Of a stretch of DNA of 64,000 bases, positions 1-64,000 are shown piece after piece. Where the stretch lies: assembly GCA_016930175.1 (NCBI GenBank), contig JAFGHJ010000013.1:164745-228744 (forward strand). Direction: 5' to 3'. The translations under genes and the position numbers were made by a program. The stretch comes from a candidate division WOR-3 bacterium. GTDB lineage: Bacteria; Hydrothermota; UBA3072. The first letter of the stretch is position 1. Each line of letters begins with the position of its first letter. The notes below the pieces were generated by a model. The model had not been told where the DNA came from and searched no databases. It saw nothing but the letters and a program-made list of their open reading frames with translations.

Positions 1-1340
1 GAAAAGGATATCTTTTCGCTGCAGAGAGAGGAGAAGCCTTTGATGGGCATGATTTTTATAAAGAAGCTCTGAATAATGGAGCTTGTGTTGTTTTGATAGA
101 AAAAGAAATATCTGAAGATATTCCGTATATTCTTGTTCCAAATACCAGAAGGGCTTTTTCCAGAATTACTTCTAATTATTATGGAAATCCATCCGCTAAG
201 TTAAGAGTTATAGGTGTTACAGGTACTAATGGTAAAACCACCACTTCTTACCTCCTTTCTTCCCTTTTCCCGAATTCTGTTTGTTTTAGCACGGTAAAGT
301 ATATTGGCGTTAGCAGTAAAATTAAAGCCATAAACACGACTCCTTCACCTATTTTACTGCATAGAGAAATAGCCGGAGCCTGCGAAAGAGGATTGGATAC
401 CGCTATTCTTGAAGTCTCTTCCATAGGTCTCGATCAGGATAGAGTTTCAGATGTGGATTTTGATTATGCAGTTTTTACGAATATTACCAGAGACCATTTA
501 GATTACCATAAGAATTTTGAAAATTATCGTAAAGCTAAAGCGAAATTTTTCGAAGGCCTAGGAGAGAATAAAATAGCGTTAATAAACGCTGATGACCCCG
601 AGGCTCCGTATTTTATTGCCTGTGCAAAATCGAAAGTCGTGACTTTCGGATTTAAAAGAGGCAATGTTATAGGAAATTTACTGCAGAATTCGGGAAAAGG
701 TTTAAATTTAAAAATTGATGGGATGGGTAGAAGTTTGGAAGTTTTTAGTCCCCTGATAGGGAATTTTAATGCTTCGAATGTTCTTACAGCAGTGGTTGTC
801 GGCATACTGGAGAATCTGAGTGATTCCGAGATTAAGGAGCGTATAGCAGAATCGAAACTTCCTCCCGGAAGACTGGAAAGAGTTGAATCTCCGGAAGGTA
901 TTTCGGTTTTTGTTGATTATGCTCACACTCCCGATGCCTTATTCTCTGTTATTTCTTCACTTAAAGAATATAATCCCTCAAAAATAATAACTGTTTTTGG
1001 GGCGGGAGGACACAGAGATAAAGGTAAAAGAGGATTAATGGGAGCTGTGGTCTCAGCGCTTTCGGATGTGATTATTGTTACTTCTGATAATCCTAGAGAT
1101 GAAGAGCCGGATGACATAATCGACAATATATTCGAAGGAATTTCAAATAAAAAGGCGATTAGGATAACGGATAGAAAAGAAGCAATTTTTAAAGCCCTAT
1201 CTATCGCGGGAAAAGGGGATTTTGTTTTGATTGCAGGAAAGGGACACGAAGATTATCAGGAAATAAAAGGGAAAAGAATCCCTTTCTCGGATAAAAAATG
1301 CGTAAAGGAGTTTTACAACTATGAGAGAAATAGAGCTTAA
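1..1340 (+). CDS. murE: UDP-N-acetylmuramoyl-L-alanyl-D-glutamate--2,6-diaminopimelate ligase (MurE), 5' end outside the window
   Basis: The reading frame is open back to position 3 (KGYLFAAERGEAFDGHDFYKEALNNGACVV...), so the gene starts upstream of the window. Mur ligase P-loop VIGVTGTNGKTTT. First gene of a murE-murF-mraY-murD block. Confidence 0.9.
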   Translation, partial: KGYLFAAERGEAFDGHDFYKEALNNGACVVLIEKEISEDIPYILVPNTRRAFSRITSNYYGNPSAKLRVIGVTGTNGKTTTSYLLSSLFPNSVCFSTVKYIGVSSKIKAINTTPSPILLHREIAGACERGLDTAILEVSSIGLDQDRVSDVDFDYAVFTNITRDHLDYHKNFENYRKAKAKFFEGLGENKIALINADDPEAPYFIACAKSKVVTFGFKRGNVIGNLLQNSGKGLNLKIDGMGRSLEVFSPLIGNFNASNVLTAVVVGILENLSDSEIKERIAESKLPPGRLERVESPEGISVFVDYAHTPDALFSVISSLKEYNPSKIITVFGAGGHRDKGKRGLMGAVVSALSDVIIVTSDNPRDEEPDDIIDNIFEGISNKKAIRITDRKEAIFKALSIAGKGDFVLIAGKGHEDYQEIKGKRIPFSDKKCVKEFYNYERNRA

Positions 1341-2655
1341 AAAGACTCTCGAAGTGTTAAACGGTAAGTATCTGGGAGGTAAAAGTATAGGACGCATGGT
1401 TTCAAGTGGAATATCTGTAGATTCGAGGACAATCAAGAAGAAAGAACTATTTTTTTCTCTTAAGGGAGAGAATTTTGATGGTCATAATTTTGTGGGTGAG
1501 GCTATTTTTAAATCGGGTCTTCCTGCTGTTGTATCCAAGAAGGTCAAAAATAAAGAAGTTATTTTGGTTGACGATACGCTTAAGAGTTTAGGAGATTTGG
1601 CTTCATATTATAAAGAAAAAACTGGTGTTTTCACAATAGCGGTTACCGGCTCATACGGAAAGACCACGACAAAAGATTTTATGGGTTCTATTTTTAACAG
1701 AAATTATTCTACCCTGGTATCTTATAAAAATTATAATAATCTTGTCGGTGTTCCTTTAAATTTATTTAGATTGAAAGATGAAAAAATTGCAGTTCTTGAA
1801 TTCGGAACCAATCAATTTGGTGAGATAAAGAGATTATCTGAAATTGTGAAGCCTGATATTGGCGTGATTACGGGTATCGGCGAAGCTCATCTGGAAGCTT
1901 TCGGGGATAAAAGAGGGGTTTTAAAGGAAAAGTCTGATATTGTAGCCGGGCTTAAAGGGCCCTTGTTTGTTAACGGAGATGATCCGTTGCTTCGAGATGT
2001 TAAAAAAGACAAAATTATTAAAGTAGGTTTTCTGGAGGATAACGATTTTGCCTTTAAAATATTGCAGGAATCAATCGATGGTACTGTTTTTTCAACTTCA
2101 GATATTAATTTTTGGATTAAATTACCGACACTTGGAATGTTGAGATGTGCTATGTTTGCTGTTTCTGTCGCGCTTCATTATGGGATTCCGCGTGAAGATA
2201 TTCAGGAGGGTCTAAAGACCGTGGGAAAATCTTCTCACAGGATGGAAATTAAAAGAACAGAAATGTTTAATATTGTTGATGACACTTATAATAGTAATCC
2301 ACAATCTCTTTTAAATGCTGTTTCTTTTCTTTCTCTTATGCCGGGCAGAAAAATAGTTGTCCTCGGCCCGATGTTGGAATTAGGGGAGAATAGTTTTTCG
2401 ATTCATAAAGAGATAGGTAAAAAACTTAAGTTCAGGGTTCATAAGTTGATTGCAATTGGTGAAGAAGCCAGGGGCTTTGTTGAGGGATATGAAGGCGGTT
2501 ATTTGGTTCCCAATAAAGAGAAGGCCCTTAAGAAACTTCATGAAATAATTAACAAAGGTGATACGGTATTGTTTAAATCTTCGCGAGCATTAAAACTTGA
2601 AACTCTGATTGAGCAATTACAGGAGGAAAATTGTTTTATTTACTCTCGCCTCTAA
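1321..2655 (+). CDS. murF: UDP-MurNAc-pentapeptide synthetase (MurF)
   Basis: Mur ligase P-loop IAVTGSYGKTTTKDF. Overlaps murE by 20 nt. Canonical dcw position. Confidence 0.9.
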   Translation: MREIELKKTLEVLNGKYLGGKSIGRMVSSGISVDSRTIKKKELFFSLKGENFDGHNFVGEAIFKSGLPAVVSKKVKNKEVILVDDTLKSLGDLASYYKEKTGVFTIAVTGSYGKTTTKDFMGSIFNRNYSTLVSYKNYNNLVGVPLNLFRLKDEKIAVLEFGTNQFGEIKRLSEIVKPDIGVITGIGEAHLEAFGDKRGVLKEKSDIVAGLKGPLFVNGDDPLLRDVKKDKIIKVGFLEDNDFAFKILQESIDGTVFSTSDINFWIKLPTLGMLRCAMFAVSVALHYGIPREDIQEGLKTVGKSSHRMEIKRTEMFNIVDDTYNSNPQSLLNAVSFLSLMPGRKIVVLGPMLELGENSFSIHKEIGKKLKFRVHKLIAIGEEARGFVEGYEGGYLVPNKEKALKKLHEIINKGDTVLFKSSRALKLETLIEQLQEENCFIYSRL

Positions 2656-3707
2656 GGGAAAATTTTATTATTTTTAATTTGTTGCGTTATATAACGTTTC
2701 GTTCCGCTTATGCTGCAATTACATCTCTTTTGATTTCACTAATATTAGGGAGAAAATTTGTTGTCTTTCTTAAAAATAAAGCTCTTACCGAATCTATTTC
2801 AAAGTGGATAAAGGATACGCACGGAAAAAAGGCGGGAACTCCAACGATGGGTGGATTATTAATCATAATTTCTTTGCTTGTTTCTGTTATGCTCTGGGCT
2901 GATATAAGGAATATTTTTATTCTATATTTAATTGGCATTACTGTATGGATGGGTATTTTTGGGGTATTTGACGATTATATAAAGGGGAAAAGAGGAGATG
3001 GCTTTAATGTTTTGACTAAAATAATAATACAAATTATACCTGCCGTTTTTATTGGTGTTATGTTTGTTCTTTTTCCTCTTAAGGGTGGTTATGAGACGTT
3101 GACAATAGCGCCTTTTTTTAAAAACGTTTTTATTAACCTTGGCTATTTTTATATACCTTTTATTATTCTGGTAATAATAGGAACGACTAATGCAGTTAAT
3201 ATAACGGATGGCATGGACGGGCTTGCGATAGGGCTTTCAAGTATTATAGCTATAGCATTTGCCATTATTGCTTATGTTACAGGTAACATAAAATTTGCAG
3301 AATATCTTAATCTGCTTTATATTCCGGGAAGCGGAGAGGTAACTGTCTTCTGCGCCGCATTTGTTGGTTCCTCTATTGGTTTTCTATGGTTTAATTCGCA
3401 CCCGGCGGAAATTTTTATGGGTGATACAGGTTCTCTTGCTATTGGCGGAATATTGGGGTTAATCGCGATTCTCCTAAAACATGAATTTTTGTTATTGGTG
3501 ATAGGGGGTGTTTTTGTAATAGAAACATTGTCCGTTATTCTGCAGGTTGCTTCGTTTAAGTTGACAGGCAAACGAATTTTCAAGATGGCTCCTATTCATC
3601 ACCATTTTCATCTTGTTGGCTGGCAGGAATCAAAAGTGGTTATTCGATTCTGGATTTGGGGTATTATGTTTGCTTTGCTTGGACTTAGCACGCTTAAGAT
3701 AAGGTAG
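2631..3707 (+). CDS. mraY: phospho-N-acetylmuramoyl-pentapeptide transferase (MraY)
   Basis: Polytopic membrane protein with MraY motifs NAVNITDGMDGLA and FMGDTGSLAIG. Position between murF and murD. Confidence 0.9.
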   Translation: MFYLLSPLRENFIIFNLLRYITFRSAYAAITSLLISLILGRKFVVFLKNKALTESISKWIKDTHGKKAGTPTMGGLLIIISLLVSVMLWADIRNIFILYLIGITVWMGIFGVFDDYIKGKRGDGFNVLTKIIIQIIPAVFIGVMFVLFPLKGGYETLTIAPFFKNVFINLGYFYIPFIILVIIGTTNAVNITDGMDGLAIGLSSIIAIAFAIIAYVTGNIKFAEYLNLLYIPGSGEVTVFCAAFVGSSIGFLWFNSHPAEIFMGDTGSLAIGGILGLIAILLKHEFLLLVIGGVFVIETLSVILQVASFKLTGKRIFKMAPIHHHFHLVGWQESKVVIRFWIWGIMFALLGLSTLKIR

Positions 3708-3716
3708 AGGGTACAA

Positions 3717-5009
3717 ATGATTGGTGTTATTGGTTATGGGCGAAGCGGAAAGGCAGTTTCAAAATTGATTGAAAGCCTTGGGGAAGCTCCTTTTGTAAGT
3801 GATTTAAGTCAGGATAGTTCTGATATACCGTATGCCAGTGAGTCGGGAAAACATACTGACAAATTGCTCGAAATGGACTTGTTGGTTGTTTCCCCCGGTG
3901 TATCCTTGAATATTCCTATACTTTTAAAAGCCAGAGAAAAGGGGATTCCTGTTATTGGTGAAGTCGAGTTTGCCTCAAGGTATATAAAAGGAAGGATTGT
4001 TGCGATTACTGGCACTAATGGTAAAACCACTACTGCTGCAATGACTCATCATATCCTGGAAAAATCACTCGATGATAAGGTCCTTCTTGGAGGGAATATT
4101 TATCCAGGGATGCCCTTGAGCAGTCTCGTCATGAAAAGCAAAGAAGATTCTGTAACTATTGTAGAAGTTTCTTCATATCAATTGGAGAGAATTAAAGATT
4201 TCCATCCATGGATTTCTGCAATAGTCAATGTCTCTCCTGATCATCTGGACAGGCATGAAGATTTTAAAGAATATTTGAACGCAAAATTAAATATTTTTAA
4301 AAACCAGGATTCTAATGATTATTCAATACTTAACAAAGACTACCCTGCCCTTGCGGCTCTTAATCTGTCTTCGAAGAGATTATATTTTTCTCTTACGGAG
4401 AAAAGCGATATTTATTTTAACGGTTCCGTTTTTGTGCGAGATGGAAAAAATAAAGAAGTCTTCAGTAAAGATGACTTATTTATGCCGGGAAACGCATTTA
4501 TAGAAGATGGAATGATTGCCGCTCTTATCGCCAATATTATAGGTCTAGACTGGGAGTCTGTCCGGGAGAGAATTCGTTCATTTCCCGGAGTCGAGCACAG
4601 AATGGAAACGGTTTTTAAGAACGATAACATGTGGATTATTAATAATTCTATGTGTACAAATCCTATTGCTTTTTTGAAATCTCTTGAATGTTTTCCTGAC
4701 TGCTGTGTTATTATCGGCGGCAGAATGAAAGTTGCGGACATTAGTCCTATAGTTAATGCTGTGAAAAAATTCGCCAAGTCTGCCGTTCTTATTGGAGAAT
4801 CGAGTAAGTTGATTTCCGATAATTTAAAAAATATAGGATTCATGGATTGGGTACTTGCTTCTTCTATGGAGGATGCTGTAGGGAAAGCTATAAGTACAAA
4901 GTGTGACAGAATAATTCTTTCTCCGGGAGGCTCGAGTTTTGACTGGTACAGAGACTTCAGAGAAAGGGGGGATGTTTTTAAGAAATTAGTGAGGGAAATT
5001 TATGGTTAA
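3717..5009 (+). CDS. murD: UDP-N-acetylmuramoylalanine--D-glutamate ligase (MurD)
   Basis: N-terminal Rossmann MIGVIGYGRSG. Mur ligase P-loop AITGTNGKTTT. Confidence 0.9.
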   Translation: MIGVIGYGRSGKAVSKLIESLGEAPFVSDLSQDSSDIPYASESGKHTDKLLEMDLLVVSPGVSLNIPILLKAREKGIPVIGEVEFASRYIKGRIVAITGTNGKTTTAAMTHHILEKSLDDKVLLGGNIYPGMPLSSLVMKSKEDSVTIVEVSSYQLERIKDFHPWISAIVNVSPDHLDRHEDFKEYLNAKLNIFKNQDSNDYSILNKDYPALAALNLSSKRLYFSLTEKSDIYFNGSVFVRDGKNKEVFSKDDLFMPGNAFIEDGMIAALIANIIGLDWESVRERIRSFPGVEHRMETVFKNDNMWIINNSMCTNPIAFLKSLECFPDCCVIIGGRMKVADISPIVNAVKKFAKSAVLIGESSKLISDNLKNIGFMDWVLASSMEDAVGKAISTKCDRIILSPGGSSFDWYRDFRERGDVFKKLVREIYG

Positions 5010-6150
5010 GCCGAGGGGAATAAAAATAGGATTAGTAGAGGTTATTCCTTTGTTGCTTGGCGCTTTCGGACTTATTATGGTTTTTTCGGCAAGTTCCGGT
5101 ATTTCTGTTTACAAAAGTGTGGTGCCGACCTCTTTTGTTAAACAGTTAATTTTATTTGTTTTTGGCGTGGGTTTGTTTTTTCTTACTTCTAAAATAAAGG
5201 TGAAATTCTGGGAAGAGTTTAATTTGTTTTTTATTATATTAGCGGGTTTCCTGCTTGTATTAACATATTTTTATGGTATCGAAATCAATGGTGCGCGAAG
5301 ATGGTTGGCGATAAAGATTTTTAATATGAGATTCTCTTTTCAGCCGTCTATTTTTGCCCAGTTCGCTCTGGTCATTTTCTTTGCGAAAAAGAGAGATTTT
5401 GGTATTTCAATCTTTGTTATTTCCGTTATTATGGGATTGATTATTATTCAGCCGGATATTTCAATGGCTTTTCTTACTTTAATTATTGGTACGGTAATGT
5501 TATTTTTGAATAGTACTAATGATGGTAAAGTTGCAGCTTTCTTTGCAATAATGCTTCTTGTCGGTGTGATTTTTATAACACGGGAGGGGTATGCTGTTAG
5601 CAGGATAAACAACCACATTAATAGTGACTCTTTAAACGCCACTGTTCAGGCTATTTCTCATGGTGGCTTTTCGGGATTGGGTTTGGGTAGCGGAATCGAG
5701 AAGTTCTTTTATATCCCTTTGCCGGATTCGGATTTTATCTTTTCAATAATAGGTGAAGAATTAGGGTTTACCGGATGTCTTTTTATTGTCGGATTGTTTG
5801 TTATTTATTTCATAAGTGCAATAAAATCAAGTCTAAGAGCTTCTAATGAATATTCTTCTTTGTTAGGATTAGGTCTGGTTCTATTTATAGGAGTATACGC
5901 TCTGTTGCATATTTACGTATCCCTGGGGATTGTACCGGTTACAGGCATACCTTTGCCTTTTATATCCAGTGGGGGTACTGCTTTAATCATGGCCTATATG
6001 GCAGGAGGTATTATTGTCTCAATCGAAAAAAACAATAATCGTATCAGGGGGAGGGACGGGAGGACACATCTATCCGGCTCTCGCAGTCGCTCGCAAAATA
6101 GAGGGAAAAGGGTACAGCGTGATTTATATAGGAAGCGGTTCGGGACTTGA
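5002..6150 (+). CDS. ftsW: SEDS family peptidoglycan glycosyltransferase FtsW
   Basis: About 10 transmembrane segments and a FtsW/RodA-like core. Sits between murD and murG. Its last about 45 codons overlap murG out of frame (see the findings list). Confidence 0.85.
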   Translation: MVKPRGIKIGLVEVIPLLLGAFGLIMVFSASSGISVYKSVVPTSFVKQLILFVFGVGLFFLTSKIKVKFWEEFNLFFIILAGFLLVLTYFYGIEINGARRWLAIKIFNMRFSFQPSIFAQFALVIFFAKKRDFGISIFVISVIMGLIIIQPDISMAFLTLIIGTVMLFLNSTNDGKVAAFFAIMLLVGVIFITREGYAVSRINNHINSDSLNATVQAISHGGFSGLGLGSGIEKFFYIPLPDSDFIFSIIGEELGFTGCLFIVGLFVIYFISAIKSSLRASNEYSSLLGLGLVLFIGVYALLHIYVSLGIVPVTGIPLPFISSGGTALIMAYMAGGIIVSIEKNNNRIRGRDGRTHLSGSRSRSQNRGKRVQRDLYRKRFGT

Positions 6151-7057
6151 GAGAGACTTTGTTGATATGAAAAACATGTATTTATTGCCGACAGTAGGTT
6201 GGGTAAATAAGAATTTACTAGGGAAAATTATTTTCGTTTTCCGATTTATTCCCGGATTTTTTTTCTCGATATGGTTGATTATCAGGAAAAAAGTTTGCGC
6301 GGTCTTTCATACAGGAGCTTTTGCTTCTTTACCTGTTAGTATGGCAGCAGTTATTTTAGGAGTGCCGGTTTTTACACTTGTTCTTGACTCAAAACCCGGG
6401 AAGGCTGTTAATTTTCTTTCCCGATTTTCGAAGGAAGTATTTTTGCCCTATGAGGAAGATTTTCCATCTCTTAGGGGAAGGAAAAAAGTTGTGACTGGTA
6501 TTCCAGTAAGAGATGAGCTTACGCGAGGAAAATATGGAGAAGCTGTCAATTATTTTTCTCTGATGCCCGGTAAGAAAACATTATTGGTAATCGGAGGTAG
6601 CCGTGGAGCAAAGTTTCTTGCCGAGCTTTCAGAGAAATTGATTCCCCTGATGAAAAAAGATTGGCAATTCATTATTCAGAGGGGAGATTTTAAAATAGTC
6701 TCTGACCATGAATGGGTCAGGCAATTTTCCTTTATAGATAGAATGGAGCTCGCTTATGCCCTGGGTGATGTAATTATTTCGCGAGCAGGGGCATCGGCTA
6801 CTGCAGAGATTGAAAATACAGGTATTCCGGCTGTATTGATTCCTTACCCGTATGCTTTTAGAGATCATCAATTTTTTAACGCAAAAAGACTTGCGTTTAT
6901 CAGAAACAATATAATAATAAAAAGAGAAAAAGAAGTAGAAGTGAAAAATTTTCCGGAATTAATTGAAACGCTTTACGGAGAAAAAATAAGCGTTAACGAA
7001 AGTACTTCGACAGAGAAAGTAGTCGAAAGGATTTTAGAGTATGTTCGGAAGGTTTAA
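6014..7057 (+). CDS. murG: UDP-GlcNAc:undecaprenyl-PP-MurNAc-pentapeptide GlcNAc transferase (MurG)
   Basis: N-terminal IIVSGGGTGGHIYPALA glycosyltransferase family 28 signature. dcw position. Confidence 0.9.
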   Translation: MSQSKKTIIVSGGGTGGHIYPALAVARKIEGKGYSVIYIGSGSGLERDFVDMKNMYLLPTVGWVNKNLLGKIIFVFRFIPGFFFSIWLIIRKKVCAVFHTGAFASLPVSMAAVILGVPVFTLVLDSKPGKAVNFLSRFSKEVFLPYEEDFPSLRGRKKVVTGIPVRDELTRGKYGEAVNYFSLMPGKKTLLVIGGSRGAKFLAELSEKLIPLMKKDWQFIIQRGDFKIVSDHEWVRQFSFIDRMELAYALGDVIISRAGASATAEIENTGIPAVLIPYPYAFRDHQFFNAKRLAFIRNNIIIKREKEVEVKNFPELIETLYGEKISVNESTSTEKVVERILEYVRKV

Positions 7058-8417
7058 AAAAGTACATTTCATTGGCATAGGCGGTATCGGTATGAGTGGT
7101 ATTGCCGAACTACTCTGGAATATGGGTTTCGAAGTAACCGGCAGTGATATCAAAGAATCGGAAAATATCAAAAGGCTTCAAAAATTAGGGATAAAGATTT
7201 CCATACCGCATAATAAAGATAATATTGATGATGCGGATGTTGTGGTTTATACTTCAGCTTTATCCAAAGACAACGTAGAACTGCAGCAGGCTAAGAAAAC
7301 TAATATCCCAATAAGCAGAAGGGCTGAGATGCTGGCTGAATTAATGAGAATCAAGTTTTCTATAGCCGTTGCAGGAACTCACGGTAAGTCTACAACGACT
7401 TCTCTCGTAGCTTCTATTTTAAGAGAGAAAGAACTTGATCCCACTATAATTGTCGGCGGGATACTCAGAAGCACCGGAAATAATGCGAGGTTGGGCGAAA
7501 GCGAGTACCTTGTTGCGGAAGCAGATGAAAGTGATCGTTCTTTTCTAAAATTATTTCCCACAGTTGCAGTTATCACTAATATAGATCTCGAGCACCTTGA
7601 TGTTTATAAAGACCTTGATGATATAAAAGATACATTTAAGAAATTTGCAAATTCGGTTCCATTTTATGGGGCTGTCCATCTTTCTATGGATGATCCTGTT
7701 TCTATTTCTATTCTTACGGAAATCGAGAGAAAAGTAATAACTTTTGGGATTTCTCCAAATGCAGATGTGAAAGGGATGAATATCAAAAGAGAAGGTTTTT
7801 CCCATAGTTTCGATCTTGTTTCAAACGGAAATAGTATAAAAAATATTCAGGTCAATCTTCCGGGTAGGCATAACGTAATTAATGCTATAGCTGCCTGTTC
7901 TGTTGCTTTAGAGCTAGGGGTTGATTCGGAGAGTATTAAAAAGGGGATAAGCAAATGTACGGGCATTGCCAGAAGATTTGAAAAACGAGGGTTTGAAAAA
8001 GGTATTCTTGTTATAGACGATTATGCTCATCATCCGAGAGAGATCGAGGCTACTCTTTCCGGAGCGAGGGCAGGTTGGGATGGAAGAATATTGGCGGTAT
8101 TCCAACCGCATTTATTTTCAAGAACCATATTACTCAAAAAAGAATTTGGGAAAGCCTTTTTCCAGGCTGATAAAGTTATTATTACTGATATTTATGCGGC
8201 GAGGGAAGAACCAATACCCGGAGTTACAGGAGAAATCATTAAAGAGCAGTGCAGGAATTTTGGTCACAAAGATGTTGAATATATCGAAAATAAAGAAGAA
8301 ATACCGAAATTTTTAATTCCGCAGCTTTCAAAAGGGGATATGGTGATTCTACTTGGCGCGGGGGATATTTATAAAATTGCAAAGGATATACTTGATGGAA
8401 TTAGAAGTAAAAGGTAA
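7041..8417 (+). CDS. murC: UDP-N-acetylmuramate--L-alanine ligase (MurC)
   Basis: HFIGIGGIGMSGIA N-terminal motif and AVAGTHGKSTTTS P-loop. Confidence 0.9.
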   Translation: MFGRFKKVHFIGIGGIGMSGIAELLWNMGFEVTGSDIKESENIKRLQKLGIKISIPHNKDNIDDADVVVYTSALSKDNVELQQAKKTNIPISRRAEMLAELMRIKFSIAVAGTHGKSTTTSLVASILREKELDPTIIVGGILRSTGNNARLGESEYLVAEADESDRSFLKLFPTVAVITNIDLEHLDVYKDLDDIKDTFKKFANSVPFYGAVHLSMDDPVSISILTEIERKVITFGISPNADVKGMNIKREGFSHSFDLVSNGNSIKNIQVNLPGRHNVINAIAACSVALELGVDSESIKKGISKCTGIARRFEKRGFEKGILVIDDYAHHPREIEATLSGARAGWDGRILAVFQPHLFSRTILLKKEFGKAFFQADKVIITDIYAAREEPIPGVTGEIIKEQCRNFGHKDVEYIENKEEIPKFLIPQLSKGDMVILLGAGDIYKIAKDILDGIRSKR

Positions 8418-8418
8418 G

Positions 8419-9285
8419 ATGTTATTTGATGAGCCTCTTTCCGCTCACACTTCGCTTCATCTTGGAGGGAAAGCAAGATATTTCCTTATGTCGGCCGATG
8501 CCGATGATATTTCTGAAGCAGTTTCTTTTGCTAGGGAAGAAGGGCTTACGAGTTTCGTAATGGGTAAGGGCTCAAATATACTTTTTTCGGATGAAGGTTT
8601 TTCCGGGATTATTATATGTACGGAAAATATGAGAAAACTTGACGTATATAATAATAAGTTGACTGCGCAGGCTGGAGCCGGTTTGTCCGAGGCAATAAAT
8701 GTTGCGAAAGAATCTTCTCTTTCGGGTTTTGAGTCGCTGTCGGGTATCCCCGGAAGTGTTGGAGGCGCTTCTGTAATGAATGCGGGCGCTTTCGGTTGTG
8801 AGATAGGTAATTATATAAAATCAGTTAAGGTTTTAAGAGATGGCGAGGAAGTCAAGCTTACCGATATACGATTCGATTACAGACAATCCAGTTTTTCGGA
8901 TGAAATTGTTATAGAGGTGGAATTTTCCTTGACCGAAAGAGAAAAAAGGGAAATTGAAAATAAAATAAAGGAAATAAATACGCTCAGGAAAGAAAGGCAG
9001 CCTCTTTCTTCTAAAGAGTCGGGAACCTGCGGTTCGGTTTTCAAGAATCCGGAAGGTCTTGCTGCCGGAAAATTGATTGAAAAATCGGGATGCAAGGGAA
9101 TGAAAATCGGAGGGGCGAGAGTTTCCGAGAAACATTGTAATTATTTTCTCACCCACCCGGGCGCTACATCCAGGGATTTTATTGAATTGATAAAAGTCGT
9201 TAGGGATGAGGTCGAAAGAAAATTAGGGATTGCTTTGGAATTGGAGGTAAAAATAATTGGCAAAGAAAAAGAAGTCGATATTTAG
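8419..9285 (+). CDS. murB: UDP-N-acetylenolpyruvoylglucosamine reductase (MurB)
   Basis: FAD-binding PCMH-type domain followed by the MurB C-terminal domain. The start is set at ATG 8419, which has an AAAGG Shine-Dalgarno sequence just after the murC stop. The six-frame ORF track began further upstream, inside murC. Confidence 0.85.
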   Translation: MLFDEPLSAHTSLHLGGKARYFLMSADADDISEAVSFAREEGLTSFVMGKGSNILFSDEGFSGIIICTENMRKLDVYNNKLTAQAGAGLSEAINVAKESSLSGFESLSGIPGSVGGASVMNAGAFGCEIGNYIKSVKVLRDGEEVKLTDIRFDYRQSSFSDEIVIEVEFSLTEREKREIENKIKEINTLRKERQPLSSKESGTCGSVFKNPEGLAAGKLIEKSGCKGMKIGGARVSEKHCNYFLTHPGATSRDFIELIKVVRDEVERKLGIALELEVKIIGKEKEVDI

Positions 9286-9904
9286 AGTACGATATTTATT
9301 GATATTGGTGATTATGTGTTTTTTATATAGAATACTTGTTATTTCTCTTCCCATTGAAAAAGCTCATATAAGTTATGAGAGGGAAGTTACGGAGAATAAA
9401 AAGAACGAAATCGGAAATATAGTTAAGAAAACAGGGATAGGCGATTTAAGGTCTTTAAGAGACTCGATTGAATCTCTTACATGGGTAGAGGTAGTTGATT
9501 TAAGAAGAAATATTTTAAGCAGGCTTAAGATTGTTGTTACTCCAAGAGTACCCGTGGTCAGAATTGCCGGGGCTAAGGATAAGGTTATCGATGAAGAAGG
9601 TTTTATTTTTAGCGACGACAGAGCCGACTCTCTGCCGATAGTTGTATTAGGCAAAGGAGTTTCCGGTGAAGAAATAGCACAAGCACTCAGAATTCTCGAG
9701 ATTCTGACTGCGCTTAATATTGATAAAATGCGGATCAATCGTGGAGATGTTATAACAAAATGTTCGAATTTTGAGGTTATATGGGGAAACGATAAATTCG
9801 AAAGAAAGTACGAAATACTTAAACGTATACTGGGGGATAACATAAGTGAGTTTAGCGGGAAAATAGACTTCAGGTTTAAAAACATGGTGGTTTTAAGGAG
9901 GTAA
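9257..9904 (+). CDS. ftsQ: cell division protein FtsQ/DivIB-like
   Basis: Single N-terminal transmembrane helix (LLILVIMCFLYRILVISL) followed by a periplasmic POTRA-like region. Position between murB and ftsA. Shorter than typical FtsQ. Confidence 0.6.
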   Translation: MAKKKKSIFRVRYLLILVIMCFLYRILVISLPIEKAHISYEREVTENKKNEIGNIVKKTGIGDLRSLRDSIESLTWVEVVDLRRNILSRLKIVVTPRVPVVRIAGAKDKVIDEEGFIFSDDRADSLPIVVLGKGVSGEEIAQALRILEILTALNIDKMRINRGDVITKCSNFEVIWGNDKFERKYEILKRILGDNISEFSGKIDFRFKNMVVLRR

Positions 9905-9907
9905 GCA

Positions 9908-11146
9908 TTGGGAGAAGAAAATGAAGTTGTAGTAGGGTTAGATCTTGGTACAACAAAAATTGCTTCTGTTATTGCCGAAGTTGAAGAAGGAAAGGTTAAT
10001 ATTATAGGTGTGGGCAAATATCCTTCTGAGGGTTTGCGCAAAGGAATTGTTATAAACATAGATAAGACTGTTCAATCCATACTTAAGGCGATGAGGGAAG
10101 CGGAGATGATGGCCGGAAAGGAAGCCGGCGGTGTATTTACGGGAATTGCGGGGGATCACATACGAAATATTCAGGGAAAAGGAGTCGTGGCGGTTACGGG
10201 ACCGGATAATGAGATTACCCGGGAAGATGTACAAAGAGTCTTAGAAGGTGCTAAATCAATGGCTCTGCCGGTAGACAGGGAAGTGATTCATATTATACCT
10301 ACGGATTATATGTTAGATGGTCAGGGTGGCATTGACGATCCTGTAGGGATGTTTGCCCAGAGATTGGAAGCGAGTGTTGTGATTGTAACCGGAGCTGTTA
10401 CATCCGCTAAGAATATTTGCAAATGTGTTAATAAAGCTGGTTATGAAGTTAACGATATTGTGCTTCAGCCGCTTGCATCTTCATACGCTGTTTTATCCGG
10501 TGAGGAAAAAGAAGCCGGGGCTGTTCTGATGGATATAGGAGGAGGTACTACCGATATAGCGGTTTTTTACAACGGTAGTTTAAGAAAAACATCTGTGATT
10601 GGTTTAGGTGGAGAAAATCTTACGAATGACATAGGAATAGGACTCCGATGTTCTTATACTGAAGGAGAAAGAGTAAAAATAGAATTCGGGACAGTCAAGG
10701 AGCTTCCCGAAGATAAGAGAAAAGAAATGATTTCGGTGAAAGGTATATCAGGCTCAAGAGATAAACAGGTAACGCTTGATTTATTGCAGCAAATTGTAAG
10801 ACCTCGAGTGGAAGAAATATTGACGTTGGCTCACAGAGAGCTCAGTGGGGATCCTTTGTACGAAATGCTTTCTGCAGGTGTGGTACTGACCGGCGGTACA
10901 GCTAAACTGGAAGGGATTACAGAGTTAGCAGAGGACATATTCGGTTTGCCTGTTAGAGTAGGTGTCCCTTCCGAAGATGTAGTGGGCTTACGTGACGCGG
11001 TTTCCGACCCGTCATTTGCCACATCGGTTGGACTTATAAAATATGGGGCGGAAAGTTCAGGTGAAAGTCTGAGAAAAATCCATGGAAAGAGTATGTTTGA
11101 TTCCGTTTTAAAAAGAATGAATCAGTGGTTTGAAGAGTTTTTTTAA
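9908..11146 (+). CDS. ftsA: cell division protein FtsA
   Basis: Actin-like ATPase with phosphate-1 motif VVGLDLGTTKI. Sits immediately upstream of ftsZ. Confidence 0.9.
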   Translation: MGEENEVVVGLDLGTTKIASVIAEVEEGKVNIIGVGKYPSEGLRKGIVINIDKTVQSILKAMREAEMMAGKEAGGVFTGIAGDHIRNIQGKGVVAVTGPDNEITREDVQRVLEGAKSMALPVDREVIHIIPTDYMLDGQGGIDDPVGMFAQRLEASVVIVTGAVTSAKNICKCVNKAGYEVNDIVLQPLASSYAVLSGEEKEAGAVLMDIGGGTTDIAVFYNGSLRKTSVIGLGGENLTNDIGIGLRCSYTEGERVKIEFGTVKELPEDKRKEMISVKGISGSRDKQVTLDLLQQIVRPRVEEILTLAHRELSGDPLYEMLSAGVVLTGGTAKLEGITELAEDIFGLPVRVGVPSEDVVGLRDAVSDPSFATSVGLIKYGAESSGESLRKIHGKSMFDSVLKRMNQWFEEFF

Positions 11147-11158
11147 AAAGGAGGCTTA

Positions 11159-12307
11159 ATGTTTAAATCGAAAGGTAAAACTAATAGTCCGGCTAAGATT
11201 AGAGTTGTCGGGGTAGGAGGGTGTGGCGGAAATGCCGTAACCACGATGGTAGAATCGGGTATGTCGGGTGTCGATTTCTGGGCGGTAAATACCGATGTGC
11301 AGGATATTAATTTAGTTCCAACCAGCGATAAGATTCAAATTGGCAAAGAATTAACAAGGGGCAGAGGTACAGGAGGAGATCCGGAACTCGGAAGAAAAGC
11401 GGCGGAAGAAAGTGTTGAAGATTTGAAGGTTCTGACCGAGGATATCGATATGTTATTTATTACCGCCGGAATGGGAGGCGGAACAGGTACCGGTGCCGCT
11501 CCTGTTATTGCTTCTCTTGCCAAGGAAAAAGGCGTTCTGACTGTTGGGGTTGTTACCACACCCTTCTATTATGAGTCAAGTCGCATAAAAAAGGCTAAAA
11601 GGGGTATAAAGGCTCTTTCCCCGGTTGTTGATACGCTGCTTGTCGTACCAAATGATAGATTGATGAGTATGGGAAATATGTCTCTCGCGAAAGCTTTGAG
11701 TGAAGTTTCAATGGATGTTTTGATGAAGGCAGTTAGAAGTATCAGCGGACTCCTGCTTAAAGATGCTTATTGGAGTCTGGATTTTGCGGATGTTAAGACT
11801 GTAATGTCCAAGAGAGGTAAAGCTCTGATGGGTATGGGAAGAGCATCGGGAGAGAATAAGGCTCTGGAGGCTGCTCAGGGAGCTATCAATTCACCTCTGC
11901 TTGAGGATACGGATATATCTCAGTCAAAAGCGGCTCTCGTTAATTTTACTGTCGATAAGGAAGATTTCACTTTGAAAGAAATGAAAGAGGCTATGGAGGT
12001 TATAAGGGAAGCCGTCGGTGCAACGGATGACGAGGATAGCGACATATTTATGGGGGTTGTTTTTGAAGAGAACCGAACTGAGGCGGAAATCACATTGATT
12101 GCTACAGGTATAGGAGAGCCGGAGAAGGATGAGATCGATAAAATCGATTTTAGAGGAATCACAACCGCAAGAGACTTCGATGGAATAAGCGAATTGAATA
12201 AATTAAAGGAAAATCTGGAGATATTTGATAGTCCAGCATTTATAAGAGATAAGAAGATTGTAGATGATCTTGACGTGCCTACTTTTTTAAGAAAACAAAT
12301 GGACTAG
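11159..12307 (+). CDS. ftsZ: cell division GTPase FtsZ
   Basis: Tubulin signature GGGTGTGAAPV. N-terminal VGVGGCGGNAV. Confidence 0.95.
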   Translation: MFKSKGKTNSPAKIRVVGVGGCGGNAVTTMVESGMSGVDFWAVNTDVQDINLVPTSDKIQIGKELTRGRGTGGDPELGRKAAEESVEDLKVLTEDIDMLFITAGMGGGTGTGAAPVIASLAKEKGVLTVGVVTTPFYYESSRIKKAKRGIKALSPVVDTLLVVPNDRLMSMGNMSLAKALSEVSMDVLMKAVRSISGLLLKDAYWSLDFADVKTVMSKRGKALMGMGRASGENKALEAAQGAINSPLLEDTDISQSKAALVNFTVDKEDFTLKEMKEAMEVIREAVGATDDEDSDIFMGVVFEENRTEAEITLIATGIGEPEKDEIDKIDFRGITTARDFDGISELNKLKENLEIFDSPAFIRDKKIVDDLDVPTFLRKQMD

Positions 12308-12439
12308 GTTTCGGGGATTTTAGAGTACTAAAGTGGGAAATGGCTTTTTTGCTAAAAGCAGTATCTGCCACTTTTGAACCTTTAGAATGTAAAAATTAAA
12401 TATTAAAATGGAAAATGGATTTAAGAAAAAGATTAACTA

Positions 12440-12574
12440 CAGAGAACACAGAGAAATAATTATGTTAAAAAAGAAAAAAACACCGAGAGCACAGAGAGAA
12501 AAAGAAAATAAAAACTCTGTGTGCTCTGTGTTAAAGAAAACTGGGGTGTAGAGGGAAGGGCTCTGTGTTTTTTT
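12440..12574. repeat. word-repeat intergenic element (both arms): cacagag words then ctctgtg words plus a G-rich block, forming a long imperfect inverted repeat followed by a T7 run
   Basis: cagagaacacagag (12440-12454), caccgagagcacagagag (12481-12498), ctctgtgtgctctgtg (12515-12530), ggggtgtagagggaaggg then ctctgtg ttttttt (12561-12574). Arms are reverse complements of each other. Confidence 0.7.
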
Positions 12575-12628
12575 ATTCATTTTGCTTTTTAAATTTTGAT
12601 ATTTTATTTCCTTGGGATATCAAATTAA

Positions 12629-14647
<2,019 letters not shown>

Positions 14648-14648
14648 A

Positions 14649-15441
14649 TTAGCCACGAAGACACTAAGGCACAAAGAGAAAACAATTTATTTAACCACGA
14701 AACAAACGAAATACACTAAATTTTTTGTAATAAGAACTCAACCCATAACCCTGAATTAGCCACGGATTCACACGGATAAACACTGATTTTCATTATTGTT
14801 TTTTGACTCATGGCTCACGACACACGACTCATGACGCAGTTATTCACAGAGAGCACAGAGAAAAAAACATTTTTTGTTGTTTAAAACCCCTCCCCACAAA
14901 CCCAAATTATTCTCACACAAAGACACTAAGCACACAAAGCCCCAACGCACCCCGATTCTTTTTGTTTTTACCCTAAACTCAAAACCCGAAACTTTGTTGA
15001 GCCACAGAGGACACAGAGGAACAAGAACACACAGAGAGCACAGAGCCCACCACACAGACCCATTTATTTTTTGTTTAACCCCACCCCACAGCTCCTAATT
15101 AGCCACGGATTTACACGGATAATCACTGTTATTTTTGTTTTATTTTTGCCGTAAGCCGTGGGCAGTAACCTGAGAGCTGAGTTTAACCACAGAGAGCACC
15201 GAAAAACAACAAAGAGTTTTTATTGTTTATACCCTACCCCTCACAAAAAAAAAGAGGAACAACAAATTGCACAAATAGCACGAATGGATTTTTTGTTTTT
15301 CCCTACTCAACCACACAACTATTTGACGACTCAACTTAGATTCGAAGAATCTACGGTAATTGCCACGGAGGACACAAAGTTTTTTTATTTTTTTTATCAG
15401 AAAGCTGATTTCTTAATATACCGTGTTGGCGGTAATTAACA
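14649..15441. repeat. 793-bp non-coding block densely packed with CA-rich word-repeat elements
   Basis: Starts 2 nt after the ligA stop with TTAGCCACGAAGACACTAAGGCACAAAG. Contains two near-identical about 50-nt copies (14756-14810 and 15099-15148: ttagccacggatt[c/t]acacggataa[a/t]cactg...). Also cacagagagcacagag, ccacagaggacacagag, attctcacacaaagacactaagcacacaaag, C-rich blocks cccctcccc and ccccacccc, and gccgtaagccgtgggcagtaacc. The ORFs called here in the six-frame track are low-complexity His/Thr/Pro-rich artefacts. Confidence 0.8.
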
Positions 15442-16272
15442 TTACTTTATAATAGGCAATTTTATTATTCCATCCTCGACGGAAACATACAGGCTTTTCT
15501 CGTCGAATCCTTTGCCTCCGACAGCTACACCGATTGAAGTCTTCAGCGGTTTTCCGGAGAGATATTTAATGTTCCCGCCGGTATCGATTTTTATTACGTT
15601 ATCGATTGTGCTTGCATATATATTGTTGTTATTGTCCCTGCACAAATAAAACATTTTGGTATTATCGATAAGTACCTCAGGTTTTTCAGAAGTACTATTG
15701 GAGTCTATTTTGAATTTTATTATTCTATTTCCTTCTCTTGCATACAAATTCTCATTATTGTTGTCGATGACTATACTCGTAAGAACAAACGGACCGGTAG
15801 TATCGCTTTTGAAAAAAATATTCTTTTTGCCTTCCGGAGCAATTTTATAAATGACACCTTTTAAATCATCTGCAACATAAATATTTCCGTTGCTATCCAT
15901 CTTCACATCGAAACATAATGAAAATCCGTCTGCAATTGTCTCGGTGTTACCGTCCGGAGAGACTTTCAGAAGTTTATTTCCTACTGTTATAAATATACCG
16001 TTGTTATCGGCGATATAAATTCCAGGACCCATAAAACTTCCTTCAAGAACGGTTATATCAGTAATTTTGCCATCCGGTGTAACTTTCGATAGTGTTCCAT
16101 TACCTGTTGGGGGAGCGGTTATCATATACAGTAAGCCCTTATTGTCAAATGCAATACCGTATGGTCTATTACCCGAAACTTTTAGAAAATAATCCGGTTC
16201 ATCGGAATTAGTAGATGCGCAACTAAATATCAATAAAATAAAAACTATAAAAAAGTTTTTAAATGATTTCAT
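15442..16272 (-). CDS. lipoprotein with NHL/SMP-30-like beta-propeller repeats
   Basis: Signal peptide with a lipobox (LLIFSCAS). Repeated ...NG.IYVAD.../...IYKI... blades typical of NHL-repeat beta-propellers. Confidence 0.6.
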   Translation of the reverse strand: MKSFKNFFIVFILLIFSCASTNSDEPDYFLKVSGNRPYGIAFDNKGLLYMITAPPTGNGTLSKVTPDGKITDITVLEGSFMGPGIYIADNNGIFITVGNKLLKVSPDGNTETIADGFSLCFDVKMDSNGNIYVADDLKGVIYKIAPEGKKNIFFKSDTTGPFVLTSIVIDNNNENLYAREGNRIIKFKIDSNSTSEKPEVLIDNTKMFYLCRDNNNNIYASTIDNVIKIDTGGNIKYLSGKPLKTSIGVAVGGKGFDEKSLYVSVEDGIIKLPIIK

Positions 16273-16282
16273 AATTATATTA

Positions 16283-16981
16283 TTAACTCTCAGTTTTACT
16301 TAATTTAAATAATCGAAATCCAACTAATGGAAACCATAATAAATAAAAAGTACCTGCTATAACCATTATTATAGTACTGAGTTTTGGCAATATAAATACA
16401 ATTAATATATGTATTAAGTCCAGCCCAAAAATCAGAACACCTATATATCCGGTTATTTTATTAAAAACTTTACCCCTTATCATTGAAATCGAAAAAAGAA
16501 CTCCGCCTGTTTGTAATAATATACCTCCGATAAAGGCACTTGTTCCATGCCACATATCCTTTGATAGTACCGCTTCTCCTGCTGCTATGATTCGACTTTT
16601 CTCAATTTCACTGATAGCTAATATATATTTATCACTCAAACTTAAATATGAAAATATTGATGTTGCCGAAAGAAACAAAGTCAATCCAGAATAAACCATA
16701 ATCAACGAAAACAAATCCAATTCCTGCTTCTCCTTTTTTATTGCCAGATATATACTGTAAAAAAGCAGATAATATAATGGCATTACAAATACTGTTAATA
16801 TATCAAGTCGTAAGAGTCCATTTAATCGACTCTCATTAAGCATTATATAATATCCCTCGATTGTTGAAGGCGGCGGGCCTAGAGAAAAAACGATAAACAT
16901 TGTGGCAATGCAATATGCTAAAAAAATCATGCATGTTAGTCCACCAAACCAGAAAAAATAATTTCGTGCTGTTCTAATCAT
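16283..16981 (-). CDS. polytopic integral membrane protein, function unknown
   Basis: About 6 predicted hydrophobic helices. No recognisable catalytic motif. Confidence 0.5.
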   Translation of the reverse strand: MIRTARNYFFWFGGLTCMIFLAYCIATMFIVFSLGPPPSTIEGYYIMLNESRLNGLLRLDILTVFVMPLYYLLFYSIYLAIKKEKQELDLFSLIMVYSGLTLFLSATSIFSYLSLSDKYILAISEIEKSRIIAAGEAVLSKDMWHGTSAFIGGILLQTGGVLFSISMIRGKVFNKITGYIGVLIFGLDLIHILIVFILPKLSTIIMVIAGTFYLLWFPLVGFRLFKLSKTES

Positions 16982-17110
16982 AGTCTAACTATTTTTTAAA
17001 TCTTTTTCTCTTATAATTATACTAATCATTGCATTCATAAAATTATTATAATTATTTTACCTAAACAGTCAAGAATAGGAATAATAAATGATACGAAGAG
17101 TACGAATAAT

Positions 17111-17152
17111 TTATATTTTTGCTTCTAAATCATTTAATATCTTCTTAATCAT
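17111..17152 (-). pseudogene. 13-codon remnant of a HEPN (HepT-like) toxin gene, translationally coupled to the MNT gene
   Basis: An ATG overlaps the MNT stop (ATGA) and encodes MIKKILNDLEAKI then TAA. It resembles the N-termini of HepT/DUF86 toxins. No Rx4-6H motif follows in any frame before the next gene. Confidence 0.35.
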
Positions 17153-17439
17153 AAGTAAATAGCTTCCTTTAAAACGGTGTTTTTAATTTCTTCTCTGATT
17201 GTATCGACTGGGACAATATCTACTTTTAAGTTGAGTTCACTCTCTACATAATCTGCTAGTCCAACAAAATCAAAGAGAGTTGCTCCCTCGAAAAATTCTA
17301 CAAGAATATCGACGTCACTATTCTCTTTTTGTTCCCCTCTCACATAAGAGCCAAAAATTCCTTTGATTTCTGCTTTATACCTTTGTTTTATTTCGTCCTT
17401 CAGTTCTTGTAAAATCTTTATAATTTCCTGTTTAACCAT
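17149..17439 (-). CDS. minimal nucleotidyltransferase (MNT/MntA-type antitoxin)
   Basis: Pol-beta-type nucleotidyltransferase signature GIFGSYVRGEQKENSDVDILVEF. 96 aa. AAGGA ribosome-binding site upstream. Confidence 0.85.
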   Translation of the reverse strand: MVKQEIIKILQELKDEIKQRYKAEIKGIFGSYVRGEQKENSDVDILVEFFEGATLFDFVGLADYVESELNLKVDIVPVDTIREEIKNTVLKEAIYL

Positions 17440-17652
17440 CTTTATTCCTTCTGATATTATTATGTTAAACTATAAACAAAATTTGCCGGAAAGTCAAGAG
17501 ATAATGGGAAGATAGACAAAGGTGTAATGCTTATTTTAACTAAGGAAACTTCCACTGACTTAAAATGGATTGATTTTATAAATTTCCTCCTGATTAAATA
17601 CATGATAATTATTATTGATTATTTCACTTATACTGTCAAGTTTAGAGGATAT

Positions 17653-17689
17653 AAAAAAACCACAAAAACGGGATGTTTTTGTGGTTTTT
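17653..17689. terminator. bidirectional rho-independent terminator
   Basis: A-run, then stem ccacaaaaac (17660-17669), loop gggat, stem gtttttgtgg (17675-17684), then T-run. Lies downstream of the minus-strand gene 17722-18090. Confidence 0.75.
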
Positions 17690-17721
17690 GTAGATTCGAA
17701 TGAATCTAAAGTGGAATTATG

Positions 17722-18090
17722 TTATCCTTTATATTTGGCGCCCCCGAATGCAAGTATCGGATAGAATATTATCGGTATGATTATCATTCCGATTGCGAAA
17801 CCGACACTCTGGCCGAATTTTTTCGCCAGCTCAACTGTTACTATGATAGATATTACGATGTTAACAAATGGAATCAACATAAGTATTATCCACCATAAAG
17901 GTTTATCTACTATTTCCAGTAAGACTATTAAGTTGTAGATGGGTATTATTGCTGCCCAGCCGGGTTTTCCTGCTTTGGTGTAAATTTTCCACATCGAGAT
18001 GAGCATCAAGAGTCCGATTATTAAATAAATTATTATTATACCTGTAGCCATTCCTGCTGCTGGCCCTACGGGATAATCACCATAATCCAT
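17722..18090 (-). CDS. small integral membrane protein (3-4 TM), possibly DUF5684-like, function unknown
   Basis: The start is reset to ATG 18090, which is preceded by AAGGAGG. The upstream minus-strand promoter TTGACA (18147-18152) -17 nt- TATATA (18124-18129) supports this start. The longer ORF-track start at 18201 would lie upstream of that promoter. Sequence MDYGDYPVGPAAGMATGIII...GKPGWAAIIPIYNLIVLLEIV. Confidence 0.65.
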   Translation of the reverse strand: MDYGDYPVGPAAGMATGIIIIYLIIGLLMLISMWKIYTKAGKPGWAAIIPIYNLIVLLEIVDKPLWWIILMLIPFVNIVISIIVTVELAKKFGQSVGFAIGMIIIPIIFYPILAFGGAKYKG

Positions 18091-18123
18091 AAATACACCT
18101 CCTTTTTTAATTGTTTCATATAC

Positions 18124-18152
18124 TATATAAGAGATTTTTGCTATAATGTCAA
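18124..18152 (-). promoter_or_regulatory. sigma70-type promoter TTGACA-17-TATATA for the small membrane protein gene
   Basis: Read directly on the minus strand. The spacing is exactly 17 nt. The ribosome-binding site and ATG lie about 30 nt downstream. Confidence 0.65.
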
Positions 18153-18175
18153 TACAAAAAATTTTTTTGTACCTT

Positions 18176-18380
18176 TTTGCCACGAAGGCACTAAGACACA
18201 AAGCCCCACCCGTAACTTACTTTTTTGTTTTTTTTAACCCGAAACTCGAAACACGAAACCCAAAACTTTGTTGAACAATAGAGGTCGCAGAGATTTTATT
18301 GTTTTAACTTTCTAACTTCTCAACCTCCTAACAATTTTTTTTATTTTTAAGCTGTTAGCAGTAAGCCGTAAGCCGATAGC
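18176..18380. repeat. word-repeat intergenic element (CA-rich orientation)
   Basis: tttgccacgaaggcactaagacacaaagccccacccgtaac, cccgaaactcgaaacacgaaacccaaaac, gaggtcgcagag, ctttctaacttctcaacctcctaac, gctgttagcagtaagccgtaagccgatagc. Confidence 0.75.
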
Positions 18381-18463
18381 ATTTTTTCGGTCTTGACATA
18401 TATTCTCTTTGTTTTTATTCTTTCACGGGAATTTGATATTATTATGAAATTGGAGTTTTTTGA

Positions 18464-19486
18464 ATGAATATAAAAGATGTTATTATTTGCGGAGCGGGAC
18501 CTGCCGGGTCTTCGCTTGCGTATTTCCTGTCAAGAGAGGGATTTGATGTTTTACTTCTTGATAAAGCTAAATTTCCGAGAGCCAAACCCTGTGCAGGCGC
18601 TTTTCAGATTTCCCTGGGTGATTTTTTTCCTTTTTCGCTGGAAGATGTAGCTGAAGATAAAATTTCAGGTTTCTCTTTTCGGAAAAATAGGAATTCCTGT
18701 GATGTATTATTAGATGTGCCGATTTCGTATGTGGTGGACAGGAAGAAATTCGATGATTTTTTATTAAGAAAAGCTATAGAGAGTGGTGTAGAATTTATAG
18801 AGGAATGCAAAGTTCTTAAGGTCGAAGAAGGAATAGTTTACTCGGCGTCGAATAAATTCAGGGGTAAAATAGTAGTAGGTGCCGAGGGTGTGAGTAGTGT
18901 GGTGAGAAGATTTGGCAGGTATAGAAAGTTTAAAAACATGATCAAAACGATTTGCGCCGATATTCCTATCTCTTTTGAAAAAAAATTTGTTTTTGATTTT
19001 TCTTATACGGAAGGTGGCTATGCCTGGATTTTTCCAAAGGGAGATAAAACAAATGTTGGTTTTGGGACTTTGCCAGGTGATTTTAAAGATGGGGAAATTA
19101 TATTATCTAAGATTTTAGAAGATTATGAATTTCCTGAACCGCTAAATGTTTATAAATGGACTTATCCTTTATTTACTTCTCCGGAATTATTGGTATGGAG
19201 GAATACACTTTTAATAGGGGATGCTGCTTCTCTGGTAAATCCGGCAAGCGGAGGAGGAATTTACAACGCGGTACAGTCTGCTAATCTGGCTTCCAAGGCT
19301 ATTAATTTATGTTTAAGGGAGGGTAAGACTCTTAAGATATATCAAGATTTGGTTAAGAAACATATATATCCAATGTTTTATTATTCTAAAATTTTCAATC
19401 TGATATTGGAAAACGTTCCTTCTCCTATTCTATTCCTGCGATTGATAAAACCATTTCTTGCGTATTTGGCAAAAAATTTGTCGTAA
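18464..19486 (+). CDS. FAD-dependent oxidoreductase, geranylgeranyl reductase family
   Basis: Dinucleotide-binding motif IICGAGPAGSSLAYFL at the N-terminus. About 340 aa with a GDAA motif region (IGDAASLVNPASGGGI). Confidence 0.6.
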   Translation: MNIKDVIICGAGPAGSSLAYFLSREGFDVLLLDKAKFPRAKPCAGAFQISLGDFFPFSLEDVAEDKISGFSFRKNRNSCDVLLDVPISYVVDRKKFDDFLLRKAIESGVEFIEECKVLKVEEGIVYSASNKFRGKIVVGAEGVSSVVRRFGRYRKFKNMIKTICADIPISFEKKFVFDFSYTEGGYAWIFPKGDKTNVGFGTLPGDFKDGEIILSKILEDYEFPEPLNVYKWTYPLFTSPELLVWRNTLLIGDAASLVNPASGGGIYNAVQSANLASKAINLCLREGKTLKIYQDLVKKHIYPMFYYSKIFNLILENVPSPILFLRLIKPFLAYLAKNLS

Positions 19487-19494
19487 ACTAAAAT

Positions 19495-19650
19495 TCACAA
19501 CAGAGAACACAGAGTTAAAACAAACACACAGAGAAAAGAAAAATTTTTGTTGTTTAAAACCGGACCCCCCAGCCCAAAATATTCTCACACAAAGCCACAA
19601 AGAACACAAAGGAAAAAATTTAGTTTTTTAGTAGAACCCTCCCCATCCCC
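19495..19650. repeat. word-repeat intergenic element (CA-rich orientation) ending in a C-rich block that abuts a -35 box
   Basis: cacaacagagaacacagag, cacacagagaaaag, ggaccccccagccc, atattctcacacaaagccacaaagaacacaaagg, ccctccccatcccca. Confidence 0.75.
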
Positions 19651-19651
19651 A

Positions 19652-19680
19652 TTGACATGACTGTTTTTAATGCCAATATT
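19652..19680 (+). promoter_or_regulatory. promoter TTGACA-17-AATATT upstream of the HEPN-like gene
   Basis: TTGACA at 19652-19657, a 17-nt spacer, then AATATT. AGGAGG ribosome-binding site 7 nt before ATG 19708. Confidence 0.5.
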
Positions 19681-19707
19681 AGTATATAAATACAGGAGGC
19701 TTTATTT

Positions 19708-20223
19708 ATGGCAAAATCAAAAAAAAGAAAATTTGACGATATATCAATTATGGATTATCAAAGACTTGCGGATGCATTTATTGAAGAAACTGACAGGGGG
19801 GCAGCTATTCTCGCTGCCAGCTATGCAGAAGATTATCTTGGTAAATACTTAACATCTTTTATGGTTGATGACCCTAAAATTGACGAGCTGTTTGAAAGTT
19901 TTGGTCCGTACAAAACATTTTCACAAAGAATTAAAGCAGCGTATGCCTTTGGCCTTATTGATATAAATAAAAAGAACGATCTCCAAATTATTAAAGATAT
20001 TCGGAATAATTTTGCGCATAATTTTCGAATAAAGACATTTGAGAATCCGAAAGTTAATTCTCTCTTTGATAGATTAACAATAGCAAAATTCAAAGGAATG
20101 AGAGATGTTGATAGTAAGTATATGAAACTTAATCTTAGAGGTCAATATATAATGACAGTAGCAAGGTTTGTTTTAGACGCACATAACGATATGTTAAAAA
20201 GGAAAGAAAGTAAAAAGAGATAG
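19708..20223 (+). CDS. MtlR/YggD-like HEPN domain protein
   Basis: N-terminal ETDRGAAILAASYAEDYLGKYL and IKAAYAFGLI resemble mannitol-repressor MtlR-family HEPN proteins. An intact Rx4HN motif is present (IRNNFAHN), as in catalytically competent HEPN RNases. Confidence 0.55.
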   Translation: MAKSKKRKFDDISIMDYQRLADAFIEETDRGAAILAASYAEDYLGKYLTSFMVDDPKIDELFESFGPYKTFSQRIKAAYAFGLIDINKKNDLQIIKDIRNNFAHNFRIKTFENPKVNSLFDRLTIAKFKGMRDVDSKYMKLNLRGQYIMTVARFVLDAHNDMLKRKESKKR

Positions 20224-20337
20224 AAATTTCGCAATTATTAATGCACAGTAAAAATAGTTTTCTAAATTTAGACCAGCTTTTCACTTTACTTATATGGTAT
20301 TAATATATTTATTTACAATAACTTAAATCTATTTAAC

Positions 20338-21024
20338 TTAAGTATATTTTTTGCTTTGAGGGTTTTTCTCTTTATCTTTGATCTTTTGTAGGTGAAATGG
20401 GTTTACTCTTATTTTGCTAAAAATTTCATTATGATCAATGAATGGTTTTTCTTCAAATATTTCATTTGCGACTTTGATTATATGACCTGCCATTTGACAG
20501 CAAATTGGATATATGCTTTCGGCGCGAAAAGAGCTTAAGCTATTTCCGTATGACCTTACAATTGTTTTTGGATTGGCGTGAATTTCGTCATGTAGTTTTT
20601 TTATTACAAGCTTATAATAAAATTCGTCAAAACCGATTTCTTTCATTCTTTCCAATAAATTTGTTTCGGTCCAGTGTCCACCCATTTTTGGAATGCCCTC
20701 TTCGTCGAATTCGTAATCAACATTTTCTAAAAAAGATTTTAAATTCTTTTTTGTTTTGTCTTCTAAGACCCATCTAAGATTTACAACTAATTCTATAAGA
20801 ACTCTTAGGATGATGAGGGCTTCTGTATTATGTGAATTGTTTAATAATAAAATTATTGCTTTAGAGTGACTCATGAATCTATTTATGCCTAAATATATAA
20901 TAATTTTTTCGTTTGGGGCATCTTTGATCTTTTTCTCTATCTTCTTATAGCTTTTTCCAATTTCTTTTAAAGAGTATTGAAATAATTTCTTAAACTTATT
21001 TTTATCTGCATTATTTTCTCTCAT
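20338..21024 (-). CDS. hypothetical cytoplasmic protein, 228 aa
   Basis: No motif recognised with confidence. Lies 21 nt downstream of the gene 21045-21530 on the same strand and is convergent with the HEPN-like gene. Confidence 0.4.
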   Translation of the reverse strand: MRENNADKNKFKKLFQYSLKEIGKSYKKIEKKIKDAPNEKIIIYLGINRFMSHSKAIILLLNNSHNTEALIILRVLIELVVNLRWVLEDKTKKNLKSFLENVDYEFDEEGIPKMGGHWTETNLLERMKEIGFDEFYYKLVIKKLHDEIHANPKTIVRSYGNSLSSFRAESIYPICCQMAGHIIKVANEIFEEKPFIDHNEIFSKIRVNPFHLQKIKDKEKNPQSKKYT

Positions 21025-21044
21025 TATATTATTTATGTTGAAGT

Positions 21045-21530
21045 TTAGTTGTTACGTGATTTACGCTCTTTTTTTAATTTCTTTAATAATATTATGTTAA
21101 AAACAAAGCTTACTGATAATGGAATGGAAAGAGAAATTGCTAATATTAAAAACAGATTTATGCTTGTCTTTTTGGCTGTAGCTTGGTCGCCTACAGCTAT
21201 TTGACTGTTATCTACATCTTCCATTATAGGACTGTTATCGCCATAAGTAATTTTGCTTCCTAGGTTTCCGCTAATATCTTTCCCATCAAGTAAAACAGTT
21301 TTACCCATTATTTTTATGCTGATCTCTCCTTCGTTTGTTTTTATTTTTTCTATGTGTTCCCCGCTACCTTCTGATTCTTTAAGTATTTCAGCTGTTGCTT
21401 CTATTTTCCAAGAGGGTAACTTTTTTCGGATTTCGCTTGTGATTGTTTCTATTTCTTCTTGAGTCCATTCTGCTCTTAAAAATGTTGGAAAACATAATAA
21501 TAAGAAAATGAAAACATATGTTTTTTTCAA
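21045..21530 (-). CDS. hypothetical type-I membrane-anchored secreted protein, 161 aa
   Basis: N-terminal signal peptide (FIFLLLCFPTFLRA). Acidic ectodomain. C-terminal transmembrane helix followed by a KKLKKERKSR tail. Confidence 0.45.
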   Translation of the reverse strand: MKKTYVFIFLLLCFPTFLRAEWTQEEIETITSEIRKKLPSWKIEATAEILKESEGSGEHIEKIKTNEGEISIKIMGKTVLLDGKDISGNLGSKITYGDNSPIMEDVDNSQIAVGDQATAKKTSINLFLILAISLSIPLSVSFVFNIILLKKLKKERKSRNN

Positions 21531-21558
21531 TTTATCCTCCTTAAAGCTAATATCCTAT

Positions 21559-21670
21559 TCATTTGTGTGATTTGTGCTATTTGTTGTTCCTATCAGGTGT
21601 TGGGAGGGGTTTTTTAAAATAAATAAAAAAATTTGTTTGTTGTTGAATTTAGTATGTTTTGTGTGTTTTA
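21559..21670. repeat. word-repeat intergenic element (GT-rich orientation) downstream of dnaJ
   Basis: catttgtgtgatttgtgct (rc agcacaaatcacacaaatg), ggtgttgggaggggtttttt, tttgtttgttgttg, gttttgtgtgtttt. The minus-strand transcript here would be C-rich and G-poor. Confidence 0.65.
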
Positions 21671-21681
21671 TAGTTAATCCT

Positions 21682-22809
21682 TTACAATTTCGGGGGTTTT
21701 CCGATTTCCTTATCGAGTTCCTTGAGCAAATCCTTTGCTTTTTTCGATACTTTATCGGGAGTCCAGATATATGCTTCGGCTAAGAGGTCTCCCTTTCCCA
21801 TTCCGTAGAGTTTCCCCATACCCTGGCTTTTTAATACAAATATTCTTCCGGATTTCGTTCCGGGTGGTATAGTCAGTTTTACTTTTCCGTTTAAAGTCGG
21901 AATTGTGACTTTTCCTCCTTCGATTGCCGTTTTATAGCTTATGGGGACTTTTATCTTAAGATTGCTTCCTTCTCTTTTGAAGTTAGGATCCGATTTTACT
22001 CTTATCTCTACGATTATGTTACCCTTAGGACCGCCTCTTATGCCAGTATTTCCTTCTCCTCTTAAGGGAATATAATTTCCTGTTTCGACACCCGCTGGGA
22101 TTCTTACCGAAATTTGTTTTTCTTTTTTTACCCTTCCTTCTCCGTGGCAGTCTGAGCAGGCATCTTTTATAACTTCACCCATTCCTCTGCATACCGGGCA
22201 GGTGGAAACAGATATCATCTGTCCGAAAAAACTCGAACGGGTGACCTGAACTTCTCCATTTCCGTTACAACGTGAGCAGATTGTTGTAGTTCCGCCTTTT
22301 CCGTCGCATTTCCCGCACGTTTCAAATAAACGGATTTTTATCTTTTTTGAGGTACCTTCGGATGCTTCTTTTAAACTTATTTCAAGAGGTATGCGAACGT
22401 CTTCGCCTGATGGTTTATGTGTTCTTCTGCTTCCTCGAGTTCTAGTAGTTTGTCCGAATAAATCTCCGAAAATACTTCCGCTTCCGCCGAATCCGAAACC
22501 CTCGAAGAGGTCTCCGAAAATATCCCGGAGGTCATCCTGGTGGGTAAAATCCTGCCATGTGAAGTTTCTACCCTGGAAATGAACGCCTTCTTTGCCAAAT
22601 CTGTCGTAGTTGGATCTTTTTTCGGGGTCCGCAAGCACTTCATAGGCTTCGGATATCTCTTTGAACTTTTTTTCGGCATCTTTTGGATTGTCTTTGTTTA
22701 CGTCGGGATGGTATTTTCTTGCGAGCTTCTTAAAAGCTTTTTTTATTTCTTGAGTACTTGCGTCTTTACTGACCCCCAGGATTTCATAGTAGTCGTTATT
22801 TTTAGGCAT
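21682..22809 (-). CDS. dnaJ: molecular chaperone DnaJ
   Basis: J-domain with HPD ([11 protein letters not shown]). Gly/Phe-rich linker. Four CxxCxGxG zinc-finger repeats ([32 protein letters not shown]). Confidence 0.95.
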
Positions 22810-22829
22810 ATCTAATAATCTCTATCCTG

Positions 22830-24782
22830 TTAATTCTCCTCCTCTTCGTTCTCCTCGTCTTTTTCGTCAATGACCTCAAAGTCTGCCTCGACCTCTCCTT
22901 GTTCTTTCTCTTCTTCTTTCGGTTTTCCTTCTGCTGGTCCCTTTTGGGCTGTATCGGCTTTAGCTTTTTGAGCCGCTTCTTTCTTTGCTTTTTCATACAT
23001 TTTCTCGGAAATCGCATAAGAGGCTTTTTGAAGATTCTCTATTTTCTGCATTATATTGCCGGCGTTTTCTGTTTTAATCGCTTCTCTTAAGTCCGATATG
23101 GCGTTTTCAATATTGCCGCGTTCCTCGTTTGAAACCATATCGCCGTGTTCTCTGAGTGTTTTTTCCGTTGTGTAAATCAGTGTGTCGGCTTGATTTCTCG
23201 CGTTAATTACTTCCTGCTTCTTTTTGTCTTCTTCCGCATGAGATTCGGCGTCTGTTTTCATCTTTTCGATCTCATCTTCTGTAAGACCTGAGGATGATTC
23301 GATTTTAATAGATTGTTCTTTGTTTGTTCCGAGGTCTTTTGCGGAGACTTTTAATATACCATTTGCGTCTATGTCGAAACTGACTTCTATCTGAGGTACG
23401 CCTCTTGGCGCAGCAGGTATCCCCATCAGTTCAAACCTTCCCAGAGTTCTATTGTCAGCAGCAGATGGTCTTTCTCCCTGAAGAACGTGTATCGAAACAG
23501 CAGGCTGGTTGTCTTCTGCCGTTGTAAAGACTTTACTCCTTTCAGCCGGGATTGTGGTATTCCTTGGAATTATTGAGGTCATCATTCCGCCCAGGGTTTC
23601 TATTCCGAGGGATAATGGTGTTACATCCAGAAGTAAGACGTCTTTTACGTCCCCTGCGAGTACTCCTCCCTGGATAGCAGCACCGACAGCGACGACTTCA
23701 TCCGGATTAACGCCTTTATGGGGTTCCTTTCCGAAAAGTTCTTTTACTTTTTCCTGAACGGCGGGCATTCTTGTCATACCTCCCACAAGAAGTACTTCGT
23801 CGATATCGTTTGCGGTAAGACCTGCATCCTTAAAAGCATTTCTTACCGGTTCCTCTACTCTTTTAAGGAGGTCCGCGCATAAAGATTCCATTTTAGCCCT
23901 TGTTAATTTCTTTTCAAGGTGTTTCGCTCCTGAGGCGTCTCCCGCGAGATACGGAAGGTTTATAGTGGTCTCTTTCATTGACGAGAGTTCGCATTTTGCT
24001 TTTTCTGCAGCGTCTCTTACTCTTTGTACGGCGCTTCTATCATCCGAAATATCGATTCCGGACTCTTTTTTGAATTCTTCTATCAACCATTCCATTATTG
24101 TGTGGTCGAAGTCATCTCCTCCGAGATGTGTATCTCCGTTTGTAGAAAGGACTTCAAATACACCCTCACTTATTTCGAGTATAGATATATCGAAAGTTCC
24201 TCCTCCAAGGTCAAAAACGGCGATTTTTTCCTCCTTTTTTTCTCCGAGTCCGTAGGCAAGCGAGGCAGCGGTAGGCTCATTGATGATTCTAAGAACTTCA
24301 AGCCCTGCTATTTCTCCCGCGTCCTTTGTCGCTTTCCTCTGAGCGTCGTTGAAGTAGGCGGGCACAGTTATAACCGCTTTTTTAATTTCTCTACCGATAT
24401 GTTCTTCTGCTGCTTTTTTCAGATATTGCAGGACTTTTGCGGAAATTTCCGGCGGAGAGTAGACCTTATCTTCTACTTTGATTCGAGCGTCATCATGAGG
24501 GCCTTTTATGACATCGAAAGGAACTTTCTTCTTTTCATCTTTAATTTCCGAAAATCTTCTTCCCATAAACCTTTTTACCGAATAAACAGTATTCTGAGGA
24601 TTGGTAAGCTGTTGTCTTTTTGCCTGCAGCCCGACTAACTCTTCGCCTTCTTTAAATCCTATTACTGAAGGGGTTGTTCTTTGCCCCTCCGGATTTGAAA
24701 TTACTTCCGGCTCCGATTGCTCGACAATTGCAACGACCGAGTTAGTGGTGCCCAGATCGATTCCTATTACAGGTTCTTTCAT
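22830..24782 (-). CDS. dnaK: molecular chaperone DnaK (Hsp70)
   Basis: [18 protein letters not shown] and [11 protein letters not shown] Hsp70 signatures. Confidence 0.95.
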
Positions 24783-25414
24783 TCTGCTTTTCCTCCTTCA
24801 TTTTTATTTTCCTCGTTGTTTTTTTCTTGTTTTGCTTCACCTTTTTTAGCTACAATTACCTTTGCAGGTCGTAATACTCTATCTCTGATTTTATAGCCAC
24901 ATTCTGTTTCTTCCAATATTTTACCTTCTTCTTCATCATTGTGTTCTATTACATGGATTGCCTCATGTTTTGAAGGGTCGAATTTTTCTCCCAGAGATTC
25001 GAATGGTTCGACATTATATATTTTTAACAAATTCTCAAAGTTTGAGCGCACAAGGCGAATTCCTTCGTAGAACGATTTGTAATCATCTTTGTGTTTTTCG
25101 CTATTGTTAAGAGACTCGAAAGCCCTTTTAAAATCGTCAAGGATGGGAAGGATTTTTCTGAAGAGCTCTTCGTGTGCAAATTCGTAAGCTTTTTGTTTCT
25201 CGCTGATAGCTCTTTTTCTAAGATTCTCGTAATTAGCAAGGGCTCTAAGATATTTATCTTTAAGCTCTTCTTTTTCTTCTTCTATCGCATTAATCAAAGC
25301 TTCCATGCTTTCGAATTCCTTTTTTTCCTCGTTTATTTCTGCTTCACTTTTCTTCTCTTCTTTAAATTCTTCTTCTATTTTATCAATATTATCAGTTCGG
25401 TCGCCTTCCGGCAT
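24779..25414 (-). CDS. grpE: nucleotide exchange factor GrpE
   Basis: The coiled-coil N-terminus and C-terminal beta-domain are typical of GrpE. Overlaps the dnaK start by 4 nt. The order is grpE-dnaK-dnaJ. Confidence 0.85.
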
Positions 25415-25683
25415 CTTTCCTCCTGAACCTTATTTTCTTTTAATTATTTAAGTAATTTACTGGGTTGCCTTTTAATGTCAACCCCAGCAACTGTAAATCT
25501 TGTAACTAATCTTAATAACAAATTAGCATTTGTCAAGGTGTGAATCTTTTTTATTTTCAAGGTTTCTTGAAGTATACTAGAAAAATAAGTTTATCTTAAT
25601 ACGTGCTGAAAGTAGGGGTTGCTCTTTCTCTTTTTTTATTGAGATTTCAGGCGCCTGAGCCGTTTAGTTGCTGTTTGTCGTTA

Positions 25684-27138
25684 TTATACGGTTCCCCGGC
25701 GGTTTTCGAGTTGTCTCCTTATTTCTTCGCATTTTTCTCTTGTTAATCCCATTCGCAGAATGAAAATGATTACCACAATAAAACCTAAAATCGGAATTCC
25801 TGCAAGAGTTCTGCGGATCCATAAGATTGTTTCGGGCGATTGTATTTTGACGGTATGATCGAAGCCTATCCAGCTCAGAATAAGCCCGAAGATGAAATAA
25901 CCTGCCGAATTACCAAGTTTTAAGATATATGAGCCGCAGGCTGTAAATGAGCCTTCGCGTCTTTTGCCGGTATTAAGTTCGTCGTAATCAATAATATCTG
26001 CTCCGATTGAACCATGCAGCATCCATAGGGCAGATGCGGCAAATCCCATTGTGCCTGAGGCGACCGTTTGAAGCCATGGGATGAGAGGAGTATAGAGATA
26101 CCAGGAGCCTCCGTATCCTATCATACCGATGCATGCTGCGACGATGACCGCTTTGCGTTTACCTATTTGGGTTGCAATCCTGTTTAATATTGGAGCTCCC
26201 AGGAGTCCTCCGAACATGAAAGATATTCCCATCCAGAAATTCCAGTTGTCTCCCATTATCGTACTGCCACGGCATACATAATAGACTGTTGTATAATAAC
26301 CGAGCGAGCCGATCATACTTGTGCTTAAATTGAAAGCGAAACCGAAACCCATAATCATGCGAAATGGCTGAACTTTCAGTGTTTCATAAAATGAGCTCTT
26401 TATTGAAATGCGTTCTTTGGTTTTTACGACCACTTTATCATAATATCGTTCTTTTAACTTGAAAAACATCGTAATGGCGAATATTGCCATTACGGTGCCG
26501 AGAATCCCGGTGTAAACCTGAATACCGCGCAGGGTGTTTTTTCCTCCAGCGGGAAGAAGAAACCAGGCTAAATTCGTAAAACGCAGAGCATAAAAATTAC
26601 CTACCTCGAAAATTTTCTGCATTACACTTTTATATGTCATAATAGAGGTACGTTCGTCGTAATCAGGGCTCATCTCTGCACCAAGACTGTCAAAAGGTAC
26701 AGCGAAAGCGCTTATAATCGGAATGTAAATAAGTGATGATACCGCCATATACCAGAAAATAACTGAAGCTCCCAAGAATTTCACCGAAGCCCATTCGGGT
26801 GATACGGCAAATAACAGCGGGAGACCGAGTCCGCTTAAAATACCAGCAATTAGGATGAAAGGACGCCTTCGGCCGTGTTTAGAACGTAAGTTATCCGAGA
26901 TCCAGCCAACAACCGGATCTATAATTGCGTCGTATACACGGATAAGTGTTAATGCTAATCCAACCAGCCGCGGGTCGACTCCTAAATAGATATTAAAAAC
27001 TGCGAACGCTACGCCGGGATAAAGCCAGAGTCCCCACATATTTAATCCGGTTCCGAGGCCATAGGTTATTTTAGTGGGAGCCGGAATACGGTCTCGTACC
27101 GGTACGTATTCTTTATCTATATTAGCTTTCTTTTTCAT
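25684..27138 (-). CDS. MFS transporter, glycoside-pentoside-hexuronide:cation symporter (MelB-like) family
   Basis: 12 predicted transmembrane helices. GPH-family style loops (D..SDN...GRRRPFIL). Confidence 0.6.
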   Translation of the reverse strand: MKKKANIDKEYVPVRDRIPAPTKITYGLGTGLNMWGLWLYPGVAFAVFNIYLGVDPRLVGLALTLIRVYDAIIDPVVGWISDNLRSKHGRRRPFILIAGILSGLGLPLLFAVSPEWASVKFLGASVIFWYMAVSSLIYIPIISAFAVPFDSLGAEMSPDYDERTSIMTYKSVMQKIFEVGNFYALRFTNLAWFLLPAGGKNTLRGIQVYTGILGTVMAIFAITMFFKLKERYYDKVVVKTKERISIKSSFYETLKVQPFRMIMGFGFAFNLSTSMIGSLGYYTTVYYVCRGSTIMGDNWNFWMGISFMFGGLLGAPILNRIATQIGKRKAVIVAACIGMIGYGGSWYLYTPLIPWLQTVASGTMGFAASALWMLHGSIGADIIDYDELNTGKRREGSFTACGSYILKLGNSAGYFIFGLILSWIGFDHTVKIQSPETILWIRRTLAGIPILGFIVVIIFILRMGLTREKCEEIRRQLENRRGTV

Positions 27139-27290
27139 TTAACCTCCCTGCCGATAAAATTTGAAATTGGTTATTTTTTTAGTAATATTTTTTATGTGGT
27201 AGTTTCTCGTTTGCTTTAACAAAATAGTGAGTATTTATTATAATGTCAATAGATATTTAAAAGCTTTGATTAGATTTTTTTAATTTTATA

Positions 27291-28019
27291 TTATTCCGAA
27301 GATTCAAATATATATTTTTTGTTTGATACTTCTACATTTGGAGGAATTTTATTTTTTTCAAAGAAATCATAGCCTTCTTTCAAGTTATTCCAGAATTCTA
27401 TCCATTTTGATTCTTTATGTTTTTCCATATTTTCTTTATTCATTTTAAAAGGTAAAATATGTACTCTAAAAAAACTCTGGCCGCCATGAAAAGCAGCGTC
27501 TGCAATTGCGTATATTTTTTCGATTCCATCATCTGTCATAGCATAACACCCGATAGAGACGCAGCTCCCGTGTACCATTAAATCTCCTCCTGTTCTTTTG
27601 TTAATTCTATCGTACTTGTTCGGATATCCGAGATTAAATGATAAATGAAAGTTGCTTACCGGGTTTAATCGTTGCGGTGTCACAAAATAAAACCCTTCAG
27701 GAGCCTGACCGTCTCCCTGTCGTGTTTTGGGGCCAAGGGTGCCGGAGCCGTAAGTGCATATTTCGTAAGTCTTAAAAAGCTCAAACTTGCCGTCGGATTT
27801 GACCCATACTTCGAGTTCCTTTGATTCTTTGAAAACCCTGATAAATATCGGCGCGCCATATTGTAATTTTTTTTCTTCAAATTCGCATTTTAGATTTGGT
27901 TGAACCCGCTGTATTGCGTTCCTGGATCTTAAACTTGAAGGAATTTTACTTTCTGCAAGAGATATAAAACTGCTGATAAGTGAGAAAAATATAAGTATTG
28001 AAGTGCATTTCGAGATCAT
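27291..28019 (-). CDS. L,D-transpeptidase (YkuD/YafK-like)
   Basis: Signal peptide, then catalytic motif MVHGSCVSIGCYAM (His...Ser...Gly-Cys). The start is trimmed to MISKCTSILIFF..., 7 nt downstream of the upstream gene. Confidence 0.65.
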   Translation of the reverse strand: MISKCTSILIFFSLISSFISLAESKIPSSLRSRNAIQRVQPNLKCEFEEKKLQYGAPIFIRVFKESKELEVWVKSDGKFELFKTYEICTYGSGTLGPKTRQGDGQAPEGFYFVTPQRLNPVSNFHLSFNLGYPNKYDRINKRTGGDLMVHGSCVSIGCYAMTDDGIEKIYAIADAAFHGGQSFFRVHILPFKMNKENMEKHKESKWIEFWNNLKEGYDFFEKNKIPPNVEVSNKKYIFESSE

Positions 28020-28026
28020 ATTTTGT

Positions 28027-28305
28027 TTATTTTCTAAATTTTGCTTTTCTTTCTGCGGTAAATTTCCACCAGGGTTTTGGTGGATTCCCGTTACAGAATG
28101 ATACGGCGGAGATAAAAACATCCAGAAGGCAGGGGTCGTGATGTTTACCTGTCAGCTCAAGAAGTTTCTTGTACATAGCGTAAGGGTCTTTTCCTTTTAA
28201 GTCGTTTGGTGCGTTATATCCAAGAAGACGTAATTTCGCAGCAATAGCCTTTCCGACATTAGGTATGGATTCTAATTTGTCACGAGATATTCTTTTTTCA
28301 GGCAT
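28027..28305 (-). CDS. helix-hairpin-helix DNA-binding domain protein (TfoX-C/Cdd1-like)
   Basis: 92 aa. HhH-like LESIPNVGKAIAAKLRLLGY. Confidence 0.45.
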   Translation of the reverse strand: MPEKRISRDKLESIPNVGKAIAAKLRLLGYNAPNDLKGKDPYAMYKKLLELTGKHHDPCLLDVFISAVSFCNGNPPKPWWKFTAERKAKFRK

Positions 28306-29242
28306 TTTTTTCCAAGTCTATATAATAATCCAGATGCTCTTTAATCTTTTCCCAGGGATCAAATTCGAGTCCGAAGTCTTCCTTCATATCCGATACATCC
28401 CACATTAGCGGGTCGTCACTCCAGCCTTTATCTTCCAATAAAATCTTGCTTTTTGAATTGCATTTTTTTATTGCTTCTTTTGCGATTTCATACCAGGATG
28501 TAAAATTTTTAGAAAGTCCGAAATATGTTTTTCTATTAACATTGCTGTGTAAGACTTTTATGTACAATTTAGCCAGATCTCCAGCCCAGATGAATTGAGT
28601 TCCGTCGTTTTTAGTAAGAGTTATCTGTTCGTTATTAAAGGCTTTATTTACGATATTTTGAAAACGTGTATCAGCCTGAGTACGAGCGCCTTCAGCGACA
28701 GGATTTCCAAATGTGTAACCCGGTCTAATGATATTAATTCTCATCGTAGAAAGATGAGACTCTGCCATTAGAAAGTTCTCGCTTGCTGCTTTTGTGGCGC
28801 CATAAAACGTAGCCGGGTGCTGTTTGGTTTTTGCATCTACGATTTTTATTTTTTCTTCTAGCTCTTCCGCTCCACCCGAATATAAGCTGTCATTAGCCGA
28901 GGTTGAGGATGTATAGATAAAATGTTTTACGTTCTCTCTGGCGGCTATATTAGACATCAATACTGTTGGAAAAGTGTCGTCCTGAAGTATTTCCCATCCT
29001 GTTTTTTGTTCCGAATAATTTACTGCGATATGAATGCATGCGTCCTTGCCGATAATTAATTTTTCAAGTAAATCGATATCTGAGAGATCGCCTTCTACCA
29101 ACTCAAGTTGCTTTATTTTTTGAAATTCAGGAATTTTATTCGGGTTACGGGCTAATATAGTTACTTTGTGTTTATGTTTCACAAGTTCCAAAGTAACGTA
29201 TGAACCAATAAAACCTGTTCCGCCTGTTAAAAAAATATTCAT
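28298..29242 (-). CDS. NAD-dependent epimerase/dehydratase (extended SDR)
   Basis: N-terminal Rossmann IFLTGGTGFIGSYV. Catalytic YxxxK (YGATKAASE). Confidence 0.8.
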   Translation of the reverse strand: MNIFLTGGTGFIGSYVTLELVKHKHKVTILARNPNKIPEFQKIKQLELVEGDLSDIDLLEKLIIGKDACIHIAVNYSEQKTGWEILQDDTFPTVLMSNIAARENVKHFIYTSSTSANDSLYSGGAEELEEKIKIVDAKTKQHPATFYGATKAASENFLMAESHLSTMRINIIRPGYTFGNPVAEGARTQADTRFQNIVNKAFNNEQITLTKNDGTQFIWAGDLAKLYIKVLHSNVNRKTYFGLSKNFTSWYEIAKEAIKKCNSKSKILLEDKGWSDDPLMWDVSDMKEDFGLEFDPWEKIKEHLDYYIDLEKNA

Positions 29243-29273
29243 TTTCTCAAAAATTTATATTAATTTATTATTT

Positions 29274-29987
29274 TTATCCAAGTAATTTTTCTCCGATTAT
29301 TCCAATGAGAAATCCAATTGATGCGCCTATCGGTGGAATCCAGCTGTTTTTAATTTTTGATAAGGGTGCTATATCCTGAAACATTAAAAAAACTATACCT
29401 CCGCCGGAAAAAGCCATAAGGGAAGCGATAATACTAACCTTATTTCTTAAGAGGAAATAACCCATAAGAGCTGCAATTACTCCGGAAAAACTCAATAAAA
29501 ATAATATTATAAGGGATGTTCTTGAAGAGTGGTTGTAGTGTTTCAATTCTATATATGCGTTAAAAGATTCGGGTAAATTCTGCATTCCTATATAAAGGGC
29601 AAGCAATAGTCCAAGGCGAATATTATGCGCAAAAACACCACCTAAAGCTATTGCTTCGGGTACAAAATCCATCAACATTGCCATCATCTGCGCGAATGAA
29701 CCTCCTTTTTTATGTATTTTGTTGTCAAGAAAGCAGAAAAAGAGCACTCCTCCCACAAAGGATAGAATTAACGGAAATATGGATAATTGTTCTATTCCTT
29801 TAGGAATTAGAACAAAAGCAACGGCAGCTATTAATATACCTCCACCAAAAGCTATTGCAAAGTGAGTTATAAATTTGTGTGCAGAATAATCTTTAAATTT
29901 TTCGAATATTCTTGACAATATTCCACCCAGAAATACCGTTATTCCCGCAAAGAAAGAATATATTATTATTTCGAAGATTTCTTTCAT
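29274..29987 (-). CDS. ZIP family metal (zinc) transporter, ZupT-like
   Basis: 8 transmembrane helices. Metal-binding motifs HNIRLG and QNLPESF in TM4-5. Confidence 0.6.
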   Translation of the reverse strand: MKEIFEIIIYSFFAGITVFLGGILSRIFEKFKDYSAHKFITHFAIAFGGGILIAAVAFVLIPKGIEQLSIFPLILSFVGGVLFFCFLDNKIHKKGGSFAQMMAMLMDFVPEAIALGGVFAHNIRLGLLLALYIGMQNLPESFNAYIELKHYNHSSRTSLIILFLLSFSGVIAALMGYFLLRNKVSIIASLMAFSGGGIVFLMFQDIAPLSKIKNSWIPPIGASIGFLIGIIGEKLLG

Positions 29988-30044
29988 TTTGTTTTTAAAA
30001 TAATAAAATTCTTTTTTATGTCAATATATTTTGAATTTATGATC

Positions 30045-30147
30045 TGGTATAATGTTTTAGCGGAAAGCGGACTGCGGTCAGCGGATAGCTTAATATATTT
30101 GCGTCTTTGAGTGAGAATATTTTTTGGATGGTGGTGGGGCGTTGACA
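30045..30147 (+). promoter_or_regulatory. trkH upstream region with two promoters and a repeat-bearing leader
   Basis: Extended -10 TGgTATAAT (30045-30053). Leader agcggaaagcggactgcggtcagcggatagc (30059-30089). Module tttttggatggtggtggggcgTTGACA (30121-30147) followed by a 17-nt spacer and TATCTT. Confidence 0.5.
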
Positions 30148-30179
30148 TTTAAAGATGAAACTCATATCTTGTATAGTAA

Positions 30180-31673
30180 ATGAAAGTTCGGAAAAGATTA
30201 TTAGACCGATTTTTATTTGAGATTTCTCCCGTTCTGGGGTATCTCGGTGTTATTTTAATATATTCTTCCTTTCTTTTTTTAATACCTTTAATCATAGATT
30301 ATCTATATTTAAGGAGTCTTGTTAATTTAAAAGCTTTTTTAGTGCCGGCTTTGATTTCTCTTACTTTGGGTTTAGCATTAAAAGGTAAAAAACCTTTAGA
30401 TAAGATTAATCACAAGCATGGTATGATGATTGCGGCGCTTTCATGGATTATTGTTTCTTTGGTTGGTTCTTTTCCTTATCTGCTCGGGCTTCATGAGAGT
30501 TTTCTTAATTCATTCTTCGAAACAGTTTCGGGTTTTACAACTACCGGTATAACGATGCTTTCGGAACTCGATGTGAAAAGCCGTTCTATACTTTTTTATA
30601 GGGCTTTGACTCAGTGGGTGGGAGGTCTCGGAATCCTTAGCTTCGCTTTGTTGATTATTTACGAAGGTGGTGTTGCGCCCCAGCTTTTCGAGGGTGAAAG
30701 TCATAAAATTAGAACAAAAAGAATAGCCCCGGGCTTATTTAATACAATAAGAATTTTATGGGTTATATACGGATGCTTAACTTTAATGCTTATTTTTCTT
30801 TTGAAAATAGAAGGGGTAAATCTTTTCGATGCGGTTACCCATTCGTTTACGACTCTTTCAACCGGAGGCTTTTCTACTCATGATATGAGCATTGGATATT
30901 ATGCTGCTATGAATTATCCTCTATCAAACATTATTGAATGGACTGTGATTTTGTTTATGGTATTCGGAGGGATAAATTTCCTAATTCACTACAGGATTTT
31001 CCAGGGAGATTTTAAAGCTTTATGGGACTCATACGAGATAAAATTATTCTGGCTATTTGTATGTTTGGCTTCCGGTATTATTATCTTTAAACAATTTACG
31101 TACAGCAGGGTTCTTTCTCCCGATTTGGTCAGAACTTCTATTTTTCAGGTTGTAGCAATTATGACTACCACCGGCTATGCGACTCGTGATATCTCTGCTC
31201 CTATTTATGGAGGCGTCGCCAAGCAAATTTTTCTTTTTTCAATGGTGATAGGAGGATGTGTAGGCTCAACCGCCGGCGGATTAAAAGTTTTGCGAATAGG
31301 GATTTTATTTAAACTTATTAAATTTAAAATTAAATCAATTGTCTATCCTCTTCATACGGTGAGTTTTCTTATTGTTGATGGGAATAAACTGGATTTTGAT
31401 GAGGTAAGGAGAGTTACATCTTTGTTTGCCGCATGGATGTTTTTGCTTGCAGCGGGTGGATTGGTTACAGCGGTTTTTAGTAATCACGGTGCTCTTGAAT
31501 CTTTTTCGGGTATGGCGTCAGCGCTTGGGAATATTGGGCCATGTTATATTTCGGCTAGTGAAATGATGAAACTTTCTCCTGTTGTTAAGTTTACGTATAT
31601 CATAGGTATGCTTGCTGGAAGGTTGGAAATTTTACCGATACTTATGTTATTTTATAAAAATACATGGAAATAG
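30180..31673 (+). CDS. trkH: Trk/Ktr family potassium uptake membrane subunit (TrkH/KtrB)
   Basis: About 10 transmembrane helices with repeated selectivity-filter-like GxG loops (TTTGIT, TTGYAT). Confidence 0.8.
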   Translation: MKVRKRLLDRFLFEISPVLGYLGVILIYSSFLFLIPLIIDYLYLRSLVNLKAFLVPALISLTLGLALKGKKPLDKINHKHGMMIAALSWIIVSLVGSFPYLLGLHESFLNSFFETVSGFTTTGITMLSELDVKSRSILFYRALTQWVGGLGILSFALLIIYEGGVAPQLFEGESHKIRTKRIAPGLFNTIRILWVIYGCLTLMLIFLLKIEGVNLFDAVTHSFTTLSTGGFSTHDMSIGYYAAMNYPLSNIIEWTVILFMVFGGINFLIHYRIFQGDFKALWDSYEIKLFWLFVCLASGIIIFKQFTYSRVLSPDLVRTSIFQVVAIMTTTGYATRDISAPIYGGVAKQIFLFSMVIGGCVGSTAGGLKVLRIGILFKLIKFKIKSIVYPLHTVSFLIVDGNKLDFDEVRRVTSLFAAWMFLLAAGGLVTAVFSNHGALESFSGMASALGNIGPCYISASEMMKLSPVVKFTYIIGMLAGRLEILPILMLFYKNTWK

Positions 31674-31683
31674 GAGGTTACAA

Positions 31684-32373
31684 GTGTATGTAATTATCGG
31701 AGGCGGCGGTCTTCTCGGTACGAATGTAGCCAGGAAGTTGAGTGCTTCAAAACACGACGTTGTGGTTATAGAGGAAAACTCAGAAGTTTGTGAATATATT
31801 TATGAAAGGTTGGGAGTGGTTGCGATTAAGGGAAGCGCTACCGAAATAAGTACTTTGAAAGAAGCGGGTATTGAAAAAGCCGATGTAGTCGTTGCATCTA
31901 TGCGGTCGGACGCAGACAATCTTTCTCTCACCGTTATCGCAAATAGTTATGGTGTCCCGAGGATATACGCAAGAATGAGAGATCCTTCATATAAACCGGT
32001 TTATGAACGGGCGGGAGCAACCGATACCATAGATGTTGTCGAACTCAGCGCCACTCCTCTTGTTTACGAAATAGAAGAACCCGAAGTTTCGATAGTTTAT
32101 ACTTTCAGGGGAGGCAAGGGCGCTATTGCTATCGTTAAGATACCCGAAAAATCTCCTGTCGTAGAGAAAACTATTGCTCAAATAGCTTCTGATGAAAGAT
32201 TTCCTTCGGACTGTCTTATTAACGGTATTTTTAGAAAAGAGGAAGATGAATTCTGTGTGCCCAGAGGAAACCGCAAAATATATGGAGGAGATGAGGTGTT
32301 TATAACAGCATCGCCTGAATCGATTAGAAAAGCTGCTAAGTTTATGGGGGTAAAAAGAAAGATTCGAATTTAG
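31684..32373 (+). CDS. trkA: Trk system NAD-binding subunit TrkA/KtrA
   Basis: GTG start with a TAGGAGG ribosome-binding site. Rossmann VYVIIGGGGLLGTNVA. C-terminal RCK_C (TrkA-C) domain. Confidence 0.8.
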   Translation: MYVIIGGGGLLGTNVARKLSASKHDVVVIEENSEVCEYIYERLGVVAIKGSATEISTLKEAGIEKADVVVASMRSDADNLSLTVIANSYGVPRIYARMRDPSYKPVYERAGATDTIDVVELSATPLVYEIEEPEVSIVYTFRGGKGAIAIVKIPEKSPVVEKTIAQIASDERFPSDCLINGIFRKEEDEFCVPRGNRKIYGGDEVFITASPESIRKAAKFMGVKRKIRI

Positions 32374-33332
32374 TGTTTATATTTCTCGACTAATTCTTCT
32401 AATTCTTTTCTTAATTCTTTCTTGAAAGGTTCTAATTCTTTTTTGACAGTAAATCCGGATGCTGTTCTATGCCCACCGCCGCCATACTTTGCTGCAAGCT
32501 CTTGAACGGGAATATTGTTCTTAGAGCGTAGGGAGACTTTTAATGTACCATCCTCGCGTTCTTTTATAATAGCAGCGGTCTCAATTCCTTTTATTGAAAG
32601 TCCGTAATCGATAAATTCTTCAGTGTCTTCTTCTTTTGCCCTGTGTTTTTCTAACATTTCTTTTGTGACATACATTATACTGATTTTATCATATAGATTC
32701 ATCGTATGCAATACATCACCCAAAAGTTTTATTCTCGCTTCGGGATCTGTAAACCATATAAATTCAGAAACCTGAGAAGCAGTTACGCCATATTCGACGA
32801 GTTCGGAAGCAACCCGTAAGGAATGTGATGTTGTATTCGGATATCGGAAAGCTCCTGTGTCTGTCAATATTCCAATATATAAATATGTGGCGATTTCTTT
32901 ATCCATAGGGATTTCGTTTTTTATTAGTTTATAAATAATTTCCGCTGTTGATGAATAATCCGGTTTTATGAGGTTTATTGTTCCGAATTTTGTGTTTCCG
33001 ATATGATGGTCGATATTTATGGAAGGCTTTGAGAAATCGATGTTTTCTTTTATTTTACCTATACGGTCTATTTCTGCGCAATCAACAAAAATAATTACAT
33101 CTTCTTTAAAGTTCTTCTTTTCTGTCTGTATCAAAGAAGCTTTTGGAAATTTCGAATATCTCTCGGGTGGTGGATCTGAATTGTAAATATAAACCTTTTT
33201 CTCTAGTTTCATTAATGCTAAAGCAAGTGCGATTTCGGACCCAAGTGAATCCCCATCCGGATTTTTATGGGATACAATCAAAAAATTTTGGTTGCTATTT
33301 ATTAATTCAAAAACTTCTTGCCAGATTTTCAA
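32370..33332 (-). CDS. nrnA: DHH-family phosphoesterase (NrnA-like bifunctional oligoribonuclease/pAp phosphatase)
   Basis: DHH motifs: FLIVSHKNPDGDSLGS, DHHIGN, GGGH near the C-terminus (DHHA1). Confidence 0.75.
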   Translation of the reverse strand: MKIWQEVFELINSNQNFLIVSHKNPDGDSLGSEIALALALMKLEKKVYIYNSDPPPERYSKFPKASLIQTEKKNFKEDVIIFVDCAEIDRIGKIKENIDFSKPSINIDHHIGNTKFGTINLIKPDYSSTAEIIYKLIKNEIPMDKEIATYLYIGILTDTGAFRYPNTTSHSLRVASELVEYGVTASQVSEFIWFTDPEARIKLLGDVLHTMNLYDKISIMYVTKEMLEKHRAKEEDTEEFIDYGLSIKGIETAAIIKEREDGTLKVSLRSKNNIPVQELAAKYGGGGHRTASGFTVKKELEPFKKELRKELEELVEKYKH

Positions 33333-33676
33333 TTTGTTTCCTCTCTTTCGTTTTTTAGCAGTTCTTCTATTTTTTGTATTTTTTCTGTGACTGGGCTGAA
33401 TTTAAAAGTGAGTTTAGGTGTATTTTTCATCTTTATACGCCTCGCGAGTTCGTGCTGTATGAAACCACTTGCGTGATTTAAAACATCACTGTTCGATTTC
33501 CCGGATTTTTCTCCGCCGTGCACTGTAAAATAGACGGTTGCGTGCTTTAAATCCGAACTGCTGTCGACAGATGTAATAGTAACAAGACCAAGCCTTGGGT
33601 CATTTACCTCTTTTTCTATAATTTCAGGGACTATTTTCATTATATACGAATTTACTCTTTTCTGTCTCAAAGTCAT
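33329..33676 (-). CDS. rbfA: ribosome-binding factor A
   Basis: RbfA KH-like core (...ITSVDSSSDLKHATVYFTVHG...). Position after infB. The true start may be the internal MKIVPEI. Confidence 0.8.
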   Translation of the reverse strand: MTLRQKRVNSYIMKIVPEIIEKEVNDPRLGLVTITSVDSSSDLKHATVYFTVHGGEKSGKSNSDVLNHASGFIQHELARRIKMKNTPKLTFKFSPVTEKIQKIEELLKNEREETN

Positions 33677-33956
33677 TGTTTATTTTTATACTCCAATCTA
33701 AAATGTTAATATCTCTAAACTCCCTAATCTGGTTTACTATTTTATTAAGCGAAGATTGTAAGAATTTGGAGTCGTTTGATACACCTACAATACCTATTGA
33801 TGCGCGCTGCCATTTATCCAAAAAATCAATTTCGCTTACTCCCACATTAAATTTCGATCGTATTTTACCTTTTATACTGTTAATAACTCTTCTTTTTGAT
33901 TTCAGTGAATTCAATCCCGGAAGGAAAATTTCAACTCTGCCTATGCCGATAAACAT
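33624..33956 (-). CDS. DUF503 (YlxP-like) protein
   Basis: MFIGIGRVEIFLPGLNSLKSKRRVINSIKGKIRSKFNV...WQRASIGI matches the DUF503 family, which is typically encoded between infB and rbfA. Confidence 0.7.
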   Translation of the reverse strand: MFIGIGRVEIFLPGLNSLKSKRRVINSIKGKIRSKFNVGVSEIDFLDKWQRASIGIVGVSNDSKFLQSSLNKIVNQIREFRDINILDWSIKINNDFETEKSKFVYNENSP

Positions 33957-33962
33957 TTTACT

Positions 33963-36062
33963 TTAAAGTTTTCTCTCTTTCTCTATGACCTTGTAGCTCT
34001 CTATAATGTCGCCTTCTTTAAAAGAGTCGAAATCCGTGAGCCTTATTCCGCATTCGTATCCTTCTTCTACAGATTTTACGTCCTTATCGAATCTTTTAAG
34101 CGTTGCTATTTTAGTCTTGATTATTTCTTTATTATCTCTGAATAGATAGGCGATGTCGTTATTGTTGACTGCTCCGGAGAGTACAAAACATCCGGCTACT
34201 TTCCCGATAGTCGAGCCTTCGAATATTTTTCTGATTTCTATCTCTCCGCATTTTACTTCTTCTTTTTCAGGTTTAAGTAAACCCAGCATGGCTTTTTTAA
34301 TATCTTCGGTTATTTCGAAAATAACATCGTAAGTTTTTATTTCTACTCCTCTTTTCTTTGCTTCTTCTTTGGCTTGTGGATATGGTTTTACTTTAAACCC
34401 AATAATTATTCCTTCTGATGCCTGAGCAAGCATTACGTCATTTTCATTTATTGGTCCTATACTCGAATGAATAACTTTAATTTGAATTTTTTCCTTTGGT
34501 AAACTTTCGATTAAAATTTTTAGAGCATCAACTGAGCCGGCATCATCACCTTTTATTACTAATTTCAAAAATTCTTTTTCGTCTTCTTTTATCTTTTCAT
34601 AAAGATTTGAAAGACTTATTGTTTCTTTTTCTTTTTTTTCTTCCTTAAAACTTTTTCTTTCCTCGGAGATATCTCTTGCTGTTTTCGTATTTTTAACCAC
34701 TTTGAAGATGTCCCCGGTTTTAGGTAAAGATTCAAACTGAGATATCTGTACGGCTTGCGAAACCCCGGCGGTTTTTAATCTTTTGTCGTTTTCGTCGAGA
34801 ATTAATCGGACTTTTCCTGAAGTTGAACCCGCGACAAATGAATCCCCGATTTTTATTTCGCCTTCTTTTACTACTACAGTCGCCACATTACCTATTCCTT
34901 TCTTGATGCGAGTTTCAAGTATTATACCGATTCCCGGTCCTTCTAAAGGGGCTCTTAGATTTAAATCTTCGGATTGCAGAATAATTGCGTCCAACAATTC
35001 ATCTATACCTTCGCCTTTTAATGCTGATATTCTTACCGCGATTACATTTCCGCCGTATTCGTGAGCTACTACTTCTTTTTCGGCTAGATCTGCCAGTACT
35101 TTAGACGGATTGGCGGAAGACAGGTCGATTTTGTTTATAGCTACAATAATTGGTGCATTTGCAGCTTTAGCGTGATTTATTGCTTCAATTGTTTGGGATT
35201 TTACTCCTTCATTAGCGGCTACTACCAGTACGACAATGTCGGTGACGTTGGCACCTCTGGCTCTCATGGAAGTGAAAGCTTCGTGTCCCGGCGTATCAAT
35301 GAATGTTATCTTATGGCTATTGTAGTTAATATGATATGCTCCGATCTTCTGAGTAATTCCGCCTGACTCTTGCTTGGCTACCTGTGTTTTTCTTATGTAA
35401 TCGAGCAGTGTTGTCTTACCGTGATCTACATGTCCCATAATAGTTACAACAGGGGATTTTTTTTGTAGCTTGTATGTTTCTCTTCTTATTTTTGGAACCT
35501 CGATGGGTTCATGTAGTTTTACTTTAAATCCGAATTCTTCCGCTATGAGATGTGTGGTGTCAAAATCCAGATTTTGATTTATGGTAGCCTGAATGCCGAG
35601 TTTAAGGCATGCGTTAATAATCTCGCTTGCCGATATGCTCATTTTTTTGGATAATTCTTTAATGGAATTTGTTTTGCCAACTTCTATTAAATTGTGTTTT
35701 TCCTTTGTTATTTCTTTTTTTTCTTCTGGCTTTTTTTTCGCTTCTTCTTTTTTTAATTTTTTTGGCTTGATTTCTTTCGGTGCTTTTTTCTTGCGTGTTG
35801 TTTTCTTCTTTCTTTTTTCGTCTTTTACTTTCTTCTCTTTTTTCGTTTTTGGAGCCTTCTTTGGTTTAGCACTTGATTTCTTTTTTGTTTTACCCTGGAG
35901 TCCCTTTTTTGCTTTGTCGGCTTCGTTTTTAGTTATTGAAGAAAGAACGGATTTTACTTTGATACCTTCTTTTTTCAAAAAATCAAGAATTTCGTCGTTT
36001 GTAACGTCCAATTCTTTCGCCAACTCGTATATTCGTATTTTTCCCTCTTCCTTCTTTGTCAT
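33963..36062 (-). CDS. infB: translation initiation factor IF-2
   Basis: Lys-rich N-terminus. G-domain [24 protein letters not shown]. Confidence 0.95.
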
Positions 36063-36063
36063 G

Positions 36064-37338
36064 TCACTCCTTGTTTATTCTGGCATGAATAGATTTGTGT
36101 ATCGCCTCTAATTTCTTTTTTCCAATTCCTTTGATTTTGGATAATTCTTCGTCGTTCTTTGATAATATATCCTGAGCATTTTTAAAACCGGCTTTTTTCA
36201 GAATTTTTTTAATATGGTCACTTAAATCCAAATCATCTGTAGTAATTTTGCTTCTTTCTTCGTCTTCTTTTTCTTTTCTGTATTCGCTTTTAACTTTTAT
36301 CTCAATTTTAACATGTGTAAGTTCTGACGCCAGAGAAACATTTTCTCCCAACTTTCCAATGGCTCCGGTCAATTCATCATCCGGGACAATACATAAAACT
36401 CTATTTTTATCAATTTTCTTGGATTCTAAGACTTTTACCGGAGAAAGAGCTTTTTCAGCATATTTTGCTTTATCCTTTTTCCAATGTACAACGTCAACGC
36501 GTTCACCGGAAAGTTCCCTTACAATTGATTTTATTCTACTTCCTTTATGCCCTACGCATGAACCTACCGCATCAACTTTCTCGTTCTGGGAATAAACGGA
36601 TACTTTAGCACGAACTCCTGGTTTTCTTGCGATGTCTTTAATTTCAACTTTTGAGTGCAGTACTTCCGGTATTTCAAATTCAAGCAGCCTCGCTACAAAT
36701 TCCGGTTGGATTCTGGAGAGGTAAACAATCGGTCCCTTTATTCTTATTCTTTCTTCGTCCCCATCTTCAGGTGTTTGAGTTATATTTTTTATAAGAGCTT
36801 TTATTTGTGAACCCCTCCTTAGGCGTTCATTTGGTATTTGTTCTTCTCTAGGCAGGAAAGCTTCAATATCTCCAATCTTGATATATGAACCTGTCGAATA
36901 AATTCTAGAAACGGTTCCGGAGACCAATTCCCCTTTTCTGTTTTTGTATTTCTCGTAAAGCATTTCCTTCTCGTTTGTTTTAATTCGCTGAATCAGAGTA
37001 TTTTTCACAATATTTATTGCATTTCTTCCGAATTCATCGACTGGTATTTCTTCTTTGAAGACTGAACCTATTTCTATTGTGGGTTTTATTTTTCTGGCTT
37101 CCTTAAGGGAAATTTCTATGTCGGCGTCAGTAACAGTTTCTGTCACTGTTTTCTTAAGAAAAAGTTTTATGTTTCCCGAAGCTTCAGATATTTCGCAGCC
37201 GAGATTTTCAGATCGGCCGTATCTTTTTTTCGCTGCAGTAATTAAACTTTCCTTAAGGGTTTCTAGTACAAAGTCTTTCCCTAAATCTCTTTCTGCCGCC
37301 AGTTCCGTTAACATTGCCACTATGCTCTTATTAATCAT
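36064..37338 (-). CDS. nusA: transcription termination/antitermination factor NusA
   Basis: N-terminal domain, S1, two KH domains and a C-terminal HhH. Lies immediately upstream of infB. Confidence 0.9.
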   Translation of the reverse strand: MINKSIVAMLTELAAERDLGKDFVLETLKESLITAAKKRYGRSENLGCEISEASGNIKLFLKKTVTETVTDADIEISLKEARKIKPTIEIGSVFKEEIPVDEFGRNAINIVKNTLIQRIKTNEKEMLYEKYKNRKGELVSGTVSRIYSTGSYIKIGDIEAFLPREEQIPNERLRRGSQIKALIKNITQTPEDGDEERIRIKGPIVYLSRIQPEFVARLLEFEIPEVLHSKVEIKDIARKPGVRAKVSVYSQNEKVDAVGSCVGHKGSRIKSIVRELSGERVDVVHWKKDKAKYAEKALSPVKVLESKKIDKNRVLCIVPDDELTGAIGKLGENVSLASELTHVKIEIKVKSEYRKEKEDEERSKITTDDLDLSDHIKKILKKAGFKNAQDILSKNDEELSKIKGIGKKKLEAIHKSIHARINKE

Positions 37339-37607
37339 CTTACCGCCTTTTTTTCAACTCCGGGAGAGGAAACTTCAAGTCTGTAAGACCCGGTGATTAA
37401 ATCGCAAACTTCTAGATGAATTCTTACTTTTTGCGAAATATGTACGCAGTCGTCGATTGTAATACCTCCGGGTTTATCGACAAAGATTTTAAGAAGTTTT
37501 ATTCCATTGTTGTTTTTTATTTCCAATCCCATAAGAGAAAAATCCTTTTTCATGCTCGAAAGCACAAAATTTATTTTTTCTTTCAATCTTTCTTTAGTTC
37601 CTTTCAT
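37335..37607 (-). CDS. rimP: ribosome maturation factor RimP, N-terminal domain only
   Basis: Matches the RimP N-domain (GITIDDCVHISQKV...YRLEVSSPGVEK). Stops at the nusA start (ATGA), so the usual C-terminal Sm-like domain is absent. Confidence 0.65.
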   Translation of the reverse strand: MKGTKERLKEKINFVLSSMKKDFSLMGLEIKNNNGIKLLKIFVDKPGGITIDDCVHISQKVRIHLEVCDLITGSYRLEVSSPGVEKKAVR

Positions 37608-37792
37608 ATATTAAACTCTAATTTTATTATTATTTCACATAATAAAGATGGGTAGACCCACCTTTATTTGCGCATCCACCCATTTTCTTATGGTAATTTA
37701 CACAAATCTTTACATAATGCAACCCCATATAATTGGAGATTGAATATTGTAAATTGGAAATTTTAAAATTGGTTAAATTTGGGTTTGCATTC

Positions 37793-37821
37793 TTGACAAA
37801 AGCATTGTGAAGGTTATATTA
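37793..37821 (+). promoter_or_regulatory. promoter TTGACA-16/17-TATATT upstream of the lysA-like gene
   Basis: TTGACA at 37793-37798. TATATT at about 37815-37820. ATG at 37829. Confidence 0.5.
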
Positions 37822-37828
37822 CAACGCT

Positions 37829-39028
37829 ATGTTTAAAAGAATTTTGAAGGATTTAAAAGAAATAAAAACACCCTATTATATATACGATAGCAGGGTAATA
37901 GAGAAAAGGGCCGAAATTCTTCGGGATAATTTTTCGGATTTTGCCGATTTGTTTTTTGCAGTAAAAGCAAATACGTCTATTTCTATTCTGAAAATTATAA
38001 AAGGGCAGGATATTGGCGCAGAAGTGGTATCGCCTGGCGAGATTTTTATAGCTCTAAAATCGGGAATTGCTCCGGAGAAGATTCTTTATGATAGCCTTGC
38101 CAGGAAAGAAGAAGAGATAGAATATGCTATTGATAATAGAATAGAGTTTTTCAACTTTGAATCTCTTGATCAGGCAGTTCTCCTCGATAATTGCGCAAAA
38201 AACTCAAAGTTAAAAATTAAAGCGTTTGTAAGAATGAATCCGGGAATATTTCCTAAAACGCATTCACATCTTTCTACAGGTTCTTCCTGGAGTAAATTTG
38301 GAATTGCCTTGCGAGATTTGGATAAGTTATATGATATTGCAAAAGATTTTAAATCAATTGAACTTGTTGGGGTGCATTATCATATTGGTTCGCAGTTGCT
38401 TACTCCGGAGCCTTATTTTGAAGCTCTGAAAAAGATAGAAAGTACAGTAGAATTTTTTATTGAAAAGGGTTTAAAAATAAAATATGTAAACCTTGGCGGT
38501 GGTTTTGGAATTCCTTATAAGAAAGAGGAGAAAAGATTCGAGCCCGGCAATCTTAAGGAAACTTACAGAGAAATTTCCGGTAAATATGGAGTGCGTGTAT
38601 TCCTTGAGCTGGGTAGATTTTTAGTCGCGGAATCGGGATTTATTATTACAAAAGTTCTGGATGTAAAAGATAGAGAGGGGATTCCTCTTTACGTGGTTGA
38701 TTCGGGTATGAACGATAATCCCCGCCCTGCGATATATGATGCTTACCATCATATCGAACCTCTTTTTGAAAAATCGGGTGACAAAATAAAATCCCGAGTC
38801 GTTGGACCTATTTGTGAGAATTCGGATGAATTTGGCGCTTATGAGCTTCCTTCTCTTAAGATAGGAGATTTGCTAATTATTTACAACTGCGGCGCTTATA
38901 CAAGAACTATGGCGTCTAATTATAACGGCAGACTTTTGCCTGCCGAGTATTTGTACGACGGTCACGAACTAAGGCAGATTAGAGAAAGGCAAAAGTTAGA
39001 AGGATTGATAACAAACGAAAAATTGTAA
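37829..39028 (+). CDS. lysA: PLP-dependent decarboxylase (Orn/DAP/Arg family), diaminopimelate decarboxylase-like
   Basis: PLP-binding FFAVKAN motif. GGGFGIPY glycine loop. EPGR and CG..Y C-terminal motifs of the fold-III decarboxylases. The substrate assignment is tentative. Confidence 0.6.
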   Translation: MFKRILKDLKEIKTPYYIYDSRVIEKRAEILRDNFSDFADLFFAVKANTSISILKIIKGQDIGAEVVSPGEIFIALKSGIAPEKILYDSLARKEEEIEYAIDNRIEFFNFESLDQAVLLDNCAKNSKLKIKAFVRMNPGIFPKTHSHLSTGSSWSKFGIALRDLDKLYDIAKDFKSIELVGVHYHIGSQLLTPEPYFEALKKIESTVEFFIEKGLKIKYVNLGGGFGIPYKKEEKRFEPGNLKETYREISGKYGVRVFLELGRFLVAESGFIITKVLDVKDREGIPLYVVDSGMNDNPRPAIYDAYHHIEPLFEKSGDKIKSRVVGPICENSDEFGAYELPSLKIGDLLIIYNCGAYTRTMASNYNGRLLPAEYLYDGHELRQIRERQKLEGLITNEKL

Positions 39029-39031
39029 AAT

Positions 39032-39190
39032 AGGACGCAGATGAACGCAGATTTACAGGATTTTTTATTTGTTGTTTTGACTCTCTAACTTCCTAACCTT
39101 CTAACGTCCTAACTATGGTAATAGCCACAGATTCCCGCAGATTTTTTTGTTTTTTTTATTCGATGATTCAACAATTCAACTTTTCAACGT
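39032..39190. repeat. word-repeat intergenic element between the lysA-like gene and pyk
   Basis: ggacgcagatgaacgcagat, ctaacttcctaaccttctaacgtcctaac (period 8, four copies), ccacagattcccgcagat, gattcaacaattcaacttttcaacg (period 8, three copies). Confidence 0.75.
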
Positions 39191-39200
39191 AAAGAAATGC

Positions 39201-39229
39201 TTGACAAAGTGTCTTTAATGTTTATATCA
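39201..39229 (+). promoter_or_regulatory. promoter TTGACA-17-ATATCA upstream of pyk
   Basis: TTGACA at 39201-39206. ATG 20 nt downstream of the -10 box. Confidence 0.45.
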
Positions 39230-39248
39230 TATATACTAGGAAGAAATA

Positions 39249-40688
39249 ATGAGAAAGACTAAAATAATTGCAACTATCGGACCTTCGTCCGAAGACAAAA
39301 AAGTGATTAAAGATATGGTAAAAAGCGGACTTAATATTGCCAGGCTTAATTTTTCTCATAGAACACAGGAACAGGCTAAAACAACTTATAAAAACTTAAG
39401 AAAAGTTGTACCTCATGTAGGAATAATGATGGATACTCAGGGTCCTGAAGTTAGGCTTGGTAGAATAAAGGAAGGTATCGAGTTATTAAGAGGAAGCGAA
39501 GTCGAGCTTATTAAAGGAGATATTCTGGGGGATGAGAAAAAACTGCCTGTCGATTATCCCGGATTGTTTGATTATTTGAAAGGAAACGATACAATTATTA
39601 TGTCTGACGGTAGTTTAGAGCTAAGGGTGGAGAAAAATTCTGGTTCTTCTGTGAAATGCAGAGTGATTTATGGGGGGAAAATATCTTCTAAGAAATCTGT
39701 CAATATACCCGGTAAGGATATAGGTTTATTTGCCCCCACAAAGAAGGATCTGGAAAATATTAAATTTGGAGCCAAACTGGGTTTTGATTTTGTAGCGGCT
39801 TCTTTTGTTAAAAGTGCGGAAGATATAAGGAAAATAAGAGCAGTTTTGAGAAAGGAAAAATCCAGTATGAAAATCATCGCTAAAATAGAACATATAAAAG
39901 CAGTAAAAAATCTGGATGAAATCCTTGAGGTTTCAGATGCTGTTATGATAGCAAGAGGAGACCTTGGAGTTGAAGTTCCTGCTTCGGATGTTCCTCTTTT
40001 GCAAAAAACCATAATACGAAAATGTCTGGAGTGCGAGAAACCGGTTATTGTTGCCACTCAAATGTTGATGTCTATGACCGAACATCCTAGGGCAACAAGG
40101 GCTGAAGTTTCCGATGTTGCCAATGCTGTAGAAGACGGTGCGGACGCGGTTATGTTGTCTGAGGAAACTGCGGTCGGCAAATATCCTGTAAAGTCTGTTC
40201 AATTTATGGCAGAAACAATTCAGAAGATGGAAGAATACTTACGTGGTAGGTTGCCGGAAGCCTTGAAATCGGGCAAAAATGAAATAGCCGATATTATAGC
40301 AAAGAATGTATGGCAGGCTGCGAGAGATAGCTCGGCTAAGTTTATAATAGCGCATACTTCTTCCGGTTATACAGCGAGAAAAATAGCAAAATTCAGACCG
40401 GATATCGATATACTTGCTTTTACAGACAAAGAAATTATCGGTAGACAGATGAATCTTATAAGGGGTGTAAGGCCTTTTTTAGCTAAATTTTATAAACATG
40501 TCGATGATATGCTGTGTGATTCCGCGGAGTTCTTGTATAAAAAAGGATTGGTTAATAAAGAAGATATTGTTATTTTGACGGCAGGAGAACCTGTTGCGGT
40601 TTCCGGAAGCACAAATATGATGGAAATCAGAAAAGTTAAATCTCTCTTGGAACAAAGAAAAAGTTCTCTTGGTAAAAAGAGGAAATAG
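39249..40688 (+). CDS. pyk: pyruvate kinase
   Basis: MRKTKIIATIGPSS N-terminus. Active-site region MIARGDLGVE and MVATQMLESM-like (VATQMLMSM) motifs. Confidence 0.95.
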   Translation: MRKTKIIATIGPSSEDKKVIKDMVKSGLNIARLNFSHRTQEQAKTTYKNLRKVVPHVGIMMDTQGPEVRLGRIKEGIELLRGSEVELIKGDILGDEKKLPVDYPGLFDYLKGNDTIIMSDGSLELRVEKNSGSSVKCRVIYGGKISSKKSVNIPGKDIGLFAPTKKDLENIKFGAKLGFDFVAASFVKSAEDIRKIRAVLRKEKSSMKIIAKIEHIKAVKNLDEILEVSDAVMIARGDLGVEVPASDVPLLQKTIIRKCLECEKPVIVATQMLMSMTEHPRATRAEVSDVANAVEDGADAVMLSEETAVGKYPVKSVQFMAETIQKMEEYLRGRLPEALKSGKNEIADIIAKNVWQAARDSSAKFIIAHTSSGYTARKIAKFRPDIDILAFTDKEIIGRQMNLIRGVRPFLAKFYKHVDDMLCDSAEFLYKKGLVNKEDIVILTAGEPVAVSGSTNMMEIRKVKSLLEQRKSSLGKKRK

Positions 40689-41178
40689 TAAAACTTTATT
40701 CTGGAATCAAATTAAATCTCCTATCGGGAATGTGTTTTTTGTTTGGAAAAAAGAAGGTATTCTGATGGTAAGTTTCATTGAAGGAGATTATTCAGAAAAA
40801 TTATCTGATTTTATCAGGAAGGATTTTACTATAATACGTGCCGATTCTCCCGTCGGAGATCAATTGAAAGAATATTTTGAAGGTGTGCGCAGAAAATTTG
40901 ATCTTAATTTGGTAATTAACGGAACTCGATATCAGCAGAAAGTATGGAAAGAGTTATTAAAGGTGCCTTACGGAGAAACTATCTCTTATGGTGAACTTGC
41001 GAGAAAAGTCGGCAATCCGCGTGGAGCACGAAGTGTTGGTATGGCTGTGCATTTTAATCCCATCGGAATAATTATTCCCTGTCATCGGGTAATAATGAGT
41101 TCCGGTGAAATCGGAGGATACGCAAGCGGAGTTCATATAAAGAAGTGGCTGCTTCTTCATGAGAAATCCTGCGGATGA
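40669..41178 (+). CDS. ogt: methylated-DNA--protein-cysteine methyltransferase (Ogt)
   Basis: Active-site PCHRV motif (IIPCHRVIMSSGEIGGY). HTH YGELARKVGNP. Confidence 0.9.
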   Translation: MVKRGNSKTLFWNQIKSPIGNVFFVWKKEGILMVSFIEGDYSEKLSDFIRKDFTIIRADSPVGDQLKEYFEGVRRKFDLNLVINGTRYQQKVWKELLKVPYGETISYGELARKVGNPRGARSVGMAVHFNPIGIIIPCHRVIMSSGEIGGYASGVHIKKWLLLHEKSCG

Positions 41179-41390
41179 TATCCTTCGGATTGGTTAAGTA
41201 GTTAATTTGTTATTGGTTGAGTAGAAAAAGCAATAAAAAACTTTGTGTCTTAGTGTTTTTTTGGTTAATACTTTGGTTGGAGACTTAGGAAGTTAGAAAG
41301 TTAAGACAATAAAATCTCTGTTTTCTCAATGTGTTTTTCTTTTTATCTGTGTCCTCTGTGTTAAAGAGGGGGTGGGGTGGTTTTCTCGAC
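41170..41390. repeat. word-repeat intergenic element (GT-rich orientation) ending in a G-rich block that abuts a -35 box
   Basis: cggatgatatccttcggat, ttggttaagtag ... ttggttgagtag, ctttgtgtcttagtg, ggagacttaggaagttagaaagttaag, ctctgttttctc, tctgtgtcctctgtgttaaagagggggtggggtgg. Confidence 0.75.
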
Positions 41391-41418
41391 TTGACTGTTT
41401 AGGGTAAACAATTATAAT
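41391..41418 (+). promoter_or_regulatory. promoter TTGACT-16-TATAAT upstream of the C25 peptidase gene
   Basis: TTGACT at 41391-41396. TATAAT at 41413-41418. ATG at 41425. Confidence 0.55.
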
Positions 41419-41424
41419 TATTAT

Positions 41425-44400
41425 ATGATTTTAATTTTATTAACCCTTGGTAGTTGGATAAGCCTTCAGAGTAACGCTACGAAAAACATTCAGGTTGATG
41501 TATCGGGAAATGGCTTAGAAAATACAAGAATAGAATTTACTATTCCCGGTTTTTATCTGGATACGGTTACAATTAATGGCAACAGTTATTCTATGGTTAA
41601 TATGCCCGGGGTGAATAGCTATTTAAAAGAAGGTTATCCGGATCTTCCCAGGGTAGCTAAAAGCGTAATTATTCCTGACGATAGGGAAATGAAGTTGAGG
41701 ATTGTTCGGGAAGATGTTGAAAGAGTAAAATTTCCGCCGGTTGTACCATCCAAAGGAAATCTTTTACGAAACGTTTCCCCTTCTTCCGTACCGTATACTT
41801 TTAGCGATTTTTATTATTCAACGGGTGTTTTCCCGGAAGAAGCAGCAAGTCTTTCGGAGCCTTTTATAATGAGGGATTTTAGAGGAATTACCGTTTATGT
41901 CAACCCTGTGCGTTATGATGCCGGTACGGGAGAAATTATAATACTTAGAGAATTAATTGTTGAGATATTTTCAGAAGGTTTTTCTTTATCGAATGTTAAA
42001 GCCAGGTCAATGAAAAAGTCGTTTTCTCTATCCTTTGAGAACGTATATAAGGATTTCTTTATTAATTATTCGGAAGGTAAATCAAGATATGATATGCTCG
42101 AAGAAGATGGCGGAAGGATGATTATTTTATGCGCCGATCAGTATGTTTCCGAGATGGATTCTTTCTTAATCTGGAAAAGAAGGAAGGGAATTTCCACGGA
42201 TTTATACAGTTTATCTGAGGTGGGAAGCGATACTGCTTCTATTGGAAATTTCATTAAGGAACAATATGATAGTTTAGGTGTTACTTTTTGTTTGCTTGTT
42301 GGTGATGGAGACGAACTCCCGCCTCCTGTTGGTACTGTTGGAAGAGCGTTTGGAGAAGACTCTGATCCTGTTTATGCTTATACCGACGGAGATGATTATT
42401 ATCCGGATCTTTTTATTGGGAGGTTTTCATCTGATGGGGGAGAAGCGGATAATATAAGGAACCAGGTGATGCGTAGCATCAAATATGAAAGAAATCCGGA
42501 AGAGGGAGGAGATTGGTATAGTAAAGGTCTTATGGTGGCAAGCGATGAAAGCGATGATTACGATTCAATTATGGATAAGGATAGATGCGAATGGCTGAAA
42601 GATACTTTGCTTTACAACATTTCTCCTTATTTTACATATACCTCTATTGATTCGAGCTACGACCCCTGGGGTTCTTCTTCTGTTATTTCAAGTGCTATTA
42701 ATTCCGGTGTTTCTATTATAAACTATATCGGTCATGGATATGTATCCGGTTGGCAAAGCGGGGGAGGGTTTACCATTAGTAATATAGAAAATCTTACTAA
42801 CTACTGGATGTTGCCTCATGTGATTTCTGTTGGTTGTCGAGTTGGTGATTTTAGAGATAGAAATTGTTTTTCTGAATCTGCATTGACAGCAGGTACAGTG
42901 GAAGATCCTACGGGTTTTATTGTGACATTAGGTCCAACTATAGATCAGACCTGGATTCCGCCGTGTATAGGACAGGAAGGTGCTGTTAACTTGCTTGCCC
43001 ATTATAAAGCAAATACTGCTGGAGGTATATATTTTAATGGTCTGTGCTATATGATCGAACAGTGTGGAGGTGATACTTCCAATGATGGTGTAGAAATCGC
43101 TCAGACATGGCATATTTTCGGCGATCCTTCTATTCAACTTCGTACAGACGTACCTCGTAAGCTCAAGGTGAATAAGGTTCTCGCTAATTTTCTCGATTCT
43201 CTCGTTTGCGAAGTAAAGGTTTATGAGGAGGATTCAGTAACTCCCGTTGAAAACGCTATGGTATCTTTTTGTAGCAAAGAGAATTCACTCATAGCATCGG
43301 GATATACAAATTCGGCAGGTAATTATAAATTTACATTTGACTCAAGCAATTTTATGCGGGATGAGTATGTTTATCTGACGGTGACTGATTTTAATTATAA
43401 GCCCTACCTGGATTCGACAACGCTTATGAGTATTGTGTTTTCTCCTGATTCTGTAGAGGTTAATGTCCCTACAGAGGTAGAAATTTTAACGAGCAGTGGT
43501 TTGGAAGTTGTAATTGACGGTTTTGGTTTTTGGGCTTGTGATACCACGGACGATTCTGGCAGAGCAATCATAAATATTAGCGCTCCTTATGGCGGAGAAC
43601 TACAGATTTCATTTTTCGATACTGCCGAAGCAAGGTTATTCTATAAAAAAACGCTTCCTGTTTTTGGCGCGCTGGACTTAACTGCCCCTGATATTCAGGC
43701 TTCTTGCGATGAAATAGGGGTGTCCGGTGGTTTAATGCCGGGTTTCTCCGGTAGAATTCTTGGGTCCGCTGATTCATTGTCTTTTTCAATGTTTATAAGG
43801 GGAGCCGGTATTGATACTTCTTTTTTCGCACCGGATGGTTTTTTAGAAAAAGATTTAATATTTGAGGAACCCGGAGAAGTTGAAGTAACGCTTGGAAAGT
43901 CGGGTTACAATGTTTATCAGAAAGTATTTCCCGTTATAAATTACAGAGGATGGCTTTCGGGTTATGTTATTAGCGGGGCTGACTCTGTAAATGAGATAAC
44001 GCTTCGGATTTATGGTGCCGGTTCTGACACCGGGTCTGTTACGCCTGTCGCCGTTATGACCTCCGATGATAATGGATTTTATGAATTAGAAGATTCTTTA
44101 TTGTGCGGATACTATGATGTTTATATGGCAGGTGTTGGATATCAGAGTGAGCTATATCCTGTAACTGTTAAGAATTCCAGCAGCAATCTTGATTTCAATA
44201 TTTCTCCGGAGTCTTACGCTATTGATTTATCTACATTGATTAATGGAAATTATTTAGAAGTAAAATACAGCCTACCGCAGGAAACGAATGTCGAATTTAT
44301 TGTCTTCGATGCTCTGGGACGAAAAATAACGTCTGAATCAGAACTAAAAAATTCCGGCAACTTCACGCAAGTTATAGATATGCAAGATTTCTCAACGGGT

Positions 44401-44469
44401 ATTTATTTCTTTGTGATGAAAGCCGGAAATAGAGTGTTTCCGCCTGAAAAGTTTATCTTGATTAGATGA
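41425..44469 (+). CDS. gingipain-like cysteine peptidase (MEROPS C25) with a T9SS C-terminal sorting domain
   Basis: Signal peptide. Catalytic His region NYIGHGYVSGW and Cys region LPHVISVGCRVGDF, with about 33-residue spacing as in RgpB (HGSETAW / ACVNGDF). C-terminal Por_Secre_tail-like domain (...VEFIVFDALGRKI...GIYFFVMKAGNRVFPPEKFILIR). Confidence 0.8.
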   Translation: MILILLTLGSWISLQSNATKNIQVDVSGNGLENTRIEFTIPGFYLDTVTINGNSYSMVNMPGVNSYLKEGYPDLPRVAKSVIIPDDREMKLRIVREDVERVKFPPVVPSKGNLLRNVSPSSVPYTFSDFYYSTGVFPEEAASLSEPFIMRDFRGITVYVNPVRYDAGTGEIIILRELIVEIFSEGFSLSNVKARSMKKSFSLSFENVYKDFFINYSEGKSRYDMLEEDGGRMIILCADQYVSEMDSFLIWKRRKGISTDLYSLSEVGSDTASIGNFIKEQYDSLGVTFCLLVGDGDELPPPVGTVGRAFGEDSDPVYAYTDGDDYYPDLFIGRFSSDGGEADNIRNQVMRSIKYERNPEEGGDWYSKGLMVASDESDDYDSIMDKDRCEWLKDTLLYNISPYFTYTSIDSSYDPWGSSSVISSAINSGVSIINYIGHGYVSGWQSGGGFTISNIENLTNYWMLPHVISVGCRVGDFRDRNCFSESALTAGTVEDPTGFIVTLGPTIDQTWIPPCIGQEGAVNLLAHYKANTAGGIYFNGLCYMIEQCGGDTSNDGVEIAQTWHIFGDPSIQLRTDVPRKLKVNKVLANFLDSLVCEVKVYEEDSVTPVENAMVSFCSKENSLIASGYTNSAGNYKFTFDSSNFMRDEYVYLTVTDFNYKPYLDSTTLMSIVFSPDSVEVNVPTEVEILTSSGLEVVIDGFGFWACDTTDDSGRAIINISAPYGGELQISFFDTAEARLFYKKTLPVFGALDLTAPDIQASCDEIGVSGGLMPGFSGRILGSADSLSFSMFIRGAGIDTSFFAPDGFLEKDLIFEEPGEVEVTLGKSGYNVYQKVFPVINYRGWLSGYVISGADSVNEITLRIYGAGSDTGSVTPVAVMTSDDNGFYELEDSLLCGYYDVYMAGVGYQSELYPVTVKNSSSNLDFNISPESYAIDLSTLINGNYLEVKYSLPQETNVEFIVFDALGRKITSESELKNSGNFTQVIDMQDFSTGIYFFVMKAGNRVFPPEKFILIR

Positions 44470-44603
44470 TATTAGTTCAAAATATGAACTAAGTTAATTG
44501 GTTTATTAGTTTATTAGTTAATTAGTAACAAAAAAATATTTTTTTCTCTCTTTTCCTCTGTGTGCTCTGTGGTTCAATTAGTTTTTGGTGTGGTGGGGCG
44601 TTA
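44470..44603. repeat. word-repeat intergenic element (GT-rich orientation)
   Basis: gtttattagtttattagttaattag, ctctgtgtgctctgtgg, and gtttttggtgtggtggggcgttaaaaaca (a copy of the 30121-30147 module with the -35 box degraded). Confidence 0.7.
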
Positions 44604-45737
44604 AAAACAATGATTAAACAGCAAGTATGTATGATTGTTGTATTCTTCCAGCCTTTCCGGCAGAGGAAAATCCAGTTCTATACCCTGGCGGAGAGCAATA
44701 TATGTTTCCTTGTTAAGTTTTAAATTAAGTCCAAGAACTCCTCTTGTCTCGCTGTTTTTTTGTCCGTTTAAATTTCGCCAGGATTTTTGTATTCCCAACG
44801 TTAAATTTATGTAATCAGAAAATGAATGATTATATAGTAAAGTCAAGCCAATCCATTTTCTTTTGTACTCTAATGAGTCATTCTTAACATATTTCCAATC
44901 CATCGGTAAACCGATGTAAAAGCTGCTTTTTTCCGAGATTTCTGTTTGTATAAATGGTTCGGCGAAGAATATAGCTATGTTGGTTTCGTAATTTAGAGTA
45001 TCTTCCGGTAGTGAGATATAAGATGAGTCCGTTTTTCTGTAATTTAATCGTAAACCGGGGGAAAACTTGTCAAATAAATGATAATAAATGATATTTTTTA
45101 AACCCATACCGCCGAATTCCGCACTTCCCATTTCTTCATCATTCTCTAAAAAATTCTTCTTTGCTTTTATTGTTTTATAGTACCTATAGTACAGATCAGC
45201 CTGATTGCCGTTAATTAGACCTTGAAGTTCGAGACTAACGGGAAATTTTGTAAAAGAGTCCTCGTGAATTGATGGTTCTCTGTGTGAAATTAAGTAATTG
45301 TGGTCGAATTCGTGTAAAATGATATTCAAAGAATGGTTGTTTTCAATGTTTTTCCAGTAACCAATACCCGTACCGATATATTTTTTATTTTGTGACGATT
45401 GTGGCGATAAAAATAGAGAGAAAGAAAGCGGTATTCGGGAATTTTCACCCCCGATCCATCTGAGCTTAAATAGATGTTCTTCGGTTTTTATGTCATAATC
45501 GTTTTCGTTCTCTAAGTTATATTCAAATACAATATTTGAAAAAAGAACCGCCCAGATTTTTATTCTGTACATCTCGTACCATTGATCCGAATTTCGAGAA
45601 CCGTGTGTTGTCTGGATTCCGTTTTTGCTATTCAGGAAACGAAATTCTTCTTCTATGGGTGTTAGAGAAAAACTCTTATCCATTAAATAAAGAGTATTAT
45701 TATCGCCCAGAAGAGAGAATAAAAAAAATAATATCAT
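44601..45737 (-). CDS. putative outer-membrane beta-barrel protein
   Basis: Alternating amphipathic beta-strand pattern throughout. C-terminal aromatic residue (…LFNHCF). No catalytic motif. Confidence 0.4.
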   Translation of the reverse strand: MILFFLFSLLGDNNTLYLMDKSFSLTPIEEEFRFLNSKNGIQTTHGSRNSDQWYEMYRIKIWAVLFSNIVFEYNLENENDYDIKTEEHLFKLRWIGGENSRIPLSFSLFLSPQSSQNKKYIGTGIGYWKNIENNHSLNIILHEFDHNYLISHREPSIHEDSFTKFPVSLELQGLINGNQADLYYRYYKTIKAKKNFLENDEEMGSAEFGGMGLKNIIYYHLFDKFSPGLRLNYRKTDSSYISLPEDTLNYETNIAIFFAEPFIQTEISEKSSFYIGLPMDWKYVKNDSLEYKRKWIGLTLLYNHSFSDYINLTLGIQKSWRNLNGQKNSETRGVLGLNLKLNKETYIALRQGIELDFPLPERLEEYNNHTYLLFNHCF

Positions 45738-46546
45738 TTAAGCAAAAGAGAAATATCTATAGATTTAAAGGAGTGGGTTAAAGCCCCAACTGAAATATAG
45801 TCCACTCCTGTTTTTGCGATTTCTTTTACATTTTCAAGTGTCACATTACCTGAGTATTCAAGTATTATATTCTTTCCGTTCGTTAGAGTAACGGCTTTTT
45901 TTACTTCTTTTATAGGCATATTATCAAGAAGTAAATGTTTCGCATCGTTTTGTATAGCTTCTTTAACCTCCTTTAGATTTTTTACTTCGATTTCACCTTT
46001 GATTTGGGAAAGCACATTTCTAATCCCCCCCGCGATTTTTATGTGGTTTTCCTTTATTAGAACTTTATCGTACAATCCCATTCTGTGATTTTTCCCTCCG
46101 CCTATACTTACGGCGTATTTTTCCAGATATCTTAATGTAGGAGTGGTTTTTCTTGTGTCAAGTATTGAAGCTTTGCTGCCCTTTATTTCATCTGCGAATT
46201 TTCTTGTATATGTGGAAATCCCGCTCAGTCTCTGGATAAAGTTTAAAACTACTCTTTCTCCTTTCAGTATTGCTCGTGTGTTTCCTCTGATGCGGATTAT
46301 TTCTTGGGGTTTCAACCATATACCTTCCTTTACAAGTATTTCTGTGCTTACGTCACCCAATTCGCCAAATGTCCATTTTGCTATTTCGAGACCGGAAAGA
46401 ACAGCTTTTTCTTTTGTCTTAATTATTCCAAACGAATTATGTTTTTCAGGAATTATATTTTCTGAAGTTAAATCAACTTTGCCTATATCTTCGGTGAGAG
46501 CTTTTTTTATTAGCGGCAAAACTTTTTCTTTCTTTAATTTGTCCAC
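45734..46546 (-). CDS. nadC: nicotinate-nucleotide pyrophosphorylase (carboxylating), NadC
   Basis: QPRTase fold motifs (…ALTEDIGKVDLTS…, …RKTTPTLR…, …IGGGKNHRMGLYD…). Confidence 0.85.
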   Translation of the reverse strand: MDKLKKEKVLPLIKKALTEDIGKVDLTSENIIPEKHNSFGIIKTKEKAVLSGLEIAKWTFGELGDVSTEILVKEGIWLKPQEIIRIRGNTRAILKGERVVLNFIQRLSGISTYTRKFADEIKGSKASILDTRKTTPTLRYLEKYAVSIGGGKNHRMGLYDKVLIKENHIKIAGGIRNVLSQIKGEIEVKNLKEVKEAIQNDAKHLLLDNMPIKEVKKAVTLTNGKNIILEYSGNVTLENVKEIAKTGVDYISVGALTHSFKSIDISLLLK

Positions 46547-48530
46547 TTATAATCCTCCTGATTTCGTCTCTTAATTTTGCGGCTTTTTCGAATTCCAATT
46601 GCTCGGCGCTTTTTTTCATTTCGTTTCTGAGTTTTTCAATCATTTCTATTCTTTCTATTTCTGAGGTAAATTCATGCGGTATTTCAAATTCTAAATTTAT
46701 TTCTTCTTCTTTCTTTTTTTCTCCTGCGACCACTGTTGTCATCATTATTTGTTCACGGCTTTTCTTTATGCTTTCAGGAATAATGTTATGTTTTTTATTA
46801 TATTCAAGCTGTATATTTCTTCTACGCTCAATTTCTTTTAAAGCATTTTCTATGGCGATGGTTTTTCCTTCGGCATAGAGTATAACCCTGCTGTCTATAT
46901 TACGGGCGGCTCTTCCCGCAGTTTGTATAATAGAAGTTTCTGAGCGAAGAAAACCCGCTTTATCTGCGTCAAGGATAGCAACCAATGTAACTTCAGGCAG
47001 GTCAAGGCCTTCTCTTAGCAAATTTATGCCTACCAAAACGTCGAAATCTCCGAGCCGGAGACCCCTTAAAAGTTCCATTCGCTCCGGAGCGTCTATTTCT
47101 GAGTGTAGATATTGTACTTTTAGACCAACATCGGTTAAATATTCGGTGAGCTCTTCGGACATCTTTTTTGTTAGAGTCGTTACGAGCGTTCTATTCCCTT
47201 TTTCAACTTCTTTTCTTATTTCTTCTATAAGGTCATCAATTTGATTCTCTGTTGTTTTTATTGTTACCGGCGGGTCGATAACCCCGGTCGGACGAATCAA
47301 CTGTTCTACAACTATTTTTTTTGATTTTTCTATTTCCCATTCCTGAGGTGTTGCTGAGGTATAAATGACTTTATCTGTCTTTGCCTGAAATTCGTCAAAA
47401 TCAAGTGGTCTATTATCAAGAGCGGAAGGAAGACGGAAACCATATTCTACAAGAGTTTCTTTTCTGGATCTATCTCCGTGATACATGCCTCTTATTTGAG
47501 GTACAGTCCTGTGGGATTCGTCGATAATGGTGAGAAACTCATCCGGAAAGTAGTCTATTAGTGTATAGGGTGGTTCACCTTCTTCGCGCAAGGATAGGTA
47601 TCTGGAGTAGTTTTCTATGCCGGCGCAATAACCGACTTCTCTTAAGAATTCAATATCATATTTAGTTCTGCTCTCTATTCTTTGAGCTTCTATATATTTT
47701 TCGTTGTCCAGAAAATATTGAACTCTTTCTTCCATTTCCTTTTCTATTTTATCAATTACGTTCAATATTCTGTCTTCGGGAATAACGAAATGATGTGCCG
47801 GGTATATATTGAGTTGGCGTATTCTTTCTATTTTCTTTGCGCTTATCGGGTCTATCGAAGATATTTGTTCGATTTCGTCTCCGAAGAATTCTATCCGGTA
47901 TCCTTTAAATTCGTAAGAGGGAAAAAGGTCGATTACATCTCCTTTTACCCGGAAATTTCCCTGTTCAAACTCAACATCGTTGCGTTTATACTGAATAGAG
48001 ACCAATTCTTTTATTAATTTGTCTCTTGAAATTTCCATATTATCGTAAACTTTAATCGATTGTCTGGAGAAATCTGCCGGTGAGCCGAGTCCGTATATAC
48101 AGGAGACAGAAGCGACGATTACCACATCTTTTCGTTCCAGAAGAGAGGTCGTGGCTTTCATCCTTAAGCGTTCTATCTCTTCATTTACCGAGGCATCTTT
48201 CCCTATGTAAGTATCGCTCTCGGGAACGTAAGCTTCCGGTTGATAATAATCATAGTAAGAGACAAAATATTCTACAGCATTTTCCGGAAAAAATTGTTTA
48301 AATTCACCGTATAATTGTGCCGAGAGGGTTTTATTGTGAGAAATAACAATAGTCGGCAAACCCAGCCTTTCTATAACATTTGCCATTGTGAATGTCTTTC
48401 CCGAGCCGGTTACTCCGAGGAGAGTTTGATGCTTTTTACCTTCTTCTATACCTTTTACAAGATTTTCGATAGCCTGGGGCTGGTCTCCTGTTGGTTTGTA
48501 ATCCGCGGTAAGTTTAAATTTATTCTCCAT
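46473..48530 (-). CDS. uvrB: excinuclease ABC subunit B
   Basis: Walker A GVTGSGKTFT. DExH region. UvrB helicase motifs. C-terminal UVR domain (…EKAAKLRDEIRRI…). Confidence 0.95.
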   Translation of the reverse strand: MENKFKLTADYKPTGDQPQAIENLVKGIEEGKKHQTLLGVTGSGKTFTMANVIERLGLPTIVISHNKTLSAQLYGEFKQFFPENAVEYFVSYYDYYQPEAYVPESDTYIGKDASVNEEIERLRMKATTSLLERKDVVIVASVSCIYGLGSPADFSRQSIKVYDNMEISRDKLIKELVSIQYKRNDVEFEQGNFRVKGDVIDLFPSYEFKGYRIEFFGDEIEQISSIDPISAKKIERIRQLNIYPAHHFVIPEDRILNVIDKIEKEMEERVQYFLDNEKYIEAQRIESRTKYDIEFLREVGYCAGIENYSRYLSLREEGEPPYTLIDYFPDEFLTIIDESHRTVPQIRGMYHGDRSRKETLVEYGFRLPSALDNRPLDFDEFQAKTDKVIYTSATPQEWEIEKSKKIVVEQLIRPTGVIDPPVTIKTTENQIDDLIEEIRKEVEKGNRTLVTTLTKKMSEELTEYLTDVGLKVQYLHSEIDAPERMELLRGLRLGDFDVLVGINLLREGLDLPEVTLVAILDADKAGFLRSETSIIQTAGRAARNIDSRVILYAEGKTIAIENALKEIERRRNIQLEYNKKHNIIPESIKKSREQIMMTTVVAGEKKKEEEINLEFEIPHEFTSEIERIEMIEKLRNEMKKSAEQLEFEKAAKLRDEIRRIISGQIKERKSFAANKKSSHRRYRQS

Positions 48531-48586
48531 ACAGAAAGGATAAAACAGGTTTTACTTTTACGCAAGGACTACGATAAAAATTTTTA

Positions 48587-48840
48587 CCACAGAGGGCACA
48601 GAGAAAAAAACGCAGAGCACACAGAGCATTTAAACTGTTGGTCTGTGGGTCGGTTGGTCCGTTGGTCTGTAAAAAACGCACCAACACACTCACGCACCAA
48701 CTATAAAAAATTCTCACACAAAGGTACTAAGACACAAAGTTTATTTTTTATTCCTCTTTTAGTTTTTTTGCTAAATCCTATATCCTAAATCCAAAATCCC
48801 AGTTATTGTCACGAAACACGAAACCCGTAACTCGAAACTT
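48587..48840. repeat. word-repeat intergenic element (CA-rich orientation) in the divergent uvrB / T9SS-cargo promoter region
   Basis: ccacagagggcacagag, cgcagagcacacagagc, ctgttggtctgtgggtcggttggtccgttggtctgt, cgcaccaacacactcacgcaccaac, aaaaaattctcacacaaaggtactaagacacaaag, aaatcctatatcctaaatccaaaatccc, cacgaaacacgaaacccgtaactcgaaac. Confidence 0.75.
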
Positions 48841-49015
48841 TAATTACTAAAGAAAGTACGGGAAAAATATCAGGATAAAGACTCATATATTAATGATCCA
48901 ATAATTTCTGTAGACTTGCGGAAAAGAAACAGCGCATTATATTTTATTTACCAGAAAAAAACTATCTTATAATGCGATATATTTGTTGAAAATCAAAAAA
49001 AGGAGAAGAGATAAA

Positions 49016-51613
49016 ATGCTTGGAAAATCAAAAGAAAATATAGGTCTCTTACTAAAATATATTAAGCATCATTTCAAGAGAACAAAAAACAAGTATACGG
49101 GAATCAAATCAGTATTATTATTCCCCATTATTGGGCTTCTTTCCCTTTTATGGGTAATTATAAGGGTAGCACCAAAGCCCAGCCGATTAAGATATCCCTG
49201 TATGAAGGTTGCAGTACCAACAGCCGCCAGTTTTGTCGCATATATCATCGCGATATTTGCTTCTCTTTTTTCGTTTCGAAAAGCAAAAGAGAATCTGCGC
49301 AAGTCCAGATATTCTCTTGGGATAATACTTCTTTTAATCAGTATAGCAGGCGGGACGTTTTTGATACTGCATACGAACCAATACGCATCCGCACAAACCG
49401 TCAATTTAAAAACTAGAGACCTCGAAGCAAATGACCCCATGGGAGAAGAAAAAGGTATCTTTCCCGGAAGGGTAGTCTGGGTACACGATCCGGACGCAAC
49501 AAATGAAGATTGCGATCCGGGAGACTACGGACATGGATGGTTTCTCAATGAAAATAACAATCAGAGTGTAATAGATGCTATGCTGGATACCGCCGTAAAG
49601 GTAATTTCAGGACAAACCGATATTGCCGCAGCATGGGATACTATTTTCCGATATAACAATAACAACAGAGGTAAAGGTAATGTCGGATACCAGGCAGGCG
49701 AAATAATATTTATAAAAGTCAACAGAACAAGTTCATGGACTGGCAATATCAACTTTCCCTCTTACGACCCTGCTGACAATGGCTACTATGGTGTATCGGA
49801 AACATCACCCCACTTAATATTAGCCCTTTTAAGACATTTGGTAGATAGCGTTGGTGTTGCTGAAGATGACATATATATTGGTGATCCGATGAAGCATCTT
49901 TACTCACACGACTATGACCTCTGGTATGGGGAATATCCCGATATCCATTATCTGGATCATGACAGATCAGACGCAGGAAGAGAGATAGCCGCAGTGGGCG
50001 ATTCTATGATTCACTATTCTGACAGTGGTGCAGTTCTTCGTGCAGACGCTTGGAGCTATCCTCCGTCTGGAGACCCTATTTATGATGATCACTTTTACGC
50101 AATCTTTGAAGATTGCGATTACCTGATAAATGTTCCGACCTTAAAGGGACATGTGAGGGCGGGAGCAACAATGTTTGCCAAGAATCATTTCGGTTCTCAT
50201 ACGCGTGGCGATGCCAGCCATCTTCATATGGGGCTTGTAGATCCGGACGGAAACCCAAACAATGGAATTCCAAGATCTGGTTACGGATTATACAGAGTTC
50301 TGGTGGATTTAATGGGCTGGAAATTAATTAGAGAGAAAAACGTAATCTTCTTAATGGATGCCCTGTGGTCAGCAGGTGCCGAAGTTACTCAACCTACCAA
50401 ATGGAAAAATGCCCCATTCAATGACGACTGGAGTTCCTCGATATTTATTTCCCAGGATAATGTAGCAATCGAGTCCGTTGGTTTCGACTTCCTCCAAACA
50501 GAATATACAAGTGAAAATCACCCTGGCCTTACTTATGTCCAGATGGAAGGAACAGACGACTATTTAGAGCAGGCTGCGGATTCAGCAAACTGGACAGACA
50601 GCATTCCTTTTTACGATCCGGAGGATGACGGAACTCCTATGCCATGGAGCCTTGGCGTACATGAACACTGGAACAACGAAACGGACAGACAATATTCAAG
50701 AAATCTTGGGGGAGACTACGGTATTGAATTGGTGAAAATTTTACCGGAAATTGTTCCAGCTATCACAATCACATCTCCTAATGGAGGTGAGGACTGGTAC
50801 GTAGGGAGTGATTATAATATTACCTGGACATCGAGTAATACCAGCGGCAATGTTCAAATCGAATATTCGACAAACAACGGCAGTTCATGGACAGAGGAAG
50901 TCGCAAGCACAGCGGATGACGGTTCTTATTCATGGACGGTTCCGGATGCCCCTTCGGATAATTGTCTTGTAAGGGTTAGTGATACGGAGGGAACTCCCGC
51001 AGATACGAGTGATGCAGTATTTTCAATTTTGCCTGTCCCGTCGTACATAACAATAACTTCTCCAAACGGAGGTGAGTATTGGTACGTAGACAGTACCTAT
51101 AATATTACCTGGACATCGAGTAATACCAGCGGCAATGTTCAGATCGAATATTCGGTAAATAACGGCAGTTCATGGACAGAAGAAATCGCAAGCACACCTG
51201 ATGACGGTTCTTATTCATGGACGGTTCCCGATACGCCTTCAGATAATTGCCTTGTACGGGTGAGTGATACGGAGGGAAGTCCGTCAGATATCAGTGATGC
51301 GGTATTTTGGATATTGCCTTCTTCGGTTGTTCCTCTTGATGAGTTGAGTGGAGTTTATTCGATGAGCGTGAAAAGAGTAACAGCGGATAAAAACTTCGAA
51401 ATTAGATATACTCTACCCGAGGAAACTACTTTAAGGTTCGGCGTGTATGATATAACCGGAAAAATCATAAGAGAGTTTTCAAAAGAACAAATGCAAGGAT
51501 CCTATTCTGAAAAGATAGATATGCGCGGTGAACCGGCAGGAGTATACTTCGTTAGAATGGAAGCAAATGGGAGAAAGTTTACACAGACGAATAAGGTGCT
51601 ACTTGTTAAATGA
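49016..51613 (+). CDS. secreted protein with a T9SS C-terminal sorting domain and two tandem GPI-anchored-like (Kre9/KNH-type) beta-sandwich modules
   Basis: The start is reset to ATG 49016, preceded by AAAGGAGAAG. N-terminal transmembrane signal anchor. Large central domain of unknown function. Two about 92-aa repeats ITITSPNGGE[D/Y]WYV...ITWTSSNTSGNVQIEYS.NNGSSWTEE.AST.DDGSYSWTVPD.PSDNCLVRVSDTEG. C-terminal Por_Secre_tail (GVYFVRMEANGRKFTQTNKVLLVK). Confidence 0.7.
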   Translation: MLGKSKENIGLLLKYIKHHFKRTKNKYTGIKSVLLFPIIGLLSLLWVIIRVAPKPSRLRYPCMKVAVPTAASFVAYIIAIFASLFSFRKAKENLRKSRYSLGIILLLISIAGGTFLILHTNQYASAQTVNLKTRDLEANDPMGEEKGIFPGRVVWVHDPDATNEDCDPGDYGHGWFLNENNNQSVIDAMLDTAVKVISGQTDIAAAWDTIFRYNNNNRGKGNVGYQAGEIIFIKVNRTSSWTGNINFPSYDPADNGYYGVSETSPHLILALLRHLVDSVGVAEDDIYIGDPMKHLYSHDYDLWYGEYPDIHYLDHDRSDAGREIAAVGDSMIHYSDSGAVLRADAWSYPPSGDPIYDDHFYAIFEDCDYLINVPTLKGHVRAGATMFAKNHFGSHTRGDASHLHMGLVDPDGNPNNGIPRSGYGLYRVLVDLMGWKLIREKNVIFLMDALWSAGAEVTQPTKWKNAPFNDDWSSSIFISQDNVAIESVGFDFLQTEYTSENHPGLTYVQMEGTDDYLEQAADSANWTDSIPFYDPEDDGTPMPWSLGVHEHWNNETDRQYSRNLGGDYGIELVKILPEIVPAITITSPNGGEDWYVGSDYNITWTSSNTSGNVQIEYSTNNGSSWTEEVASTADDGSYSWTVPDAPSDNCLVRVSDTEGTPADTSDAVFSILPVPSYITITSPNGGEYWYVDSTYNITWTSSNTSGNVQIEYSVNNGSSWTEEIASTPDDGSYSWTVPDTPSDNCLVRVSDTEGSPSDISDAVFWILPSSVVPLDELSGVYSMSVKRVTADKNFEIRYTLPEETTLRFGVYDITGKIIREFSKEQMQGSYSEKIDMRGEPAGVYFVRMEANGRKFTQTNKVLLVK
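50758..51318 (+). repeat. recent in-gene tandem duplication (two copies of about 275 nt, roughly 85-90 percent nucleotide identity)
   Basis: Copy 1 is 50758-51033 and copy 2 is 51046-51318, aligned by eye. Long identical runs such as attacctggacatcgagtaataccagcggcaatgttca. Confidence 0.85.
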
Positions 51614-51645
51614 AAGAGTGATTTAATGTAAAACAAAACAAAAAA

Positions 51646-51680
51646 GCGCTCCTAAGGGAGCGTTTTTTTGTTTTGTTTTT
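51646..51680. terminator. bidirectional rho-independent terminator
   Basis: A-rich run, then stem gcgctcc (51646-51652), loop taag, stem ggagcg (51657-51662), then tttttttgttttgttttttt. Confidence 0.75.
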
Positions 51681-51778
51681 TTATTAGTAGCAAGCACTCA
51701 TTATTAAGTTTTTTTATAATATGGTCTGGCGAATCTTACTATCCTGTATATAATATTTTTAATAAAGGAGTGATTAAA

Positions 51779-52327
51779 ATGGAAGGAAGTTCGTTTTTTG
51801 ATACATGGGTTTTTTTATGGGTAATATTGCCTCTTTTGATATTTTTCTCAAGAGCAATAGATGTGTCTCTGGGTACTATACGTATAATCTTTGTGTCAAA
51901 GGGACAGCGGTTCCTGGCTTCACTATTAGGTTTTTTTGAAATTCTTGTTTGGATTATTGCTATTACCAAGATTATGCAGAATATAACGAATTTCTTTTAT
52001 TATATAGTCTATGCGGGAGGGTTTGCTGCGGGTATTTATTTTGGTGTACTTATCGAGGAGCGTATTGCCCTCGGGCTGGTTAGTATTCATGTTTTTACGG
52101 CTAAGGGCGCCAGCGAACTGCTTAAAAGACTCAGAGACAAGAATTATGGAGTAACCAGCAGAATTGCTCGCGGTGAGACGGGCAAAATAGATGAATTATT
52201 TACAGTTGTAAACAGGAAGAACCTTTCGTCTGTTTTGAGAATTCTAAGGGAATATGATAAAGAAGCCTTTATCTCGGTTGAGGATGTCAGGCTGGTCAGG
52301 GGTGGAATCTTTCCCCATCGATGTTAA
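51779..52327 (+). CDS. UPF0316/DUF2179 family membrane protein
   Basis: The start is reset to ATG 51779, preceded by AAAGGAG. N-terminal 3-TM region followed by a cytoplasmic DUF2179-like domain (…GVTSRIARGETGKIDELFTVV…). Confidence 0.6.
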   Translation: MEGSSFFDTWVFLWVILPLLIFFSRAIDVSLGTIRIIFVSKGQRFLASLLGFFEILVWIIAITKIMQNITNFFYYIVYAGGFAAGIYFGVLIEERIALGLVSIHVFTAKGASELLKRLRDKNYGVTSRIARGETGKIDELFTVVNRKNLSSVLRILREYDKEAFISVEDVRLVRGGIFPHRC

Positions 52328-52337
52328 AGCACAAAAT

Positions 52338-52425
52338 AAAATCTCACACAGAGCCACAGGGAACACAGAGAAAAATAATTATTTAAACCACGAAATACAC
52401 TAAACACACGAAACCCTACCACACC
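52338..52425. repeat. word-repeat intergenic element (CA-rich orientation)
   Basis: aaaatctcacacagagccacagggaacacagag, ccacgaaatacactaaacacacgaaaccctaccacacc. Further downstream is ctatttgactattgacaatttgactgtt (52485-52517). Confidence 0.7.
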
Positions 52426-52525
52426 GATTGATTTTATATTATTGAAAGAAAATACTAGAAATTCTTTAATAGTGTTTTTACAATCTAACTATTTGACTAT
52501 TGACAATTTGACTGTTCCGAAGGAA

Positions 52526-53884
52526 CTAAAGAGGTGGTTTTTTTATCAAACCTTCTCTAATTTGCAGTTCGGTTTGTTTTCTTGAGTTGCCGATTAATTC
52601 TTCTGCGTTTCGTCTTAATTCGCTTTCGCTTAATTTTATTCTTGCAATTCCCTGTTCGATTGCTTTAAGTCCTACTGCGACAGCTTCGTTTATAAAAACT
52701 TCCCATTCATCCATCGTTGGGACGATATAATCTTCTCTTAAACCTTTTCCCTCGGCAGTTTTTGCGACCGAGTAGGCTGCTGCTATTGTCATTTCATCTG
52801 TTATAGTTTTTGCGTTTACGTCGAGTGTTCCTCTGAATATACCGGGAAAACCGAGTGAATTATTTATTTGATTTTCGAAGTCTGAGCGTCCTGTTCCTAC
52901 TATTCTTGCTCCGGCTTCTTTCGCTTCCCATGGCCATATTTCCGGGACCGGATTTGCTACGGCAAAAACGATAGCGTCTTTATTCATTGCAGAAATCCAC
53001 TCTTTCTTGATTGTTCCGGGGACGGGTTTTGCAGCTGCTACCATAACATCCGTTCCTTTAATTGCTTCTTCAGTATCTAATTTTTTCTCATCTCCGTTTG
53101 TCCTGCAGGCAAGGTCCCATTTATATGGATTTTGTTTTTTGTTTTTTTCCAGATCCTCTCGACCTTTATGCAGAATTCCTTTACTGTCTGTTACTACAAC
53201 GTTTTTTTCTTTCGCTCCGGCTTTAAATAATATTCTGCAGAGTGCGACATTAGCTGCGCCCGCGCCTATAATCGAGAATTTTGTGTTTTCGATATCTTTT
53301 CCTACAATCTTTAATGCGTTAATAATACCTGCAAGTTCAATAGACGCGGTTCCCTGCTGGTCATCATGCCAGACGGGAATATCTATTTCTTCGCGAAGAC
53401 GGTCTAAAATGTAAAAGCATTTCGGATTTTCTATATCTTCAAGATTAATACCTCCGAAGGCAGGAGAGATTATTTTTGCTGTTTCAATGATTTTCTCGGC
53501 GTCTTTTGTGTCGAATACAATCGGAAAAGCACTTATACCGCCAAGATATTTGAATAGAAGACTTTTGCCTTCCATAACGGGCATACTTGCAAGAGGACCT
53601 ATATCTCCGAGTCCGAGAACTCTCGAGCCGTCTGAAATTATTGCCACATTGTTCCACTTGTTTGTTAATTTATAGGCAAGAGATGGGTCTTTGTTTATCA
53701 TTCTGCACGGTTCAGCAACCCCCGGGGTGTACCATATGCTGAAATCGTCCATGCTCGTTACGGAACATTTTAAAGAACTTTCGATTTTGCCCCGGTAATA
53801 CTCATGCCACTTCGGGGCAATTCTTTGAGGCTGTTCGGCTTTTTGTATTAATTTTTCGATTTCGTGATTCTTATTATCTGACAT
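52526..53884 (-). CDS. NAD(P)-dependent malic enzyme
   Basis: Malic enzyme N-terminal and NAD-binding domains (…SLAYKLTNKWNNVAIISDGSRVLGLGDIG…, …FSIIGAGAANVA…). Confidence 0.9.
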   Translation of the reverse strand: MSDNKNHEIEKLIQKAEQPQRIAPKWHEYYRGKIESSLKCSVTSMDDFSIWYTPGVAEPCRMINKDPSLAYKLTNKWNNVAIISDGSRVLGLGDIGPLASMPVMEGKSLLFKYLGGISAFPIVFDTKDAEKIIETAKIISPAFGGINLEDIENPKCFYILDRLREEIDIPVWHDDQQGTASIELAGIINALKIVGKDIENTKFSIIGAGAANVALCRILFKAGAKEKNVVVTDSKGILHKGREDLEKNKKQNPYKWDLACRTNGDEKKLDTEEAIKGTDVMVAAAKPVPGTIKKEWISAMNKDAIVFAVANPVPEIWPWEAKEAGARIVGTGRSDFENQINNSLGFPGIFRGTLDVNAKTITDEMTIAAAYSVAKTAEGKGLREDYIVPTMDEWEVFINEAVAVGLKAIEQGIARIKLSESELRRNAEELIGNSRKQTELQIREGLIKKPPL

Positions 53885-53902
53885 TTATTATCCCTTTCTT
53901 TT

Positions 53903-53930
53903 TTAGCCACGAAGGCACCAAGACACTAAG
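53903..53930. repeat. core copy TTAGCCACGAAGGCACCAAGACACTAAG abutting the GxxExxY gene stop codon
   Basis: Also present at 14649, at 18176 and, as the reverse complement, at 54461-54490. Confidence 0.7.
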
Positions 53931-53931
53931 A

Positions 53932-54324
53932 TTATAAAACATATCTTTTTATACCTTTTTTTATTAATGGTACATTAAAATTTATTGGAAATCCTAAGCG
54001 TTTGTTGGTTAGTTTTAAATGACTTAATATCTGCGCTTCCCATAAGGGGTTTATTTGATCTATTGCTTTTAATTCACATATAATTGCATCTTCTATTAGA
54101 ACATTTAAACGTAATCCTTCATCGAATTCAATTCCATCGTATGTTATTGGGATTGGAATTTGCCTTTTGAATTCAATTCCTCTTTTTGATAATTCGTGAC
54201 AAAAACATACTTCGTATACTTTTTCAAGTAAACCTGGACCTAATTCTTTATGAACCGTATAGGCAGAGTCAACTACTTTTTTTGCCAGCTTTTCTTCTTT
54301 ATCAGAAAGTGGTTTGAAACTCAT
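53932..54324 (-). CDS. GxxExxY protein (PD-(D/E)XK-like superfamily)
   Basis: Characteristic GPGLLEKVYEVCFCHEL motif and the family's typical about 130-aa length. Confidence 0.75.
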   Translation of the reverse strand: MSFKPLSDKEEKLAKKVVDSAYTVHKELGPGLLEKVYEVCFCHELSKRGIEFKRQIPIPITYDGIEFDEGLRLNVLIEDAIICELKAIDQINPLWEAQILSHLKLTNKRLGFPINFNVPLIKKGIKRYVL

Positions 54325-54330
54325 TTATTT

Positions 54331-54492
54331 TCTTTGTGCCTTAGTGTTTTTGTGTTTATCTTTGTATAGTAAAAAAATATTCGTGCTATTAGTGTAATTC
54401 CTTGTTTCTCTTTGTCTTGGGGTGTGTGTGGGGTTTTTAGCACAAATCATTTTTGTTGTTTCTCTTTGTGTCTTTGTGCCTTCGTGGCTACT
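54331..54492. repeat. word-repeat intergenic element (GT-rich orientation) overlapping the 3' end of the fumarate hydratase beta gene
   Basis: ctttgtgccttagtgtttttgtgtttatctttg, tctctttgtcttggggtgtgtgtgggg, tctctttgtgtctttgtgccttcgtggctac (rc GTAGCCACGAAGGCACAAAGACACAAAGAG). Confidence 0.75.
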
Positions 54493-55046
54493 TTTTCTTT
54501 TTTTTCATAAAAACTGTTTCCCTTCGCGTCCATTGTTACAATAAGAGGGCCGAATTTTTCGATTCTTAGTATCCAGACCGCTTCGGGTATTCCGAGTTCT
54601 TCAAGAAAATAGACATTCTCGACTTTTTTTATTGATTTTGCCGCGAGAGCGCCTGCTCCGCCTGTAAAATGGACGTATACTGCTCCGGCTTTTTTAAGTG
54701 CTTTTAGTGTTTCTCTCCCCATTCCGCCTTTACCAATGATCATTTTTACTCCAAATAATGATAAGAATTCCTTTTCAAAACTTTCCATTCTCGCAGAAGT
54801 TGTAGGTCCGGCTGAAACTATAGCCCATTTATTTTTTTCTTTGCGGGCAACAGGACCCGCGTGATAGAGGACCATTTCCTTCGGGCTAAAGGGTATTTTT
54901 TTTGCTTTCTTTTTTAGCTCGATCATTTTCTTGTGTGCCTGGTCTCTCGCGGTGAATAATTTGCCGGATAAAAAAACTGTGTCTCCAATGGATAATTTTT
55001 TTATATCTTTTGCTGATAATGGTGTTTGAAGATGTATTTCTCTCAT
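54447..55046 (-). CDS. class I fumarate hydratase / Fe-S hydro-lyase beta subunit
   Basis: FumA C-terminal-type domain (…GKLFTARDQAHKKM…GPVARKE…). The last about 15 codons (…VATKAQRHKEKQQK) are encoded by the repeat element. Confidence 0.8.
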   Translation of the reverse strand: MREIHLQTPLSAKDIKKLSIGDTVFLSGKLFTARDQAHKKMIELKKKAKKIPFSPKEMVLYHAGPVARKEKNKWAIVSAGPTTSARMESFEKEFLSLFGVKMIIGKGGMGRETLKALKKAGAVYVHFTGGAGALAAKSIKKVENVYFLEELGIPEAVWILRIEKFGPLIVTMDAKGNSFYEKKEKVATKAQRHKEKQQK

Positions 55047-55916
55047 TTATATAACTTTTATTGAGCCATTTTTTTCAAATTTAATTACTTTTCTTCTATT
55101 TGCCCAGCATTGCAAGACTAATCCTACCGGGAAAGATGCAGGATGACGATGGGCGTATTCAATGTGTACGTCAAGAACCGTGGTAGCTCCTCCCATTCCC
55201 ATTGGCCCGATTCCGGTTTTATTTATTAGTTCAAATAATTCTTTTTCCATTTTTGCAACTTTTTTTTCTCTGTGGGGTTCTCCGATTTTGCGTAAGAGGG
55301 ATTTCTTGGCGAGCTGCATACATATATCTGCGCCCCCTCCGATACCTATCCCTGCGATGGTTGGAGGACAGGGTTGTCCCCCTGCGTTTATTATATGCTC
55401 TACGATGAGTTTTTTTGCTTTATCGAACCCTTCGGCTGAATTGAGCATCCATAAAGCGCTCATATTCTCGGATCCGCCTCCTTTGGGTAAAATGTGAATG
55501 ATACATTCACTGCCTTTAACCATATCCCAGCTTATATAGGGAATATTTCTTCCCAGATTGTCACCAGAATTTTCACCTGTAAAAGGATTAACGGTATTGG
55601 GGCGAAGAGGAGTTTCTTTTGTTGCTCTTTTTACAGCGTTTTCAAGCATTTTCTTTAAGTCGGCGAGATATTTGAATTCGGTGCCAGCCTGGATGTAAAA
55701 TGTCATTATACCTGTATCCTGACACATTGGTATTCCTTCTTTTGAAGCGATTTTTATATTTTCGAGGATTGCTTCCATCTGAATTTTGGCAAGACCTTTT
55801 TCTATGTACGCTGCATTTTTTAAAGCTTTTATAACATCCTTCGGCAGTTCTGTCTCAGCTTTCTCGATTGCTTCTATAAGGATTTCTTCTATATTTTTTT
55901 TGCTTATTTTTGCCAT
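55047..55916 (-). CDS. class I fumarate hydratase / Fe-S hydro-lyase alpha subunit
   Basis: Fe-S hydro-lyase alpha domain with Cys ligands (…PMCQDTGIMTFY…, …GGQPCPP…). Confidence 0.8.
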   Translation of the reverse strand: MAKISKKNIEEILIEAIEKAETELPKDVIKALKNAAYIEKGLAKIQMEAILENIKIASKEGIPMCQDTGIMTFYIQAGTEFKYLADLKKMLENAVKRATKETPLRPNTVNPFTGENSGDNLGRNIPYISWDMVKGSECIIHILPKGGGSENMSALWMLNSAEGFDKAKKLIVEHIINAGGQPCPPTIAGIGIGGGADICMQLAKKSLLRKIGEPHREKKVAKMEKELFELINKTGIGPMGMGGATTVLDVHIEYAHRHPASFPVGLVLQCWANRRKVIKFEKNGSIKVI

Positions 55917-55983
55917 CTTATTTACAGTATACAGAGTAATGTATTTGCACGGAAAGTCAATAAGTTTTTTGGGGAAAGATATT

Positions 55984-58398
55984 TTATTTAACAGTGAAAT
56001 TGATATTGCTGGATGTATTATTATCTTTATCCGATATAGCGGTAAGACAGTATTCCCCTGGTTTGATTTGCCAGAGAAAACTGTGTTCCTTAAAGGTTTC
56101 AGTTAGTGGTTTTTCGTTTAAAAACCAGTTTACTGTTTCTTCTTTCTCTGTGGTTGTAAGTTCTATTTTTATAGATTGATATTCGGGTTTTACATTGGAT
56201 AATCGATAAAATATCGCTCCCTGTTGGGGCTTTATTATTTTAAATCTTTCTTCCTTTTTTATTTCACTGGCGGGATTTTTTGCCTCGAAACCTTCTGCCC
56301 ATTCTTCATATCTCTCCGGTAATACCGTATGGATTTTGCCTTTAATATGAGTATGCATATCGCAACTATCTTTGTAATATGAGGCAAGGTTCTCTTTGGG
56401 TATTATTTCTTCGATTGTAGAGGGACAACTATGATTCGGTTTTTTACCCGATAGGGGACAAATAGGTACCAAAGTGAGTTCTTCAGGTAAAGGTTCTTTT
56501 TCGGGATAGTCTTTTTTGCTGTAAAGTAAATGCATTATATTGGCGAATAGGGGTCCGGCTCCGGAAACACCTGAAACTTTTTGCATTGGAGTATGATCGA
56601 AGTTACCAACCCAGACAGCAAGAGTATAATCTTTGGTAAAGCCTATTGTCCAGTTGTCGCAAAAGCGGAACGAGGTTCCGGTTTTTGCGGCGCAGGGGAA
56701 AGGGAAATTAAGTACGGAGAAAAAACCGAATTCGGAGGTACGGGCAAATCTGTCACTTAAAATATCGGTTATCAAATAATTCAATTCGGGTTTAGAGATG
56801 GTTTTTTCCCTTTCTGAGTTTTTCTTTTCTTTTCCGTCAATTTCAATAATTTCTTTAATTGGAATAAAATTCCCGGAGCGAGCGATACACATATAAGCTC
56901 TTGCCAGTTCAAACAGAGATACTTCGCCTCCTCCGAGTACGAGCCCTACGCCGTAATAATCGGCATTTCTGTCCAGAGAATTAAATTCGTACTCTTTTAA
57001 ACGTGACAGGAATTTATCTATGCCTGTTTCGGCGAGAACCCTTACTGCCGGTACATTTAAAGAATTTGCCAGAGCTTCTCTTAATCTTACGGGACCGTAG
57101 AAATCTTCGGAATAGTTCTTTGGACAGTATATACCTGTGGGCATCTTGTAATAAGTCGGTATGTCCGAAACTATCGTGCTGGGTGTCAGACCGTCTTCGA
57201 AAACTAATAGATAAAGGAAAGGTTTTAACGTGGAGCCGGGTTGCCGCAAAGCTCTTACCCCATCGTTTTCGCCTTCGTTTTCTGTATTGAAAAAATCTGC
57301 TGACCCTGTATATGCGAGTACTTCACCTGTTGCGTTATCAAGTAATATGACAGCCGCGTTGGTAACGTTAAAGGGCTTGAGAGCCTTTACGACTCTACTG
57401 GTTTGCTCCAGAACGATTTTCTGCAAATCACGGTCAATCGTTACTTTGACATTCTGTACCTCTTCCGGTAATGTTTTCATCAGTGTAAAAACAAAATGAG
57501 GTGCAAGAAAGGACGCTGTTTGAGGTCTTAAGGAAATATCTTCTTTGAATATTCTGTCGATTCTTTCTTTTCCTATGAGATTTTGTTCTTCCATCTTTTC
57601 AAGAACATATTTTTGTCGTCTCTTGATTTCTTCCAGGTTATTGTAGGGGTTTAAGCGGGTTGGTGAATTGGGAATGGAAGCCAGGAAAGAAGCCTGTGCA
57701 AGAGTTAAATCCGAAGGAGATATTCCGAAGTAAGCCTTTGAGGCTCCTTCTATACCGTAAAGATTTCCTCCCATCGGTATTCGGTTTATGTATGATTCGA
57801 GGATTTTTTCTTTACTTAAACCTGCTTCAAGACGGTAAGCAAAATACGCTTCTTTTATCTTTTTTAGTAGTGTTCGCTCTCCCGGTCTCATCATTCGCGC
57901 AAGCTGAAGGGTTATCGTTGAAGCACCTGATACGATTTTTCGTTCTTTAAAATTTTGCCAGGCTGCCCTAATTATAGCCTTGTAGTCAATCCCGTTGTGG
58001 TAATAAAAATCTTTATCTTCGGAAGCTATAAGTGCTTTTATGAAGTAAGGAGATACTTGATTTAGAGCGGTGTGTATTGAGCGGCTCGAATTTTCCGACA
58101 AGACCTCCTGAAGCAATCTTCCGTCACGGTCGAAGAATTTTACAGAATGAAAACTTTCTCTCTGTAAGTCTTTTTCGGTGATTGGAACGAGATAGGGTGT
58201 AAGTCGAAACGCAAGTATAAATAAGATTATTGAACCCCGGAAGCTCTTTAGGGCTTTTTTATTATTTAACTTAAGCTTGATTTTTTTGAAAAAAAAACCA
58301 CAGAGCCCACCTTTCGCAACCCAGAATTTTTTAACCGCAGAGAGCGCAGAGCTTTTTGTTTCTCTCTGTGTTATCAGTGTTTTTTTCTTTTTTGACAC
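55984..58398 (-). CDS. pbpC: penicillin-binding protein 1C (bifunctional GT51 transglycosylase / transpeptidase)
   Basis: GT51 motifs EDKDFYYHNG and GASTITLQLAR. Transpeptidase STLKP, SxN and KTG (AAKTGTS). C-terminal PBP1C-specific domain. N-terminal about 35 residues are encoded by the repeat element, so the exact start is uncertain. Confidence 0.85.
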   Translation of the reverse strand: MSKKKKTLITQRETKSSALSAVKKFWVAKGGLCGFFFKKIKLKLNNKKALKSFRGSIILFILAFRLTPYLVPITEKDLQRESFHSVKFFDRDGRLLQEVLSENSSRSIHTALNQVSPYFIKALIASEDKDFYYHNGIDYKAIIRAAWQNFKERKIVSGASTITLQLARMMRPGERTLLKKIKEAYFAYRLEAGLSKEKILESYINRIPMGGNLYGIEGASKAYFGISPSDLTLAQASFLASIPNSPTRLNPYNNLEEIKRRQKYVLEKMEEQNLIGKERIDRIFKEDISLRPQTASFLAPHFVFTLMKTLPEEVQNVKVTIDRDLQKIVLEQTSRVVKALKPFNVTNAAVILLDNATGEVLAYTGSADFFNTENEGENDGVRALRQPGSTLKPFLYLLVFEDGLTPSTIVSDIPTYYKMPTGIYCPKNYSEDFYGPVRLREALANSLNVPAVRVLAETGIDKFLSRLKEYEFNSLDRNADYYGVGLVLGGGEVSLFELARAYMCIARSGNFIPIKEIIEIDGKEKKNSEREKTISKPELNYLITDILSDRFARTSEFGFFSVLNFPFPCAAKTGTSFRFCDNWTIGFTKDYTLAVWVGNFDHTPMQKVSGVSGAGPLFANIMHLLYSKKDYPEKEPLPEELTLVPICPLSGKKPNHSCPSTIEEIIPKENLASYYKDSCDMHTHIKGKIHTVLPERYEEWAEGFEAKNPASEIKKEERFKIIKPQQGAIFYRLSNVKPEYQSIKIELTTTEKEETVNWFLNEKPLTETFKEHSFLWQIKPGEYCLTAISDKDNNTSSNINFTVK

Positions 58399-58425
58399 AA
58401 TTTTTCTCTGTGTCCTATGTTGTTA
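58297..58425. repeat. word-repeat element spanning the A2M-pbpC junction and the pbpC 5' end
   Basis: ccacagagcccacc, ccgcagagagcgcagagc, ctctctgtgttatcagtg, ctctgtgtcctatg. Both orientations are present. Confidence 0.7.
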
Positions 58426-58438
58426 AATTTTATATTTT

Positions 58439-61400
58439 TCATTCATTCAATATTTTTATAAATCCCTCGCTGCTTGTACCGAACTGCTCGGGTTCGTACA
58501 TCAGGCTAACCTTCGAACAGGGCCATAAAAAGTAGCCTGATGTTGTTGCTCTCAGCAGATATTTATACTTATATATTCCAGGTTTAACCATATCGGAGAA
58601 AAGAGCGACCCTGTCGTCTCTCAGTTCGGTGTGATTTATTGGATTCCAGGAGCCTCCTATTGTGGTTCTTTCCTGTGAGTCGATATCATATCTTGTTGAA
58701 GTTGTTACGAGCGAAGCGTCGATCGCTTCAAGTCCTGACGGAATAGGATCGTCTATTACGAGGTGGTAGGAAGTTTGTTTAACTTTAAATTCAAGTTCTA
58801 CTTCAAGAACATCTCCGGCTTTTATGTTGACAGGTACAAGCGGCTTATTTTCGTATTCGGCGATGAGCTTACCGGTGTCTTTGTTTCTTACTGTTCTTTT
58901 TATTGTAAGACCTTCATTCCTTGAGGCTTGCGCCCCTTTTAATCTGTATGAGTATGACAGTACATAGTATAAATATCCGCTTCCTTTTTTAGAAAGCTCA
59001 ATTTTAGCCAGACCTTCAGGTAGCTTAGCGATGGGAATGAATTCTTCGAAAGGTTTATACTGGTGTCCTTTGAACATATGCGTAAGTATTTTTTCTCCCG
59101 CTATAAACAAATCCGCCGAGTACTTAGGAGGTTCCGCTTCTCTCTTAAGTGATATTTCTACAAGAGCGTCCATGGCTTTTGCGTTTTCGTATGTATATCT
59201 CCATCTTCCGTTTTTTCTTGCATTGAGCATATAACGAGCGAATTTCGATATAAATTCGCTTTCAGGCTCCATTTCTAAGAAGAGTTTGGTCGCATCGGCT
59301 GTGGTGATTATCGGTGAGTACATGAATAACCATGATGGAGGTAAATCTTTTGGACTTTCGAAGTGTGCGGTTTGCGCCGTGACGAACATTCCGTTTTTTA
59401 TCTCTTTTAATAATGTCTGGGCTTCTTTTTCCCATCTTCCGGATTTGTAAAGCAGAAAGGCAAGAGAAATTTGTGCGCCGAAGCTTAATTCATTTCTACG
59501 ATTGAAGTATTCCTCGAAGTAAGTTTCATCGTTTTTGTCCAGATAATGCATCCCGAGTAAGATGTTGATTCTGTACTCCGCCAGTGCTTTCCAGCTGAAG
59601 AAAGGATAGCAGGGATTTCTCAGAGTGTATTCGAGAAAATTAAGAAGCTCGTTCTTTGCATCATCAGGAATCTTATATCCTAAATCTTCACATCTTTTGA
59701 AAAGATATGCGACATACGGCGAGAGATAACAATCGGAACGCCAGCTCGTTGGCCAGAATTTGAATCCGCCGTCGGAATTTTGCATCAATAGAATTTTTCT
59801 TATGTTTGCCTCTATTACTTTATCAACCGGTTTTACTGCTTCGAGTTCAAAGGAGTATTTGTCGGAAAGAAATTTGAGTTGAACGAGTGCCAGTAGTCTG
59901 CTTGAAGTTTGTTCCAAACATCCGTACGGGTATTCAACAAGGTATTTTGCTCCTTCGCCGATATTTGTCAGGGCTGTACTGGAAAGCGTGACCTCTAATC
60001 CGCCCATATCTTTTCTTACGCTTTCGTCGACCTTTATAGCCTGTTCGGCTTCTTCTTTTGTTTCTCCGACCGCTACTACGGTTTCAGTGGCAAGCAATTC
60101 CTTTACCATTAGAGTTGTTTGAACTGCGTCGGATTCTTTTATTTTTTCTCCGCCGAAGGTACCAGTAAAGTATGCCGTGAATTTTAATGTCGATTCCCCT
60201 TTACAAGCGGCTTTAAAGGGGAATAGAATCGTTGTTGATTGTCCTGATTTTATTGCGGTCTCACTTGTTTGGGCTTCATTTTGATTGAGTATTATTGACT
60301 CACCAGAGAGTTCGGCTGATACTTTAACGACACCTTCTCCTTCCGTTGAGTTGGTAATTGCGACTCCTGAGTTGAATTCATCGCCTATTCTGGCAAATCT
60401 TGGCAGGATAGGACGAAGGACGAAAGGTTGTGTGGCAACGACTTTTTCGTCCTTGTAACCGAATAAGTCGTTTTCTCCTATTGATACGACCATTATTCTC
60501 CATGTCGTCAGGTTGTCGGGTAATTTAAAACTGAAATGAGCCTGACCGTTTTTGTCGGTTACGAGGTGTGGATTATAGTAAGCCAATTTCAAGAACTTCT
60601 TTCTTACCATCGGTCCGCCTACCATTCTTTCTGCTCCTCCGCCATAGCCGTAACCTTTCTGCAGCAATTCTTCTTTTGTTATTATAAAGGGCCGATTGTC
60701 TGTGATTCTCGCAGAAAGCCCTCTGTGTGCATATACTATTTGTACAAGGTCGGGCGGAGTATATCCGGTCAAGGAGAGTACGGCTTCATCGACTATCATA
60801 ACCGTTAATTCACTTCTATGCCCCTTTCTATCAGTTCGAGTTACTTTAATATCGACATTTAATTCCTCTGCAGGTCTGAGTTTCTTACTCGATGGAGTAA
60901 TTTCGACCTGCAGGTATTTGTCTGATATCGAGACATTAAAATCTTTAAATCCGATTTTCTCCATGTGTTTTCCCGTTTCTTCCTCCACGGGAACGATTGC
61001 CTCTCCCAGCCGGTAAAGCACGGCTCCCACGTAAGCGTTCGGCAGCATATCTTCGGTTACAACAAAATTATAGGTAAAGCCGCCTCCTTTTATTTTTTTA
61101 GAGTCCTTAAGTAAAATCTTTTCCCGGCAGACTGTTATGAATAGTTCCGCCTCCGGAAAAGGTGATTTAATGAAAGCTTTTACTGTATCTCCGACTTTAT
61201 ATTCATCCTTATCCATAATGATTTCCAGTTTGTCTTCACCGGTTTCTTCCCATGGAACATAACTTTCTCCCGCCACCCATACAGAAGCCGCGGCAGCAGT
61301 ACCGCTGTTAGGGTTTTCTGTTAGTTCGGCAAGAACAAAATATGAACCGGCTTCTTCGGGTGAAAATGTAAATTCTCTCGGTGTGATGGTGCTTATTATT

Positions 61401-64000
61401 TCTTTGGTACTGATAACTTTTTTGACAAGTGTATTTTCGACTCTGAATTTTCCTTCTGGTGTTTTAGTTTTAACCGAGTGATATTCTCTTTTTATCAGTT
61501 TAACAGTTAACGGGATTCCTTTTAAAGCTTCTCCTTCAGGTGATGATACTATAACCGATGCTTTCAAAATATCCTTTGCCGCGATTATCCAGTCGTTGAG
61601 TTTTATTCCGATAAGCCGTTTGTCCGGCAGCACCGTAATACTTTTGTTTACTGAGGAAGTTTGTCTTGAAACGTCTGTTACCTCCACATCGCAAAGATAA
61701 GTCATATTATAAGGAACATCATCTCGTCGAAGAGTAATGGTTTTGGAAGCTTTGCCGGTTTCATCCAGCTCTATGGTTTCGCGTAGGTAGCTGCCGCTGA
61801 TCGAAGATTTTTCTTCCTGCAGGTAGTAGGGGACGCCGAAGGAAAATCCTTCCCAGCCTTCCGGTCTGAAATATGTCCTTCGGCGAGTTATATTGAGGGA
61901 TGAAGATGCTTTTGCCATAGGTGCGCCGAAATAATAATTTCCTTCCCATGAAATTCTAAAGGGTTCTCCGGGTAAAACTATTTTCTTATTGACATCCATT
62001 TTGACTTCGAACTCCGGCACTCTAAATTCAGCCAATCTGAAATTACCGTAAAATCTTAAATTGTGTTTTGTGTTTTCTGCAGTTATATTGTAATAACCGA
62101 GGGGTTGTCCTTCTTTTGTGGGTATTTCAAGATCGAAAGTCCCGAATTCGTTCACTCTTACTTGTCCTATCTGTTTTTCTCCGCCGTGAGGATCCCGTAG
62201 CTTGACTTCGAAAGGCATTTCCTTTCCCGTTAGCAGTTTTCCGTAAAGAAGATATCTTACCACACCTTTTAATCTTACGGTATCGCCCGGACGATACAGA
62301 TGCTGATCTGAGAATATCGTCCCTCTGCATAGTGGTCTTTCCGCCTCCCAGTCTGAACTTATGCCGAAGTTCCAGAGAGAGGGGTTTCCTCCGCTTTCTG
62401 TATGGATAAAGGTCCAGTCATCGTCTTTTTCCGCTACTATTAAAAGCGTTGGCGGTTCGGCAAATCCAAATCTTTCCTGGTCATATAAAATGTCGTCAGG
62501 GTCGGCTTCCGGTGGATAAAGTTCATTCAATATTTTATTGCTTATTCTTCTTTTTGTACATTTTTGCATTTGTGAGCTTGAAAGAGTTAGCAATCCTTCG
62601 GAATCCGTTGCTCCTTCGAAACAGGGGGCAATCCTGCTTATATTTTTATCGGTAATGAGGTCCCATATTCTCTCGAGTCTCGGAAGGTCGTCTTCTCTGT
62701 ATATTTTGATTTTTGCCTTATCAATGGGTTTTCCGTCAGTTAATTGGTTTAATTTGATTATACCTCCGGTTGGATGTAACTGGGTGTATATTCCGATATT
62801 AGTTCTGAGAATCAAGCCGTTAAATGTTATGGGATTACTATAGCATTTTACTTGAGGAGAGGTGAATCTGTAAGCGACCGCGCCAAATTTTCCGGCTCGC
62901 AGATAAGGTCCCAGATCGAAATAGGCTTTACCGACTTTTACATCATTTAGTTTGATATCCTGACGCAGTTCTTCCGTTCTTAGATTATTAATAAGATCAT
63001 CTATTGAGTAGTAATAGTTTAATCTTTCTCTGACCAAAATATCTTTGGGTTCTAATCCCTGTATAATAAAGAAACTTTTATCTATATTAACCGTTTTTAT
63101 TCCCAGTTTGGGCTCTATGTTGGGTGTTATAATTTGATACCCGCTCGGACCCCACATTTTCGGAGTTAGTTCTCCTGTTGTAAAAGAAATTTGCTGAGGG
63201 TTTCCTAACTTCTGTCCGTAAATGTCTGTGAGATCGGCTCTCAGGTTTACAGTATATTTCGTATTGGGTTCTAATAGATTATCATCGACCCCGAGGTCGT
63301 AAGCTATATAGCAATCGGAGTAATTCCTTAATGGATTTTCCTCTGCTTTTGGGCTGATAATAACATTTTTCTCTGCGCTTTCCCACTCCGGCTCATTTGT
63401 GAAAGCTATATATGGAGGTGTTGTAAGTTTATATCCACAGTGATCACAGAAGCCGGATTGAATAAATCTAAAAGGAGGATAGGTGGTGAAAATCGTTGTG
63501 TATTCTCTTTCCGTCGGTCTGTTTCCTCTTTCAGTCATTACTCCCGGATTTATTATAACTGTATAGCGGGTGTCTTTTTTTAATTCTCTTACAGGTTTTA
63601 ATATATAATTGTATCTTAAACTATACATTCCGATGTCCTGTTCATCTTCAGGGTTTTTTTCATGTTCCAGAAATTTGTAATTTACTTTTCTTTTTGTTTC
63701 GGTTTCGAAGAATTCTATTTTATTTTTTAGAGATTCTAAATTTAAAGAGGTGTTGCTTGTTATGTAAACTTCCTGGTCTAATTTAATGTGATGTGAACCA
63801 TTATATGGACTAATATTTATATCCGGTAGAGGAGTTTTAAATTCCCAGCTAAAATCTTCCGAAAGTGTATTTCCTGCAATATCTTTTATTCCTTTTTTAA
63901 CTGTTACAATATAATACGTAGCCATTGGAAGGCTGTGTTCCGGTTCAAATACCACGCCAGAAGTTCCGAGAATCCTGAATTTTCCTTCGATAGGAGGTTC
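58439..64000 (-). CDS. bacterial alpha-2-macroglobulin family protein with intact thioester, N-terminus outside the window
   Basis: More than 1850 aa. Thioester motif GCLEQ at 59909-59920 (EYPYGCLEQTSS). MG-domain repeats. The frame is open to the window edge. Paired with the downstream pbpC, as in the yfhM-pbpC operons. Confidence 0.9.
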   Translation of the reverse strand, partial: EPPIEGKFRILGTSGVVFEPEHSLPMATYYIVTVKKGIKDIAGNTLSEDFSWEFKTPLPDINISPYNGSHHIKLDQEVYITSNTSLNLESLKNKIEFFETETKRKVNYKFLEHEKNPEDEQDIGMYSLRYNYILKPVRELKKDTRYTVIINPGVMTERGNRPTEREYTTIFTTYPPFRFIQSGFCDHCGYKLTTPPYIAFTNEPEWESAEKNVIISPKAEENPLRNYSDCYIAYDLGVDDNLLEPNTKYTVNLRADLTDIYGQKLGNPQQISFTTGELTPKMWGPSGYQIITPNIEPKLGIKTVNIDKSFFIIQGLEPKDILVRERLNYYYSIDDLINNLRTEELRQDIKLNDVKVGKAYFDLGPYLRAGKFGAVAYRFTSPQVKCYSNPITFNGLILRTNIGIYTQLHPTGGIIKLNQLTDGKPIDKAKIKIYREDDLPRLERIWDLITDKNISRIAPCFEGATDSEGLLTLSSSQMQKCTKRRISNKILNELYPPEADPDDILYDQERFGFAEPPTLLIVAEKDDDWTFIHTESGGNPSLWNFGISSDWEAERPLCRGTIFSDQHLYRPGDTVRLKGVVRYLLYGKLLTGKEMPFEVKLRDPHGGEKQIGQVRVNEFGTFDLEIPTKEGQPLGYYNITAENTKHNLRFYGNFRLAEFRVPEFEVKMDVNKKIVLPGEPFRISWEGNYYFGAPMAKASSSLNITRRRTYFRPEGWEGFSFGVPYYLQEEKSSISGSYLRETIELDETGKASKTITLRRDDVPYNMTYLCDVEVTDVSRQTSSVNKSITVLPDKRLIGIKLNDWIIAAKDILKASVIVSSPEGEALKGIPLTVKLIKREYHSVKTKTPEGKFRVENTLVKKVISTKEIISTITPREFTFSPEEAGSYFVLAELTENPNSGTAAAASVWVAGESYVPWEETGEDKLEIIMDKDEYKVGDTVKAFIKSPFPEAELFITVCREKILLKDSKKIKGGGFTYNFVVTEDMLPNAYVGAVLYRLGEAIVPVEEETGKHMEKIGFKDFNVSISDKYLQVEITPSSKKLRPAEELNVDIKVTRTDRKGHRSELTVMIVDEAVLSLTGYTPPDLVQIVYAHRGLSARITDNRPFIITKEELLQKGYGYGGGAERMVGGPMVRKKFLKLAYYNPHLVTDKNGQAHFSFKLPDNLTTWRIMVVSIGENDLFGYKDEKVVATQPFVLRPILPRFARIGDEFNSGVAITNSTEGEGVVKVSAELSGESIILNQNEAQTSETAIKSGQSTTILFPFKAACKGESTLKFTAYFTGTFGGEKIKESDAVQTTLMVKELLATETVVAVGETKEEAEQAIKVDESVRKDMGGLEVTLSSTALTNIGEGAKYLVEYPYGCLEQTSSRLLALVQLKFLSDKYSFELEAVKPVDKVIEANIRKILLMQNSDGGFKFWPTSWRSDCYLSPYVAYLFKRCEDLGYKIPDDAKNELLNFLEYTLRNPCYPFFSWKALAEYRINILLGMHYLDKNDETYFEEYFNRRNELSFGAQISLAFLLYKSGRWEKEAQTLLKEIKNGMFVTAQTAHFESPKDLPPSWLFMYSPIITTADATKLFLEMEPESEFISKFARYMLNARKNGRWRYTYENAKAMDALVEISLKREAEPPKYSADLFIAGEKILTHMFKGHQYKPFEEFIPIAKLPEGLAKIELSKKGSGYLYYVLSYSYRLKGAQASRNEGLTIKRTVRNKDTGKLIAEYENKPLVPVNIKAGDVLEVELEFKVKQTSYHLVIDDPIPSGLEAIDASLVTTSTRYDIDSQERTTIGGSWNPINHTELRDDRVALFSDMVKPGIYKYKYLLRATTSGYFLWPCSKVSLMYEPEQFGTSSEGFIKILNE

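Follow-up and report, generated by a model that had tools for sequence, protein, structure and literature searches.

We read the spacer downstream of ligA in this WOR-3 genome, with a probability of about 55%, as a BIME-like cluster that accreted from a non-autonomous repeat, the arms of which are arrays of short, putative protein-recognition sites. Small repeat modules have piled up in the spacer in a way comparable to a BIME cluster of Escherichia coli, and it is neither a protein gene nor a folded RNA. The repeat family to which these modules belong predates and outranges the WOR-3 genome studied, is present in several further bacterial phyla, and is poorly understood. Bacterial intergenic repeats are normally species-specific; short word arrays that appear to be kept near-verbatim across several phyla, at GC contents from 33 to 69%, are unusual among them. 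Such conservation of words across phyla suggests that the words have a conserved binding partner or belong to a broad-host mobile element.

The spacer downstream of ligA is non-coding and rich in repeats

In the window, i.e., the whole 64,000-nt stretch of DNA analyzed here, the ligA-like ORF extends from 12629 to 14647, and the next ORF (15442 to 16272) lies on the minus strand, convergent to ligA. On a crude gene map, no other non-coding stretch in the window is as long as the 794 nt 3' of ligA (14648-15441), as claimed in an earlier note on this DNA, because the other large gaps all hold long stop-to-stop ORFs. The ORFs predicted within the spacer, which the same note had taken for artefacts, bear out that view: they translate to His/Thr/Arg-rich low-complexity strings, and Pfam searches matched zero families even at E ≤ 1. 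A tRNA/tmRNA scan also found none, and a scan for promoters and terminators from 12.2 to 19.8 kb gave counts close to shuffle expectation.

A stricter tandem-array detector reported zero arrays in the spacer, and 5-mer recurrence and a lenient TRF setting (period of 6 to 11, at least 2.5 copies) were used instead. Short-range 5-mer recurrence comprised 0.173 of the spacer, compared to 0.054 ± 0.025 (maximum, 0.152) in 300 dinucleotide shuffles, and lenient TRF arrays covered 23.8%, compared to 1.9 ± 2.7% (maximum, 11.8%) in 200 shuffles. The repeat content of the ligA spacer exceeds chance. Lenient TRF arrays occupy 2.7% of the coding DNA of the window and 23.2% of its other intergenic DNA, i.e., the ligA spacer is no denser than other spacers, only the longest. 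About a quarter of all intergenic DNA in the window belongs to the repeat family. Double-word matches, of which the window has 25, nearly all intergenic, occur at 0.39 per kb versus 0.023 per kb in unrelated loci. We note that per-locus 5-mer recurrence, computed for 80 unrelated loci, had too much noise to separate lineages.

The spacer consists of degenerate copies of a composite repeat

The spacer comprises about 2.3 degenerate copies of a composite of ~346 nt, and each copy combines arms of two to four CAC-type words (CACRRAG and degenerate variants) with cassettes built from other words, a C-rich block, and a T-run. The 11 arms of 14648-15441 all lie in direct orientation on the plus strand, as are all other features described below except the two hairpins, for which no strand is given. 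Copy 1 (14649-14996) and copy 2 (14997-15359) of this higher-order repeat align with each other, and the internal alignment of 14639-14900 with 14988-15247 gives 62.7% over 268 nt (E = 5e-17). Our count for the spacer is 11 CAC-type arms, together with 4 arrays made of other words and 6 C-rich blocks.

At the ligA stop codon (TAG; 14645-14647), the sequence departs from that of relatives without an insert. Copy 1 opens with arm A1 (14649-14676), three CAC-type words (TTAGCCACGAAG ACACTAAG GCACAAAG) with look-alikes in the window at 54490-54459 (minus strand), 53903, and 18176. Arm A2 (TTAACCACGAAA CAAACGAAA TACACTAAA; 14691-14720) has a window match at ~52347-52413, and its unit is also present in the DAO-MtlR spacer of L086. 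Word array B1 (AACTCA ACCCATA ACCCTGA; 14735-14754) precedes arm A3 (14756-14786), which is built of CACGGAT words and whose unit is found in L103 at 942-962, and cassette B2 follows with five RCTCAYG-type heptamers (14805-14839). Arm A4 (CACAGAGAGCACAGAG; 14845-14860) leads into an A-run/T-run linker (AAAAAAACATTTTTTGTTGTTTAAAA; 14861-14886), which is kept in 19534-19560 and in L083, and then into C-rich block C1 (CCCCTCCCCACAAACCC; 14887-14903). Arm A5 (TTCTCACACAAAG ACACTAAG CACACAAAG; 14910-14939) has paralogues in the window at 19581-19611 and 48709-48739, and its unit is common to at least 120 metagenome contigs. C-rich block C2 with a T-run (14940-14969) and word array B3 (ACCCTAA ACTCAAA ACCCGAAAC; 14970-14992) complete the copy; a B3 array followed by a CCACAGAG arm is also found in 18236-18266, L083, and L085.

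Copy 2 starts with arm A1' (CCACAGAGG ACACAGAGG ... CACAGAGAGCACAGAG; 14997-15045), which hardly differs from the array that comes first in the L085 spacer, and continues with a C-rich block, a T-run, and a second C-rich block (CCCACCACACAGACCC, ATTTATTTTTTGTTT, and AACCCCACCCCACAGCTCC, respectively; 15046-15095). Arm A3' (15099-15128) is the near-identical twin of A3. The earlier note described two near-identical copies of ~50 nt here; this is correct for 14756-14785 versus 15099-15128, which differ at 2 of 30 positions, but not for the T-rich tails, which contain indels. Its C-rich blocks are present (14887-14903 and 15077-15095). Cassette B2' (15148-15181), the positional homologue of B2, consists of different words, namely, five GCNGTRR-type heptamers, a word type that also occurs at 18348-18375 and in L005. 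The copy then proceeds through arm A4' (TTAACCACAGAGAGCACCGAAAAACAACAAAGAG; 15183-15216), a T-run with C-rich block C1' (15217-15244), arm A5' with a T-run (AACAACAAAT TGCACAAAT AGCACGAAT; 15258-15300), and C-rich block C2' (15301-15319) to a perfect 7-bp hairpin, TAGATTC-GAA-GAATCTA (15337-15353), which lies one base off the position first given for it and has a second copy at 17691-17708. The A5' region has matches at ~54478-54372 and 21644-21557, both on the minus strand, and in L103.

A terminal, partial copy 3 holds arm A1'' with a T-run (TTGCCACGGAGGACACAAAG; 15360-15395), and a lone CCACAGAR arm also closes the L083 and L085 spacers. It is followed by a small hairpin, ATCAG-AAAG-CTGAT (15396-15409), identified by reading of the sequence alone. 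The last 13 nt (15429-15441; GCGGTAATTAAC) are probably what is left of the ancestral end of ligA and of the short spacer behind it, as judged from the empty sites of L086 and L005 (GCGGTAGTTGTT) in comparison with the right edges of the filled sites in the window, L083, and L085.

Length of the orthologous spacer changes by whole units

When the spacer between ligA and the next gene was compared among relatives (LigA identity, 81 to 89%), as the earlier note had proposed, it was found to expand and contract by whole units, from 6 nt in L086, L087, and L005 to 108 nt in L002, 193 nt in L083, 197 nt in L085, and 794 nt here; in L084, in which the downstream gene differs, it is 274 nt. Because close relatives have a 6-nt spacer, the cluster is dispensable filler. 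LigA ends in ISKR* or ISER* at empty sites and in ISKEK*, ISETTKT*, ISDTKKT*, or ISEKKD* at filled sites, which keep the ancestral GCGGTAG... at the right edge. These ends indicate that the insertion displaced the last ligA codons and provides the stop codon.

Other orthologous spacers have very different array contents and keep their promoters. Word copy number also varies among species, with 4.5 copies in the CTAAATCC array of L085 and 2.5 in that of L208. At the strain level, L086 and L087 were identical in this comparison, and nine strain-level contigs of a related species showed only 2 SNPs and zero array indels.

Related modules recur in the window, in other genomes, and in metagenomes

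The modules of 14854-14939 are colinear with those of 19527-19611 (85% identity over 86 nt), and 14916-15018 matches 18181-18292. Module order is also kept in the multi-unit matches at 54478-54372 and 21644-21557 (both minus strand), at 52347-52413, and in another genome, L103. No pair of distant copies within the window exceeds 85% identity, and recent mobility in the WOR-3 genome is therefore unsupported. Elsewhere in the window, an inverted arm pair is present at 12470-12535.

Using a search pattern of 24 fixed bases, we detected the arm of three CACRRAG words in at least 120 metagenome contigs with GC contents of 0.33 to 0.69; the arm also occurs in loci labelled Terriglobales/Acidobacteriaceae, Desulfobacterales, and "delta proteobacterium". 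An inverted partner was located at most 130 nt downstream for 73 of 144 metagenome arms, giving inverted-pair elements with a median length of ~89 nt. In those partner arms that were unconstrained, the positions C-A-C-[A/G]-A-A-G are 84 to 100% conserved (with A at 45 to 62% and G at 32 to 45% at the [A/G] position), and the linkers vary freely. A composite of ~155 nt with an arm pair is 94 to 99% identical in five contigs with unrelated flanks and has a candidate CTAA at both ends; no target-site duplication was visible by eye at element ends. In L151, one element is nested within the loop of another, and L157 has a tandem cluster with an 84-nt period.

The 739 ORFs in 120 element-bearing loci included neither a transposase nor any other protein family that recurs near the elements. 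Searches of plasmids (7.3 Gb), phage records, and viral contigs gave zero family matches. The metagenome elements showed no bias in spacer type, although this count is unreliable because of crude ORF calling in GC-rich DNA. Short-read assembly breaks at arrays of the family, and Logan unitigs end inside them. Literature searches with the word strings returned no relevant paper, and the Stahlbacteria/WOR-3 and STRR literature gave no account of these repeats.

A model for the ligA spacer and its alternatives

Each module is a set of 2 to 5 tandem degenerate words of 7 to 10 nt. The commonest one is the arm of three CAC-type words (core C-A-C-R-A/G-A-G, 9- to 10-nt period); in the WOR-3 lineage, a T-run and a C-rich block or a cassette of other words usually come next. 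According to the accretion model introduced above, a composite of modules would have inserted into the last ligA codons, with the module start TTA(A/G)CCAC supplying what appears to be the new stop codon, and later growth would have involved segmental tandem duplication of ~346 nt, gain and loss of units, and slippage at the level of words. The arms would be bound by a hypothetical trans-acting DNA-binding protein, either a transposase/recombinase acting in trans or a protein of the nucleoid type. The family would persist as non-autonomous and mostly selfish DNA, for which intergenic positions alone would be permissive; the copies in the WOR-3 genome would be old and degenerate, and the newest events at the ligA spacer would be local duplications. 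A single recognition motif does not account for the other word types (CTAACTTC, AGTTAATT, AGCGGAC, and others).

Local amplification is evident from the segmental duplication of ~346 nt and from the unit pair A3/A3', which is identical at 28 of 30 positions, yet there is no sign that copies elsewhere stem from the ligA spacer. The idea of a nursery in which the elements are generated, which the earlier note had drawn from their density, is not shown by these data: array density here equals that in other spacers, and the family is far older and wider.

A different and rather doubtful explanation is that the arrays are putative host-function sites for a nucleoid-associated or global regulator (IHF/HU-like) and organize or insulate the intergenic DNA that precedes promoters and follows genes, in which case the ligA spacer would insulate two convergent genes from each other and be of unusual size for this role. 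The conserved word core with its variable linkers across phyla argues for such a function. So does the placement of the arrays, which occupy the DNA between stop codons and conserved TTGACA promoters, and arm orientation in co-directional spacers is approximately unbiased (~7 to 8 sense versus 6 antisense), which fits a role in double-stranded DNA. Conservation within the ligA spacer itself could also suggest a host function instead of selfish DNA: a colinear block of 181 nt shared by the L083 spacer and 14845-15018 is 78% identical, a figure that may be inflated through low-complexity alignment, whereas 4-fold sites of ligA, ftsZ, and ftsA are 55 to 64% identical, i.e., the block is above synonymous sites (78% versus ~60%). 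Nevertheless, arrays turn over completely between species at orthologous spacers, the ligA spacer is dispensable (it is 6 nt long in L086 and L005), and the near-identical copies with unrelated flanks, together with nesting, resemble copying and not site evolution. Binding of IHF/HU was proposed for comparable sites in Geobacter (Aklujkar et al., PMC2700814), but the words in the ligA spacer, by informal reading, do not fit the IHF consensus.

We consider it improbable that the spacer acts at the RNA level, as a C-rich, G-poor, and unstructured 3' extension of ligA that serves for Rho loading (rut) or as a 3'-UTR element, with T-runs that pause or terminate transcription. On the ligA sense strand, C (0.24) does exceed G (0.15) although G exceeds C in the genome overall, but the family has no consistent sense orientation: arms face either way relative to flanking genes, are present in divergent spacers, and form inverted pairs in other taxa. 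RNA of the convergent gene from the same DNA would, moreover, be G-rich. The arrays begin right after stop codons, no intrinsic terminator is predicted after ligA, and predicted RNA structure is similar to that of shuffles, all of which would suit such an element; however, a rut site is much shorter than 794 nt, and 6 nt is enough in relatives.

There is little to recommend a purely local origin, by slippage and small tandem duplications in a neutral AT-rich spacer without dispersal or protein recognition, and for the CAC-type arms it is already contradicted. Identical series of modules are met again at loci that are not linked and in further genomes, and, as estimated from the pattern length, essentially none of the at least 120 contigs (GC, 0.33 to 0.69) matching 24 fixed bases would be expected by chance. 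The conserved core with free linkers and the copies of 94 to 99% identity with unrelated flanks likewise do not fit, even if the numerous word types, the differences in array copy number among species, the different words in B2 and B2', and the local nature of the higher-order duplication itself are what slippage and duplication would produce.

The structured non-coding RNA locus suggested by the earlier note, or a small-protein gene, is very improbable despite the length of the spacer, its lack of long ORFs, its one perfect 7-bp hairpin, and its partial conservation in L083, given fold z-scores versus shuffles of 0.04 (plus strand) and 0.00 (minus strand), the lack of Rfam and Pfam matches, low-complexity ORFs, and the absence of the locus in L086 and L005. 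Rfam searches of the spacer gave zero matches, with only two chance-level rows at E ≤ 5, and for the window and 16 element-bearing loci (gathering and E-value thresholds) only two flank tRNAs. The arms of the spacer cannot pair with one another because all are in direct orientation; where arms are paired in the family, arm-to-arm covariation is weak (67% Watson-Crick versus 58% expected, n = 12).

Several other candidates were tried and rejected. These were an enrichment of GGA (CsrA-type) motifs (~10 observed versus ~6 expected, by hand count), a KOPS-like GGGNAGGG in the G-rich complement (only part of the blocks fit, and their orientation is mixed), a DnaA box for CACGGATAA (6 of 9 positions fit, and the general word is different), a tiny minus-strand ORF behind GGGGAGGGG (which the paralogue does not keep), a group II intron beside the L143 arm (without Rfam support), and G:T versus A:C asymmetry as a test for RNA hairpins, which is confounded by the arm-finding method and had an insufficient number of unbiased cases (n = 12). 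The repeats also differ from a CRISPR array in that they are 61 to 100% alike and irregularly spaced (69 to 108 nt), and the "spacers" are themselves repeats.

Comparison with known repeat systems

The same word type has one earlier record, from 2009, in which it is a putative regulator site without an explanation. The sites listed there for Geobacter metallireducens as "putative global regulator binding sites" (classes 1 to 3) are multicopy, intergenic, paired sites with 3 to 5 tandem repeats of 7 to 9 nt, mostly on opposite strands and at variable distance (Aklujkar et al. 2009, PMC2700814), and clustered "multicopy nucleotide sequences" are described in G. bemidjiensis (PMC2996986). As compared with the published consensus alone, class 2 (TCTCCGTS[Y] three times; complement, RSACGGAGA) is the complement of CACGGAGA-type words, and the class 3 words ATTCTGA and CTCCTGA (PMC2700814) are found verbatim in the WOR-3 relatives L085 and L208. 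In the ligA spacer, class 2-like CACGGAG/CACGGAT words lie at 14756-14786, 15099-15128, and 15360-15379, and most words are CACAGAG, CACAAAG, CACGAAG, and CACTAAG. Both systems are multicopy and intergenic with several elements clustered in one spacer. In contrast to the opposite-strand pairs of Geobacter, the arms of the ligA spacer are all direct and unpaired; they are interleaved with T-runs, C-rich blocks, and cassettes in a higher-order repeat of ~346 nt, and their words are more degenerate (CACGAAG, CACTAAG, CACGGAT, and CACAAAT). G. metallireducens, which is genetically tractable and carries sites with words of the same type, makes the family accessible to experiment.

BOX elements of Streptococcus pneumoniae and MITEs are similarly modular, non-autonomous, and intergenic with a variable number of internal modules, and in other taxa the family resembles MITEs in its TIR-like inverted arms, median length of ~89 nt, and nesting. 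The ligA spacer itself has no terminal inverted repeats; in addition, neither a target-site duplication nor a cognate IS was found, and the arms are internally repetitive. The STRR sequences of heterocystous cyanobacteria, reportedly described by Mazel et al. in 1990, are said to be intergenic tandem heptanucleotide arrays of several word types. They would thus share tandem heptamer arrays scattered in intergenic DNA with the family described here, but they belong to another phylum, use other words, and are said to be more regular and longer and to lack the grammar of arms, T-runs, and C-rich blocks.

The ligA spacer resembles the RAYT-associated REP/BIME clusters and REPINs of Proteobacteria in being a mosaic cluster of short, non-coding, non-autonomous spacer repeats that varies among strains or species. 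REP/BIMEs are known as sites for DNA-binding proteins, and binding at the arms of the ligA spacer is putative. REPs are GC-rich, imperfect palindromes of 20 to 40 nt with a GTAG-type head and are species-specific, whereas the unit here is a non-palindromic tandem heptad triplet of direct words without self-complementarity that is common across phyla; no RAYT gene was found near elements among the 120 element-bearing loci. By analogy, we tentatively suggest that the triple-heptad arms (C-A-C-R-A-A-G three times) and the other shared words might be the cis half of a phylum-spanning, two-part, REP/RAYT-like system, in which a putative, conserved trans protein would recognize tandem heptads, copy or maintain the modules, and use clusters such as the ligA spacer to organize intergenic DNA. 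The system would span WOR-3, Acidobacteria, Desulfobacterota, and further lineages, most of them uncultured.

The ligA spacer is non-coding, modular repeat DNA

The ligA-like ORF (12629..14647, plus strand, stop TAG), for whose product the closest labelled relatives are from Candidatus Stahlbacteria and WOR-3 MAGs, is convergent with an ORF on the minus strand (15442..16272; 276 aa with a weak beta-propeller repeat match). On a crude gene map, long stop-to-stop ORFs span all other large gaps, which leaves the 794 nt between these two ORFs (14648-15441; the hotspot) as the longest part of the window that lacks a plausible gene; this bears out an earlier note on the sequence. That note had also dismissed the ORFs within the hotspot as artefacts, and we agree: the four ORFs (57-93 aa) translate to low-complexity His/Thr/Arg-rich strings, and a Pfam search with them matched no family even at E<=1. 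Separately, a 285-nt tandem repeat (50765-51319; 1.9 copies, 87% identical) lies within an 876-aa ORF (48983..51613) and is probably a duplicated protein domain.

The repeats noticed earlier exceed chance by two measures. Non-trivial 5-mers with short-range recurrence cover 17.3% of the hotspot compared with 5.4 +/- 2.5% in 300 dinucleotide shuffles, and lenient TRF arrays (period 6-11, >=2.5 copies) cover 23.8% compared with 1.9 +/- 2.7% in 200 shuffles. Lenient TRF coverage elsewhere in the window is 2.7% for coding DNA and 23.2% for all intergenic DNA. Therefore, repeat density in the hotspot is no higher than in other spacers, the hotspot is only the largest accumulation, and the suggestion that it is a nursery of such elements finds no support. 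The two near-identical copies reported as about 50 nt are genuine twins with 2 mismatches, but over 30 nt (14756-14785 and 15099-15128), their T-rich tails differing by indels.

Four kinds of module make up the hotspot: arms of 2-4 tandem CAC-type words, all on the plus strand and usually starting TTA(A/G)CCAC or TTCTCACAC; T-runs (TTTTTTGTTGTTT-like); C-rich blocks (CCCCTCCCC-like); and cassettes of ~5 heptamers of another word, e.g., RCTCAYG or GCNGTRR. In a self-comparison, 14639-14900 aligns with 14988-15247 (62.7% over 268 nt), and the hotspot therefore consists of ~2.3 degenerate tandem copies of a ~346-nt composite. The architecture is kept between copies, although homologous positions may differ in word, as in cassette B2 and its copy-2 homologue B2'. 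The hairpin reported earlier is present at the corrected coordinates 15337-15353 and is the second copy of a small motif, TAGATTC-N-GAATCTA. The other copy follows a classical bidirectional terminator hairpin (CCACAAAAAC-GGGAT-GTTTTTGTGG) at 17650-17708; this pair is conserved 3' of the DUF5684 gene in relatives (L002 13695-13757, L005 2236-2253, and L086 13706-13724).

The spacer expands by units among relatives

In relatives with 81-89% LigA identity and the same mur/fts-ligA gene order, the ligA 3' spacer measures 6 nt (L086, L087, and L005), 108 nt (L002), 193 nt (L083), 197 nt (L085), or 274 nt (L084, with another downstream gene), compared with 794 nt in the window. The L083 and L085 spacers each contain one composite and a terminal lone arm, while the window has two composites and a terminal arm; the ortholog alignment proposed earlier thus reveals expansion by units. 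The L083 spacer is colinear with 14845-15018 (78% over 181 nt), and at four-fold degenerate sites of ligA, ftsZ, and ftsA, L083 and the window are only 55-64% identical. The first array of the L085 spacer is approximately equal to 15001-15046.

Empty sites read ...AAGCGGTAGTTGTTATTACTTTATAAT, and filled sites retain a recognisable GCGGTAGTTG... remnant at the right edge. LigA ends in ISKR* or ISER* at empty sites versus ISKEK*, ISETTKT*, ISDTKKT*, or ISEKKD* at filled sites, where the stop is often the TAA/TAG within the module start TTA(A/G)CCAC. From these junctions, we infer that repeat DNA entered the last codons of ligA by insertion.

In the ftsZ-ligA and DAO-MtlR spacers, the arrays are entirely different between species, and promoter segments are conserved. 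The copy number of the CTAAATCC word also differs between species (4.5 in L085 versus 2.5 in L208). At the strain level, nine contigs of one related species have 2 SNPs in 5.5 kb and no array indels.

We made several further observations. A ~100-nt block directly after ftsZ (GGGATTTTAGAGTACTAAAGTGGG...AATGTAAAAATTAAATATTAAAATGGAAAAT; 12314-12420) is conserved in L083 (9730-9835) and L208 (3730-3815), with some changes apparently compensating between species; it is a candidate for a conserved leader or a small RNA lying 5' of ligA. In L084 alone, the ftsZ-ligA spacer carries a gene (9618-9977), flanked by word arrays, for a 119-aa product with a 23S_rRNA_IVP domain. In a related species, a gene for a 525-aa reverse transcriptase (RVT_1) adjoins the MtlR-like gene (L208 8801-10022; also L209-L212 and L215); the window has no counterpart at this position.

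Modules recur across the window, species, and phyla

In the self-comparison, multi-module pieces of the hotspot reappear elsewhere in the window with their order kept: 14854-14939 matches 19527-19611 (85% over 86 nt), 14916-15018 matches 18181-18292 (73% over 113 nt), 15188-15294 matches 54478-54372 on the minus strand, 15205-15289 matches 21644-21557 on the minus strand, and 14654-14720 matches 52347-52413. The sub-composite of arm A3, cassette, arm A4, T-run, C-block, and arm A5 is colinear with 935-1165 of L103 from another species. Logan unitigs of the source sample SRR13394437 (L001 and L082) are identical to the window and start or stop inside word arrays at 12577, 14809-14838, and 19606, and the repeats therefore fragment short-read assemblies.

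Other forms occur in the window. At 12470-12535, the ftsZ-ligA spacer contains two facing CACAGAG-type arms (CACCGAGAGCACAGAGAG ... CTCTGTGTGCTCTGTG) and, after them, a G-rich block. Such facing arms are the paired version of the family, able to form a hairpin; this pair is missing in the orthologous spacers of L083, L085, L086, and L002. At 48635-48700, the array CTGTTGGT x4.5 precedes its approximate complement (CGCACCAAC ACACTCAC GCACCAAC), making this a palindromic word element, and the grammar of the element (CTGTTGG array, CACCAAC, TCTCACACAAAG arm, T-run) is found again in the L002 ligA spacer and in locus L162. Two divergent promoter regions have other-word arrays just upstream of TTGACA -35 boxes (AGCGGAC x4.4 at 30059-30089; AATTGGA/AATTGAA x5-6 at 37731-37790).

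Searching metagenome contigs for the exact arm-A5 pattern TCTCACACAAAGNNACNAAGN{1,2}CACAAAG (24 fixed bases), for which we estimate from pattern length that essentially no chance matches would occur, we identified at least 120 contigs; GC content ranged from 0.33 to 0.69 among the matches listed. Triple CACRRAG arms are also present in loci labelled Terriglobales/Acidobacteriaceae, Desulfobacterales, and "delta proteobacterium." Sequence comparison thus places the hotspot modules in a family common to loci, species, and phyla. Among the matches listed, 73 of 144 arms have an inverted partner <=130 nt downstream (median element, 89 nt). In partner arms, which the search left unconstrained, the C-A-C-[A/G]-A-A-G positions show 84-100% conservation, with the [A/G] position divided between the two bases, and inter-word linkers are free; judged from sequence, this is the pattern of a putative repeated recognition site rather than of a stem or random slippage. 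The variable position shows weak arm-to-arm covariation, with 67% Watson-Crick pairs versus 58% expected (n=12).

Among the matches listed, five contigs whose flanking sequences are unrelated (L122, L136, L184, L188, and L192) share, at 94-99% identity, a ~155-nt composite that includes an arm pair. This composite comprises a GCGGGC-GAA-GCCCGC hairpin, AACCCAATTCAA, the arm pair, AACAACTTGTTTTTTATTG, a second hairpin, and CTAA, with CTAAY in front and CTAA as its end, a layout resembling IS200/IS605-type palindrome-associated elements. In L151, the loop of one element contains another. The GC-rich metagenome contig L157 has a divergent spacer (750-1320) taken up by an 84-nt palindromic arm-pair unit in 6-7 tandem copies, a hotspot analogous to the ligA spacer. 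No recurrent protein family was found beside the elements among 739 ORFs from 120 loci listed, and nothing resembling the arm family was found in plasmid, phage, and viral collections.

Possible origin and function

We suggest that repeat DNA inserted at the end of ligA and that the hotspot grew by segmental duplication together with gain and loss of units. The arms would be arrays of short putative protein-recognition sites, and the family would spread as non-autonomous DNA that is probably old and degenerate in this genome. The strongest alternative, that the arrays serve the host by binding a nucleoid or regulator protein, accommodates most of the data but is difficult to reconcile with their complete turnover and dispensability. 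Next in weight, a role at the RNA level, as a Rho or 3'-UTR element, fits the base composition but not the orientation and distribution. Purely local slippage, which could make arrays, is contradicted by the sequences shared elsewhere. A structured RNA, as proposed earlier, or a small protein is largely refuted, the hotspot folding no better than shuffles on either strand (z = 0.04 and 0.00) and giving no Rfam match, either at the gathering threshold or at E<=5, apart from two chance-level rows. A promoter/terminator scan of 12.2-19.8 kb gave no signal above shuffle expectation. Of the earlier interpretation, unit-wise expansion is what stands.

In this genome, the ligA spacer as such is unremarkable filler. 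Its modules belong to a little-known family of intergenic repeats that extends across phyla. The precedent is in Geobacter metallireducens, in which "putative global regulator binding sites," paired on opposite strands, were annotated in three classes, GTTGCTYN x4 (class 1), TCTCCGTS[Y] x3 (class 2), and MTYCTGA x5 (class 3); IHF/HU binding was suggested, and class 1 sites were noted to have IS elements at a constant distance (Aklujkar et al. 2009, PMC2700814). In G. bemidjiensis, multicopy sequences cluster in spacers (PMC2996986). We found no later explanation of such sites in the searchable literature. Compared with the published consensus only, class 2 and the CACGGAGA-type words are complementary, and the class 3 words ATTCTGA and CTCCTGA of G. 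metallireducens occur verbatim in L085 and L208.
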